Made by a program: the position numbers and the translations under genes
In this document: piece after piece, positions 1 to 49,530 of the stretch
Numbering within the stretch: the first letter of the stretch is position 1
How the letters are laid out: the number at the start of each line of letters is the position of its first letter
Sequence record: NC_049825.1
Strand: one strand, 5' to 3'
Origin: Escherichia phage grams
DNA length: 49,530 nt
The notes under the pieces: model-generated
Database searches by the model: none
Seen by the model: only the letters and a program-made list of their open reading frames with translations
What the model was told of the DNA's origin: nothing

Positions 1-325
1 ATAGCGTCCAGCGGTCGCCAGCTTCATCAAAAACATAACCAGCAACAGCACCAAGCGCTCTTCCTTGCTCAATCTGGTAACGCTTTCCTTCTTTGAAATG
101 CTTTTTGCACGGGATTTTGTGATCTACAAATGTGCATTTAATTGTTTTTGTCTTGATATGACGATAGTCAGACTCAACAGCGTTTTGCCACTTACTACCC
201 TTTGCAATGCTCTTTACCTGGAATTGTTCCAACTCGATCACATCATAGCTACCAGCAATTTTTTCGTATACAGCTTTATAACGACCGTTCATCAAAACGT
301 TGGTTTTATTGCAGATAACTTTCAT
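1..325 (-). CDS. hypothetical protein, N-terminal part; gene runs off the left edge
   Basis: ATG at 325..323 preceded by RBS AGGAGAAATAAACG (minus strand); open frame to position 1 (108 codons, MKVICNKTNVLMNGRYKAVYEK...); frame is continuous with the C-terminal fragment at 49470..49530. Confidence 0.5.
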   Translation of the reverse strand, partial: MKVICNKTNVLMNGRYKAVYEKIAGSYDVIELEQFQVKSIAKGSKWQNAVESDYRHIKTKTIKCTFVDHKIPCKKHFKEGKRYQIEQGRALGAVAGYVFDEAGDRWTL

Positions 326-356
326 CGTTTATTTCTCCTTTCGTTTCGGTGAAGTG

Positions 357-402
357 ATTATGCCAGGCTTTTACACCTGGCTTTTAACAAAAAGTGCTAT
401 TT
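357..402 (-). promoter_or_regulatory. conserved 22-bp element plus -10 (CATAAT), leftward
   Basis: AAATAGCACTTTTTGTTAAAAG-N18-CATAAT on minus strand; spacer CCAGGTGTAAAAGCCTGG is a hairpin-forming dyad; stop codon of methyltransferase gene lies inside element. Confidence 0.55.
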
Positions 403-1107
403 TGCGTTAGATTCAAAGACTGCGCGAGCAAAACCGCGCGGGGTGAGGGAGCGGATCATCTTTGTGCGCGATGATTTTCCGCCAGTTTTGGCCCAGCCTG
501 GATTATCTTTGTCGTCCTCTTTCGGCAGTATTAAAGCGCGCGGAGGAATAACAAAGCCGTTGCCAGTCCAAAGACATGTTTTCTTAAAGTAGCGATCCCG
601 CGCCGGAATGATATCAGGGAAGTCGGGATGTTTATCATCTTCCGGTAAATATCCGGCGTAATCGCACGGATGGAACGTGTAATCAGGCTTACGCCATAAC
701 GTTGACAGCTTGCCTACAGGATTCTCTATCATGTAAGGAACACCGAAATAATCAGCGATATGCGCGGCTATTTTGCAAGTGTCGGCGGCCTCATTTTGGA
801 AGTTAGGATTTTCCATGCGCTTTTTAGCCCAATGGCGAGATCCGCTGTTTGCTAATTGTGTGCAAGGTGGGAAGGCCATAATGAAATCAGGTTTACCCCA
901 ATTTTCAAGTTTTGCGTTATATTTGAATAGATCATCAATCCACACATTAACGTAAAAAATATTATCATGGATTATGCGCACTGAGTGGTAATCTCCGTGA
1001 TCGGCATCATCGTAATTAAAGCAAATGCATTTATAACCAGCATCAGCCCAATCTTTAACAGCCTTACCAGATCCATCAAACAAAGAGAAAATTAAACCTT
1101 TATACAT
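397..1107 (-). CDS. DNA (cytosine-5)-methyltransferase
   Basis: 236 aa; motif I FSLFDGSGK, catalytic PC motif FPPCTQ, ENV motif MIENPVG in canonical order; RBS GAGGTGA upstream. Confidence 0.75.
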   Translation of the reverse strand: MYKGLIFSLFDGSGKAVKDWADAGYKCICFNYDDADHGDYHSVRIIHDNIFYVNVWIDDLFKYNAKLENWGKPDFIMAFPPCTQLANSGSRHWAKKRMENPNFQNEAADTCKIAAHIADYFGVPYMIENPVGKLSTLWRKPDYTFHPCDYAGYLPEDDKHPDFPDIIPARDRYFKKTCLWTGNGFVIPPRALILPKEDDKDNPGWAKTGGKSSRTKMIRSLTPRGFARAVFESNAK

Positions 1108-1116
1108 TTCATCACC

Positions 1117-1341
1117 TCAAAACGGAAAGCATCGCGCACAGTTAGGATCAAAATTGCAGCCGCAATCATTGACAATCATCGTTGGATCTGCAAATGCAGC
1201 GCCGCATTCATGATCCATATCCATATCACCCAGCGCATCATCAAGCGTCCTGATCTTATATGCAACTTCAAGCGCTGCCTCTTTATTTAATCCTGCATCT
1301 TCAGCCATTTGCAGGCGCTCAAAAAATCCGTCCTGACTCAT
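1117..1341 (-). CDS. hypothetical small Cys-rich protein (74 aa)
   Basis: ORF with C-terminal Cys cluster (HECG...NDCGCNFDPNCARC); start ATG overlaps stop of upstream small ORF (ATGA coupling). Confidence 0.5.
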   Translation of the reverse strand: MSQDGFFERLQMAEDAGLNKEAALEVAYKIRTLDDALGDMDMDHECGAAFADPTMIVNDCGCNFDPNCARCFPF

Positions 1342-1451
1342 TTCATAAGCTCCTTGATAACAACCAGAATAATAGCAAGACCAGCAGTGACAACCAAAAG
1401 ACCAATAAGGCCAATCATCACTCCAAATAAAATATCAAGAAATTTCATCAT
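1338..1451 (-). CDS. small hydrophobic membrane peptide (37 aa)
   Basis: MMKFLDILFGVMIGLIGLLVVTAGLAIILVVIKELMK; RBS AAAGGTGA 6 nt upstream; stop overlaps next start; below size cut-off of the ORF track. Confidence 0.4.
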   Translation of the reverse strand: MMKFLDILFGVMIGLIGLLVVTAGLAIILVVIKELMK

Positions 1452-1498
1452 TATTATCACCTTTATTTAAAGGGAGGCGAAAACCTCCCATTGATTAA

Positions 1499-1726
1499 TC
1501 AGACAGCCTTCCAGCTTTCAATAAACATGCTGTTTTCTTCCAGTAGTTTAATCAATTCTTCGCGTGTATATTTGCGGATTTTACTACCAGGATGCGAGCC
1601 AACAACAAACACACCTTTACCGCTTGTGATTGTTAACTGGTTGATTCCGCAAGATTTATCCATTTTCACGGCGACGCGGTGATGTGCATCAACAGTGTGC
1701 ATGATGTTAGTGATTTTAGCTTTCAT
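1499..1726 (-). CDS. hypothetical protein (75 aa)
   Basis: ORF with RBS GAGGA upstream on minus strand. Confidence 0.5.
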   Translation of the reverse strand: MKAKITNIMHTVDAHHRVAVKMDKSCGINQLTITSGKGVFVVGSHPGSKIRKYTREELIKLLEENSMFIESWKAV

Positions 1727-1900
1727 TATTCAATCCTCATTATATTTAGTGTGGTAACTATGCCAATTTTGCGAAATATTGTTTAACAATTCGTGATATC
1801 AGTTGAAATAGCTATGGCGCTTTGCTCGCTTGTCGTCTCCGCCATAATGATCATTAGAAACTGCAATCATCCAGGCATTATGGAATATTATTAGCTTCAT

Positions 1901-2194
1901 CTAATTAATGCCCACCACGTTAAAACTTACAGCTTTTGTTGCGCCAAATACATACGCCTCAACAGCGCCGCCAAATACGCGAATTTTTCCCTGTCCGTAC
2001 TGCGTATTCATATTGCGCCAAACGGTTCTATTAGAACAGAACGCGTTACCAGTCTTAATGAGATTATCCATCTCTTTTCTTAGATCATGATAATCAAGCC
2101 AGAATCTATAAGCGCGTTGTTTAATTCGCGCGCTTCCGGATGGCTGTTTTCGTGTTCCCAGGTAATCAGAGTAACCATTTTCAAATCCTCGCAT
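1901..2194 (-). CDS. hypothetical protein (97 aa)
   Basis: ORF immediately downstream of a motif promoter; short leader without clear SD, start uncertain. Confidence 0.4.
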   Translation of the reverse strand: MRGFENGYSDYLGTRKQPSGSARIKQRAYRFWLDYHDLRKEMDNLIKTGNAFCSNRTVWRNMNTQYGQGKIRVFGGAVEAYVFGATKAVSFNVVGIN

Positions 2195-2211
2195 TCGTTA
2201 TCGATGTGTGT

Positions 2212-2257
2212 AATATATCGGATCGCGAGGATTGAGTTTTAACAAAAAGTGCTATTT
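2212..2257 (-). promoter_or_regulatory. conserved 22-bp element plus -10 (TATATT), leftward
   Basis: AAATAGCACTTTTTGTTAAAAC-N18-TATATT on minus strand; 9-bp inverted repeat AATCCTCGC/GCGAGGATT flanks the -10. Confidence 0.55.
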
Positions 2258-2522
2258 AGTCCAGGAATTCGATTTCACGATCGCCAGTTAACGGATCTAC
2301 AAGCCAGAATCCGAGCGGTTCGCCGTAAACACCGCCATAGAATCCAAGCGCCGCCAGATCTTCACCTTTAACGAATGCCAGGTTTCCGCTACGGCTTACG
2401 TGCGACACGTTAACGATAACCGGAAAGGTGCGATCCTTAAACGCAGGCCGCAGGGCGTAACATCCGTTGTTGAGCAAACGGGCTTTGCGCTTAACTGGAA
2501 TAGGTGCATTGATTCGCGCCAT
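2256..2522 (-). CDS. hypothetical protein (89 aa)
   Basis: Internal ATG of track ORF 2256..2615 chosen because of RBS AAAGGGGAAATAAAG and to avoid overlap with upstream gene; stop TAA abuts conserved element. Confidence 0.5.
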   Translation of the reverse strand: MARINAPIPVKRKARLLNNGCYALRPAFKDRTFPVIVNVSHVSRSGNLAFVKGEDLAALGFYGGVYGEPLGFWLVDPLTGDREIEFLD

Positions 2523-2541
2523 CTTTATTTCCCCTTTGTTG

Positions 2542-2781
2542 TTAACCATGTTTAACAGCATCCAGAACATCACAGGATTCGTTAATAAACTTTGCCATGC
2601 GCTTATCATCACCAAAAGGAATTAGCGCGTTAAACTCGCGTTTGCTACTGAATACCGTCACTTTATGAAACGATGCGAACGGCATCGACGGGAACTCTAC
2701 TGTTTGCGTCAGGATCCGCAATCCCATCTTTTTGGCCCTTACCTGGGCCTCAGCGAGTTCAAAATCCACTTCATTAATCAT
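2542..2781 (-). CDS. hypothetical protein (79 aa)
   Basis: ORF; RBS GAGGAG; start overlaps stop of upstream gene (ATGA). Confidence 0.5.
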   Translation of the reverse strand: MINEVDFELAEAQVRAKKMGLRILTQTVEFPSMPFASFHKVTVFSSKREFNALIPFGDDKRMAKFINESCDVLDAVKHG

Positions 2782-3050
2782 TTCTTGATCTCCTCAGCAA
2801 TAAACTTCAGGACTTTGCGCAAAAACACTTCATTATTGATGGTCGCTGGCAATTCCTCTTTCACTTCTTGCGGCAGATAGATATTGCCGTGCCATGTCAA
2901 ACAATCGTAGTTGATACGATAAGAGCAAAGCCATTCGCAATCGTTATCCGCTTCCCAAATGCAGAGTTGCAGAACATCACCGAAATCCTCAACAGTCAGA
3001 TCCAGACCGTGACGCTTTGCAAAGTTGAAAGTGGTTTTGCTGATGTTCAT
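2778..3050 (-). CDS. hypothetical protein (90 aa), first gene of leftward operon
   Basis: ORF with RBS CAGGAGAAAGCAA; preceded by motif promoter at 3089..3134. Confidence 0.55.
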   Translation of the reverse strand: MNISKTTFNFAKRHGLDLTVEDFGDVLQLCIWEADNDCEWLCSYRINYDCLTWHGNIYLPQEVKEELPATINNEVFLRKVLKFIAEEIKK

Positions 3051-3088
3051 TTGCTTTCTCCTGATGGGTATCTCGTTTCGATGTGTGC

Positions 3089-3134
3089 ATTATGCCGAAT
3101 CCAGTCAGGCACGTTTTAACAAAAAGTGCTATTT
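3089..3134 (-). promoter_or_regulatory. conserved 22-bp element plus -10 (CATAAT), leftward
   Basis: Minus-strand reading AAATAGCACTTTTTGTTAAAAC-N18-CATAAT. Confidence 0.55.
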
Positions 3135-3786
3135 GCCTACTGGTCATTATTCCATCTATTCCATTAATCAGGAATAACAGGAATAACTCATTCGCGATCA
3201 CCTGGATTGTGAGACTTTGAGTTTGGTCAATTTTAATCAGTTGATTAACTTTTTGTGTGGAGGGGATAGAGAAACGCGGCCCTCTTGCGTCCTTTCCAGC
3301 AATCCTGGCGCGCGCATCTGTTATTTCTGTTCCCCGCGTTATCTCAATCAAGCCTCCGCACTTTGAGATAACGCAATCAGCGTTCATAAACAAAAAGAAC
3401 AAAATAAAATTTATATATATACACATAAAATCAATAAGTTAGTTATATATGTATTTATATTTGTTATTTACTGTTATGCTTGTTCTGTGGGTATATGGTA
3501 GTGTGGTATTGTTTTTGGTGATATGTATGTGTGGTTGTATACTTTTTAATCAATGGTAATGCGTGGTGATTTTTGTATGTATATATATGGGGTGGCGGCA
3601 ATCCTCCGTCAACCAGGTTAACAAGGTCATTTTTATCTGTTAAACCAATAACTTAACTTGTGCATTTTGTTATCTTTAAACGCGCCACACGCCAAAAGTC
3701 GTTATTAAAACACAAAATATATTGACATGTAGGAAAGGCAAGGCAATAATGCATCCAGTTTAAACGCAACAAAAGGAGTAGATGCC
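3135..3786. repeat. AT-rich non-coding region A (diverged paralogue of 32268..32692)
   Basis: No convincing ORF; shares AATCAATAAGTTAGT, GGTGATTTTT and TTTTGTTATCT blocks with region B. Confidence 0.6.
3722..3750 (+). promoter_or_regulatory. canonical sigma70 promoter (candidate early promoter)
   Basis: TTGACA-N17-AATAAT, about 36 bp upstream of ATG 3787. Confidence 0.6.
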
Positions 3787-4275
3787 ATGAGCGAAGAAAA
3801 TATTAGCACCATGTCGCGCAGTGAGTTCTGCGATATGCTTCGCACCCTGGGCGCGGCAATTGGTAGCGGTGAACGTAATAATGTATTCATGCCAGCACTT
3901 TTCTTGTGCGCTAACGTGGAGAACGGCGACGCAATTACAGCATCGTACATGCGCCAGGTTGTAAACCGCGTACCAGAAGTGAAGCAAAAAGGCGTGATCA
4001 GCATTAAGCGAAAGGTGACTGATGAGGGTGATGGCTTTGTGTTTACGCTCACAGAAGCCAAAAGCAAGCCACGCGTTCTGACTGGTGAAGAAATCGACGA
4101 GATCGCAGAAAAGCGCGCAGAGAAGGCGGTAAGCAAAATCCTTAATCACCTTGTAAGCGTAATGCCAAATATCACAGACCTGGAAGGCGATAAACTTGCT
4201 GGAGCGTGTGAGGCTATCGGGCGCTACCAGGATATGATTCGTAAACTCGCTGGAGGAAAAGAGGTAAAATTCTAA
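3787..4275 (+). CDS. hypothetical early protein (162 aa)
   Basis: ORF with RBS AAAGGAG; first gene downstream of sigma70 promoter. Confidence 0.6.
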   Translation: MSEENISTMSRSEFCDMLRTLGAAIGSGERNNVFMPALFLCANVENGDAITASYMRQVVNRVPEVKQKGVISIKRKVTDEGDGFVFTLTEAKSKPRVLTGEEIDEIAEKRAEKAVSKILNHLVSVMPNITDLEGDKLAGACEAIGRYQDMIRKLAGGKEVKF

Positions 4276-4319
4276 ATAGCACTTTTTGTCAAAAGTCAAA
4301 AACGATAACCAGGCATAAT
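4274..4319 (+). promoter_or_regulatory. conserved 22-bp element plus -10 (CATAAT)
   Basis: AAATAGCACTTTTTGTCAAAAG-N18-CATAAT; overlaps stop codon TAA of upstream gene. Confidence 0.55.
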
Positions 4320-4374
4320 AAATCACATAGGGCGGCACGGCGTCGCCCACTAAAACCAATCAGGAGAAAGCACC

Positions 4375-5265
4375 ATGTTAAAACTTACTGACATTAAATT
4401 CCCGATCACCTTCGAATCTCGCGGCGTTGGTCATTTCATGTTTACCGACGAGAAGACATGCACTAAGTTTAACGAATACGGAAGTCCAAACGCTTCAACA
4501 ATGGAGATTGAACACTTCATTGAAGCGCACAATAAACACTACAACTCACTCAGAGACTACGGCTATGCAATGCCAGGATATACCAGCTTACACTACAAGC
4601 CATATAAAGGCCAGGTGCTGCCAGTGCGCTCACCGGAACGCGCAGATATTCCGATGGTAGAAATGAAAACGTGCGACTATAAAAAATTGTGGTGCTTAAG
4701 TGTGGACAATATCAAGTATCCGATCGTATTCCGAACGACTGGTAAATCGACGATTCGCTACACATCTCGCGACAATGGCGTTTATAGCTATGGTACGAAA
4801 TCAGAGTTGAAAGTTGATTTCTTTGTCAACGGTCACAACAAATTCAATCCGCACAACGAAGAGGATAAAGTGTATTACGTGGAAGACATTACAAAACACT
4901 TGTTTGGAGAAACTCCATTCGGCGGCGGAAAGACGTCAATTCAAAAAATCATTGGCGAGGAGATCCACAAAGCGGCTGCCGAAATGAAAGCGCCTGGAGG
5001 CTGGCGTATTGACAAGAGCGCCTTTGCCTATCAAGAAATCGTAACGCAGGGCGCGATTGAAGATATGCCAGTTGCAGCCACGCTAAAAGGAGTCCAGCTT
5101 GATGACGGCACTTGGTATGAATTAACGGCCACACCAAAGACGATCGAAATTCATGATGATGTTGTTATCCTTCTGCTTCACTACGGCGGCACTAAAAACC
5201 GGACTGTTGCAGGTGAGATCAGCATCAAGCGCGGAGCGATGGTTAAGTGGAAGGTCAAAGTGTAA
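4375..5265 (+). CDS. hypothetical protein (296 aa)
   Basis: ORF with RBS CAGGAGAAAG. Confidence 0.65.
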   Translation: MLKLTDIKFPITFESRGVGHFMFTDEKTCTKFNEYGSPNASTMEIEHFIEAHNKHYNSLRDYGYAMPGYTSLHYKPYKGQVLPVRSPERADIPMVEMKTCDYKKLWCLSVDNIKYPIVFRTTGKSTIRYTSRDNGVYSYGTKSELKVDFFVNGHNKFNPHNEEDKVYYVEDITKHLFGETPFGGGKTSIQKIIGEEIHKAAAEMKAPGGWRIDKSAFAYQEIVTQGAIEDMPVAATLKGVQLDDGTWYELTATPKTIEIHDDVVILLLHYGGTKNRTVAGEISIKRGAMVKWKVKV

Positions 5266-5308
5266 ATAGCACGAATTGTTAAAACTCAAATGTGGGGCCA
5301 GGTATAAT
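5264..5308 (+). promoter_or_regulatory. conserved 22-bp element (GAATTG variant) plus -10 (TATAAT)
   Basis: AAATAGCACGAATTGTTAAAAC-N17-TATAAT; -10 flanked by near-dyad GTGGGGCC/GGCCTCAC. Confidence 0.55.
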
Positions 5309-5338
5309 GGCCTCACTTTCAACGAAGGGGATAAAACG

Positions 5339-5569
5339 ATGTACATTAACAAGAAGATGAAATGCGTTTCCGTTAACTATGGTTGTGCTGGAATGTTCAA
5401 GCCTGGCGAAATCTATATGGCGCAAAAGTTGAAATCGTCAACCGGATCTTTTTACGTCAGAAACAGCAAAGGGCATCGCATGTTCCTGAACGGTGGCGAA
5501 GGCACTAAGGTTATGGCGCACGCTATGGTGATTGCTGAATTTGAGGAGGTGAAGGATGGAGACAAATAA
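5339..5569 (+). CDS. hypothetical protein (76 aa)
   Basis: Internal ATG of track ORF chosen for RBS AAGGGGATAAAACG and position downstream of promoter. Confidence 0.5.
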   Translation: MYINKKMKCVSVNYGCAGMFKPGEIYMAQKLKSSTGSFYVRNSKGHRMFLNGGEGTKVMAHAMVIAEFEEVKDGDK

Positions 5570-5777
5570 GCGCGTTAAACACAAGTTTATTGATAATCAT
5601 GGCGATGCACTTGAGGTATATAAGTTTGGCGATCGCGTGTTTATTGATGGCACGTTTGAAGGTGGGCGCAGGCCGGATTTTAGGTCTATACTCACCATTG
5701 ACAAGGTGCGCAAGCTGGCGGATAAGTTAAATGATCTGGCAGATGAAATCGAATACAAGCAAATCCATTTTAATTGA
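5556..5777 (+). CDS. hypothetical protein (73 aa)
   Basis: ORF with RBS GAGGAGGTGAAGG. Confidence 0.5.
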   Translation: METNKRVKHKFIDNHGDALEVYKFGDRVFIDGTFEGGRRPDFRSILTIDKVRKLADKLNDLADEIEYKQIHFN

Positions 5778-5788
5778 TAGGTTTGATA

Positions 5789-6331
5789 ATGAAAAAATAC
5801 GAATTTGAACTTTGGGGAAGCAAATACCATTTTTCCACGAGCAAGCCGATTGTTATCGTTGACCTGGACGGAACGTTATCAGACGGAACGCATCGATTGC
5901 ACCTGCTTCCGACAGAAGATTTGCACCTTACAGAAAGCTGGTCTGAGTTCAATAAGGCGGCTGTTGGCGATTCGCCGATTAAGAGCACGGTTGCAGTGGT
6001 TAACGGTTTGTGGATGTCAGGATTTGCCATCGTTATCATGACCGGACGTAGCGATGAAGTGATGGAGGACACCTGCAAATGGATTAACGAAAACGGCATC
6101 AAGTACGATGCGTTAATCATGCGCCGCAGGGAAGACAACCGCAAAGACACAATCATCAAAGAAGAAGTCTTGCGCGCTATCGGCCTAGAAAACATCGTGT
6201 GCGCTTTTGATGATTCGCCGAACGTGGTTAAGCACTTCCGCAGCCTGGGAATCACAACCTATCAGGTCACGGAATACGACAAGCCACATAATCATATCCA
6301 ATCGCATGGCGTGGAGGAGTTGCGCAAATGA
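5789..6331 (+). CDS. HAD-superfamily phosphatase (polynucleotide 3'-phosphatase / nucleotidase-like)
   Basis: DxDGT motif IVIVDLDGTL, IVIMTGRSDE, KDTIIKEEVL, CAFDDSPNVV blocks recalled as resembling the phosphatase domain of T4 polynucleotide kinase; ATG at 5789 in frame with track ORF 5774. Confidence 0.55.
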   Translation: MKKYEFELWGSKYHFSTSKPIVIVDLDGTLSDGTHRLHLLPTEDLHLTESWSEFNKAAVGDSPIKSTVAVVNGLWMSGFAIVIMTGRSDEVMEDTCKWINENGIKYDALIMRRREDNRKDTIIKEEVLRAIGLENIVCAFDDSPNVVKHFRSLGITTYQVTEYDKPHNHIQSHGVEELRK

Positions 6332-6543
6332 TTGTGACGCACGATGTAGAGCCAGGCGCGAGCACTGCGCAGGACATGGTTTCCGGAATGACGCCAAAAT
6401 CGCACAGAATGGTACGCGTGCGCGGTTATAGCTTCAATGTCTCCCAAACACTCAAGGAGATCTTGGCCTTGCCAGAAGTAGATACAGCTCTTGTGGGTGT
6501 GCATACAAACGAATATGTTTCTTTCCACATTGTGACGAAATAG
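6328..6543 (+). CDS. hypothetical protein (71 aa)
   Basis: ORF; ATGA overlap with upstream gene. Confidence 0.5.
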   Translation: MIVTHDVEPGASTAQDMVSGMTPKSHRMVRVRGYSFNVSQTLKEILALPEVDTALVGVHTNEYVSFHIVTK

Positions 6544-6583
6544 CACTTTTTGTTAAAATAGCTTAACGGGCTTGCTGTATAGT
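6538..6583 (+). promoter_or_regulatory. conserved 22-bp element plus -10 (TATAGT)
   Basis: AAATAGCACTTTTTGTTAAAAT-N18-TATAGT; stop TAG of upstream gene inside element. Confidence 0.55.
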
Positions 6584-6614
6584 AAGCCCATCTACAACAA
6601 ACGAGGATTAAATC

Positions 6615-6878
6615 ATGGCTAATAAAGTTGAGTTTTTCAAAGCGGTGGACGTTATTGATGGTGCGCCTAGCTTCTTTGCTATCCATTCTATTGACGGCGA
6701 GGATATTGGGTACAATGTTATCCGTCGAGATGGAATCTCAAAACTTAGCGATCTTGTGAGTGTTATTGTGGCAAACGGAAAATGTGTGTTGCAAGATTCG
6801 CCACGAGAGCCGCGCCGCCGCGACATGGTAGAGCCTGTTCTGCTTTACACTCTGGTAATTGAAGGAGTAAACAAATGA
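6615..6878 (+). CDS. hypothetical protein (87 aa)
   Basis: ORF with RBS GAGGA. Confidence 0.5.
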   Translation: MANKVEFFKAVDVIDGAPSFFAIHSIDGEDIGYNVIRRDGISKLSDLVSVIVANGKCVLQDSPREPRRRDMVEPVLLYTLVIEGVNK

Positions 6879-7060
6879 TTTGGTTACTTGTATTTTTAGT
6901 GGTTTTCTTTTATATTTCAGGCTTATTCATCTTTCGCGCGCTGGTGAAAACATGCGATTGCACGGATAAAGATCAGCCTCTTGTTCTGATGTTCTGGTTT
7001 GTGTGGTTTTGGGTGGCGCTTTACCAGATTGTACGGGATGAAAACGGCTTTAAGTGGTGA
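6875..7060 (+). CDS. small membrane protein (61 aa)
   Basis: Hydrophobic N-terminal and C-terminal segments (IWLLVFLVVFFYISGLFIF, LVLMFWFVWFWVAL); ATGA overlap. Confidence 0.5.
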   Translation: MIWLLVFLVVFFYISGLFIFRALVKTCDCTDKDQPLVLMFWFVWFWVALYQIVRDENGFKW

Positions 7061-7115
7061 TTCTTGCTATAGCGCATTCATGCAGTGCGCTATGTTGAGA
7101 TAACAACAGGAGATC

Positions 7116-7244
7116 ATGAAGATGCGAAACTTCGAAAAAATCGTAACCAAGAAGAAGCGCTACAGCTATGATGAGCACCGCGAGATGAATCAACGCTATC
7201 GCAAGAAGCTACAGCGCCCAGGTAAACATTCAAGCCGATATTGA
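7116..7244 (+). CDS. small basic protein (42 aa)
   Basis: MKMRNFEKIVTKKKRYSYDEHREMNQRYRKKLQRPGKHSSRY; RBS AGGAG; below ORF-track cut-off. Confidence 0.35.
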   Translation: MKMRNFEKIVTKKKRYSYDEHREMNQRYRKKLQRPGKHSSRY

Positions 7245-7254
7245 GACAACTAAT

Positions 7255-7845
7255 ATGAAACGCGACATTATCATCCTTAACGGACCGCCAGGAGTTGGCA
7301 AGGATACGCTTGCGGCATACTTAACGGGCCATCGTTACGCAGCCGTTAAAGCGTCGTTTAAACAGCCTATGTTTGATATTGCGTTTTCCATGCTTGGCGT
7401 TTACCGATATGACGAGTTCATTGATCTGTATAACGACCGCGAGCAGAAAGAAAAGCCTCAAGCAATCTTGCAAGGCAAGTCGCCTCGCCAGTTCATGATC
7501 TGGATTAGCGAAGAAGTTATGAAGCCAGCTTTTGGTGAGCAATATTTCGGAAATCGCATGGTTGAGCAAGTACACGAGATGTACAGAGATTTAGCTGTTG
7601 TAATTAGTGATGGCGGATTCCCTGAAGAAATCAAGTCGCTAGTTAAGGCAGGCCATGAAGTGCATATTTGCCGACTGCATCGCGAAGGCTTCACGTTTGA
7701 TGGCGATTCACGAAACTATATTGACCTGAGCGGATACCATCACCGAGTAAAACATTACGACTTCACGATGATTGATGGCGATCCAGAAAAGACTGTTGAC
7801 GAGATCATCAAAACTGTCCAGTGGCAACACATCAAGATCAAATAG
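7255..7845 (+). CDS. deoxynucleoside monophosphate kinase-like P-loop kinase
   Basis: Walker A LNGPPGVGKDT; blocks YAAVKASFKQPMFDIAFSMLGV and VISDGGFPEEIKSLVKAGHEVHICRL recalled as similar to T4 gp1 dNMP kinase. Confidence 0.55.
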   Translation: MKRDIIILNGPPGVGKDTLAAYLTGHRYAAVKASFKQPMFDIAFSMLGVYRYDEFIDLYNDREQKEKPQAILQGKSPRQFMIWISEEVMKPAFGEQYFGNRMVEQVHEMYRDLAVVISDGGFPEEIKSLVKAGHEVHICRLHREGFTFDGDSRNYIDLSGYHHRVKHYDFTMIDGDPEKTVDEIIKTVQWQHIKIK

Positions 7846-7885
7846 CACGAATTGCTAAAAGCGGGGCGCAATGCCTCGCTATAAT
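7840..7885 (+). promoter_or_regulatory. conserved 22-bp element (GAATTG variant) plus -10 (TATAAT)
   Basis: AAATAGCACGAATTGCTAAAAG-N18-TATAAT; stop TAG inside element. Confidence 0.55.
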
Positions 7886-7915
7886 GCAAACACCAATCAA
7901 CGAGAGGAAATCATC

Positions 7916-8317
7916 ATGGTAGAGTTAAACGACATTCGCGTTGGAACAAAATTTCGCGTAACCTGGGCAGATAAATATTGCGGAGTTAGCAAGGGCCAGG
8001 TTGTTACTGTGGATAGTATTTATCGCGGATGCAGCAAAGACTTTCGCCGACCACGCATCAAGAATGGCTATATCATTACTCGACAACTTGGCTTTGATCA
8101 TTATTGCGTAGTGGCAACTCAAGGCGTTTTGATTGAGCTTAAGCGAATCAGCGATCATCGCGGCTGCCATGTTAAGACAATGAAAATTCCATTTCTGCGA
8201 GCGCGATACGATGCGCGACGTATGCGCCGACTTGCTCGCAATGCGATCAAGTTCAAAAAGCCTGATAATGTTCTTTACGGCATGTACAAGGGGATTGCGC
8301 GAAATGCTGGGAAATAA
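7916..8317 (+). CDS. hypothetical protein (133 aa), basic C-terminus
   Basis: Internal ATG of track ORF with RBS GAGAGGAAA. Confidence 0.5.
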   Translation: MVELNDIRVGTKFRVTWADKYCGVSKGQVVTVDSIYRGCSKDFRRPRIKNGYIITRQLGFDHYCVVATQGVLIELKRISDHRGCHVKTMKIPFLRARYDARRMRRLARNAIKFKKPDNVLYGMYKGIARNAGK

Positions 8318-8435
8318 CAACAACGCAACCAATCCTAAGCCACCGTTTGATTTTCATGAAATCATGATTGTGTTATTCTTGATTCTCTTAGTTATTTATT
8401 CAGTGAGGGCCGCACTATGGTTTTTAACGCACTAA
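8304..8435 (+). CDS. small membrane protein (43 aa)
   Basis: MLGNNNNATNPKPPFDFHEIMIVLFLILLVIYSVRAALWFLTH; weak RBS; overlaps end of upstream gene. Confidence 0.3.
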   Translation: MLGNNNNATNPKPPFDFHEIMIVLFLILLVIYSVRAALWFLTH

Positions 8436-8680
8436 AACGAATCTTTAAACCTGAATACCGGATCGTTGCTTGCACAGAATGCAAGATTTATTACCTGCAA
8501 CGCCGCCGCGTTATTAGTGGCGATTGGGAATATCTGACGGATGATGCTTTCGGCTTTTGGGCTATGGAGTTCAATAGCTACAGTGAAGCGCGTGAGTACG
8601 CTAAAAAGTTGCACAAGTTCCGACCTTACAAACTGCGTTTGCTGGTTGTCAAAAAGTGCGACGTATGGGATCACGAATGA
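8417..8680 (+). CDS. hypothetical protein (87 aa)
   Basis: ORF with RBS GAGGG. Confidence 0.5.
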   Translation: MVFNALKRIFKPEYRIVACTECKIYYLQRRRVISGDWEYLTDDAFGFWAMEFNSYSEAREYAKKLHKFRPYKLRLLVVKKCDVWDHE

Positions 8681-8856
8681 AAAGAGTAATTATCATTTTT
8701 ATTGCCGTTATCGCTGGTTGTTACCTGGCTTATAATTATAGCGGCATTGTTGAGTCAATCGGCGGGTTGATTATCTTCATGGCTGGCGGGTATGCTGGCT
8801 ATTGTGATGGATTCGAAAACGGAAAGCGATACATGCTGACCGAAAAAAAGAAGTAA
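8677..8856 (+). CDS. small membrane protein (59 aa)
   Basis: MKRVIIIFIAVIAGCYLAYNYSGIVESIGGLIIFMAGGYAG...; ATGA overlap with upstream stop. Confidence 0.45.
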   Translation: MKRVIIIFIAVIAGCYLAYNYSGIVESIGGLIIFMAGGYAGYCDGFENGKRYMLTEKKK

Positions 8857-8899
8857 TGTTAACCGCGCCGCTTCGGTGGCGCTAAAAGGAGGAAACAAA

Positions 8900-9208
8900 A
8901 TGGCTAAAAGCAATCGTAAAATGTTGATTAACGCATTCGAAAAGGCAGCACTTGAGCGTGGTTGGAATGACTCATTTCACACAGCAAACTGTATCCGCCG
9001 TTACGGATTCAAGAATTGCCGCTCATGGGCGCGTGAAATGGCTTCATGGTATGATTTTGATGCTCATTATCTTGATATGGATTGCGCCATGGTTGAAATG
9101 GATTGCGCCATGGTTGAAATGATTGAGCAGGCCGCACTAGAGGATCGACCATTAACGCAATCTGATTTTGACGATTTTGTGCGCGATGAAATCTATTACA
9201 TGAGCTAA
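8900..9208 (+). CDS. hypothetical protein (102 aa) containing an in-frame 21-bp tandem duplication
   Basis: ATG at 8900 with RBS AAAGGAGGAAACAAA; duplicated peptide MDCAMVE. Confidence 0.5.
   Translation: MAKSNRKMLINAFEKAALERGWNDSFHTANCIRRYGFKNCRSWAREMASWYDFDAHYLDMDCAMVEMDCAMVEMIEQAALEDRPLTQSDFDDFVRDEIYYMS
9079..9120 (+). repeat. perfect 2 x 21-bp tandem direct repeat inside CDS
   Basis: GGATTGCGCCATGGTTGAAAT repeated twice. Confidence 0.9.
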
Positions 9209-9251
9209 TAGCACTTTTTGTTAAAACTTCCGCGAGGGCATTTGTTAAAGT
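9206..9251 (+). promoter_or_regulatory. conserved 22-bp element plus -10-like TAAAGT
   Basis: TAATAGCACTTTTTGTTAAAAC-N18-TAAAGT (preceded by TG); stop TAA inside element. Confidence 0.5.
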
Positions 9252-9283
9252 GTCCTCATTGAAGCGAAACAGAGGAAATCAAA

Positions 9284-9496
9284 ATGAAAATTCGAATCAC
9301 CAGGGTTGACATTGACCGTAACGACGGAAGCATTACCCTTGAGCAATGCGGATTCAAAGTTGGTGACATTGTAGAGGTTGACGGATTCTTTCGCGATGGT
9401 TCTTACTGCGTGTTAGCAATCCGCAACACGGAAGAAATTCGAATCGGTGATAACATCGGCGTAAACCATGACGAATGCGAGGTAGTAGAAGAATGA
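9284..9496 (+). CDS. hypothetical protein (70 aa)
   Basis: ORF with RBS AGAGGAAA. Confidence 0.5.
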   Translation: MKIRITRVDIDRNDGSITLEQCGFKVGDIVEVDGFFRDGSYCVLAIRNTEEIRIGDNIGVNHDECEVVEE

Positions 9497-9726
9497 TCAC
9501 GATTAACCTTTCAGAGAAGCAAGCATATCAAGTGATGCGCTACATTTCTGGCTTTGGTATGGAAGGCGCTATGGGTGAGGTTGCGGATCAGATTTGCCGT
9601 CAACTTACACCAGCACCAACGCGAGCGGCAGAAACTGCAGCATGGCGCAACGAGGCTGGATACATCCAGAAAGCTATTGAAGACTGGAAGCGCAAAAACG
9701 AGACTGCGGAGGATGCAGGATTATGA
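9493..9726 (+). CDS. hypothetical protein (77 aa)
   Basis: ATG overlapping upstream stop (ATGA). Confidence 0.5.
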   Translation: MITINLSEKQAYQVMRYISGFGMEGAMGEVADQICRQLTPAPTRAAETAAWRNEAGYIQKAIEDWKRKNETAEDAGL

Positions 9727-10037
9727 TTTACATTCACTACTACCAGATCGGGACAAACGAAAACAAGCAGGAGCGCAGAGCAATTTGTGACACGCTCGAC
9801 GATGCGAAAGCACAGCAACGCGTTTTGGGTGGCGTAATTCAGGCTTTTGAGTCAGTGGAAGACATAGAGCGCCGAGAGCATTTGAAAGAGATTGTTGTTG
9901 ATGAAATTTCATCACTAATCGACGACATGACAAATCACGGGCCTGGTTCTCCGTGGGAAGAAGCCGGATCGACGGAGTGGGATTGCGCTAAAGTTGCAAC
10001 GCTTAACAACTTTCGTGAGTTGCTAGACGATTTTTAA
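9723..10037 (+). CDS. hypothetical acidic protein (104 aa)
   Basis: ATG overlapping upstream stop. Confidence 0.5.
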   Translation: MIYIHYYQIGTNENKQERRAICDTLDDAKAQQRVLGGVIQAFESVEDIERREHLKEIVVDEISSLIDDMTNHGPGSPWEEAGSTEWDCAKVATLNNFRELLDDF

Positions 10038-10107
10038 TTAAAATTGAATGCCTCATACAGCGAACAGGACGCATTTTGACGAGGTATTTTTTATGTAAGG
10101 TGATTCA

Positions 10108-10236
10108 ATGGGTAGCTATATAAAACCGTCGCAATGGTGCTCACAGAAGCAAGAGGAAGCATTGGAGCGCGACGATACTGAAACAGCAATGCACTATTTC
10201 GAAATGTACAACTTGTGGAAGGGTAGAGGTCTGTAA
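10108..10236 (+). CDS. small protein (42 aa)
   Basis: RBS AAGGTGA; stop overlaps next start (TAATG); below track cut-off. Confidence 0.35.
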   Translation: MGSYIKPSQWCSQKQEEALERDDTETAMHYFEMYNLWKGRGL

Positions 10237-10466
10237 TGTTTGGAATGAACGAGGCACAATTCAACGCTGCAAAACGCCAGGCTAAGAAGTGCGGCGAGGC
10301 AATGAAGGCGGATGTTGAAAAGCGCGGGAAGTATGTTGATGAAGTCATGAAGGGCATTATTGCCGAACATTATCAGCCAGTTGCGCCAATGCTGACAATT
10401 ACACAATTCATCTGGTTGTGTGGTTATCTTCGTGGGAGATGGGGAAACGCATTTGACCGCGAATGA
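10236..10466 (+). CDS. hypothetical protein (76 aa)
   Basis: ORF in operon context. Confidence 0.5.
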   Translation: MFGMNEAQFNAAKRQAKKCGEAMKADVEKRGKYVDEVMKGIIAEHYQPVAPMLTITQFIWLCGYLRGRWGNAFDRE

Positions 10467-10495
10467 TTGACAACGATTTCCTGATTGGTTAGCAT
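10467..10495 (+). promoter_or_regulatory. canonical sigma70 promoter
   Basis: TTGACA-N17-TAGCAT directly after stop codon of upstream gene. Confidence 0.5.
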
Positions 10496-10555
10496 ATTCA
10501 GCGTTTACATAAGAGCGGCATTAGTGCCGAACGGGTGGCGCGGTTGCCACGCAAC

Positions 10556-10620
10556 AATGGCGATGTGCTGGAGGTTATTGCGATGCAATATAATCCGTAA
10601 GACGTATCGCCTTTTTTTTT
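10556..10620 (+). terminator. candidate intrinsic terminator with long structured loop
   Basis: GGCGAT ... ATCGCC stem closing a structured region, followed by T9. Confidence 0.4.
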
Positions 10621-10632
10621 ATAGGTGAATAT

Positions 10633-10866
10633 ATGGAAAAGTACAAATTAACTTTCATGTTTAATAGCATGGTGATGAATCCCTTAAATGGTTACGCTTG
10701 CAATAGCTTTTCTGTTACCGTTAATGAGGATGAAATTGATGATGATGGAAAATTCATTCGAATTGGTGAATACTTGTACCCAGTGCACAATATCAATTGC
10801 ATCAAACGCGAGATCGTAAAAGATGAAGTACAAGGTAAGGTTGACGATCAGGCGAATGGGGCGTAA
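10633..10866 (+). CDS. hypothetical protein (77 aa)
   Basis: ORF with RBS AGGTGA. Confidence 0.5.
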   Translation: MEKYKLTFMFNSMVMNPLNGYACNSFSVTVNEDEIDDDGKFIRIGEYLYPVHNINCIKREIVKDEVQGKVDDQANGA

Positions 10867-11008
10867 TTGCTCGTCATGTAGACAAAGTTTTGAATGTGAG
10901 GTTGAAGCGCGCGGAGAGCTTGAGGCAGCAGCAAGAGCAAAAGAGTTGTCCGGCGCTAATCAAGACACTCACCAGTTTTCAATAGATCTTGTAAGGAAAA
11001 TGTCATGA
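10823..11008 (+). CDS. hypothetical small protein; start uncertain (10823 or 10856)
   Basis: ORF overlapping end of upstream gene; weak RBS. Confidence 0.25.
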   Translation: MKYKVRLTIRRMGRNCSSCRQSFECEVEARGELEAAARAKELSGANQDTHQFSIDLVRKMS

Positions 11009-11244
11009 GTTCTGTAATTATTGGTTTGGTTGCTTTAATCATTGGTGTTCTAATCGGCTTTGTTGCTGTATCTTTCGTGGTGGCTGTTGGTGTTCGCTAT
11101 AAGTCAAAAAAAGGTGAATTTGCTTTAGCGTTTTGGGATGAAGATCAGAAAGTTTGGCAGGTTCGCGGTCACTACTTATCAATCGGTGGCAGGATTCACA
11201 GCACTATGAAGACAAATCCAGAAAAAGTAAAATACAAGTATTGA
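11005..11244 (+). CDS. membrane-anchored protein (79 aa)
   Basis: N-terminal TM helix VIIGLVALIIGVLIGFVAVSFVVAV. Confidence 0.5.
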   Translation: MSSVIIGLVALIIGVLIGFVAVSFVVAVGVRYKSKKGEFALAFWDEDQKVWQVRGHYLSIGGRIHSTMKTNPEKVKYKY

Positions 11245-11251
11245 ACAACTA

Positions 11252-11275
11252 CCCGCCAAATGGCGGGTTTTTTAT
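11252..11275 (+). terminator. intrinsic terminator
   Basis: CCCGCCAAATGGCGGG followed by T-run. Confidence 0.7.
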
Positions 11276-11324
11276 TGCCTGCAATTTGTCTATAATGATG
11301 CTTTGTTATAAAGGAGGGCGCATT

Positions 11325-11846
11325 ATGGCTAAAAACGTTGAGCCAGCAGTAAAGGCTTGCAATTTTAAAAAACTATATAATAAGCAATATGGCGATATAG
11401 CAAAAATGACAAAGGCGCACAAGTACACGCCGGAGCAGGTATTTGATCTGGCTGTTCGTTACTTTACGTGGGCTGAGGAAAACCATATACAGGCTGCGGA
11501 AACGGCATCCTTTCAGGGTGACGTATACGAAAGTAAGATTCACAAGCCGCGCGTGTTCACCTTAAATGGATTCCGCTTATTCGCTGGCCTTTCTGCTTCC
11601 GTGCTTGAAAAATGGCGACGCGAGCCAGGATTCAGCGATGTTATGGACTTTATCGACGGCGTTGTTTACGAGCAAAAATTCCAGCTTGCTGCAAACAATA
11701 TTGTTAACGCCGGATTCATTGGTAAAGAGATCGGCATTGAAAAGCCAGCTACCGTTACCATTGAGAATAACACAAGCGCAAGCGTTGACGCTGTAACGGC
11801 GGAGGAAGTCAAAGAGGCGGTAATTGACATTCTGGAGAAGATATAA
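11325..11846 (+). CDS. terminase small subunit (putative)
   Basis: 173 aa ORF immediately upstream of and overlapping terminase large subunit; RBS AAAGGAGGG; assignment by position and size. Confidence 0.5.
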   Translation: MAKNVEPAVKACNFKKLYNKQYGDIAKMTKAHKYTPEQVFDLAVRYFTWAEENHIQAAETASFQGDVYESKIHKPRVFTLNGFRLFAGLSASVLEKWRREPGFSDVMDFIDGVVYEQKFQLAANNIVNAGFIGKEIGIEKPATVTIENNTSASVDAVTAEEVKEAVIDILEKI

Positions 11847-13414
11847 TGCTGATTTGGGAAGACTTAACAGCGGCGCAGAAACGCGCCGTTAAGGAAATGA
11901 GCGAATATTCATTCGAAAAGATGATCCGCATTTGGTTTCAATTATTGCAAGGTCAGAAATTCTTAGGAAACTGGCATTTCAGCTACCTATGTAGCGAAGT
12001 TGAAAAAATCATCAAAGGCGAGTCACAGAACGTAATTTTCAACATAACGCCAGGCAGCGGTAAAACAGAGATATTCTCGATCCATATGTCACCTTATGCG
12101 TCATTGAAAAGTAAGAAGGTGCGAAATCTTAATCTTTCGTTTAGTGATGGCCTTGTCCAGCAGAATAGTAACCGAATTAAGGAGATTATTGGTTCTCCAG
12201 AATGGCAGGAGCTATGGCCAGGAAAGCTGGCAAAGGCGAGCGCAAAGGATTTGATTGTAACCGATGGCGGCAAGGTTAAGTTACAAGTTAACTCGCGTTC
12301 TATCGGTGGTCAGGTTACTGGTCTGCGTGGCGGCTACATGGACGATGGATTTACTGGTATGCTGGTTCTTGATGATCCAGACAAGCCGGATGACATGCTT
12401 TCTAAGGTGAAGCGCGAAGCCGGACACATGCGCCTAAAGAACACGGTGCGATCGCGTCGAATGAAGGACACAACGCCCATCGTAATGGTCCAGCAACGGC
12501 TACACGTCAATGATTCAACATGGTTCATGACAAACGGCGGCATGGGCGGCATACAGTTTAAGGTGGTTAGTATTCCGGCGCTCGTTACTAAGGAATATCG
12601 CGAAACGCTTCCTGATTGGTTAAAGCCTGAGTTTGATCGCGATGTTTTGTCCAGTAAGCCAGTGATGATTGATGGAGTTGCTCATTATTCATTCTGGCCT
12701 GCTAAGGAAAGCGCGGAGGAATTGCTTGCGCTTCGAAATGCTGATCCGTACACGTTCGCTAGTCAGTATCAGCAACAGCCTGTTGCGCTTGGCGGTAACG
12801 TGTTTAAAACAGAGTGGTTTCAGTATTACGGCAGCAGCGAGAAATGCACGCTACCAAAACCGGATCGCTTTGAATATACATTTATCACGGTTGATACCGC
12901 ACAGAAAACAGGGGATCTTAACGACTACTCCGTGATCTGTTATTGGGGGATGTATAAAGATCGCGTTTACTTCATTGATGGTGTTCGCGGAAAATGGGAA
13001 GCACCAGACCTTGAGACTAATTTTGTTGCGTTCGTTAATCAGTGCTGGAAGCGCAATAAAGAATGCGGAACGTTGCGAAGGATTCATGTTGAAGATAAAT
13101 CGTCTGGCACTGGTTTGATTCAGAGTGCAGCGAAAAAAATAATGATCAAGATCAATCCCGTTCAGCGCGATAAAGACAAGGTTACTCGTGCAATGGACGC
13201 AGCGCCAGTAATGCGCGCCGGACGCGTAGCACTTCCAGAATCGCATCCTATGCTGGCTGAGATACTCGCTGAAGTTGCGGCGTTTACATTCGATGATTCG
13301 CATCCTCATGATGATATTGTTGATAACATCATTGATGCGGTTAACATTGAAATGAACATGGCAGATGATCCGGTAGGAAGAATGAAAAAATTGGCAGGTT
13401 TGCGGAACAAATAG
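11846..13414 (+). CDS. terminase large subunit
   Basis: 522 aa; P-loop ITPGSGKTE; N-terminal ATPase and C-terminal nuclease-sized domains; position before portal. Confidence 0.8.
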   Translation: MLIWEDLTAAQKRAVKEMSEYSFEKMIRIWFQLLQGQKFLGNWHFSYLCSEVEKIIKGESQNVIFNITPGSGKTEIFSIHMSPYASLKSKKVRNLNLSFSDGLVQQNSNRIKEIIGSPEWQELWPGKLAKASAKDLIVTDGGKVKLQVNSRSIGGQVTGLRGGYMDDGFTGMLVLDDPDKPDDMLSKVKREAGHMRLKNTVRSRRMKDTTPIVMVQQRLHVNDSTWFMTNGGMGGIQFKVVSIPALVTKEYRETLPDWLKPEFDRDVLSSKPVMIDGVAHYSFWPAKESAEELLALRNADPYTFASQYQQQPVALGGNVFKTEWFQYYGSSEKCTLPKPDRFEYTFITVDTAQKTGDLNDYSVICYWGMYKDRVYFIDGVRGKWEAPDLETNFVAFVNQCWKRNKECGTLRRIHVEDKSSGTGLIQSAAKKIMIKINPVQRDKDKVTRAMDAAPVMRAGRVALPESHPMLAEILAEVAAFTFDDSHPHDDIVDNIIDAVNIEMNMADDPVGRMKKLAGLRNK

Positions 13415-13440
13415 CACGAATCGACAAACCAATATATAAT
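13409..13440 (+). promoter_or_regulatory. degenerate copy of conserved element
   Basis: AAATAGCACGAATCGACAAACC followed directly by TATAAT and then a terminator hairpin; architecture differs from other copies. Confidence 0.3.
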
Positions 13441-13444
13441 CAAA

Positions 13445-13468
13445 GGCTGGTAAATCCAGCCTTTTTTA
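13445..13468 (+). terminator. intrinsic terminator
   Basis: GGCTGGTAAATCCAGCC plus T6. Confidence 0.65.
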
Positions 13469-13482
13469 TTGGAGGAAAGATA

Positions 13483-14763
13483 ATGAGTAAATCACGAATC
13501 GTTAAGGCTGACGGCTACAACGAGATCTTTAAAGGCGAGAATTGCAAATCGCGAGTAGAGCAACCATTCTACATGCAGTCAATGCCATACAAGACGCTTG
13601 CTGACTTTTACGAAAAAGATGGCCTGGCAAAAAGGATTATTGACGTAGTGCCAGAGGAAATGGTTTCCCCTGGCTTTACTGTTGACGGCGTGGCAGACGA
13701 GGCAGCATTCCGTTCTTTGTGGGATGAGAAGCGATTGAATGCAAAAATTATTGATGCGCTTTGCTGGTCGCGTTTGTTTGGCGGATCTGCAATCATTGCT
13801 CTTGTTCAGGATGGGCGAGCGCTCAAATCACCTGTAAAGCCTGGTGCCATGTTGGAGGATGTGCGAGTTTACGATCGCTATCAGATTCGCGTTGAAGCGC
13901 GCGAAACTAATCCCCGCAAGGTTCGCTATGGTGAGCCAGTGCTTTACACTGTAACGCCAGGCGGAGACTTGCCGGAATACCAGGTACACTACACGCGCGT
14001 TTGCATTATCGACGGTGAGCGGATACCTAACGCAAAGCGACGCAGCAATGATGGCTGGGGTGAGTCAGTTCTTAACAAGCGACTTGTTGAGGCTATTGTT
14101 GATTATAACTATTGTGAAACATTGGCAACGCAATTATTGCGGCGTAAGCAACAGGCGGTATGGAAGGCTAAAGGACTCGCTGACTTGTGCGATGATGAGG
14201 AAGGTGTTAGCGCGGCACGCCTGAGACTTGCGCAGGTTGACGATGAGGGCGGCGTAGGCAAGGCCATTGGTATTGATGCTGAGGATGAGGAATATGATGT
14301 TCTTAACTCTGACATTAGCGGAGTTGATTCTTTTCTGGAAAAGAAAATGGATCGCATAGTTTCCCTTTCAGGTATTCATGAAATCATCCTGAAAAATAAA
14401 AACGTTGGCGGCGTTAGCGCAAGCCAAAACACGGCGCTTGAAACATTCTATAAACTTATTGAGCGAAAACGCGTTGAGGATTACAAGCCTATCCTTGAAT
14501 TTCTATTGCCGTTCATCATTAGTGAGCAGGAGTGGAGCATTGAGTTTTCACCTTTGAGCGTGCCTAGCGATAAAGATCAGGCTGAAATTCTGAATAAGAA
14601 TATCGACTCAATCAGCAAGGCTATTGATGGTCAGTTCCTTGATGTTGAAGAAGCGCGAGACACGTTGCGAGCAATCGCCCCAAGCGTTAAACTAAAGGAC
14701 ACTAATAAAATCAAGCTGCCGGATCCAACGGAGCCGGAGCCAGGCACACAGGGGAATGAGTAA
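13483..14763 (+). CDS. portal protein
   Basis: 426 aa ORF between terminase and head morphogenesis genes; RBS GGAGGAAAG. Confidence 0.75.
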   Translation: MSKSRIVKADGYNEIFKGENCKSRVEQPFYMQSMPYKTLADFYEKDGLAKRIIDVVPEEMVSPGFTVDGVADEAAFRSLWDEKRLNAKIIDALCWSRLFGGSAIIALVQDGRALKSPVKPGAMLEDVRVYDRYQIRVEARETNPRKVRYGEPVLYTVTPGGDLPEYQVHYTRVCIIDGERIPNAKRRSNDGWGESVLNKRLVEAIVDYNYCETLATQLLRRKQQAVWKAKGLADLCDDEEGVSAARLRLAQVDDEGGVGKAIGIDAEDEEYDVLNSDISGVDSFLEKKMDRIVSLSGIHEIILKNKNVGGVSASQNTALETFYKLIERKRVEDYKPILEFLLPFIISEQEWSIEFSPLSVPSDKDQAEILNKNIDSISKAIDGQFLDVEEARDTLRAIAPSVKLKDTNKIKLPDPTEPEPGTQGNE

Positions 14764-15527
14764 TGAAAGTGAAGGGCGTCGTTAAACAATGGCGCTTTCC
14801 TGAAGCAAGCGAGCGGCAATTTAGCCGCTCAATTCAGGAGGCAATTAGAGATCTTGTAGTTCTCATGCGCAAGCGAACAAAAGCGATGAAGTTTGACGCA
14901 ACAGATAATGAGATCAACAGCGCAGAAGATGAAATTAACAGCCTGGCAACTGACCTTATAGCTGGCATTGTTTCCACTCTTCCTGCAATCGCGTTGACCA
15001 TTTATAAATTCAATGCGAAGCAGTTTATCAATGTTGCCAAGTCAACTGGCGGAAAGGATAATACGGCGGTAATTGTTTTGATCGCTGTTGGCGCTAACGC
15101 TAACGAGGATTGGTATCAGACGCTTTACGGTCAATGGTACGGCCTTACAGAATCATCGCTAAGGAAGTTATTCACAAATATTGTGTCTGACTGGTCAACA
15201 AACATTCGCAATGCAAACTTTCGCGGAAGCAATGATAAACAGGTTAATGATCTTGCAGAAAAGAGATTTGCTGTTTATAGCTCCTGGGGTAAAACTAGAT
15301 CAGAAAACATTATCGGCGCGTGGAATAGTCGCCTGATGCGCCAGCGCCTTTATGATGCTAAGGTGACTCATTATTTCTGGCATGGAATGTTAGATGATAG
15401 AGAGCGCTTGCAGCATGTGTTATGGGAAGGTAAAAGAATAGCGCTTGATGCAATTCATGATTTCCCTGGTGAGCCGTGGGGTTGCCGTTGCTGGGCGATT
15501 CCAGATTGGAATAATAAAGGAGAGTAA
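14763..15527 (+). CDS. head morphogenesis protein (Mu F / SPP1 gp7-like)
   Basis: 254 aa; C-terminal WGCRCW block typical of this family; position after portal. Confidence 0.6.
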   Translation: MKVKGVVKQWRFPEASERQFSRSIQEAIRDLVVLMRKRTKAMKFDATDNEINSAEDEINSLATDLIAGIVSTLPAIALTIYKFNAKQFINVAKSTGGKDNTAVIVLIAVGANANEDWYQTLYGQWYGLTESSLRKLFTNIVSDWSTNIRNANFRGSNDKQVNDLAEKRFAVYSSWGKTRSENIIGAWNSRLMRQRLYDAKVTHYFWHGMLDDRERLQHVLWEGKRIALDAIHDFPGEPWGCRCWAIPDWNNKGE

Positions 15528-15530
15528 TTA

Positions 15531-16643
15531 ATGAAGGCAAAACAAAGATTTGATAGCGTCCAGGTTAAGGCGCATTTTGATGATAATGGCTTTTTAGTGG
15601 ATCGCCCAATTGTGGCGCGAATTGGTTTGCAGGAGTACCGCACACCGTATGGAATCAGACGAGAGTTCCGACCAGCGTCAGAGGTGTTTAAGGCTGATTC
15701 GCTTGCTACGTTCGCAGGCAAGCCGATCACTATCGGTCACGTCACGGTAACGCCAGACAATGCGGATCAGGTTGTTGTTGGTTCATGCGCTGGCGCTGGT
15801 GTTCCAAATGGGATTGGCGTTGAAGTTCCGTTAAGCATTTACTCAAAGCGAGCAATTGAGAGTGCAAAAAAGAAAGACACGGCGGAAATTTCAGTTGGTT
15901 ACACATCGGTTGATATTGACAAGCCAGGCTGGGGTAATAATAAAACTGGTGATTACTTGTTTGAGGAAGACCTCAAGGAAGACTGGAAGCCTGATTCTTC
16001 TGATTGGGTTAAATTTGACGCCATTCAGACGAATATCCGTGTTAATCACATTGCACTTGTCTTTCGTGGTCGTGCTGGCATTGCCAAATTAAATCTTGAT
16101 AGTGAACAGGATTTTCCGTATAGTGACGAGGTTCTAAATGACAAAGGAGATGAGGAAATGACAGTAAAAATTAAACTTGATGGCGCGGTAGAATTTGATG
16201 TTCCAAAGGCCGTTGCTGATCATATTGAGGCGTTAAAGGCAGATGCAAAAGCTGCAACCGAAAAAGCTGATGGCCTTGAGGCAGAGCGCGACGCCCTGAA
16301 AACTAAAGTCGATGGCATTCCGGCGCAGATTGCAGAAGCTGTTAAGAAGGCAAAGACTGACGCAGAAGAACACGCCAAGCTGGTTGCAGATGCAACTGAA
16401 ATTGGCATCAAGTGTGACGGATTGGACGCTAAAGCGATCAAGGTTGCTTACGTCAAAGAAGTCACTGGCGCTGATATTTCAGAAAAAGCCGATGCATATA
16501 TTGAAACAGCTTTTGACCTTGCGAAGCAGTCTGATAAAATGGCGGCGCAGCGTAAATCTGTTAAGGGCGATTCTTTCGAATCTGGCAAGAGTGAAAAAAC
16601 CGACTCCCTTGATCCGACTGCGCGTTTGAAAAAACTTAAATAA
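15531..16643 (+). CDS. scaffolding / prohead core protein (putative)
   Basis: 370 aa with long C-terminal coiled-coil-like Ala/Lys/Glu-rich region; position between portal-associated gene and capsid genes. Confidence 0.5.
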   Translation: MKAKQRFDSVQVKAHFDDNGFLVDRPIVARIGLQEYRTPYGIRREFRPASEVFKADSLATFAGKPITIGHVTVTPDNADQVVVGSCAGAGVPNGIGVEVPLSIYSKRAIESAKKKDTAEISVGYTSVDIDKPGWGNNKTGDYLFEEDLKEDWKPDSSDWVKFDAIQTNIRVNHIALVFRGRAGIAKLNLDSEQDFPYSDEVLNDKGDEEMTVKIKLDGAVEFDVPKAVADHIEALKADAKAATEKADGLEAERDALKTKVDGIPAQIAEAVKKAKTDAEEHAKLVADATEIGIKCDGLDAKAIKVAYVKEVTGADISEKADAYIETAFDLAKQSDKMAAQRKSVKGDSFESGKSEKTDSLDPTARLKKLK

Positions 16644-16655
16644 GGAGAAATAAAC

Positions 16656-17168
16656 ATGGCTACAATTGGAGCAAGTTATTTTGCTGTAATGTCTCGTGCG
16701 TTACCTGGTCAGGTTTCTGACACTTCAGCTTATAATATTGATGGCGCTTGTGTTCTTGAGAATGCGGCAGGCAATCAGAATCAGTCTGTTTTTGTTGGTG
16801 TGGCGGTCCAGCATGGCGGCGTTGATGCTATGGGCAATAAGCTAATTAAGCCGATGGCGGCAAGCGGCAAGGCTTACGGCGTTGCAATTCGATCTCACTT
16901 TCAGACAACTTCGTCTGACGGTCGAATGATTTATGAATCTGGCGGCGGAATCAACGTAATGACTGAGGGGCGTGTTTGGATGTTGGCTAAAGACGCTTCC
17001 GCTCCAGCGTTCGGCGCTACAATCAAACTTTCTGATGATGGTCAGGTTGATACCGCGTCTGGCACTATCGAAACAAACTGGATCGCGACTGGTGATTTCA
17101 CCGAGTTTCAAGGCTTGAAGCTGGTAGAGGTTCAGGTGCAAAAAGTTCCGGCAGTTTCAGCAGGTTAA
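16656..17168 (+). CDS. capsid-associated protein, paralogue 1 (decoration-like)
   Basis: 170 aa; shares GVAV...RG-VW...G-I-TG pattern with next gene. Confidence 0.4.
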   Translation: MATIGASYFAVMSRALPGQVSDTSAYNIDGACVLENAAGNQNQSVFVGVAVQHGGVDAMGNKLIKPMAASGKAYGVAIRSHFQTTSSDGRMIYESGGGINVMTEGRVWMLAKDASAPAFGATIKLSDDGQVDTASGTIETNWIATGDFTEFQGLKLVEVQVQKVPAVSAG

Positions 17169-17175
17169 TAAATAT

Positions 17176-17199
17176 GGCGCTCACTGAGCGCCTTTTTTA
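17176..17199 (+). terminator. intrinsic terminator
   Basis: GGCGCTCACTGAGCGCC plus T6. Confidence 0.7.
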
Positions 17200-17213
17200 T
17201 ATTTGGGGTTATC

Positions 17214-17648
17214 ATGAGTGATTATTCAGTCATTGTTGGCGCTGAGTCGCCAGGGTGCATGGTCGATTCTTCAATAATGGTGATTAACGGATCTTTCGTG
17301 TGCGGAGATGAATTTATTGCGCCAGGTAAGATTGTGCGACTATCACATATAATAAATGGATACAAAATAGCAAGTGTTAATGGGGATCTTGTTATTGGCG
17401 TGGCAGTAAGGCCGCCGGACTCGTGCATATATGAGGAGGGTGATCCCGTTAATGTGGTTAGTAGAGGTAGTGTGTGGTGCTTAACTTCTGAGAGCGAAGC
17501 GCCAGAATATGGAGATAAAGTATTTGTAACGCAAGATGGAGATGCGGCATACAGTGAAGGCGACTTGCTGAGCGGTTGGATCTTTACTGGCGAACATGTA
17601 AAGGTTGATCATGATTCATATATTGTCGGGGTAAGCATTAGCGCATAA
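17214..17648 (+). CDS. capsid-associated protein, paralogue 2
   Basis: 144 aa; paralogous to 16656..17168. Confidence 0.4.
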   Translation: MSDYSVIVGAESPGCMVDSSIMVINGSFVCGDEFIAPGKIVRLSHIINGYKIASVNGDLVIGVAVRPPDSCIYEEGDPVNVVSRGSVWCLTSESEAPEYGDKVFVTQDGDAAYSEGDLLSGWIFTGEHVKVDHDSYIVGVSISA

Positions 17649-17665
17649 CACAAAATTATGTTGCA

Positions 17666-17687
17666 CGTTTAACAAAAAATGCTATCA
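17666..17687 (-). promoter_or_regulatory. conserved element in orientation opposite to flanking late genes
   Basis: Plus strand reads GTTTAACAAAAAATGCTATCA; no well-spaced -10 on minus strand. Confidence 0.35.
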
Positions 17688-17731
17688 TTGTGGCGTTACA
17701 TACTAACAGCCTTTATATATGGAGGGAGAAA

Positions 17732-18706
17732 ATGGAAAAAGAAAAATTTGATCAGCTAGATGCGGATATTGTTTCTAGCTATCTGGCTACTCGCGGCGTT
17801 AAGGGTGATGCTTCTGATATGGGTATCTGGACGGCGCAAGAGCTTCACAAGATCCGCTCAACTGCTTACGAGAAAGAATATCCGGCAGGTTCAGCGCTTC
17901 GTGTATTCCCTGTAACTAATGAGCTTTCTGATACTGATAAGACTTTTGAATATCAGATGTTTGACAAGGTTGGTTACGCAAAAATTATCGCTGATTACAC
18001 CGACGATCTGCCGACCGTTGACGCGCTGATGTCCAGCGAATTTGGTAAAGTGTTCCGCTTGGGTAACGCGTTCTTGATCTCCATTGACGAAATCAAGGCT
18101 GGTCAGCGCACTGGTAAGAGCCTTTCCACTCGCAAGGCAAACGCAGCGCAAAACGCTCATGATCAGGAAGTTAACCGCCTGGTGTTTAAGGGTTCAAAGC
18201 CGCATAAGATTCTTTCGGTGTTTGAGCACCCTAACCTGACAAAGATCGTGTCAACTGGCTGGTTAAGTGCTGATGAAAACACTAAGTTCCCGCAGGCAGC
18301 ATCTGATGAACTGGAAAAGGCTATTGAAACCATTCAGACCATCACCAATGGTCAGCACCGCGCAACCAATATCCTGATTCCGCCGTCTATGCGCAAGGTT
18401 CTTTCCGTTCGAATGGAAAACACCACTGAAAGTTATCTGGAATACTTCCAGAAACAAAACAGCGGAATCACCATTGACTCAATCGCAGAGCTTGAGGATA
18501 TTGACGGCACAGGAACGAAAGGTTGTCTGGTATATGAGAAAGACCCGATGAACATGTCGATCGAAATTCCAGAAGCATTTAACATGCTTCCTGCGCAACC
18601 AAAAGATCTGCATTTCAAAGTTCCGTGTACTTCAAAATGTACTGGCCTGACGATTTACCGTCCGTTTACGCTAGTGCTTATTACTGGCTTGAAAAAATCA
18701 GGTTAA
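17732..18706 (+). CDS. major capsid protein (putative)
   Basis: 324 aa; strong RBS GGAGGGAG; position after scaffold and before head-tail genes. Confidence 0.6.
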   Translation: MEKEKFDQLDADIVSSYLATRGVKGDASDMGIWTAQELHKIRSTAYEKEYPAGSALRVFPVTNELSDTDKTFEYQMFDKVGYAKIIADYTDDLPTVDALMSSEFGKVFRLGNAFLISIDEIKAGQRTGKSLSTRKANAAQNAHDQEVNRLVFKGSKPHKILSVFEHPNLTKIVSTGWLSADENTKFPQAASDELEKAIETIQTITNGQHRATNILIPPSMRKVLSVRMENTTESYLEYFQKQNSGITIDSIAELEDIDGTGTKGCLVYEKDPMNMSIEIPEAFNMLPAQPKDLHFKVPCTSKCTGLTIYRPFTLVLITGLKKSG

Positions 18707-18719
18707 TCGTATAACATTG

Positions 18720-18748
18720 GGGAATCCTTAACTTGATTCCCTTTTTTA
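18720..18748 (+). terminator. intrinsic terminator
   Basis: GGGAATC...GATTCCC plus T6. Confidence 0.7.
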
Positions 18749-18762
18749 TTGGAGGTTATGAA

Positions 18763-19035
18763 ATGGCTAAAGAAAAAACTGTAACGCTAAAGGTTTCCGG
18801 CGTGTGCCTTATCATTGTTGATGGTGAGCATTATCATCCAGGCAAAGAGTTTGACGTAGAAGAATCAAAATTGAAAACAAGCGCGTTTGAATATCTAATT
18901 GCAAAAGGCGATCTGGAGGTTAAAGACAACTCCGCATTGAACGAAGAAATCAAACAGAGCGCAGCAAGCAAACGTAAAAAAGACCCGCGAGAGGGCAAGA
19001 GCAAAGCCGAACTTGAAGACGGCGGCATCTATTAA
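18763..19035 (+). CDS. hypothetical structural protein (90 aa)
   Basis: ATG with RBS GGAGG. Confidence 0.45.
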
Positions 19036-19082
19036 TAAAGAGGGCGCTTATAGCGCCCTTTGTCATATCTGGAGGAAACAAA

Positions 19083-19499
19083 ATGGTTGATGAATTTTTC
19101 ACTGACGCAGAAATCACGCAGCAAATCGTAAAATTAGCGCCACCGATGAAGCAGATTGATCCAGATTTAATGGTGGCATGGATTGAGCTTGCAAAGGAAT
19201 TTGTTTGCAAGAAGCGGTTTAAAGAGTCATATCCTAAAGCGGTTGCTCTTTATACGTTGCACCTTATGACGCTTGATGGAGCCATGAAGCAAGAAGGGGA
19301 AAGCGTAGAAAGTTACTCGCGGCGAGTTGCGTCATTTTCCCTGACTGGTGAATTTAGCCAGACTTTTGATCGAGTGTCAGGCGACTCTGGCGGAAAAGAG
19401 ATTAGACAAACTCCCTGGGGGAAAATGTACGAAACGCTAAATCGTAAGAAAGGCGGTGGATTTGGCCTTGTGACTGGATTCCGGAGGCGCTGCAAATGA
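19083..19499 (+). CDS. head-tail connector protein (putative)
   Basis: 138 aa, position in head-tail joining cluster. Confidence 0.4.
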
Positions 19500-19867
19500 A
19501 CTATAACGAGATCGCAAGAATGGCAACCGAAGGAATTAACTTCTTTAGTGATAGCAACGGTGAGTTTAAGTGCATAACGCAGCGTGGAAGAGTTGAAATC
19601 ATCGGAGGCGAAGAAGTAGAAAAGCCAGAGATTAGTGTAATGATTAAGGGTTTAATTCGATCCCCAAAAGTCAGAGAGGTTGACGGCGAGACAATACGAG
19701 TAACCGATAAGTTGGGAATTTTTAACAATAAAGTTGAAATTAAGAACGGGTATCATATTGATGTTGATGGTGAATTATATGTTGTAGTTGAAGCAAGACC
19801 AATCAGGCAAACCAATGTCACTGTTGCTTATCGGCCTATTTTGAGAAGGATTTCTGTACATGGCTAA
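19496..19867 (+). CDS. head-tail joining protein (putative)
   Basis: 123 aa, overlapping start/stop with neighbours. Confidence 0.4.
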
Positions 19868-20303
19868 AAACTACACGATAAGGGAATTTCACGGCAACAT
19901 TGATGCGTGGATAAACGCCGTTGATAGTGGACTAAAAGATTGTGTTGAGTTATTCGCCGAAAAAGTACACGCAGATTTGGTTAAGCGTTCTCCGGTAGAT
20001 ACTGGTCGTTACCGTGGAAACTGGCAGGTAACAGCAAATAAGCCGCCATTGTATGCGCTTAACCAGTACGATAAGCACGGCGACAAAACGATCGCGGAAG
20101 GTAAGAGAGCTATATACGCAATATTGAGAGGTGGCGGAGCGGTAAGGGCCATTTATTTTTCAAACATGCTTATTTACGCTAACGCGCTTGAATACGGTCA
20201 TTCAAAACAAGCGCCAGCTGGTGTGCTTGGGATTGTAGCGGTTAAGTTGAGATCTTATATGGCTGAGGCAATAAAAGAATCGAGGGCAAAAAATGCACTA
20301 TGA
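19860..20303 (+). CDS. HK97 gp10-like neck/tail component
   Basis: 147 aa; VDTGRYRGNWQV block characteristic of the family. Confidence 0.5.
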   Translation: MAKNYTIREFHGNIDAWINAVDSGLKDCVELFAEKVHADLVKRSPVDTGRYRGNWQVTANKPPLYALNQYDKHGDKTIAEGKRAIYAILRGGGAVRAIYFSNMLIYANALEYGHSKQAPAGVLGIVAVKLRSYMAEAIKESRAKNAL

Positions 20304-20691
20304 ATTAATGCTATCGGCGCGTAAGGCGCTGGCGACTGAATACGAGAGCAGATTCACGATCGCTTATGAAAACGTAGAGTTTACGCCACCTGGTGACGGT
20401 TCGCCGTGGTTGAAATTTGACTATACCGAAGTTGACACAGAATACTTGTCATTGGATCGCAAATGTGTTTCATATATCGGAATGATTCAGGTTGGCATTG
20501 TGTTTCCGCCAGGTTACGGAACTGACAGACCGCGTGTGCTCGCTAAAGAGATTGCGCAATTCTTTTACGATGGTAAAATGTTGGAGCATGGTTATATATA
20601 TGAGGGTGCAAGAGTTCACAAGCCGCTCAAGAGTGAAAGCGGCTGGATTCTCCCAATAAGATTTTATGTTCGAATTGAAACAAAGGAGTAA
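20293..20691 (+). CDS. tail completion / terminator protein (putative)
   Basis: 132 aa, position before major tail protein. Confidence 0.4.
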   Translation: MHYELMLSARKALATEYESRFTIAYENVEFTPPGDGSPWLKFDYTEVDTEYLSLDRKCVSYIGMIQVGIVFPPGYGTDRPRVLAKEIAQFFYDGKMLEHGYIYEGARVHKPLKSESGWILPIRFYVRIETKE

Positions 20692-20696
20692 AAATT

Positions 20697-21359
20697 ATGC
20701 ATTTACCAAATGGATCGCAAATTTTCGTTGAGAGCAATCGCGGCAGCGAAATCCAAGCAACCGCAGTGTCAAACGCTAAAGATCCCGTTTTCACTGTTGC
20801 ATCTGGTGGCACTGCGTACAAGAAAGGCGATTATGTAATCATCACTGCATCCTCCTGGGGCAAGCTGATTGATCGTGTTATGCGTGTAAAGGCTAACGGT
20901 GAAGAAACAAGCGTAACTCTTGAGGGTGTTGATACTACCGATCAGAACGTGTTCCCGACTGGCGGCACTGCATCTTTTGCCAAGATTGATGCATGGACTG
21001 AGATCCCTTGCGTTCAGGATTTGTCGCAGGGCGGCGGAGAACAGCAATATTACACTTATCAGTGTTTGGCTGACGACCAGGAGCAGCAGTTACCTACCTA
21101 TAAGAGCGCGGTTTCTCTTACCTACACTTTTGCGCACGAATACGATAACGCGATCTATCCGTTACTTCGTGCAGCAGACGAATCCGGTGAAGTAACGGCG
21201 CTTCGCATGTATGTACCAAAAGCAAAAGAGATGCGTTGCTGGGCTGGTGTACTTTCGTTTAACGAGATCCCGCAAACGACCGTTAACGAAATGGAAACTG
21301 TTTCCCTGTCTGTATCCCTGAAAGGTCGATTCACCTTTCTACCTTCTCAAGTAGCATAA
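20697..21359 (+). CDS. major tail protein
   Basis: 220 aa; position before chaperone-frameshift-tape measure triad; followed by strong terminator. Confidence 0.6.
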   Translation: MHLPNGSQIFVESNRGSEIQATAVSNAKDPVFTVASGGTAYKKGDYVIITASSWGKLIDRVMRVKANGEETSVTLEGVDTTDQNVFPTGGTASFAKIDAWTEIPCVQDLSQGGGEQQYYTYQCLADDQEQQLPTYKSAVSLTYTFAHEYDNAIYPLLRAADESGEVTALRMYVPKAKEMRCWAGVLSFNEIPQTTVNEMETVSLSVSLKGRFTFLPSQVA

Positions 21360-21365
21360 TCACAA

Positions 21366-21388
21366 GGGGCGTTGCGCCCCTTTTTTTG
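21366..21388 (+). terminator. intrinsic terminator
   Basis: GGGGCGTTGCGCCCC plus T7. Confidence 0.8.
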
Positions 21389-21401
21389 TTACTGTACAAT
21401 C

Positions 21402-21447
21402 ATGCTACACGATTCATAATCAATTCTTTTAACAAAAAGTGCTATCA
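21402..21447 (-). promoter_or_regulatory. conserved element plus -10 (TAGCAT) pointing leftward, antisense to late genes
   Basis: Minus-strand reading TGATAGCACTTTTTGTTAAAAG-N18-TAGCAT. Confidence 0.4.
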
Positions 21448-21458
21448 AGGAGAAAGAA

Positions 21459-21776
21459 ATGTCAAAAATGAAATTGACGATTGGGCCGCTTCCTGACTTT
21501 AAATTACCAGTGAAATTTGCAATGCCTAACGGAGAAGATCAAACAATTATCTTCACAGTTCGCCACCGCAAAACAAGTGAGATTCACGAGCGCTACACGT
21601 CAGATACTCCAATGAGCGATGTTGAAATGATTACCTTCCTTGCTTCCGGTTGGAATCTTGATGATGAATTTAACGAAGAAAATATTAAACAGCTTCTTGA
21701 TTACTACCCAGCAACAGCAATCGGATTAACTAGCGCATACATGAAAGCGCTTGCGGGGCAGCGAGTAAAAAACTAA
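21459..21776 (+). CDS. tail assembly chaperone (G-like)
   Basis: 105 aa; ends ...QRVKN stop with slippery AAAAAAC at 21767..21773. Confidence 0.7.
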   Translation: MSKMKLTIGPLPDFKLPVKFAMPNGEDQTIIFTVRHRKTSEIHERYTSDTPMSDVEMITFLASGWNLDDEFNEENIKQLLDYYPATAIGLTSAYMKALAGQRVKN

Positions 21777-22087
21777 AAAGGGCGGTTTACCTGTTTTATC
21801 AGAAACCGCCGACAGATGCAGAGCTTGAGGCCGTTGGGCTTACAAGGGCAGACTATGAAGGAGAAGATCCGCCAGAGGTTATATTTGATAAAAGCATGAT
21901 GCAATCATGGGATATATTTTGCGCAATGCAAACGCAGTGGAGATGTTCTGGCGGTGGCGCTTACGGATTTGATTATAATGTCTTGCCTATGCTTTTTGAG
22001 ATTTACAAGGTTGAGGATCGCGAGATGGCGCTAAACGACTTGCGAATCATGGAGCAAAAAGCACTTGAAATGATGCATTCAAAATAA
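21459..22087 (+). CDS. tail assembly chaperone frameshift product (G-T-like), -1 frameshift at 21767..21773
   Basis: -1 frame is open for about 107 codons from the slippery heptamer A AAA AAC to stop at 22087, ending just before tape measure gene. Confidence 0.6.
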
Positions 22088-22108
22088 GCGCCTACGGGCG
22101 CTTTTTTA
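22088..22108 (+). terminator. intrinsic terminator / attenuator
   Basis: GCGCCTACGGGCGC plus T6. Confidence 0.6.
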
Positions 22109-22126
22109 TTATCTGGAGGATTAATA

Positions 22127-24799
22127 ATGTCAGAACAATACGCAGGATTGACGCTTGGGGTTGACGTTTCTCAACTCAACAATGCTGTAAAGTCTTTGCA
22201 GCAATTCAAGAAGGCAAACGACGACGCAAAGGGAAGCGTTGAAAGTTTTGTTGATTCAGAGGTTGTTGCAAGACAAAGAGCCAAACAACTGGCTGAGGAA
22301 TTGGCAAAGCAGAAGCAAGAATTTAAAGCAATTCAGTCGGCAATAGATCCGACAGCAAGCAAAATGGATAAGTTGCGCCAGGCTGCGACACAGCTTGATG
22401 CGCTTTGGAAAAAAGGAATTGTGCCGGATGATACATTCTTTGAGTTAGGATCGATTCTTGAGACGCAGCAAAATAAACTGATCGCAACTAAAAAGGCACT
22501 AACTGAAGAAGGCCGCGCAGCGCTTGAGGAAGCAAAAAATAAGGCAAGAGCAGAGGCTGAGGCAAGAAAGTTTATTGCGGCATTGCAGGCGCAAGCTGAC
22601 GCAGCGGAAAAAACAAAGTCAGAGCTTGTAGAAATGAGAGCCGCACAACTTGGAGTTAGTGCAGAGGCCGCGCAATTTATTGCAAAAATGAAGGAGCAGG
22701 AAAAACAAGCCTCAAAACTTGGCGTTTCTATGGGGCAGTACAAGCAAGCAATGGCGCAATTGCCAATGCAGATCACTGACGTTGTTACTTCTCTTGCTTC
22801 AGGTATGCCAGTATGGATGATCGCAATCCAGCAGGGTGGTCAAATCAAGGACTCATTCGGCGGTGTTGCTAATACGTTTAAAGCGCTAATGACATTTGTC
22901 ACGCCTTTAAGTGTAGGAATGACGGCGCTGACTGGTGCTCTTGGTTATGCTGCATATAATGCATACAAAACAAATGCACAGCTGAAGGAGATCACAAAAA
23001 CCGTTCAGGAGGCAACAGGTCTTTCAGGTGAGTTTGCAGAGCGGATCGCAACTGGAATTCAGGCGCTATCTGACAAGACAGGAGAGAGCGCAGACAATAT
23101 CGCAAAGGCTTATATAAGCACTAAGGATGGAGCAAGCGAGGCTATACAAAAACTCGTCGATGTTGGATTTACCTATGACGAAGCAAAGGCAAAAGTAAAC
23201 GAATACAAAAACGCATCAAGTTTTGTAAGTCTTAACAATGAAATTGCTGATCACAAAAACAAAGTTCTTGAGCTTGGCGATTCATGGTATGCGGTCTTAA
23301 AAGCAAAACGTGATTATGCTTCACCGTCCGGCGGGCTGTTGGGGAAAGAGCTTGGTTATGTAAATCCTATGTTGCAATTTGCGAAGAACACCTATGAGGA
23401 TATAGGAAAGATCGTAAAAGATGCGAATAGGGATATGGCGGAACGAGCAGCACGCATCGACAGAGAAAACCTTTCATTAAACAGAGTTCGATCGGCGCAA
23501 GAGGCTTTAAACAAAGCCATAGAGGATCAGAAGAACGTAGCAAGGACAGCAGACGAAGAGTTGAAAAAACGAGCGGCTGAGAACGTTGAGTTCAGGCGAA
23601 AAGAGCTTGAAGAGGCGAAGAAGGCGCAGCAGCAAAAGGAAAAAGTTGGTGGAGTTGTAAAAGCACCAACAGAGCAGCTTGATAAGGAGCTATATGTTCT
23701 CAAAGCGCAACTTGAAACACTAAAAGAGCACAGGACTGTAAATGATGTTATTTCACGCCAGAGGCAATCTTTGTGGAGTATTGAAAAGCAGATCCAGATC
23801 CTGGAGGAAGCGCAAAGCAAACGCAAGCTGACAAGAGCGGAACAGGCGTTACTAAACGAGCAAAAAACAGTTCTTGCTATGGCAAAAGAAAAGGCAGATA
23901 TAGGCGATCAGATTGTTTTGCAACAGAGAAAGAATAAGCAATACCAGGAAGGGCTTAAATTCATTCAGCAAACATCAGATGCTATTGACGCTATGAACTT
24001 GCGACAGTCTGGAGCTACAGATCTGCAAATCCAGCGAGAGCTTGAGTTGAAGAAGTTGCGAACTGATTATGTTGCTGGCGGCGGTAGTATCGACGATGAA
24101 ATTTATCAGCAGATGGAAGCAAAGCTGAAGGAGTATTACGCCACTGAGGATCAGCTTAGAAATAACTGGATTGCAGGAGCAAAGAACGCATGGGAGGTTT
24201 ACGGACAAGATGCAATGGATATGTACGGCAACGTGCAAGATATTGCAAGCGAGGCGCTCAACGGTCTAACCAACCAAATGGCTACATTCCTTGCAACAGG
24301 TAAGGCAAATTTTAAGAGCTTCGCAACGTCAATCATCCAAATGATTATCCAGATGATCACAAAGATGGTTATCTTTAATGCCATATCTGGTGCGATTGGC
24401 GGTGACACTTGGACGATTGGGAGCCTTCTTAAAAATGTTGGATTTGCAACTGGTGGATACACTGGCGACGGCGGGAAGTATGAGCCAGCAGGTGTTGTTC
24501 ATAAAGGCGAGTTTGTCATGACTAAGGAGGCCACGAGGCGGATCGGAGTTGGAAATCTTTACAAAATGATGCGCGGTTATGCAAATGGCGGCGTTGTTGG
24601 TGGATCTTCATACACTGGCGGCGGCGTTTCATCTGGAGCCACAAATCTTAATATTGGCGGGATCAGCGTTGATATTAACAACGGAAGCGATCCGAAAGGG
24701 TTGGAGACTGGCGTAAAAATGATTTTCACTGATATGATTAAGCGATCCTGTACGCAAGGTGGAGAAGTTTACGAATTTGTTATGTCTAAGCGGGGGTGA
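22127..24799 (+). CDS. tail tape measure protein
   Basis: 890 aa, Ala/Lys/Glu/Gln-rich coiled-coil-like sequence, Gly-rich C-terminal region; RBS GGAGG. Confidence 0.85.
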
Positions 24800-25152
24800 T
24801 AGTGAAACTTGAGCAATTCAAATGGTGTACGCAAACGCAAGGAGGCGGCGGCACTATGACCACATCAAATAACGACAGGGAAATCTCATTTGGTAATGGT
24901 TACACGCAGGTTGCGTCAGGAGGGTTTAACACTGTACGCAGGGAATTTTCCATTGTCTATGTGGGTAATGATTACCGAGATGTTGTTGACTTCCTGAATG
25001 GTCACAGGTTGAAGCCGTTTTTATGGTTTATGCCTGACGGTCAACCTGGTCTATTCAGGGTGAAATCTGGTAGCGTTGGATTGACTCCAATATCAGCAAC
25101 CGTTCAGGAAGTGAAAGCAACATTTACTGAGCAATTTACATCAATGCAATAA
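24796..25152 (+). CDS. minor tail protein (lambda M-like)
   Basis: 118 aa directly after tape measure. Confidence 0.55.
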
Positions 25153-25157
25153 TTCAA

Positions 25158-25180
25158 GCCGCCTTTGTGCGGCTTTTTTA
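25158..25180 (+). terminator. intrinsic terminator
   Basis: GCCGCCTTTGTGCGGC plus T6. Confidence 0.65.
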
Positions 25181-25213
25181 TTGATGATACAATGCACGAA
25201 AGGAGGTGCAATT

Positions 25214-25975
25214 ATGGCTAATGAAACAACAGGTCGCGCGGATCTTGAAAATTGTCTGCAAAGCCTTTACCCTGGCGAGATTATCACGCTAATTGAAATT
25301 GACGGCACAAAGTTTGGCGCAAACATTTACCGCATACACAATGAGAACATCTCATACACTGCGGAAGAATTATTGCAGGCGCGAGAAACTGGAGTTCTTC
25401 CGCCGAAAGAGATTACATTCCGTGGTGAGGTTTACGGCGCGCGCCCGTTCGGAATATCTGGAATCAACTTCACAAGCAACGGAAAGGCTGATAAGCCACA
25501 ATTGATACTATCAAACCTTGATAGCCAGGTGAGTGCGATGATTCGTAACTTTAACGGCATGATGCAAGCTAAGGTTACAATCTGGATCACGCCAGCGGAA
25601 TTAATGGGGAAAGATGGCAGCATTAAAGATGGCGCTTCAAGAAAGCTGGTTTATTACATTGAGCGCCCAAGCCATTACAATAGGATGATGGCAAAATTTG
25701 ATCTGACATCGCCTTATGATATGGATGGAATAATGATTCCTCCGCGAATAACTCAAAGCGTTTGTTATTGGGCGCAGCGTGGATGGTATCGAAGCGGAAA
25801 AGGTTGCGGATACAATGGATCGCGAATGTTTGACAAAGACAACAATCCTGTAACCGATCCATCTCAAGACTTTTGCGCAGGAACTGTAACAGCGTGCAAA
25901 CTTCGTTTTGGTGCAGATCAGCAGCTTGATTTTGGCGGCGCACCAGTAGCAAGCCTGTTAAGGAGAAACCAGTAA
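25214..25975 (+). CDS. minor tail protein (lambda L-like)
   Basis: ATG at 25214 with RBS AAAGGAGG; C-terminal four-Cys cluster as in gpL. Confidence 0.6.
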   Translation: MANETTGRADLENCLQSLYPGEIITLIEIDGTKFGANIYRIHNENISYTAEELLQARETGVLPPKEITFRGEVYGARPFGISGINFTSNGKADKPQLILSNLDSQVSAMIRNFNGMMQAKVTIWITPAELMGKDGSIKDGASRKLVYYIERPSHYNRMMAKFDLTSPYDMDGIMIPPRITQSVCYWAQRGWYRSGKGCGYNGSRMFDKDNNPVTDPSQDFCAGTVTACKLRFGADQQLDFGGAPVASLLRRNQ

Positions 25976-26706
25976 TGATTAGTGCAAAGATAAAACTTGA
26001 AATAATGCAGCACGTAAAAGATGAATACCCGCGCGAGGCGTGCGGGGTTATCACTCAAAAGTCGCGGGTACAGAAATATCACCGAATAACAAACGTGCAT
26101 GATGATCCTGAAAATCATTTTGAGATGGACGCAATTGAATACGTTGAGGCTTGTGAAAGTGGTGAGCTTATTGCTGTTGTGCATAGCCACACAGGAGACG
26201 GGGCAAGCACAATTCCAAGCGCCCATGATACATGCATGTGTGATGAAATGGGTGTTTCATGGGTTATTGTGTCATGGCCCGAAGGTGACATGAGAATCAT
26301 AGAGCCTGAATCTCGTCCCCTGATTGGTCGCCCGTGGTCGCTTGGTTCTTATGATTGCTGGGGTCTTATTATGGCATGGCACAAACAACATGGCGTTATC
26401 CTGAATGATTTCAGGAAACCATATGAATGGTGGAAGCCTGAGCACGGCGAAAATCTTTACCAGGAAAATTATCTGAAAGAGGGTTTTGTTGAAACAGGAG
26501 AGACGCCAAAACCTGGTGATATGGTTATCTTTCAGCTTTCCGCTCCAGTGTGGAATCATGCAGGTATTTATCTTGGCAACAATCAGTTGCTTCATCATGC
26601 CTTTGGTAAGTTGTCGAGGGTTGATTTGTATTCTGGATGGTATCAGGAACATGCAAAAACGGTTTGTAGACATAAGGATCTGAAATATGACTTTGAAGGT
26701 AATTAA
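25975..26706 (+). CDS. tail assembly protein (lambda K-like; MPN/JAB plus NlpC/P60)
   Basis: HSH...D metal-binding block and NlpC/P60 Cys (SYDCWGL) and His (WNHAGIYLG) motifs. Confidence 0.7.
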   Translation: MISAKIKLEIMQHVKDEYPREACGVITQKSRVQKYHRITNVHDDPENHFEMDAIEYVEACESGELIAVVHSHTGDGASTIPSAHDTCMCDEMGVSWVIVSWPEGDMRIIEPESRPLIGRPWSLGSYDCWGLIMAWHKQHGVILNDFRKPYEWWKPEHGENLYQENYLKEGFVETGETPKPGDMVIFQLSAPVWNHAGIYLGNNQLLHHAFGKLSRVDLYSGWYQEHAKTVCRHKDLKYDFEGN

Positions 26707-27283
26707 ATTATCTGGATCTTTAGGACGAAGATTTGGTGTATTTCATAAGCTGGCTGTTGATTCATACCCCGAAGCAATACGCGCACTATCTTCGCAGGTG
26801 GAAGGATTCAAGGACTACATGCAAAGCGAAGTAGGATCGCGAATGCGTTACGCTGTATTTGTTGACGGTAAGAATGTAGGACAGCACGATGAAAAATCGT
26901 GGCAATGCGCAAAGGAAGTGAGGATTATTCCAATCCCAACAGGTTCAAAGTCTGGCGGGTTGTTTCAGGTTGTTCTTGGTGCGGTTATTATGGCGACTGC
27001 ATTTTTCACTGGCGGCGCTTCACTTGCTCTGATGGGTGCTTTTGCATCGTCTGCTTTCATGATGGGTGGAGCAATGGTACTTGGCGGAGTAATGCAAATG
27101 ATTTCACCGCAGCAAGGAGGATCAAGATTGTCCTCACAGTCAGCAGAAAACAAGCCGTCTTATGCTTTCGGTGGCGCTGTTAACACAACGGCAGCAGGAT
27201 ACCCAATACCATTGCCATATGGTCAAAGGACAGTCGGCGGAGCTATCTGGTCGGCTGGCAGTTATGCAGAGGATAAGGCTTAA
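26687..27283 (+). CDS. tail assembly protein (lambda I-like)
   Basis: 198 aa with hydrophobic Gly/Ala-rich C-terminal half; position before J. Confidence 0.55.
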   Translation: MTLKVIKLSGSLGRRFGVFHKLAVDSYPEAIRALSSQVEGFKDYMQSEVGSRMRYAVFVDGKNVGQHDEKSWQCAKEVRIIPIPTGSKSGGLFQVVLGAVIMATAFFTGGASLALMGAFASSAFMMGGAMVLGGVMQMISPQQGGSRLSSQSAENKPSYAFGGAVNTTAAGYPIPLPYGQRTVGGAIWSAGSYAEDKA

Positions 27284-27291
27284 TATAAAAG

Positions 27292-27319
27292 AGTCGCGCG
27301 TTGCGCGGCTTTTTTTTTG
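27292..27319 (+). terminator. intrinsic terminator
   Basis: CGCGCG-TT-GCGCGG stem plus T9. Confidence 0.65.
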
Positions 27320-27329
27320 CCCGTATAAT
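27301..27329 (+). promoter_or_regulatory. sigma70-like promoter overlapping terminator, upstream of J
   Basis: TTGCGC-N17-TATAAT; partial conserved element AAATAGCAC at 27340..27348 in leader. Confidence 0.4.
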
Positions 27330-27363
27330 TCAACAAATTAAATAGCACAAAAGGTGAAAAAGC

Positions 27364-30300
27364 ATGGCTGAAAATATGATAACTGGCAGTAAGGGTGGAT
27401 CATCAAAACCTTATGTTCCAAAAGAGATGGAAGATAACCTGATCTCAATCAATAAAATCAAAATCCTTCTTGCAGTTTCCGATGGCGAGTGCGATCCAGA
27501 TTTTACACTTCGCGATCTGTATCTTGATGATGTTCCGGTAATTGCAGACGACGGAACTGTTAACTACCAGGGTGTGAGCGCAGAGTTTCGCCCAGGCACA
27601 CAGACTCAAGATTACATCCAGGGATTTACTGACACATCAAGCGAAGTGACGCTGGCGCGTGATATTACTACGTCAAATCCTTATGTGATTTCCGTAACCA
27701 ACAAAACATTATCTGCTATCAGAATCAAAATGCTAATGCCAACAGGCATTAAGCAAGAGGATAACGGCGATCTTGTCGGCGTTAAGGTTACTTATGCTGT
27801 TGATATGGCTGTTGACGGAGACTCCTACAAAGAAGTATTGCGAGACACTATCGAAGGTAAAACTCGTTCCGGTTACGACAGAAGCAGAAGGATTGACCTT
27901 CCGTCATTCAATGATCGCGTATTACTTAGGGTTAGAAGGATTACGGCAGACAGCGCATCTTCTCGTGTTACTGATCTGATTAAGCTACAAAGTTACGCTG
28001 AGGTTATTGATGCAAAATTCCGTTATCCTCTGACTGGTCTTGTATACGTTGAATTTGACAGTGAGTTGTTTCCTAACCAGATCCCAAATATTTCAATCAA
28101 GAAAAAGTGGAAACTGATTAATGTACCAAGCAACTATGATCCTGTATCTCGAGAGTATAGAGGTTCATGGGATGGAACATTCAAAAAAGCCTGGTCAAAT
28201 AATCCAGCATGGGTGCTTTACGACATCATTACAAATCAGCGTTATGGATTAGATCAGAGAGAGCTTGGTGTACAGGTTGATAAGTGGAGTCTTTACGAAG
28301 CTGCGCAATACTGCGATCAGAAAGTTCCAGACGGAAAAGGAGGCACAGAGCCACGCTATCTATGTGATGTTGTTATCCAGAGTCAGATTGAGGCTTATCA
28401 GCTTATTCGTGACATTTGCTCTATCTTCCGTGGAATGAGCTTTTGGAATGGCGAGAGTTTGTCAATCGTTATTGATAAACCACGCGATCCATCTTACATC
28501 TTCACAAATGATAACGTTGTTGATGGTGATTTCCAGTATACGACGGCAAGCGAAAAGAGCATGTACACGCAGTGCAACGTGACGTTCGACGACGAACAAA
28601 ACATGTATCAACAGGACGTAGAGGGCGTATTCGACACCGAGGCAGCATTGCGCTTTGGATACAATCCTACAAGCATAACCGCGATCGGATGTACACGCAG
28701 GAGTGAGGCTAATCGGCGCGGTCGATGGATACTAAAAACCAACTTGCGCAGCACTACGGTAAACTTTGCTACTGGACTGGAAGGCATGATCCCATCAATA
28801 GGTGATGTGATTGCTATTGCTGACAATTTTCACAGCAGCAACCTTAAATTAAACCTATCAGGGCGCGTGATGGAAGTTTCCGGCTTGCAGGTGTTCGTTC
28901 CGTTTAAGATTGACGCGCGACCAGGTGATTTCATTATCATCAACAAGCCGGACGGAAAGCCAGTTAAGCGCACAATCTCAAAAGTAAGCGATGACGGAAA
29001 AACCATTGAGCTAAACATTGGGTTTGGGTTTGAAGTTAAGCCGGATACAGTTTTTGCAATCGACCGCACTGACATTGCGTTGCAGCAATATGTTGTAACG
29101 AGTATCGGAAAAGGTGATGATGATGATGAATTTACATACTCCATCACGGCTGTTGAATATGACCCTAACAAATACGACGAGATTGATTACGGAGTAAACA
29201 TTGACGACAGGCCAACTTCAATTGTCCAGCCTGACACGATGGCAGCACCGGAAAACGTGCAAATATCCTCATACTCGCGAATTGTCCAGGGTGCAAGCGT
29301 TGAAACAATGGTTGTGTCGTGGGATAAAGTACCTTACGCATCACTGTATGAAATGCAATGGCGAAAAGGTGATGGCAACTGGCTGAATACACCACAGACC
29401 GCAAACAAAGAAATTGAGGTTGAAGGTATTTATTCAGGAAACTACCAGGTAAGGGTTAGATCTGTTTCTGCTTCAGGTTCTACGTCTCCGTGGTCCAGAA
29501 TTGTGACAGCTTCACTGACTGGTAAGGTAGGAGAGCCAGGCGCGCCAGTTAACTTAACCGCATCCGACAATGAAGTTTTTGGCATTCGTGTTAAGTGGGG
29601 GATGCCAGAAGGGAGCGGAGACACGGCATACATTGAGCTTCATCAGTCGCCAGATGGAACGGCTGAAAACTCAAGCCTGCTAACGCTGATCCCGTATCCA
29701 CAATATGAATACTGGCATGGAACTCTTCCGGCTGGTCATGTTGTATGGTATCGGATCAGGAGCGTAGACAGGATCGGCAACGTTTCCGGTTGGACTGATT
29801 TTGTTAGAGGTATGGCTTCAGATGATGTGGAGGCTGTTTTAGGAGATATTCTTGATAAGATTTTTGATACTGAAGCAGGTCAGGATCTGAAAGAGAACGC
29901 CATTGACAGTGCAAACAAGATAAAGGACCAGGCGCAAGCAATCATCCAGAATGCTCTTGCTAATGATGCTGATATTAAGTGGACGCGAGTACAAAACGGA
30001 AAGAGAAAGGCTGAATATGGTCACGCTCTTGAGCTTATAGCCACAGAGACTGAGGCACGAGTTACGCAGATTGAAGAATTGAGGGCGTCAATCGACGAGG
30101 ATATTGTTTCAAGCATAAAGACAGTGCAGGAGGCTATTGCCACAGAATCTGAAACGCGAGCAACTCAAATAAACGCTTTGGATTCAAAATTTACAACTGA
30201 AATTGACGGTGTAAAACGCGATACAGCAGCAAGCATTAATCAGGTGAATCAAACAATTGCCAACGAATCTGAAGCGAGAGCGCAGGCCGTTAACGCTCTT

Positions 30301-30942
30301 GATGCGAAGTTCACAAAGGAGATCGAAGATTTAAACGGAGTTATTAAGACTGAGGTTGAGGCTAACATCTCTGAAGTGAAACAGGCTATCGCTAACGAGA
30401 CAGAGGCAAGGGTGCAGGCTGACCAGGCGTTAACAGCTAAGTTTGGAGACGTTGAATCTGCATTAGCTCAAAAACTTGATTCATGGGCTGGCGTGTCGTC
30501 TGTTGGTGCTAAATACTCAATGAAACTTGGGTTAACTTACAACGGACAGCAGTACAGCGCAGGCATGATCATGCAGCTTTCGCAGAGTTCATCCGGCCTT
30601 ATCTCGCAGATTTTGTTTGATGCGAACAGGTTCGCCATCATGACAAGTTCGACTGGCGGGGTGTATACGCTGCCTTTCGTGGTGGAAAATAACCAGGTAT
30701 TCATTAACAGCCTGTTAGTGAAAAACGGTTCAATCACCAATGCGATGATCGGTAATTATATTCAGTCGAATAACTTTGTTGCTAATCAGCAGGGGTGGAG
30801 GCTGGATAAAAACGGCAGATTTGAGAACTACGGTTCTACATCTGGAGAAGGGGCCATGAAGTTGACCAACGAAACAATAAGTGTACGAGACGCAAACGGG
30901 CGCTTGCGTGTTCAGATTGGTAGGCTTACTGGTACATGGTAA
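27364..30942 (+). CDS. host specificity / central tail fibre protein (lambda J-like)
   Basis: 1192 aa; size, position after K and I homologues, Ala-rich coiled-coil segment and variable C-terminus. Confidence 0.85.
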   Translation: MAENMITGSKGGSSKPYVPKEMEDNLISINKIKILLAVSDGECDPDFTLRDLYLDDVPVIADDGTVNYQGVSAEFRPGTQTQDYIQGFTDTSSEVTLARDITTSNPYVISVTNKTLSAIRIKMLMPTGIKQEDNGDLVGVKVTYAVDMAVDGDSYKEVLRDTIEGKTRSGYDRSRRIDLPSFNDRVLLRVRRITADSASSRVTDLIKLQSYAEVIDAKFRYPLTGLVYVEFDSELFPNQIPNISIKKKWKLINVPSNYDPVSREYRGSWDGTFKKAWSNNPAWVLYDIITNQRYGLDQRELGVQVDKWSLYEAAQYCDQKVPDGKGGTEPRYLCDVVIQSQIEAYQLIRDICSIFRGMSFWNGESLSIVIDKPRDPSYIFTNDNVVDGDFQYTTASEKSMYTQCNVTFDDEQNMYQQDVEGVFDTEAALRFGYNPTSITAIGCTRRSEANRRGRWILKTNLRSTTVNFATGLEGMIPSIGDVIAIADNFHSSNLKLNLSGRVMEVSGLQVFVPFKIDARPGDFIIINKPDGKPVKRTISKVSDDGKTIELNIGFGFEVKPDTVFAIDRTDIALQQYVVTSIGKGDDDDEFTYSITAVEYDPNKYDEIDYGVNIDDRPTSIVQPDTMAAPENVQISSYSRIVQGASVETMVVSWDKVPYASLYEMQWRKGDGNWLNTPQTANKEIEVEGIYSGNYQVRVRSVSASGSTSPWSRIVTASLTGKVGEPGAPVNLTASDNEVFGIRVKWGMPEGSGDTAYIELHQSPDGTAENSSLLTLIPYPQYEYWHGTLPAGHVVWYRIRSVDRIGNVSGWTDFVRGMASDDVEAVLGDILDKIFDTEAGQDLKENAIDSANKIKDQAQAIIQNALANDADIKWTRVQNGKRKAEYGHALELIATETEARVTQIEELRASIDEDIVSSIKTVQEAIATESETRATQINALDSKFTTEIDGVKRDTAASINQVNQTIANESEARAQAVNALDAKFTKEIEDLNGVIKTEVEANISEVKQAIANETEARVQADQALTAKFGDVESALAQKLDSWAGVSSVGAKYSMKLGLTYNGQQYSAGMIMQLSQSSSGLISQILFDANRFAIMTSSTGGVYTLPFVVENNQVFINSLLVKNGSITNAMIGNYIQSNNFVANQQGWRLDKNGRFENYGSTSGEGAMKLTNETISVRDANGRLRVQIGRLTGTW

Positions 30943-30985
30943 AATCAAAGCGGGGCGATTGCCCCGCATCTATGGAGGTTTAATA

Positions 30986-31291
30986 ATGGCTGAATATGGT
31001 GTTTCAACGTGGGATGCTAACGGGAAGTATAACAACTACGGAATCAAGCCAGTTTCCGTTGTTGGTGTCATCAGCCTTGCCGCTGGTCAGACAAGCGGAT
31101 CGTGGAGCTTTAGCATTCCAAGTGGTTTTAAGGTTGGGTATGTTGTTTCACTTGATGAAGGTGCTAGAGGAGTTGGAAGGGAAATAGTAGCATCTGGAAA
31201 TACAATAAGAATTAGTCCTACATCGTCAATCGGTGCAAATAGATATTCTTCTTCAAAGTGCGAGTTAGTTGTTTTTCTTGAGAGGGTTTAA
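30986..31291 (+). CDS. hypothetical protein (101 aa), paralogue a
   Basis: ATG with RBS GGAGG; N-terminus MAEYGVSTWDANGKY similar to next gene. Confidence 0.5.
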   Translation: MAEYGVSTWDANGKYNNYGIKPVSVVGVISLAAGQTSGSWSFSIPSGFKVGYVVSLDEGARGVGREIVASGNTIRISPTSSIGANRYSSSKCELVVFLERV

Positions 31292-31292
31292 A

Positions 31293-31931
31293 ATGGCTGA
31301 GTATGGAGCGATGTTATCATTATCAAATGGGAATCCATTTGTTACACCAAAATCAACGCCATTTTGCTTATATGGCAAGTACACTTATTCATCTTCAGGC
31401 ACTTCTGCCTACCATAGCGCAAGCGCAAATATACCAGTAAATCAATCTTATCCATGCATGGCATTTATAAAAACAACAAACACACAACAGCCAACTGCAT
31501 TAATAGCTTACAGGAACGGTGGTAACATTTATGTAAACGGAGGCAATCCATACGGGCAATCATTTACAATGACTGTTTATATATTTGCTATATTCCCTCA
31601 AACTCTACCAAAATATGGTATGGCTATATGGGATGCAAGCGGAAAGTTGGTTTTAACTAATGAAAGCAGGGTGCTAACAGACCTTGTGACAATTGGCACT
31701 CCTGGATCTTCAGGTGGGACGAATATAGATCAGACATTATCTGGTTCTTATGCCGTTTGCCCATCAAGGCTTGGTGCGGTTATAGGTATGGGTGCGTCTG
31801 ACATATATACATCATGCAGGTATAATGGTTCAGTCACAAGGATAGGTGCAGCAAGGACAACTCCAGGGACGGGTTCTATAACAAATAACGGAAATTCAAT
31901 AATTGCAATAAAGACTGATATTTACGACTAA
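31293..31931 (+). CDS. hypothetical protein (212 aa), paralogue b
   Basis: N-terminus MAEYG and WDASGK block shared with preceding gene. Confidence 0.5.
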   Translation: MAEYGAMLSLSNGNPFVTPKSTPFCLYGKYTYSSSGTSAYHSASANIPVNQSYPCMAFIKTTNTQQPTALIAYRNGGNIYVNGGNPYGQSFTMTVYIFAIFPQTLPKYGMAIWDASGKLVLTNESRVLTDLVTIGTPGSSGGTNIDQTLSGSYAVCPSRLGAVIGMGASDIYTSCRYNGSVTRIGAARTTPGTGSITNNGNSIIAIKTDIYD

Positions 31932-31936
31932 TGAAA

Positions 31937-31962
31937 AAGGGGCTTTCGCCCCTTTGTTTTTA
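31937..31962. terminator. bidirectional intrinsic terminator
   Basis: AAAAAGGGGCTTTCGCCCCTTTGTTTTT: hairpin flanked by A-run and T-run, between convergent genes. Confidence 0.75.
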
Positions 31963-31963
31963 T

Positions 31964-32191
31964 TTACAGACTGCAATCAGCGTTTTTAAAGTTGTCAATG
32001 CTTACCCACTGAAAATTAAACGGATAGCCAGCCTTAACAAGAGTGCGGTCGCCAACTCGTTTTACTTCAAAAATAGCAACTGAATACTGCATACCGCTAT
32101 TTTCATAAATAGCCGTGCATTCACGTTTAGGCATATTTGCGCAACCAGTCAGGGTTACGGCTGCAATCAAAACGGCGATTAACTTTTTCAT
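31964..32191 (-). CDS. outer-membrane lipoprotein, Cor-like superinfection exclusion candidate
   Basis: 75 aa; signal peptide plus lipobox LTGC; small size, location just after the J gene and opposite orientation. Confidence 0.5.
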   Translation of the reverse strand: MKKLIAVLIAAVTLTGCANMPKRECTAIYENSGMQYSVAIFEVKRVGDRTLVKAGYPFNFQWVSIDNFKNADCSL

Positions 32192-32222
32192 GTTGGTGTC
32201 TCCTTCGTTGTTGTTGGTTGCA

Positions 32223-32267
32223 ACTATACACGATCTTACAGCAGGCGTTTAGCAAAAAGTGCTATTC
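32223..32267 (-). promoter_or_regulatory. conserved 22-bp element plus -10 (TATAGT), leftward
   Basis: GAATAGCACTTTTTGCTAAACG-N17-TATAGT on minus strand, upstream of lipoprotein gene. Confidence 0.5.
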
Positions 32268-32692
32268 TGTTCTTTTTGTTCTCCTGCGTTCTCAAATCTG
32301 CGGAGGCGTAAATTTAGAGCAAAAAGTGAGCAATAACAGAGCGCGATATATACAGATAAATATATATACATACATATAAATCAATAAGTTAGTAGTATAT
32401 ATATTAATGTTTGTTCTTTATTGTTATCTGTGTTTTGTGTGATTTTGTGTGCCTGGTGATTTTTCTGTGATTATGCATGTGTCAGTGGTTATGTGTGTCT
32501 ATATATCTATATCCGGCGCAAATTGAGGAACAAGAGAACAAAAAGACAACAAAGATATTTATCAATCACTTACATGTAAGTTTTGTTATCTAAGTTGGCG
32601 AGAACGTTGTTAAAACAGAAAAAACAAAATAACTATTGACTAAACGCATCAAATAGCTACAATGCAGGCATACCAACCAATGAGGGTAAATC
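32268..32692. repeat. AT-rich non-coding region B (diverged paralogue of 3135..3786)
   Basis: Shares AATCAATAAGTTAGT, GGTGATTTTT, TTTTGTTATCT and GTTGTTAAAAC blocks with region A. Confidence 0.6.
32636..32663 (+). promoter_or_regulatory. canonical sigma70 promoter (candidate early promoter)
   Basis: TTGACT-N16-TACAAT about 30 bp upstream of ATG 32693. Confidence 0.6.
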
Positions 32693-33754
32693 ATGAATAA
32701 GTTTATGGCGTACACCAGCGAAGAAATGAGTAATGAGCTTTATCACGATCCAGAAGCGTGGACGGCTGATTATGTTAGTGGATCAAGCCTGGCCGAGATT
32801 TACAGCACATGCCCGGCGGCGTGGAAGTTCAAGCCTCGTGACGATAAGAGCAAGGCGCTAGTTTTTGGTACACAGTCGCATACCAACTTTGAAAGCAATG
32901 AGCTTTTCGAAAAAACCTATCGACGCGCGCCAGCGCCAGAAGACTTTAAGGATCTGATAACTAGCCAAACTGCGCTTGCCGCAAAACTGAAATCATTTGG
33001 CCTGAAAGGTACAACCGGAAAGACTTATCCAGACCTTATCAAAATGATGGTCGATTGCGGAGAAGACCTTAACGTCATGTGGTTAATCGACATGATCGCA
33101 GAAAGCCAGGCCAGGGCCGACGGAGTGCAGTTAATCGACGCTAAAGACTACGACGCTTGCGTTGCAATGCGCCAGGTTCTGGAATCAATACCTGAACATA
33201 ACGCATGTATGAATAGCAAGACAGCACAACGTGAATTATCGTTGTTCGGTGAAATCAACGGCGTAAAAGTCAAAGTGCGATGCGATCACGTTGACGTAAC
33301 AAAGAACGTAACAGCAACTTTGATTGATGGTTACGATGAAAAAGGTCAACCGATTTGCCGCGATATTATTTATCCAGAGGCGATTGTGATCACTGACTAC
33401 AAAACAACAATGAGCGCTAATCCGGTTGAGTTTATGCGCCTGGCTTACAATCACGGCTATTATTTGAAAATGGCGTTGCAATGTGATTTATTCAGGAAAG
33501 CGTATCCAGAAGAAAAGCGACCTATAGTTGTGCGCCTGTTAGCGCAAGAGAAGAAAGAGCCTTATTTGCCGTTGGCTTTCCGCATGAACAGCGAGCAGTT
33601 GAAGATCGGGCGCATTCAGTACATGAGCGTAATTAACCAGTTTGCCATGTGCCAGCAGCATGACGTTTGGCCTTCGTATTCAAACGGTGAGCCGGAGGTT
33701 TGTCTTGATACTCCTGATTGGGTGCGCCGCCAGTTTAAGCAATATCTTATTTAA
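32693..33754 (+). CDS. PD-(D/E)XK exonuclease (recombination exonuclease candidate)
   Basis: 353 aa; RCDHVD and ITDYKT blocks fit a D...(D/E)xK nuclease core; heads an Erf/SSB module. Confidence 0.55.
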   Translation: MNKFMAYTSEEMSNELYHDPEAWTADYVSGSSLAEIYSTCPAAWKFKPRDDKSKALVFGTQSHTNFESNELFEKTYRRAPAPEDFKDLITSQTALAAKLKSFGLKGTTGKTYPDLIKMMVDCGEDLNVMWLIDMIAESQARADGVQLIDAKDYDACVAMRQVLESIPEHNACMNSKTAQRELSLFGEINGVKVKVRCDHVDVTKNVTATLIDGYDEKGQPICRDIIYPEAIVITDYKTTMSANPVEFMRLAYNHGYYLKMALQCDLFRKAYPEEKRPIVVRLLAQEKKEPYLPLAFRMNSEQLKIGRIQYMSVINQFAMCQQHDVWPSYSNGEPEVCLDTPDWVRRQFKQYLI

Positions 33755-33835
33755 ACAGCACAAATAGCTAAACAAATGAAAAATGCGGTGTTATAATTCA
33801 CCGCATAAGTTAACAACAAGCGTGAGGAAATAAAC

Positions 33836-34114
33836 ATGGAAAACAAACAAGTTTCAGATGTGGCAGTTCATATCAACAATTTTGCAACTGGCATGGCTAT
33901 GTTGCTTCGTGACTTTGTGGCGCCGCTTGATCCAACGGCAGGCGCAGAAGAAATGGAGTACATCAGAAAAGTAATGGATGCAGTCGATAACGTCGTACTT
34001 GTTGCAACAATGAGCGAAGACAACGATGAAGCAGTAAAGGCGGTTAAAGAAAGTACTGATCGCATGATGGAAAATCTGATTAAATTACACACCAAAGAAG
34101 AAACAAAGCATTAA
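33836..34114 (+). CDS. hypothetical protein (92 aa)
   Basis: ORF with RBS GAGGAAA. Confidence 0.5.
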   Translation: MENKQVSDVAVHINNFATGMAMLLRDFVAPLDPTAGAEEMEYIRKVMDAVDNVVLVATMSEDNDEAVKAVKESTDRMMENLIKLHTKEETKH

Positions 34115-34159
34115 CAGCAATAAGGCGGCGAAAGCCGCCATTAATTACGGGAATTAATC

Positions 34160-34816
34160 ATGAAACTATCAGAGCAATTCGACAAGGTTTTACCAGCACT
34201 GCATAAAGCGCGTAGTTTGTTTGTAAAGGTGAAGAAGGATAAGCAAAACACGCACCTCAAAAACCGTTACGCGACACTTGATGCCGTACTTGATGCAATT
34301 ACTCCAGCATTGAATGATAACGAGCTAATGTTGATGCAGGATATGATTGAAAGCGAACAACCTAACCGAATAAAGGTTGAAACTACAGTCCTGCATGTTT
34401 CCGGTCAGTGGGTTAAATTCTATGCTGAATTACCAATAGTTAAAAACGATCCTCAAGGTGTAGGATCTGCATTCACATACGCGCGCCGTTATGCAGCCGC
34501 CGCAGCATTTGGCTTAAGCCAGGCAGACGATGACGCACAGATTGCCGTTAAATCTGCAAACGACTGGAAACGTGACATTGAGAAATGCGAAAGCGTAAAT
34601 GAATTACAAGAAGTGCTTAAATCAGCATGGAAGGCAAGCGATCCGGCAAGCAAGCAGGTAATTAAAGAGCATTACGAAAAACGCAAGGCAGAGCTTGAGA
34701 TAGGCAAAGCACGAGGATTTAATCCAGCGCAACCAAAGCAAAATCTTGCCTCGCCAGAAGTTGACACAAAAAACGACGAGCAAGTAAAATCACAAAGTAT
34801 CACTGATTTTGAATAA
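34160..34816 (+). CDS. Erf-like single-strand annealing protein
   Basis: 218 aa; [14 protein letters not shown] block; location between exonuclease and SSB. Confidence 0.65.
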
Positions 34817-34860
34817 TTGACATGGGGCGATTGCGCCCCTTTTTTACAGGAGAATAAATA

Positions 34861-35313
34861 ATGCATATCATTACTGGTGAGATCCGAAAAGAGCCGCGAG
34901 TAAAGCAAATGCCTAACGGCAGCACACTTTATGTGGTTGAACTTTCAGAGCGATACAAAGATAAAGATGGAAACTGGCAATATACAAACTACAGTTTCTT
35001 TTTTAATGCGAAAACTGACGGACTTAATGGTTGGTATGCTGAGGCGTTCCAGGTTGGCAAGGTTATTTCTGTTTCTTGTGACACTCTGCGCATTGAAACG
35101 CGAGAATACAACGGAAAGATGTATTCAAGTTTAATGCCTGGTGGATTTGCAAATCTTATCTTCAGTCAGCGAGGGGAAAGCCAGCAACAATATCAGCAGC
35201 GAACGCAAGGAGGATGGGGCCAACCACAACAACAGAATCAACCGCAACAACCGCAACAGCCAAGACAAAGCAATCAACCTCCTATGGACTTTGACGACGA
35301 CATTCCTTTCTGA
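34861..35313 (+). CDS. ssb: single-stranded DNA-binding protein
   Basis: 150 aa; Gln/Pro-rich linker and acidic C-terminal tail DFDDDIPF. Confidence 0.8.
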   Translation: MHIITGEIRKEPRVKQMPNGSTLYVVELSERYKDKDGNWQYTNYSFFFNAKTDGLNGWYAEAFQVGKVISVSCDTLRIETREYNGKMYSSLMPGGFANLIFSQRGESQQQYQQRTQGGWGQPQQQNQPQQPQQPRQSNQPPMDFDDDIPF

Positions 35314-35317
35314 TCAA

Positions 35318-35345
35318 CAAAGGGGCATTACGCCCCTTTTTCACT
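35318..35345. terminator. bidirectional intrinsic terminator
   Basis: AAAGGGGCATTACGCCCCTTTTT between convergent genes. Confidence 0.7.
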
Positions 35346-35585
35346 TTCAGCCATCCCAAGCACGGCAATCACCTTAACAGCAATTCTCTTTGCAAGTTCA
35401 GTTTGATGAGCGTTAAGTTTTCCAGTGGTCATTATTGACAACATTCCGCTCATACTTCCAAGCCCGTTAAAATCTGACATTGCTGATTTCATTATTGATA
35501 TTGGTGAGTGACCTTCATCAGCTATTGTGTGCGCTCTCTCTGAAAGGTCTTTAACTACCTGATCAATTCCTTCACTTTTCGTCAT
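35328..35585 (-). CDS. hypothetical protein (85 aa)
   Basis: ORF, last gene of leftward operon. Confidence 0.45.
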   Translation of the reverse strand: MTKSEGIDQVVKDLSERAHTIADEGHSPISIMKSAMSDFNGLGSMSGMLSIMTTGKLNAHQTELAKRIAVKVIAVLGMAESEKGA

Positions 35586-36063
35586 TTGCTTTTCCTTCAG
35601 GAGTTGATTGCTGTTCTGGCATTACAGGCCACGGGCTAATTGATTCCCTTTCTGCTACTGGCTTTTCAGGTTCAATTCCTAAAAACTTTCCTACAAACTC
35701 ACCAACAAAATTTGAGCTATCGCTTACATAAACATGCATCCTGTCTAGATCTGCAACAGTAACGCTATTTGGTGCGATCATGATCCTCTGTTGGTGGAAA
35801 CCGATATACATCACATTAGCCGGACGCTCAAGAGTCCCCATATTTGGCGCAATTACGCCCATTATCCAACAATAATGAATGTTGCCATCAAGCGGCTCAC
35901 ATCCAGCGTTAAGCCAGTTTACTTTCTGGTGAGGAAACGCCATTGATGAATCAGTAGCATCACGCCGTAACGACCATTTAACGCCGCCAATCTCAATGAT
36001 TTGTTTCGGCCTCATCCCGTTGAATTGAGTCACGCCAGCGCCATTTTGATTAATGTTTTGCAT
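35572..36063 (-). CDS. hypothetical protein (163 aa)
   Basis: ORF in operon. Confidence 0.5.
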   Translation of the reverse strand: MQNINQNGAGVTQFNGMRPKQIIEIGGVKWSLRRDATDSSMAFPHQKVNWLNAGCEPLDGNIHYCWIMGVIAPNMGTLERPANVMYIGFHQQRIMIAPNSVTVADLDRMHVYVSDSSNFVGEFVGKFLGIEPEKPVAERESISPWPVMPEQQSTPEGKANDEK

Positions 36064-36077
36064 ATCGGTTAACCTTT

Positions 36078-36401
36078 TTACATTGATTTCATTTTACGCA
36101 ATGCGCAGATACAAGCGGCAGCAAGATCGGTTAATTCTTTCTCAATGCCATGATGCGAGCCGTCTGCCTTTTCGGTCATTAGCTCTTTGTATTCCATTTC
36201 TACAATCGACATTAAGCCGCCTGGCTTGTCAATGTGCGCGTCCCAGGTTTTAGGATAGTGCTTAGTTCTTTCCATAACACTTCCCATAACTGAATCATGT
36301 TTGCTATCTCGCTCATAATCATCATCATGATCATCACTCCCGATTGAAACTCGCGGCAAATGAATGCGCGGTATTTTATAGCCAGCATAACGGATCTTCA
36401 T
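36078..36401 (-). CDS. possible MazG-like nucleotide pyrophosphohydrolase
   Basis: 107 aa; paired EEx-EL-like blocks (VEMEYKELMTEK, EKELTDLAAACICALRK); weak. Confidence 0.3.
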   Translation of the reverse strand: MKIRYAGYKIPRIHLPRVSIGSDDHDDDYERDSKHDSVMGSVMERTKHYPKTWDAHIDKPGGLMSIVEMEYKELMTEKADGSHHGIEKELTDLAAACICALRKMKSM

Positions 36402-36450
36402 TATCTCGCCCTCTTGATGAAAAGCGCCCCGAAAGGCGCTTGATTTATTA

Positions 36451-37152
36451 TCAGCCGCAACAGCCAGTAGGCGGAGTCTGAGGAGTAGGCAACTTGAAGT
36501 TTACCAATTGCTCTACCTGGTTGATTTTGCAATTCAGTGCGGCGGTCTGGTTTGCCTGAGAAAGAGCAAAACGAGCCTCCTGCAACTGAGCTTTCATATC
36601 GCAAATCAGAACAGCCTGAGAATCAGCGAACTGTTGACGAATCAGATCTCGCGTTGCGTTACCTTGTCGCTCAATGTTCAGGTTAGTCTCGCAGCAACAT
36701 CTCTCAGCTGCAATCTGTGCCTGATAGGAACGCTCAAGAGCATTAACATCAGCAGCATTAATCGCAGCAACTGTCTGGTTAGTACCGCTAACAATCGCGG
36801 TATTCAGTCCGGCGAAACCTTGCACCGATGCAAGCAGGCTTTGCGTATTCTGGCTGGTAATGCCGTTAAATGTTGATGCGGCGGAGCGCTCAACGGCAAG
36901 GTTTGTGGAGTTTTGGCCTTGCAGAGTTTGCAGTCCTAGGTTGTTTACGCCTGTCTGGATGTTATTAATACCATCAAGAACAGCGTTAGCACCGACAGCA
37001 ACAGCCGCACCATCACCACCATAACCACCACGACCATTAAATCCGTTACCAAACCATGACCCAATCAGGCCGCCAACAGCACCGCCAAGACCAGCCGCGC
37101 CAGCTTCGCCACCAAAACCACCACCAGTAGGGAGTAAAGTCATATCTGACAT
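36451..37152 (-). CDS. glycine-rich, Cys-clustered protein (233 aa)
   Basis: ATG at 37152 with RBS AGAGGA; about 60-residue Gly-rich N-terminus, Gln/Asn/Thr/Ser-rich middle, CCC and CCG clusters near C-terminus. Confidence 0.55.
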   Translation of the reverse strand: MSDMTLLPTGGGFGGEAGAAGLGGAVGGLIGSWFGNGFNGRGGYGGDGAAVAVGANAVLDGINNIQTGVNNLGLQTLQGQNSTNLAVERSAASTFNGITSQNTQSLLASVQGFAGLNTAIVSGTNQTVAAINAADVNALERSYQAQIAAERCCCETNLNIERQGNATRDLIRQQFADSQAVLICDMKAQLQEARFALSQANQTAALNCKINQVEQLVNFKLPTPQTPPTGCCG

Positions 37153-37330
37153 AGTAAATTCCTCTTTGACGTTAAAAAAATTAAAAAAAGTTTGCAACAT
37201 TTATGTTACGACAAAGAGTATGCGCCAAATTACCAGGAATAGATATAAAACATTTGTAAGCGATATGTCAGCAAATGGCATAAAGACGAAAAAAGGCGCA
37301 GCCGTAGCAGCGCCTTGTGATTATTTTTTG

Positions 37331-38698
37331 TTAACTCTCAAGAGTTGTCTGTTTGTTGATTAATGCAGAAACAGCCGCTTTCAGTTCTTCAACCTCCTTT
37401 TCAAGTTTTGCTATTTTTTCTTTGTTATCAACATCACGAGAACGTAGAGCCTTTATTGCAGCCAATCCATCAAGAAGCATTGGTGTTTGATCTAAATGAA
37501 GAATGCCGCCAATTTCTTTTGTGTATTCTCTATCTATCTTTCTGATTTGTTGAGATATAACGCCCCTTCTATAACTTCTTTCTGGGCCATCAGATAAATA
37601 TGAAAATATTTTAAAATCCATCCTGTTTATATTGTCTAAAGCGCCTTCAATATTAAGATTTCCCTTAATATTTTTCATTGTTTCATCTGATATTGCGTAA
37701 GTGGTTAGGCCAGCCCACGCACTCCATGCTCCAGATTCCATTGTTCTTGCATAAAATGACGAATTACGTGCTGACAACTGAAAAACATAATTATCTGGCG
37801 AACCAACATGAGGGATATTTATACCAAATGTAACTAGGCTAGACGCTCCATTTGTTGAGCCAGTAAAGAATCTATAATATTTTGTGGAGTTTAAATCGCT
37901 CCAGTCTGAATCACCATACTCAGCCCATGCCAATTTTTGATTTTTTGCATATTCCTCAGTGCTTTGATATCCAGTTCCTCCTTGATCAATTCCCAATGGT
38001 ATCCATCCAGGAGTATTATTTTTTGTAACTCCCCATTCACCATTGTTTGCAAGACTGAATTTATAATCACCAACAGTCATTACTGTTGACGTTGTTTCTT
38101 GTACAAATCTGTCTACGCTTAGGTTTTTTCTTGCTTCACCTTTATCTGCAACATCGCTAAGGTTGTTGTTTTTGTTAAGCATATTTGCCGGATTTATGCT
38201 ATCTGCATATTCTTTCGCCTTATCTTCAGAAGCCTTAGCGGCATTTTTTGAAGTCAGAGCATCAGAAGCAGATCTCGCTGCGGCATCCTTGCTTTGATTC
38301 GCAGACGCTGCGTTTTCTTCCACCTGTTTAGCCAAATCTTGATAATGCTTCCAATCAAACGTCTTAAAGAATTCCAGCGCTTCCCCGATCTCTGATTCTT
38401 TACTCTGATAGTAGCGCAATGTTTCCGCTACATCTTGAGCAAGCCCATCAACAGTTATTGAGTCATGAAGCAAGATCGCGTAATTTGAGCGAGCAACTAC
38501 CGCACCTCCAGTTGTAATTGCACGAATGCTTGTATCGTTGATAACTTCAGTTATTACAGCAATCTGCAACGGCTGAGTTAAAAATACAATGGTCGCACCA
38601 GGGCGAATGAGTGTTAGTTGCTCTCGCCATTTTGTGTCGTATCCAGTGATATAACCTTGTGCGTCCATTGACGCTTGTCCGGTTCTGTAAATTGCCAT
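37331..38698 (-). CDS. tail fibre protein with C-terminal intramolecular chaperone domain
   Basis: ATG at 38698 with RBS GGGAGA; Ala/Ser/Lys-rich repeats like fibre shafts; C-terminal region recalled as resembling autoproteolytic chaperone domains of T5 L-shaped fibre. Confidence 0.65.
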
Positions 38699-38761
38699 GC
38701 GTTTTCTCCCATGTTGCATGTTAATGTCAATGCAGATAATAGCATTTGCTAAGGCCAAAAA

Positions 38762-38780
38762 AAACCCCGCAATGCGGGGT
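38762..38780. terminator. hairpin terminator
   Basis: A-run then CCCCGCAATGCGGGG. Confidence 0.5.
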
Positions 38781-38796
38781 AAAGTAGCAGTGACAT

Positions 38797-39729
38797 TTAG
38801 AGAAGTGATTCAGGCTTGAAAACCTTCCTCTCTATCCCTTGCCTGTAATTATCATTAATCGGCATCATAATTTCAAGTCCTCTTTCCTCGGCAGCAATGA
38901 TCGCGTCACGATCTGTGCTCTTACAGACAACTCGCATTCTTCTGTTGCCTTTATACCTGTAAGCTACAATCTCAATGTTAGTTGCATCAAAGCAGGCCCA
39001 AACCTCCTGACCAGTTGCAAGGTGAATATGTTGCGCATCAATCCAGTCAACGCAAAGATAGATAGTCTTATCTGTACTTCCGGTTCTAACAATCGACCCT
39101 CGCGTGTAGTCCTTTGCTAGAAAAGACTGATTACCTTCTTCATCAATGAAAAGCACATTGCACATTTCATCATCAATTTCATCTGAATGTACCAGGTAAC
39201 ATGGTAACGCGTGAATGTATCGACCATCTTTAACGCCGCATTCATAATAACCATCTTCAGGAGGATATATCCCTTCATAGGTGCTTAGCGGCGTGCGATC
39301 AAATTTTAGTGTTTTTGACATAACGCGCTCGCAGCATTCATGGCTTGCCTGTTTCCCGAACGAATAACCAGAATCACGAGATACTCGCTTATTTGCCTTG
39401 ATCCTATAGTCCTGCGGAACTTTTCCAAGAAATCGGCCCAAAATATTGATCACTTCGCTGTAAGGTTCTCCGGTTAGCTTCATGATCCAACCAATTCCGG
39501 TATCATTACCGCACACGTTGCAGATCGCACCGCCATCGCCTTTTTTATCGCCAAGTTTATCCGTCCATCTGAAGCGATCCTTTCCGCCGCAGTTGGGGCA
39601 AGATTGATGCTTGCCGTTAAAAACTTCATTTGGAAGACCGCAAATACTTTGTAGCGCCTCACGCCACAATCCTTGCATATATGGGAGAACATCTTCCTTT
39701 TGATAAACCATAAAGTTTTCGTTATTCAT
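38797..39729 (-). CDS. DNA primase (zinc-finger type)
   Basis: ATG at 39729 with RBS GAGGTG; [12 protein letters not shown]...CNVCG zinc-binding motif. Confidence 0.6.
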
Positions 39730-39783
39730 ATACACCTCAAACAAAAAGCCTGACAGATGATAACATCATGCCAGGCATTGTTT

Positions 39784-40257
39784 TTAGCAATTAGTGCTTT
39801 CAGGTTTATACAGGAATCCGCCAGGTTCATAATCTGACATTCTTACCACTCGCAACATTTCACGCTTATCACATCTCTTTGTGAGCGGTTTACCATTGGA
39901 ATCAAATCGCAGATCTGGACGGCAGAATGACGCGCGATAGCCTTGGCAGCCATATTTTTTGTAATCGTTATGCACCTTTTGAGCGCCAGCGGCTGAAATC
40001 ATACCGCGAACACGCCACTGATTTACAGTTTGCTGGCTAACGTTAAGACGTTTTGCCATTGCTGACACACTTCCGTAATACTCAATAAGGATATCAAGTC
40101 GCGCTTTTAGCCCGGCACGCACCTCATCTTTTAAAACATAGTATCCTGTAGGGCGCTTGCGCTTTTTCTTATCTTTACCCCGTCGAGTTCCGTTATTGCC
40201 ATTAATTGTGCGCTTGTCAATCTTTCCTGTTGATACTGCGATTCGCTGTTCTTTCAT
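39784..40257 (-). CDS. HTH DNA-binding regulator
   Basis: 157 aa; helix-turn-helix AKRLNVSQQTVNQWRVRG; basic N-terminal region; RBS GGAGAA. Confidence 0.6.
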   Translation of the reverse strand: MKEQRIAVSTGKIDKRTINGNNGTRRGKDKKKRKRPTGYYVLKDEVRAGLKARLDILIEYYGSVSAMAKRLNVSQQTVNQWRVRGMISAAGAQKVHNDYKKYGCQGYRASFCRPDLRFDSNGKPLTKRCDKREMLRVVRMSDYEPGGFLYKPESTNC

Positions 40258-40268
40258 TATTCATTCTC

Positions 40269-40314
40269 CAATAGCATTTTTTGTTAAACGATGATTTAAT
40301 GATTGTGTATTATA
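40269..40314 (+). promoter_or_regulatory. conserved element (variant) plus -10 (TATTAT) for helicase operon
   Basis: CAATAGCATTTTTTGTTAAACG-N17-TATTAT. Confidence 0.5.
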
Positions 40315-40336
40315 CACGCCAAATGGCATTACTCAA
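40309..40336 (-). promoter_or_regulatory. sigma70 promoter for regulator/primase operon
   Basis: Minus strand TTGAGT-N16-TATAAT with TG extension; -10 lies in near-palindrome GTGTATTATACAC. Confidence 0.5.
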
Positions 40337-40346
40337 AGGTTTTAGA

Positions 40347-42392
40347 ATGATTCCAAACATTGAAAAGCAAATATCAGCACTTGGTGAAGCGGTAATTAAA
40401 TCCATTCAGGAGCGATTCACTGTTGGCGAGATTGTGCCTTACCCTTACCAGTGCGTTGCATACGCTGAGATCGCAAAGCGCATGAAAAATTATGAGCATC
40501 CATTCTTTGTTAAAGCGTCCGTATCGGCTGGAAAAACATTGATGTTTGCAATGGTTGCTCACCAGTGCCGGAAAATGGGCTTGAAAATGATGGTCCTTGC
40601 TCGCCAGGCTGAGATTGTGGATCAGGATTCTGAAGAGATAACAAATCTTGGCGTGCCGAACTCCATCTATTGTGCAGGACTGAAGACAAAAAGCGCATAC
40701 TTTCCGATCGTTGTTGGTTCTGAGGGAACTGTAGTTAATGGACTGTTTAAAGCGCTTGGCGACTATGTTCCGCACGTTATCGGGATTGACGAGTGTCACC
40801 AGGTGGATTGGGAAGACCTTGCCGACGCCATAGAGAAAGACGAGTCATTTTTACAAATGACGACGAAGAAAGGCGAAAAAGTACCAAATCCAGATTATGA
40901 CATAACAAAGGGAAGCAGGAACAGAAATACAGAGTTCCTGATTGGTGAGGATGGCTTGCCAATGGAGGGAACAGGCCGCACGCAATACACTGTCATTATC
41001 ATGGAAATGATGCGACGTTGCAGGAAAGCATACGGTCATGAACTGCGCATCTTTGGTATGACTGGATCGGAGTTTCGCGGCGTAGTTCCAATACTGGTAG
41101 AAGATAAAAAGCAGAAAGGATTTTGGCGTGAACAGGTTACTAATATTGACACCAACTACCTAATCAAGTTCGGTTCTGTTGTTCCGACTAATTTTGGCGA
41201 CGTTGGCGATCTCGGGTATGACCTTTCAGAGTTTGAGGCATCCAGTGAGGATGGCGTTGCAGACTTTGACGCTAAAACGCTTCGTAGGATGGAACAAAAA
41301 ATTCATGAAGAAGCGACCATGACAAAGCGCATCATGGCGAAAGTGCACGAGATCTGTAAAAACCGTAACGGTGTACTTGTGACATGTGCAGGCGAAAGGC
41401 ACTGTAAAGAGGCAGCGGCAGCATTGCCGCCTGGAACGACTTACAGGATCATTACTGGTAAGACTGGCGATAACCAGCGCAAGGAGTGGTTGAAAGAAGC
41501 ATACGAGGGAAAGGTTAAATACATCTTCCAGGTGCAGGCGCTAACTACTGGCGTTAACGTGCCGTTTTGGGATACGTCTGTTATTCTGCGTAAGATTGGA
41601 TCTCTTACGTTGCTGATTCAGCTTTTAGGTCGCGGAATGCGACTACTTAAGAAGTGGCATAAGGAGCAAGGATTCCAGAAGGATGATCATCTAGTCATGG
41701 ATTTTTCAGGAACGATGGACGAGCTAGGGGAGCTTTATTTTGATCCGATACTGGAACAGGCGCAGCACCAGAAGCGATTTAGGAACGGTAAAGATCCGAA
41801 GCCTTGTCCTGTTTGCGGAACTCTTAACAGCTATTATGCTCGTCGTTGTATGAACGTAGATGAAAACGGCAACAGATGCGAGTGGTTCTTTAAATTCAGG
41901 ACATGTGATGATCAGATTGACCCGCGCACTAAAAAGATTATTCATCGCGGTTGCGGAACGAAGAATGATATTGCGGCCAGGGTATGCAGACATTGCGACA
42001 TGTCATTGATTGACCCTAACGAGAAGTTAAGCGGAAAGCACTACACAAAAAACGACTGGTTCCAAGTGCAATCTTTCGCGGTTGACATGACGAAAAACCA
42101 GAAAGGGATAATATTTAATTATGAGCTTTCCGATGGCATAGATACTTTCAAGGCGAGAGAGATATTTTTCCCTGAATCTGAAAGCCAAATTTGTCGCGCA
42201 AAATGGCGAAGCGTTGCTCTTAAGCACATACCAGATCGCCGTGTCGCTGGCATGGTCGCGAGCTATCGTAATGCACGTAAAATCATGCAATATGTGAATC
42301 ACATTATGCCACCATCGCGTGTGACTCACCGCAAGACGAGCAAGGGCGAAGATAATTTGTACAAGAAGGAATTTAATTATGGCAATGACTGA
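40347..42392 (+). CDS. superfamily 2 DNA helicase with C-terminal zinc ribbon
   Basis: Walker A SVSAGKTL, DECH box IGIDECHQV, motif VI QLLGRGMR; CxxC pairs near C-terminus; start at 40347 chosen for SD. Confidence 0.75.
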   Translation: MIPNIEKQISALGEAVIKSIQERFTVGEIVPYPYQCVAYAEIAKRMKNYEHPFFVKASVSAGKTLMFAMVAHQCRKMGLKMMVLARQAEIVDQDSEEITNLGVPNSIYCAGLKTKSAYFPIVVGSEGTVVNGLFKALGDYVPHVIGIDECHQVDWEDLADAIEKDESFLQMTTKKGEKVPNPDYDITKGSRNRNTEFLIGEDGLPMEGTGRTQYTVIIMEMMRRCRKAYGHELRIFGMTGSEFRGVVPILVEDKKQKGFWREQVTNIDTNYLIKFGSVVPTNFGDVGDLGYDLSEFEASSEDGVADFDAKTLRRMEQKIHEEATMTKRIMAKVHEICKNRNGVLVTCAGERHCKEAAAALPPGTTYRIITGKTGDNQRKEWLKEAYEGKVKYIFQVQALTTGVNVPFWDTSVILRKIGSLTLLIQLLGRGMRLLKKWHKEQGFQKDDHLVMDFSGTMDELGELYFDPILEQAQHQKRFRNGKDPKPCPVCGTLNSYYARRCMNVDENGNRCEWFFKFRTCDDQIDPRTKKIIHRGCGTKNDIAARVCRHCDMSLIDPNEKLSGKHYTKNDWFQVQSFAVDMTKNQKGIIFNYELSDGIDTFKAREIFFPESESQICRAKWRSVALKHIPDRRVAGMVASYRNARKIMQYVNHIMPPSRVTHRKTSKGEDNLYKKEFNYGND

Positions 42393-42798
42393 TAAAGGCG
42401 ATTATCTGGAGTTTTACGAAAGAGATCCGACAGATACGCTAAAAGAGGAATCTCACCAGATCGGGGCGTTTCAATGGTTAACTTATGCTCATCCTGAATT
42501 ACTGGCATGGCATACGAAAAACGAGGGCGACAAGGGGATCGCCACCGCAATGATGGATCAGCAAGCTGGGCTTGTTAAGGGCGTAAGTGATTTTATCATC
42601 CTGATTGGATTAAAAGGTCGTTACCCGTTCGCGGCAATTGAGATGAAGCGCGTCAATAAGTCCGGCAAGGGTAAGGCTTCACCAGTCAGCAAGGACCAAA
42701 AAGCCTTCTTGCGTCGTGTGCGTGAGCTTGGCGGATTCGCTGCCGTAACATACGGATATAAGCAATTCATGATCGCGGTAGAATACATGATGAAATAG
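42379..42798 (+). CDS. VRR-NUC domain nuclease
   Basis: 139 aa; SDFIILIG...AIEMK block fits PD-(D/E)XK of VRR-NUC; overlaps helicase stop. Confidence 0.55.
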   Translation: MAMTDKGDYLEFYERDPTDTLKEESHQIGAFQWLTYAHPELLAWHTKNEGDKGIATAMMDQQAGLVKGVSDFIILIGLKGRYPFAAIEMKRVNKSGKGKASPVSKDQKAFLRRVRELGGFAAVTYGYKQFMIAVEYMMK

Positions 42799-42838
42799 CA
42801 CTTTTTGTTAAAACAGGCGCGAAGGATTGCGCCATAAT
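42793..42838 (+). promoter_or_regulatory. conserved 22-bp element plus -10 (CATAAT)
   Basis: AAATAGCACTTTTTGTTAAAAC-N18-CATAAT; spacer contains GGCGC...GCGCC dyad; stop TAG inside element. Confidence 0.55.
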
Positions 42839-42872
42839 AACGCCAGTTCAACAAGCAACAGGTAATTAAGAA

Positions 42873-43574
42873 ATGAGTAAAGAAACTGAAGTGACATTTG
42901 AACAAATAGAACGCGAAACATTCATTGGCAATGCTCTTGCTACTGGTGGTCATTACCAGGCTGTTAAACCAAATCAATATTTCAAAGTGACTGGCAACCG
43001 CTATAACGGCAGCAATACGCCGGACATTGTGCGCGATTTGTGGTCTACTCCGTATGAGCTTGTCGCATGGATGGAAAGTGAATACGGTGATTATGACATC
43101 GACGCGGCTGCAAGCAAAGAAAATGCTGTATGTGAAAAATTCTACAGCAAGGAAACAAATTGCTTAAAGCGTTGGTGGGGTAGTAACAAGCATATATGGC
43201 TTAATCCACCGTACAGCAATATTACGCCATTTGTTAAGAAGGCGATTGAGCAAATGGAGCACAACAACCAGATCGACATGCTGTTACCTTGCGACACATC
43301 AACAGGATGGTTTTATGAAGCGCAACAGCGCGCAGCGGAAATCATCTGGATCACTGGCGAAGTTTACCAGGAAGACGGAACAGAATATTCCCGCACAGGA
43401 CGCCTTGCGTTTACCTCTGCTCTTACAGGTAAACCAGTGCAGGGCAACAACAAAGGCAGCGTTATTTTCATCATGCGCGAACTAAAAGAAGGTGAGCAGC
43501 AGAAAACGCGATACGTTAAAATCAGCGACATTTGCCCTTCGGTGGCAGACCGTCGCGCACGGAAACGGAGCTAA
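42873..43574 (+). CDS. DNA N6-adenine methyltransferase (Dam-like)
   Basis: 233 aa; NPPY catalytic motif (WLNPPYSN); RBS AAGAAATG context. Confidence 0.7.
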   Translation: MSKETEVTFEQIERETFIGNALATGGHYQAVKPNQYFKVTGNRYNGSNTPDIVRDLWSTPYELVAWMESEYGDYDIDAAASKENAVCEKFYSKETNCLKRWWGSNKHIWLNPPYSNITPFVKKAIEQMEHNNQIDMLLPCDTSTGWFYEAQQRAAEIIWITGEVYQEDGTEYSRTGRLAFTSALTGKPVQGNNKGSVIFIMRELKEGEQQKTRYVKISDICPSVADRRARKRS

Positions 43575-43578
43575 AACC

Positions 43579-43836
43579 ATGCAGAAAGAAAGAAGAGTTT
43601 TACTTAATGAAGATGGCGAATTTCTTTTGTATCGCGCTATGGTATGCGATGCACTTGATAAAAACCCTAACGTGAAAAAGATGATTGATTGCGATCCGTG
43701 GGAATTTTCAAGCGCATTAGATATGAGCTTTGAGGAGACAAAAAAACTCCCGCTTGAAAAATGGCACGAACAAATCAGAAATGACATGCAAGAATTTGTC
43801 GATTCTTGGAATTTTAAGAACGGAATGATCCACTAA
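43579..43836 (+). CDS. hypothetical protein (85 aa)
   Basis: Internal ATG of track ORF with RBS GGAGC. Confidence 0.45.
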   Translation: MQKERRVLLNEDGEFLLYRAMVCDALDKNPNVKKMIDCDPWEFSSALDMSFEETKKLPLEKWHEQIRNDMQEFVDSWNFKNGMIH

Positions 43837-43879
43837 TAGCACTTTTTGTTAAAACGCCCGGCCTTGTGTCGGGCATAAT
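43834..43879 (+). promoter_or_regulatory. conserved 22-bp element plus -10 (CATAAT)
   Basis: TAATAGCACTTTTTGTTAAAAC-N18-CATAAT; spacer GCCCG...CGGGC dyad; stop TAA inside element. Confidence 0.55.
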
Positions 43880-43911
43880 TATTTCATCAAAACGAACAAG
43901 AGGAAAACAAA

Positions 43912-44091
43912 ATGGTTGTTTACGATCCACGCGCTTTTAAAATTGCTCAAGAAGTTTCACGCGAATCTGTTGCTGGCGGTTCGGTTAACGGCTATCAGTT
44001 TGATTGGTCGGCAGCAATGACCTTGCTTAAGGTTGCATATGGTCACGCGCCAATTGAAACAGCGGAGGAATATTATAAGCATGAAGGTTGA
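43912..44091 (+). CDS. hypothetical small protein (59 aa)
   Basis: Strong RBS AAGAGGAAAACAAA; below track cut-off. Confidence 0.4.
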   Translation: MVVYDPRAFKIAQEVSRESVAGGSVNGYQFDWSAAMTLLKVAYGHAPIETAEEYYKHEG

Positions 44092-44323
44092 ACAAGGTAG
44101 GCAGGCTGTATGGGATCACGCAAAGGAATGCGGGATCGCAGAAGACATATCCAGGATAGCGAAATATTTTGATATTGCTGACATAAGCATTATCAGCGGC
44201 GACAAAATGACATTTCTCAATGAACGCCCGCGCAAGATGCATCGTGTCCCAGCAATACCAACAAAGATTGATTTCAAAGAGGCTATGGCGAAAATTCGCG
44301 AGCCGCGCAAATACTACAAATGA
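44081..44323 (+). CDS. hypothetical protein (80 aa); start uncertain (44039 or 44081)
   Basis: In frame with track ORF 44033..44323. Confidence 0.4.
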   Translation: MKVEQGRQAVWDHAKECGIAEDISRIAKYFDIADISIISGDKMTFLNERPRKMHRVPAIPTKIDFKEAMAKIREPRKYYK

Positions 44324-44421
44324 GGATTATTATCATGTGGCGTTTGTTACTTTTGCCCTTACCTGTTATGATGTCGATCTCTATTGTATATGTTGTCATA
44401 ATGAGATAAGGAGAATTTTTG

Positions 44422-45537
44422 ATGAAGCAAATCAAAATCACAGATGAACAATTTATCAATGAGCGCAAGCAGGGAAAGACATATAAGCAGATCGCTAATG
44501 AGTATGGCATGAACGTTCGCAGCATTGAGCGCCGCGCAGCACGACTTGCAAAGAAGGGAGAGATTGACACAAAAGGTGCGCCAGGATTTGGGATTGCTCG
44601 TGAATCTGTTTTACGACGCGCCAACGGTGAAGAAGTAATGAGATGGACAATCACCACTCGCGACAAAGAACAGTTAGAAGCATTAATGCAGGCCGCTATT
44701 GATGCATTTAGCGAAGAAGTCCCTCGACTTGATCCGCAGCAAGAATCACAAAAGGATTATAGCGAGACGTTATCACTGTATCCGATCTTTGATATGCACC
44801 TGGGCGCAATGGCGCATAAGCATGAATGCGGCGAGAATTGGGATACAGCAACAGCAGAGCGCGTAATGAATAATTTCATTGACTATTCCATCCAGTGCGC
44901 GCCGGATAGTGAAAAAGCTGTTTTGCTGATTGGTGGTGATATGCTTCACAGCGACGGACTGGAAGCGGTAACACCTGCAAGCGGTCACGTATTGGATCAA
45001 GATAGTCGATACGCAAAACTGGTTTACGTTGCCATCCGGTCAGTGCGTCGAGCAATCACAAAGCTGTTATCAAAACACAAAAACGTAGAGATTCAGATCA
45101 TTGAAGGCAACCACGACCAAAGCGGCATGATCTGGTTGCGCGCAGCAATGGCGGCAGCATATGAGAATGAGCCGCGAGTGCATGTTGATGTGTCTCCGCG
45201 AGTAGTTCATCACACACAATATGGCAAAACGTTCCTGGCATACCATCACGGGCATACTATCCGCAAACCTGAAACATTGCTCATGATGTGCGCGGCAGAC
45301 TGGCGCGAAGATTTCGGCAATTCAAAAATGATGTATGCTCACGTAGGGCACTGGCATCATCAGACAGTAACTGAAACAAGCCTTGGCATTGTTGAAGTGC
45401 ATAGCACTATGGCGGCAAAAGATGCATATGCTGCGCGCGGTGGATGGCGTTCTCGTCGCCGTGCGGCTGTTATTGTTTATGATAAAGAATACGGAGAAGT
45501 AGGGCGATTTATGCATTATCCAGAAATGGCTGGTTGA
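44422..45537 (+). CDS. metallophosphoesterase with N-terminal HTH-like domain
   Basis: Calcineurin-like motifs DMHLG, GGDMLH, GNHD, GHWHH; N-terminal YKQIANEYGMNVRSIERRAARL; RBS AAGGAG. Confidence 0.6.
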   Translation: MKQIKITDEQFINERKQGKTYKQIANEYGMNVRSIERRAARLAKKGEIDTKGAPGFGIARESVLRRANGEEVMRWTITTRDKEQLEALMQAAIDAFSEEVPRLDPQQESQKDYSETLSLYPIFDMHLGAMAHKHECGENWDTATAERVMNNFIDYSIQCAPDSEKAVLLIGGDMLHSDGLEAVTPASGHVLDQDSRYAKLVYVAIRSVRRAITKLLSKHKNVEIQIIEGNHDQSGMIWLRAAMAAAYENEPRVHVDVSPRVVHHTQYGKTFLAYHHGHTIRKPETLLMMCAADWREDFGNSKMMYAHVGHWHHQTVTETSLGIVEVHSTMAAKDAYAARGGWRSRRRAAVIVYDKEYGEVGRFMHYPEMAG

Positions 45538-45579
45538 ACTTTTAATCATTAAAATATAAATATAAATCATCAATTTAAT

Positions 45580-45612
45580 TGGGCGTGGCATTTTGCTTCG
45601 CCCTTTTTTTAT
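45580..45612 (+). terminator. intrinsic terminator
   Basis: GGGCG...CGCCC stem plus T-run. Confidence 0.6.
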
Positions 45613-45683
45613 TCCTTTTTGTGCGTTCAATGGTTAGGATACAATCAATTAATTGTTGACTTTTATCTACAGGAGATCTAATT

Positions 45684-45899
45684 ATGAAAGATTTTTTAAA
45701 CGCTGCAACTTCCGGCACTGGCGGCGCGTCAATCACTGGCGCGGTAACTGGTCAAACAACTATTGCAATAGCCAGCTTCGTTTTGATGGCTGCATTTGGT
45801 ATGTGGGGCGCTTATCTTCGTTGGCGTGATAGTAAGGCGCTACGTGACGCGCTTGAATGCGGTGATATTAAGAAGGCTATTGAAATCAGGGGTAAATAA
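45684..45899 (+). CDS. holin (pinholin-like)
   Basis: 71 aa; Gly/Ala/Thr-rich hydrophobic segments; directly upstream of endolysin; RBS CAGGAG. Confidence 0.6.
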
Positions 45900-46387
45900 T
45901 GAGCATAAAACAAAGAGTGACCGCTGCGGCTTTTGGCGTTGCTCTTGCTCTTACTTCTCCATTACTGGAGGAAATAGAAGGAGTAAAATATAAGCCGTAC
46001 AAAGATATTGCTGGAATATGGACGGTTTGCGCCGGAATAACTGGACCTGACGTAATACTAGGTAAGACGTACACACAGAGAGAGTGCGATGCGCTACTGG
46101 CAAAGCATATCAAGATCGCAAAGGATGAAGTTGATAAGCGCGTGAAGGTTGATATTCCTGATACAATGCGCGCGGCAATGTATTCATTCACGTATAATGC
46201 TGGCACTGGTGCTTTTAGAAATTCAACCATGCTTAAGCTGATTAATAAAGGCCGTTACATGGAAGCGTGCGATCAGTTATGGCGATGGACCAAATACACC
46301 AATCCAAAAACAGGAAAGAAAGAAACGTCTAAAGGACTGCGCAACCGCCGCGCCGTGGAATTTAAATATTGCATTAAGGAACTGTAA
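45899..46387 (+). CDS. SAR endolysin (lysozyme)
   Basis: 162 aa; weakly hydrophobic N-terminal segment [17 protein letters not shown]; E-x8-D-x5-T catalytic spacing; sequence recalled as closely resembling phage 21 R. Confidence 0.8.
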
Positions 46388-46389
46388 TT

Positions 46390-46776
46390 ATGAGAAAGTT
46401 ATCAGTAATCGCGATCGCTGTTATCTTGTCTGGATGTTCAAGCGTTATGCCACTGACCGGATTGATAGGAAGCAAGCCTGAAATAACAGCACAGGCTGGC
46501 GCGGAGAACGTTAAGCAGACAGTTGGCGTTACCGCAAAGCAGGACGCCAGCACAAAACAGGAAACCACAATAAAGGAATCTGCGGTTGATAAGGTGGACA
46601 CGTCCAGCAAGAAGGATTTCACAACATCAACCATTCAGGCCAATACCATCAAGGCTGATAAAATCCAGGTCGTGCAGGGTAATAACGGCAGATGGTACGA
46701 CCCCGTAATCATATGCGTGGTTGTGTTCCTTGTGCTGATTTGTCTTTACTGGAGGGAAAAGAAAAAGGAGGCTTAA
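46390..46776 (+). CDS. unimolecular spanin
   Basis: 128 aa; N-terminal lipobox ILSGC and C-terminal TM helix VIICVVVFLVLICLYW, the arrangement described for T1 gp11. Confidence 0.7.
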   Translation: MRKLSVIAIAVILSGCSSVMPLTGLIGSKPEITAQAGAENVKQTVGVTAKQDASTKQETTIKESAVDKVDTSSKKDFTTSTIQANTIKADKIQVVQGNNGRWYDPVIICVVVFLVLICLYWREKKKEA

Positions 46777-46800
46777 CGCCTCCTTTATTTTTATGCGTCG
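46770..46800. terminator. bidirectional intrinsic terminator
   Basis: GGAGGCTTAACGCCTCC flanked by A-run and T-run. Confidence 0.7.
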
Positions 46801-47006
46801 GGCCACATATGGCTTTCGTTTGTGAGTTTTTCATATTCGCGAACTTCAAATTCGCACTTATCACCGTACATCTCCGCGACTTTCTTCTCGTTCTCTACCG
46901 CTGATTCCTCGGTCCATCCATCAGCTTTGCTGTAAAGAGTTGGAATCTCACTGCTAGTACCGTTGGAGTGATTATAAACGCGAACTACTAAAAATTTGTT
47001 AGCCAT
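46791..47006 (-). CDS. hypothetical protein (71 aa)
   Basis: ORF downstream of motif promoter 47044..47089. Confidence 0.5.
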   Translation of the reverse strand: MANKFLVVRVYNHSNGTSSEIPTLYSKADGWTEESAVENEKKVAEMYGDKCEFEVREYEKLTNESHMWPDA

Positions 47007-47043
47007 GATGTTTTCCTTCTGGTCGTTTCGTTTCGATGAAACA

Positions 47044-47089
47044 AATATACCCGATACGAGATCGGGTGTTTTAACAAAAAGTGCTATTC
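47044..47089 (-). promoter_or_regulatory. conserved 22-bp element plus -10 (TATATT), leftward
   Basis: GAATAGCACTTTTTGTTAAAAC-N18-TATATT; spacer CCCGAT...ATCGGG dyad. Confidence 0.55.
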
Positions 47090-47204
47090 AATACGCTTTA
47101 CAGTAACCAACAAAACGCCGTCATCATCACACAAATTATGCTCTGATATATCAAACGCTCGCATGTCAGAATGAATGAGCGTTAACATTGCGTGCATGAA
47201 GTCG

Positions 47205-47597
47205 TCATGTGAGATTGAACTTACGGCGCAGAACTTCAATATTTTGTCTATTAGCATTTGACGTAAACAATTCTTCATCGCTCATTTCTCCGATCCGTAA
47301 AACATCCCTTACCCATTCGTTTTGCATACCTTCCAGGCTGTAAAGTTCAAACGAGAAAGGGCGATTTGCTGATCCTTTCTTACACCAGAACTTTCCACCA
47401 ACTCCATCAAGATAACCAGCGGTCATCATTCTTGCGCAAAATTCTTTTGAAACGGCAGTTGCAAACGTCCTCGGAGTAAATCCTGCGGCCCTTGCGAGCC
47501 GCTCACATTCTCTGTGCTGAAAGATAAATTTTGCTATATGTTGACGTGTAAACCACTCGAATGACTCACACCAGCGATACAGATCCAGAAGAAACAT
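47205..47597 (-). CDS. hypothetical protein (130 aa)
   Basis: ORF; start overlaps stop of upstream gene. Confidence 0.5.
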   Translation of the reverse strand: MFLLDLYRWCESFEWFTRQHIAKFIFQHRECERLARAAGFTPRTFATAVSKEFCARMMTAGYLDGVGGKFWCKKGSANRPFSFELYSLEGMQNEWVRDVLRIGEMSDEELFTSNANRQNIEVLRRKFNLT

Positions 47598-47599
47598 AA

Positions 47600-49183
47600 T
47601 TACCCTAGCAATGTTGGATTTACGAAAACAACACCATTAATTACACAAATATAATTTCTTTCCTCAAGCATCGGAAGCAGTTGCGTTTCCATGCGCTTCA
47701 TTACTCCAGCCTGGCCAACAAAAGGCTTAACTTTTCGTGCAGCCTCGTATATTGCGCGCACATTCAAGATCCCCTTGTTAGCCTTACCGTGTCGAGTGAT
47801 GATCTCGATTAGTTTACCCATTTCAGCATCATCACCAGCATAGCCAGAAGCGTTGGCGGCGCTAATGTATGTTTTGCTCAACTCGCTAAACATCAGCAGT
47901 GCTTCCTGAACGGTTTCAACCTCAATCTCTTTCGACTTCTGAGGGTATCCACCAGGATTAAACCAATTGCGGATAGTGTGCAAAACCGAAGCAATCCTTA
48001 TCACCTGCTTATCCATTTTGCCAAGCGCGCCGCGCAGCATTGTATGCGAATACTTTCCTCCATCGGCAAGGTGCGGCTCCATCTCCTGACGAGCCATGTT
48101 AAGCACTCGCATTGCTGATTTGCTGATCTTAAGCTGGATGTTTGATTCGCTCATTATGTTATGGATCAGCTTAAAATATTGGCTTTTCAGTTCTCCATCA
48201 ACAGGTTCATAAGTCGAATCACCGTTATCATCAACAAATTTTCGACGACCTAAAAATGATTCTTCACGCACAAGCAAATAACGTTCACTCACACCGATAC
48301 CGCGCGATCCTGCATCCATGATGGCATTAATTGTTTCATCCTGAGCAATTACTGCCATACAGCCAAGAGCTTTAAAACTCATGTTATTGTCTGCGTTTGC
48401 GCGAGCTATAGAAACATGACCGTGATCCCATGCTTTTAGCACAAGTTCGCTGTTTGTTTTGCGTTCGCTATTGGCATATGTCAGACCTAAAAGGCTGTTA
48501 ATACTCGTTGCCTCGTCTGAAATTACAGCAAAGTTACCCTGGCGATTGTTGATTCTTGCAAGTCCTTCAGGCGTGGTGTCTGAAACAGGGAAAACAATGT
48601 CACACATCTTTTCCAGCTTTTCTTCAAGATCTTCTTTCTCCTGGTATAGCGATTCCATATCAGCACCAGATCGCTCGCTCTTCATCTCTTTTGCAAGACC
48701 TGCCAACTTTGCCTGAATCTTTTTCCGCTCCTTCTTTCGCTGATCATTAATCCTTTCCACTTCAGCAACCATAGGAGCAAGAGCCAGGCTGTTAACGGCA
48801 GATTTACCAGTTGAAGGAGGCTGGCTTGTGACAACATAAAGAGCGGTTGGCTGATCCGTTCCGTGATACTCAACCGTGAATCGCCCAAGCATTGCAGCAG
48901 ACACACAGCCGATAAAATGCATATATGCCGATGATTCAGGGAATTGAACAGATCGAGCAATGTTTCGCGCCAACTTTCCAACAACATCAACATCATTGCC
49001 AAGAGAAATTACAGGGTAGCGATCGTTTCCGTTATTAACATCATTAACCTCACCCCAAAAGCTGGACGATTGACGGTATCCGTTAGCCTGAATGGACACG
49101 CGCACCGGAGACAATCCTTGTGCATCAGCTAATTCGATAATTTGTTTTGGTGTTAGTTTATTGGTTTCAAACGAAAAATTCAT
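47600..49183 (-). CDS. P-loop ATPase, replication-associated candidate
   Basis: ATG at 49183 with RBS AAAAGGAG; Walker A-like SQPPSTGKS and Walker B-like VISDE. Confidence 0.55.
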   Translation of the reverse strand: MNFSFETNKLTPKQIIELADAQGLSPVRVSIQANGYRQSSSFWGEVNDVNNGNDRYPVISLGNDVDVVGKLARNIARSVQFPESSAYMHFIGCVSAAMLGRFTVEYHGTDQPTALYVVTSQPPSTGKSAVNSLALAPMVAEVERINDQRKKERKKIQAKLAGLAKEMKSERSGADMESLYQEKEDLEEKLEKMCDIVFPVSDTTPEGLARINNRQGNFAVISDEATSINSLLGLTYANSERKTNSELVLKAWDHGHVSIARANADNNMSFKALGCMAVIAQDETINAIMDAGSRGIGVSERYLLVREESFLGRRKFVDDNGDSTYEPVDGELKSQYFKLIHNIMSESNIQLKISKSAMRVLNMARQEMEPHLADGGKYSHTMLRGALGKMDKQVIRIASVLHTIRNWFNPGGYPQKSKEIEVETVQEALLMFSELSKTYISAANASGYAGDDAEMGKLIEIITRHGKANKGILNVRAIYEAARKVKPFVGQAGVMKRMETQLLPMLEERNYICVINGVVFVNPTLLG

Positions 49184-49210
49184 TGATGATAACTCCTTTT
49201 TGATGCGGCA

Positions 49211-49256
49211 ATAATACCGCACCAATGCTACCCGCATTTAACAAAAAATGCTATTT
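49211..49256 (-). promoter_or_regulatory. conserved element (variant) plus -10 (TATTAT), leftward
   Basis: AAATAGCATTTTTTGTTAAATG-N18-TATTAT; ATGCGG/CCGCAT dyad flanks spacer and -10. Confidence 0.5.
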
Positions 49257-49472
49257 TATCCGCTCTATGCTAACTAAGATTTTTTCTGGTTCCTTTGCAC
49301 TATGGCAATGCGCGGTTACAGAATCAACAAAATCAAAGTAAAGTGATTTGTGATATGAGAATCCAATCAGCCATCCAACCATTGTTTTCTTTATTGGCCT
49401 GACTATATCGCCAGGCTTAAAGGTTTTTGTTGCTGAATAAGTCACCTTATAGCGATATTCAGTCTTGATCAC
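49251..49472 (-). CDS. hypothetical protein (73 aa), GTG start
   Basis: GTG start overlapping stop of upstream fragment (GTGA); stop TAG inside conserved element. Confidence 0.4.
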   Translation of the reverse strand: MIKTEYRYKVTYSATKTFKPGDIVRPIKKTMVGWLIGFSYHKSLYFDFVDSVTAHCHSAKEPEKILVSIERIK

Positions 49473-49530
49473 TTATACATAGCCTCAAACAAATGGCAGC
49501 CACCAGCGGAAAATCCTACTTCTTCGCGGT
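49470..49530 (-). CDS. C-terminal fragment of gene entering from right edge (likely same gene as 1..325)
   Basis: Open frame ...REEVGFSAGGCHLFEAMYK stop; frame continuous with 1..325 if ends are joined. Confidence 0.4.

Follow-up and report, generated by a model that had tools for sequence, protein, structure and literature searches.

The window analysed here, the 49,530-nt sequence of Escherichia phage grams (NC_049825.1), carries three adjacent, co-directional ORFs on the plus strand at positions 45684–46776, where the sequence-only reading had placed a lysis cassette. The first ORF (45684–45899, 71 aa) encodes a holin homologous to T1 gp13, the second (45899–46387, 162 aa) an endolysin homologous to T1 gp12, and the third (46390–46776, 128 aa) a spanin homologous to T1 gp11. 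The genes are closely packed. Holin and endolysin meet in a TAATG at 45897–45901, in which one base is common to stop and start codon, and the spanin ATG lies 2 nt past the endolysin stop. Each of the three starts is preceded by a purine-rich ribosome-binding stretch; for the holin, a Shine–Dalgarno sequence AGGAG (45672–45676, plus strand) could be read directly in the sequence, 7 nt upstream of the ATG. Comparison with PHROG profiles assigned the ORFs to holin family 2877 (E = 1e-35), endolysin family 7 (E = 4e-55), and Rz-like spanin family 1804 (E = 1e-47), and because of these matches, together with those to Pfam, the three ORFs do not represent chance ORFs. Two antisense ORFs (45886–46230 and 46374–46634) were regarded as shadow ORFs, with one weak PHROG match of unknown function and nothing else between them.

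The cassette lies between two intrinsic terminators, both with fold z-scores of −4 to −4.7. The left border is formed by a terminator at 45581–45610 on the plus strand (hairpin at 45581–45603, followed by a run of seven T), which marks the end of the upstream exonuclease transcription unit. Its RNA fold of −14.6 kcal/mol (z = −4.05) was matched by 0 of 200 shuffled sequences, and a hairpin with T-run was present at the equivalent position in seven Drexlerviridae. The right border is a bidirectional terminator at 46764–46786, which overlaps the spanin stop codon and, according to a terminator scan of both strands, is common to the spanin gene and the convergent minus-strand genes. It folds with −16.1 and −15.0 kcal/mol on the two strands (z about −4.6), and none of 200 shuffled sequences was as stable. 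The neighbouring genes encode a DNA-repair exonuclease on the upstream side, and a convergent small gene and a helicase gene follow downstream. No convincing promoter for the lysis unit was found in the 70-nt gap before the holin. A consensus promoter, TTGACT-18-AATTAT (45656–45685), was rejected: it overlaps the holin start codon and is conserved in the closest relatives only, and matches to this type of consensus were rarer than chance (1 found vs. 4.2 expected). A partly conserved TAnnAT-like element around 45635–45645 can be listed only as a candidate −10 element. An SH3/DUF7244 accessory lysis gene, as known from Tunavirus, was absent across the window (tblastn, E > 0.4).

To judge by its sequence, the window represents a near-complete genome of the genus Hanrivervirus (Drexlerviridae, Tempevirinae), because both of its halves match phages herni and damhaus at 95–96% over 96–97% of their length. 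The lysis genes are syntenic with those of T1 and of seven other Drexlerviridae cassettes. The T1-like assignment made from the sequence alone thus holds at the level of the family, but the genus is Hanrivervirus and not Tunavirus.

The holin aligns over its entire length (positions 1–71 of 71) with PHROG 2877 (E = 1.2e-35), the family of T1 gp13, to which it is 59% identical, and the precomputed Pfam assignments give PF27028.1 for all 120 listed homologues. The protein is 100% identical in phages haarsle and G29-2, and identical in damhaus as well. A weak match of the holin to Pfam DUF3262, which stayed below the cut-off (E = 1e-3), and a TatA match of one homologue were taken as shared membrane-helix composition. 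Residues 4–45 constitute one 42-residue run free of charge, in which two segments can be recognized on the plus strand: the GAST-rich segment 1 (residues 4–23, nt 45693–45752) and segment 2 (residues 27–45, nt 45762–45818), a clear TMD by hydropathy in which conserved small residues (A28, S/G31, G39, G42, and A43) form a stripe. A basic, amphipathic tail makes up the C-terminus.

The holin had been described as pinholin-like from the sequence alone, and this description was borne out in part. In support, residues 4–45 are free of charge throughout, and in composition and hydropathy segment 1 resembles TMD1 of the S21 pinholin, which is known to leave the membrane (per-residue Hessa value 0.41 vs. 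0.39, KD mean 0.63 vs. 0.52, GAST fraction 0.75 vs. 0.55). Similarity to S21 itself and a dual start, however, were not recovered, and a low-confidence AF2 model did not show segment 1 as a membrane helix. BLASTP yielded no alignment between the two proteins at E ≤ 100, with an S21 query whose identity to the record of phage 21 was 100%, and a profile comparison with seven Drexlerviridae holins gave an hhalign probability of 0.1%. Pfam PF04971, which S21 matches at 8.6e-36, is matched by neither the window holin nor the T1 holin. The dual-start antiholin motif was not found, as no start codon lies between an in-frame stop and position 45684, and the next Met is residue 35; a second Met within residues 2–8 occurs in only 5 of the 107 holin homologues aligned.

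These results bear on an alternative that we consider possible, if clearly short of probable, namely that the holin is no pinholin and a single-TMD protein (N-out, C-in), whose Gly/Ser/Thr-rich N-terminal segment never enters the membrane. Its holes may be large, or it may work differently altogether, and the SAR endolysin would still be freed since any holin depolarises the membrane. The missing homology to S21 fits this alternative, and so does the Hessa sum of segment 1, which at +8.2 kcal/mol is unfavourable for insertion; TMD1 of S21, however, is a proven membrane segment and equally unfavourable (+8.6 kcal/mol). The AF2 model shows a coil at residues 12–22 and a single long helix at residues 23–58, but is of low confidence (pLDDT 66.5, pTM 0.36). 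The GenBank record of T1 describes gp13 as a single-TMD protein, whereas a class II pinholin with two TMDs is predicted in the TLS paper. A membrane-compatible role of segment 1 is supported by its conservation: in the 107 homologues, its 20 columns are essentially without charge, with scattered traces only, and are conserved as well as the rest of the protein, a pattern that a freely soluble tail would hardly show.

The partner enzyme does not decide the question, since SAR endolysins also work with canonical large-hole holins, as in the case of N4 gp61 (PMC12642591). Against a holin that is no pinholin stands the distribution of the family, which turned up in T1-like cassettes only, and the endolysins of all nine cassettes examined (9/9) carry a SAR-type stretch. 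We asked whether the holin family also occurs next to a soluble endolysin. Wherever the context could be judged, the family belonged to T1-like genomes of 42–53 kb (824 records in a phage collection; 126 matches in a search of 5.8 billion proteins, many of the metagenome matches being short contigs), and the neighbourhoods are therefore uninformative on hole size. An operational test for pinholins, with their nanometre-scale holes, is lysis with a SAR but not with a soluble endolysin, as applied to N4 gp63 (PMC12642591). We found no report of pinholin function being tested for any T1-type holin, and in the literature found the label rests on prediction. Taken together, we lean towards a functional pinholin, while for the S21-like two-TMD topology we would put the chances slightly below even. 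A further, rather unlikely possibility is that the T1-type holins (the gp13 family, confined to Drexlerviridae) became pinholins independently and form a class of their own. In that case, their N-terminal segment (consensus AAT..GG...TGAATGQ), strongly conserved, charge-free, and perhaps no conventional TM helix, might be a flexible part located at the membrane interface or in the periplasm. It might gate the oligomerisation of the one true TMD or touch the partner endolysin at its short SAR domain; if so, timing would be controlled without a dual-start antiholin.

The endolysin matches the Pfam family Phage_lysozyme (PF00959) with residues 25–154 (E = 1.2e-37). In agreement with its proposed nature as a SAR endolysin, the homology search returned R of phage 21 (R21) as the best solved relative (3hde_A, E = 5.9e-43), and DLP12 RrrD was also among the best. 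The alignment with R21 starts at residue 3 and thus takes in the SAR region. The E-x8-D-x5-T spacing noticed earlier is formed by E27 (45977–45979), D36 (46004–46006), and T42 (46022–46024) on the plus strand, which align with E35, D44, and T50 of R21 and are invariant in 40 homologues. Residues 7–23 (nt 45917–45967, plus strand), 17 residues without charge, represent the putative SAR stretch and the sole charge-free run of the N-terminus; they follow K4 and R6 and end three residues before Glu27. The N-terminus had been called weakly hydrophobic and Gly/Ala-rich. The former is correct, with a KD mean of 1.84 in the same range as 1.98 for R21 and 1.94 for P1 Lyz, whereas the latter is not, as the stretch is rather Ala/Thr/Leu-rich (one Gly and five Ala in 17 residues; 53% Gly/Ala/Ser/Thr). 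For this hydropathy comparison we used a P1 Lyz sequence and Hessa scale values that we take to be correct. Residues 1–26 contain no Cys, which is a trait of class II (R21) as opposed to the class I type of P1 Lyz.

The N-terminal pattern is a general property of the family. All 120 homologues with the catalytic motif (120/120) show it, with an uncharged run of 14–20 residues (median 17) that always follows one to three K/R and no D/E; in 111 of them, the end of the run lies two to three residues short of the catalytic Glu. Such proximity fits the mechanism of R21, in which the bilayer-embedded run keeps the Glu at the membrane. An AF2 model of the endolysin (pLDDT 87.9) contains a continuous helix over residues 4–27. 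TM-scores of 0.81–0.84 were obtained with three of the four full-length R21 chains and with DLP12 RrrD, and the fourth R21 chain gave 0.77.

Could the N-terminus be an ordinary cleavable Sec signal peptide, so that the enzyme would be secreted into the periplasm in soluble form and neither tethered nor released? We consider this improbable. The hydrophobic stretch is indeed short (17 residues, compared to 24 uncharged residues in R21) and follows a basic n-region, and the small residues at positions 13 and 15 (G/A-x-A), conserved in the aligned Drexlerviridae, could in principle serve as a signal-peptidase site. However, the hydrophobic run extends past this candidate site and stops only three residues before the catalytic Glu, a geometry that is awkward for a cleaved signal peptide. 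In the alignment, the N-terminus is paired with the SAR domain of R21, which is not cleaved, and the model fits full-length R21 (0.77–0.84) better than the truncated, SAR-less form (TM-score 0.61); the SAR domain is reportedly needed for the active R21 fold. Moreover, a constitutively active, secreted lysozyme would mean premature lysis. In favour of a signal peptide, SignalP is reported to flag the N-terminus of the homologous Drexlerviridae endolysin 57_3Lys as one; the same 2026 preprint describes lysis by that enzyme as azide-sensitive, i.e., SecA-dependent (bioRxiv 10.64898/2026.09.09.750462), which lends indirect support to Sec-dependent export of the window endolysin. The endolysin of phage 12469III, whose N-terminus is nearly that of 57_3Lys, is 50% identical to the window endolysin. 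The latter is thus very probably an R21-type (class II) SAR endolysin with a GH24/T4-lysozyme fold, and we infer from its likeness to R21 that it is exported, stays uncleaved, and is released from the membrane on depolarisation.

The third gene had been read as a unimolecular spanin (u-spanin) on the T1 gp11 pattern, and the homology check confirmed this. Its product shares 48% identity with T1 gp11 over 126 of 128 residues (E = 6e-38), with lipobox and C-terminal TMD aligned, and thereby belongs to the gp11 family under the threshold of Kongari et al. (2018), which asks for an identity of 40% or more to a family member across 40% or more of the length. The protein starts with MRKLSVIAIAVILSGC and has a basic n-region followed by a hydrophobic core of 10 residues. 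The lipoprotein signal (residues 1–16, nt 46390–46437, plus strand) reads MRKLSVIAIAVI-LSGC, with ILSGC at residues 12–16, a predicted acylated Cys16, and Ser17 at +2, where the inner-membrane retention signal would be Asp. The lipobox of T1 gp11 is likewise LSGC (PMC6139136). The predicted periplasmic domain (residues 17–104) contains no Cys; past Cys16, the only cysteines are C109 and C118, both within the TMD, in line with the rule that u-spanins have no periplasmic cysteine (PMC6139136). The C-terminal TMD (residues 105–121, nt 46702–46752, plus strand), PVIICVVVFLVLICLYW, is followed by the basic tail REKKKEA and represents the most hydrophobic stretch of the cassette (KD mean 2.94, Hessa sum −2.4). 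An L-[ST]-G-C motif together with a C-terminal TMD is conserved in nine aligned Drexlerviridae and in phage Snitter, and the whole set of spanin features lines up with T1 gp11 and eight further Drexlerviridae spanins. The C-terminus itself is mosaic, as many relatives diverge from about window position 46717, within the TMD codons. Another lipobox-like string, LLSC, was discarded, being located in a stop-bounded fragment without a start codon.

That the third gene encodes an outer-membrane lipoprotein of another role (e.g., Cor-like superinfection exclusion) or an o-spanin in need of a separate i-spanin is very improbable, as a weak PHROG match of residues 1–78 to Cor (E = 5e-5) and a weak NCBIfam spanin2 match below the cut-off stand against the full-length identity to T1 gp11, which is self-sufficient in that gene 11 alone complements a lambda RzRz1 defect (PMC6139136), the conserved C-terminal TMD with its basic tail, the last position in the cassette, and a search that found neither an i-spanin-like ORF nor an embedded or overlapping o-spanin frame. 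The two results that the sequence-only reading had named as contrary to it, an endolysin of a non-SAR family and a third gene lacking the lipobox or the TM helix, were both not obtained.

We consider the locus to be a three-step lysis cassette of a T1-like siphophage (Hanrivervirus), organized as one expression unit between two terminators, with a probability of roughly 0.88. The gene structure, the homology to R21 and T1 gp11, and the conservation of all sequence features needed for the mechanisms of these proteins were directly observed. From these we infer the following course of lysis. The endolysin would be made with its N-terminal SAR domain, and its catalytic domain would be exported by Sec, as expected by homology to phage 21 R. 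It would then be tethered to the inner membrane and kept inactive by the burial of the weakly hydrophobic stretch near Glu27 in the bilayer. Meanwhile, the 71-aa holin would build up in the inner membrane until, at a set time, the membrane potential collapses, through small holes if the holin acts as a true pinholin. After depolarisation, the SAR domains would exit the bilayer and refold onto the enzyme body, which would activate the endolysin and lead to degradation of the wall. The spanin would presumably be held at both ends, with the lipid at Cys16 in the outer membrane and the C-terminal helix in the inner one, and would be restrained as long as the wall is intact. Once the wall is gone, it would disrupt the outer membrane, probably through fusion of inner and outer membrane after wall removal, as proposed for T1 gp11 (PMC6139136).

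The value of these results lies mainly in correct annotation, as they confirm that the phage is T1-like (Hanrivervirus) and that its lysis module is the one usual for Drexlerviridae. The holin is the least secure part, and the pinholin question is general to the family of T1-type holins: the label "pinholin" has been copied across hundreds of phage genomes, yet these proteins share no sequence relationship with the only pinholin that has been studied well.

Compared to known systems, the holin shares with S21 of phage 21 its size of 71 aa, a charge-free stretch with room for two helices, a basic C-terminal tail, a weakly hydrophobic, GAST-rich first segment, and a position directly upstream of an R21-type endolysin. 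Unlike in S21, the dual-start antiholin is absent, the first segment is not helical in the low-confidence AF2 model, and a sequence relationship is undetectable; the resemblance is functional and compositional only. The endolysin is about 47–48% identical to R21 (3HDE) and RrrD (4ZPU). E-x8-D-x5-T is common to all three, as are four conserved Cys in the body and a basic N-terminal region followed by a Cys-free, weakly hydrophobic domain that ends three residues before the catalytic Glu. Differences from R21 include a 6-residue deletion just past the SAR region, a run of 17 instead of 24 uncharged residues, and a single Gly in place of GGG; the window endolysin further has a 6-residue insertion near the C-terminus (NPKTGK region).

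T1-family cassettes have been described as pinholin, SAR endolysin, and u-spanin (PMC6139136, PMC11447400, PMC13164509). In T1 itself, genes 13-12-11 (NC_005833, 42878–43982) show the same order, the same sizes (71, 162, and 128–133 aa), and close-packed junctions that overlap or nearly adjoin, and their products gp13, gp12, and gp11 are 59%, 65%, and 48% identical to those of the window. As in the window, an annotated terminator overlaps the spanin end, and the neighbouring genes correspond too, with the exonuclease on one side and the convergent small gene and helicase on the other. T1 differs from the window in its genus, Tunavirus as opposed to Hanrivervirus, and in carrying two genes between exonuclease and holin, one for an HNH endonuclease (gp15) and one for the small SH3-like gp14; in the window, the exonuclease–holin gap spans only 146 bp, and no gp14 homologue occurs anywhere in it. 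Locally, the absence of these two genes and the mosaic spanin C-terminus are all that sets the window apart from T1. Over the 1.4-kb cassette region, nucleotide identity to phages damhaus, aaroes, Henu8, PGN590, and JLBYU09 reaches 93–96%. All five carry the same annotation (holin, endolysin, u-spanin) and differ only by point differences and the mosaic spanin C-terminus, the spanin of PGN590 being 96% identical to that of the window. With near-identical copies already deposited under the same annotation, the cassette is an ordinary, already described T1-type lysis module.

The unimolecular spanin (u-spanin; 46390-46776, plus strand) is the third gene of the lysis cassette. Megablast matches to many other Hanrivervirus genomes end at approximately 46717-46720, within the codons of the spanin transmembrane domain (TMD). 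Whereas the spanin of relative PGN590 shares 96% identity with that of the window across all 128 aa, the spanins of G29-2 and herni match it over residues 1-105 only. Judged from these alignments, the spanin C-terminus (TMD and tail) is mosaic, and 46717-46720 is probably a recombination junction. Spanin residues 1-78 (46390-46623) gave a weak PHROG match to the superinfection-exclusion lipoprotein Cor (E = 5e-5), which most likely reflects the common lipoprotein signal and Ser/Thr-rich composition and not functional homology.

Homologues of the T1 gp11-family u-spanin also occur in Autographiviridae, including Klebsiella phage F19 (L010, 1801-3032) and phage J8-65 (L011). There, the u-spanin gene precedes the genes for an unrelated holin and for a longer endolysin, which argues that the u-spanin moves among lysis cassettes independently of its partners. 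In GenBank record OK272487, the name "putative unimolecular spanin" is given to an ORF of the JLBYU09_81 type, whose 64-aa homologue in the window lies on the minus strand (47084-47278; 3097-3291 in comparison locus L004). This ORF has neither a lipobox nor a TMD, and its sole match was PHROG 9539 (unknown function); the GenBank label is probably mistaken.

Upstream of the cassette, we searched for the standalone SH3-like gene (DUF7244, T1 gp14-type) which was recently described as an accessory gene found widely in the lysis modules of Drexlerviridae. No such gene was found anywhere in the window by tblastn with five gp14 homologues as queries (E > 0.4), and the spacing between exonuclease and holin is only 146 bp (45538-45683). 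The gene is also lacking between exonuclease and holin in damhaus, JLBYU09, 011D2 (Tlsvirus), and Trimon (Webervirus). A promoter-like site, TTGACT-18-AATTAT (45656-45685), overlaps the holin start codon and is kept in the closest relatives only; promoter-like sites are rarer here than expected by chance. If active, this site would yield transcripts beginning within the holin gene and encoding endolysin and spanin only.

All listed homologues of the holin (45684-45899) carry the precomputed Pfam accession PF27028.1. The local Pfam-A copy used for the holin scan did not include this family, and the sole match in that scan was DUF3262, below threshold. T1-like cassettes were also present in about 20 records labelled as Campylobacter jejuni phages, e.g., MG065657 ("Campylobacter phage C4"). 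The holins of Campylobacter-labelled records are 87-97% identical to that of the window; these host labels look doubtful, and the phages appear to be enterobacterial and T1-like.

In the endolysin (45899-46387), four cysteines (C44, C63, C124, and C158) are invariant across 40 homologues, which suggests that its catalytic body contains conserved periplasmic disulfides. The same four cysteines are also found in R21, the signal-anchor-release (SAR) endolysin of phage 21.
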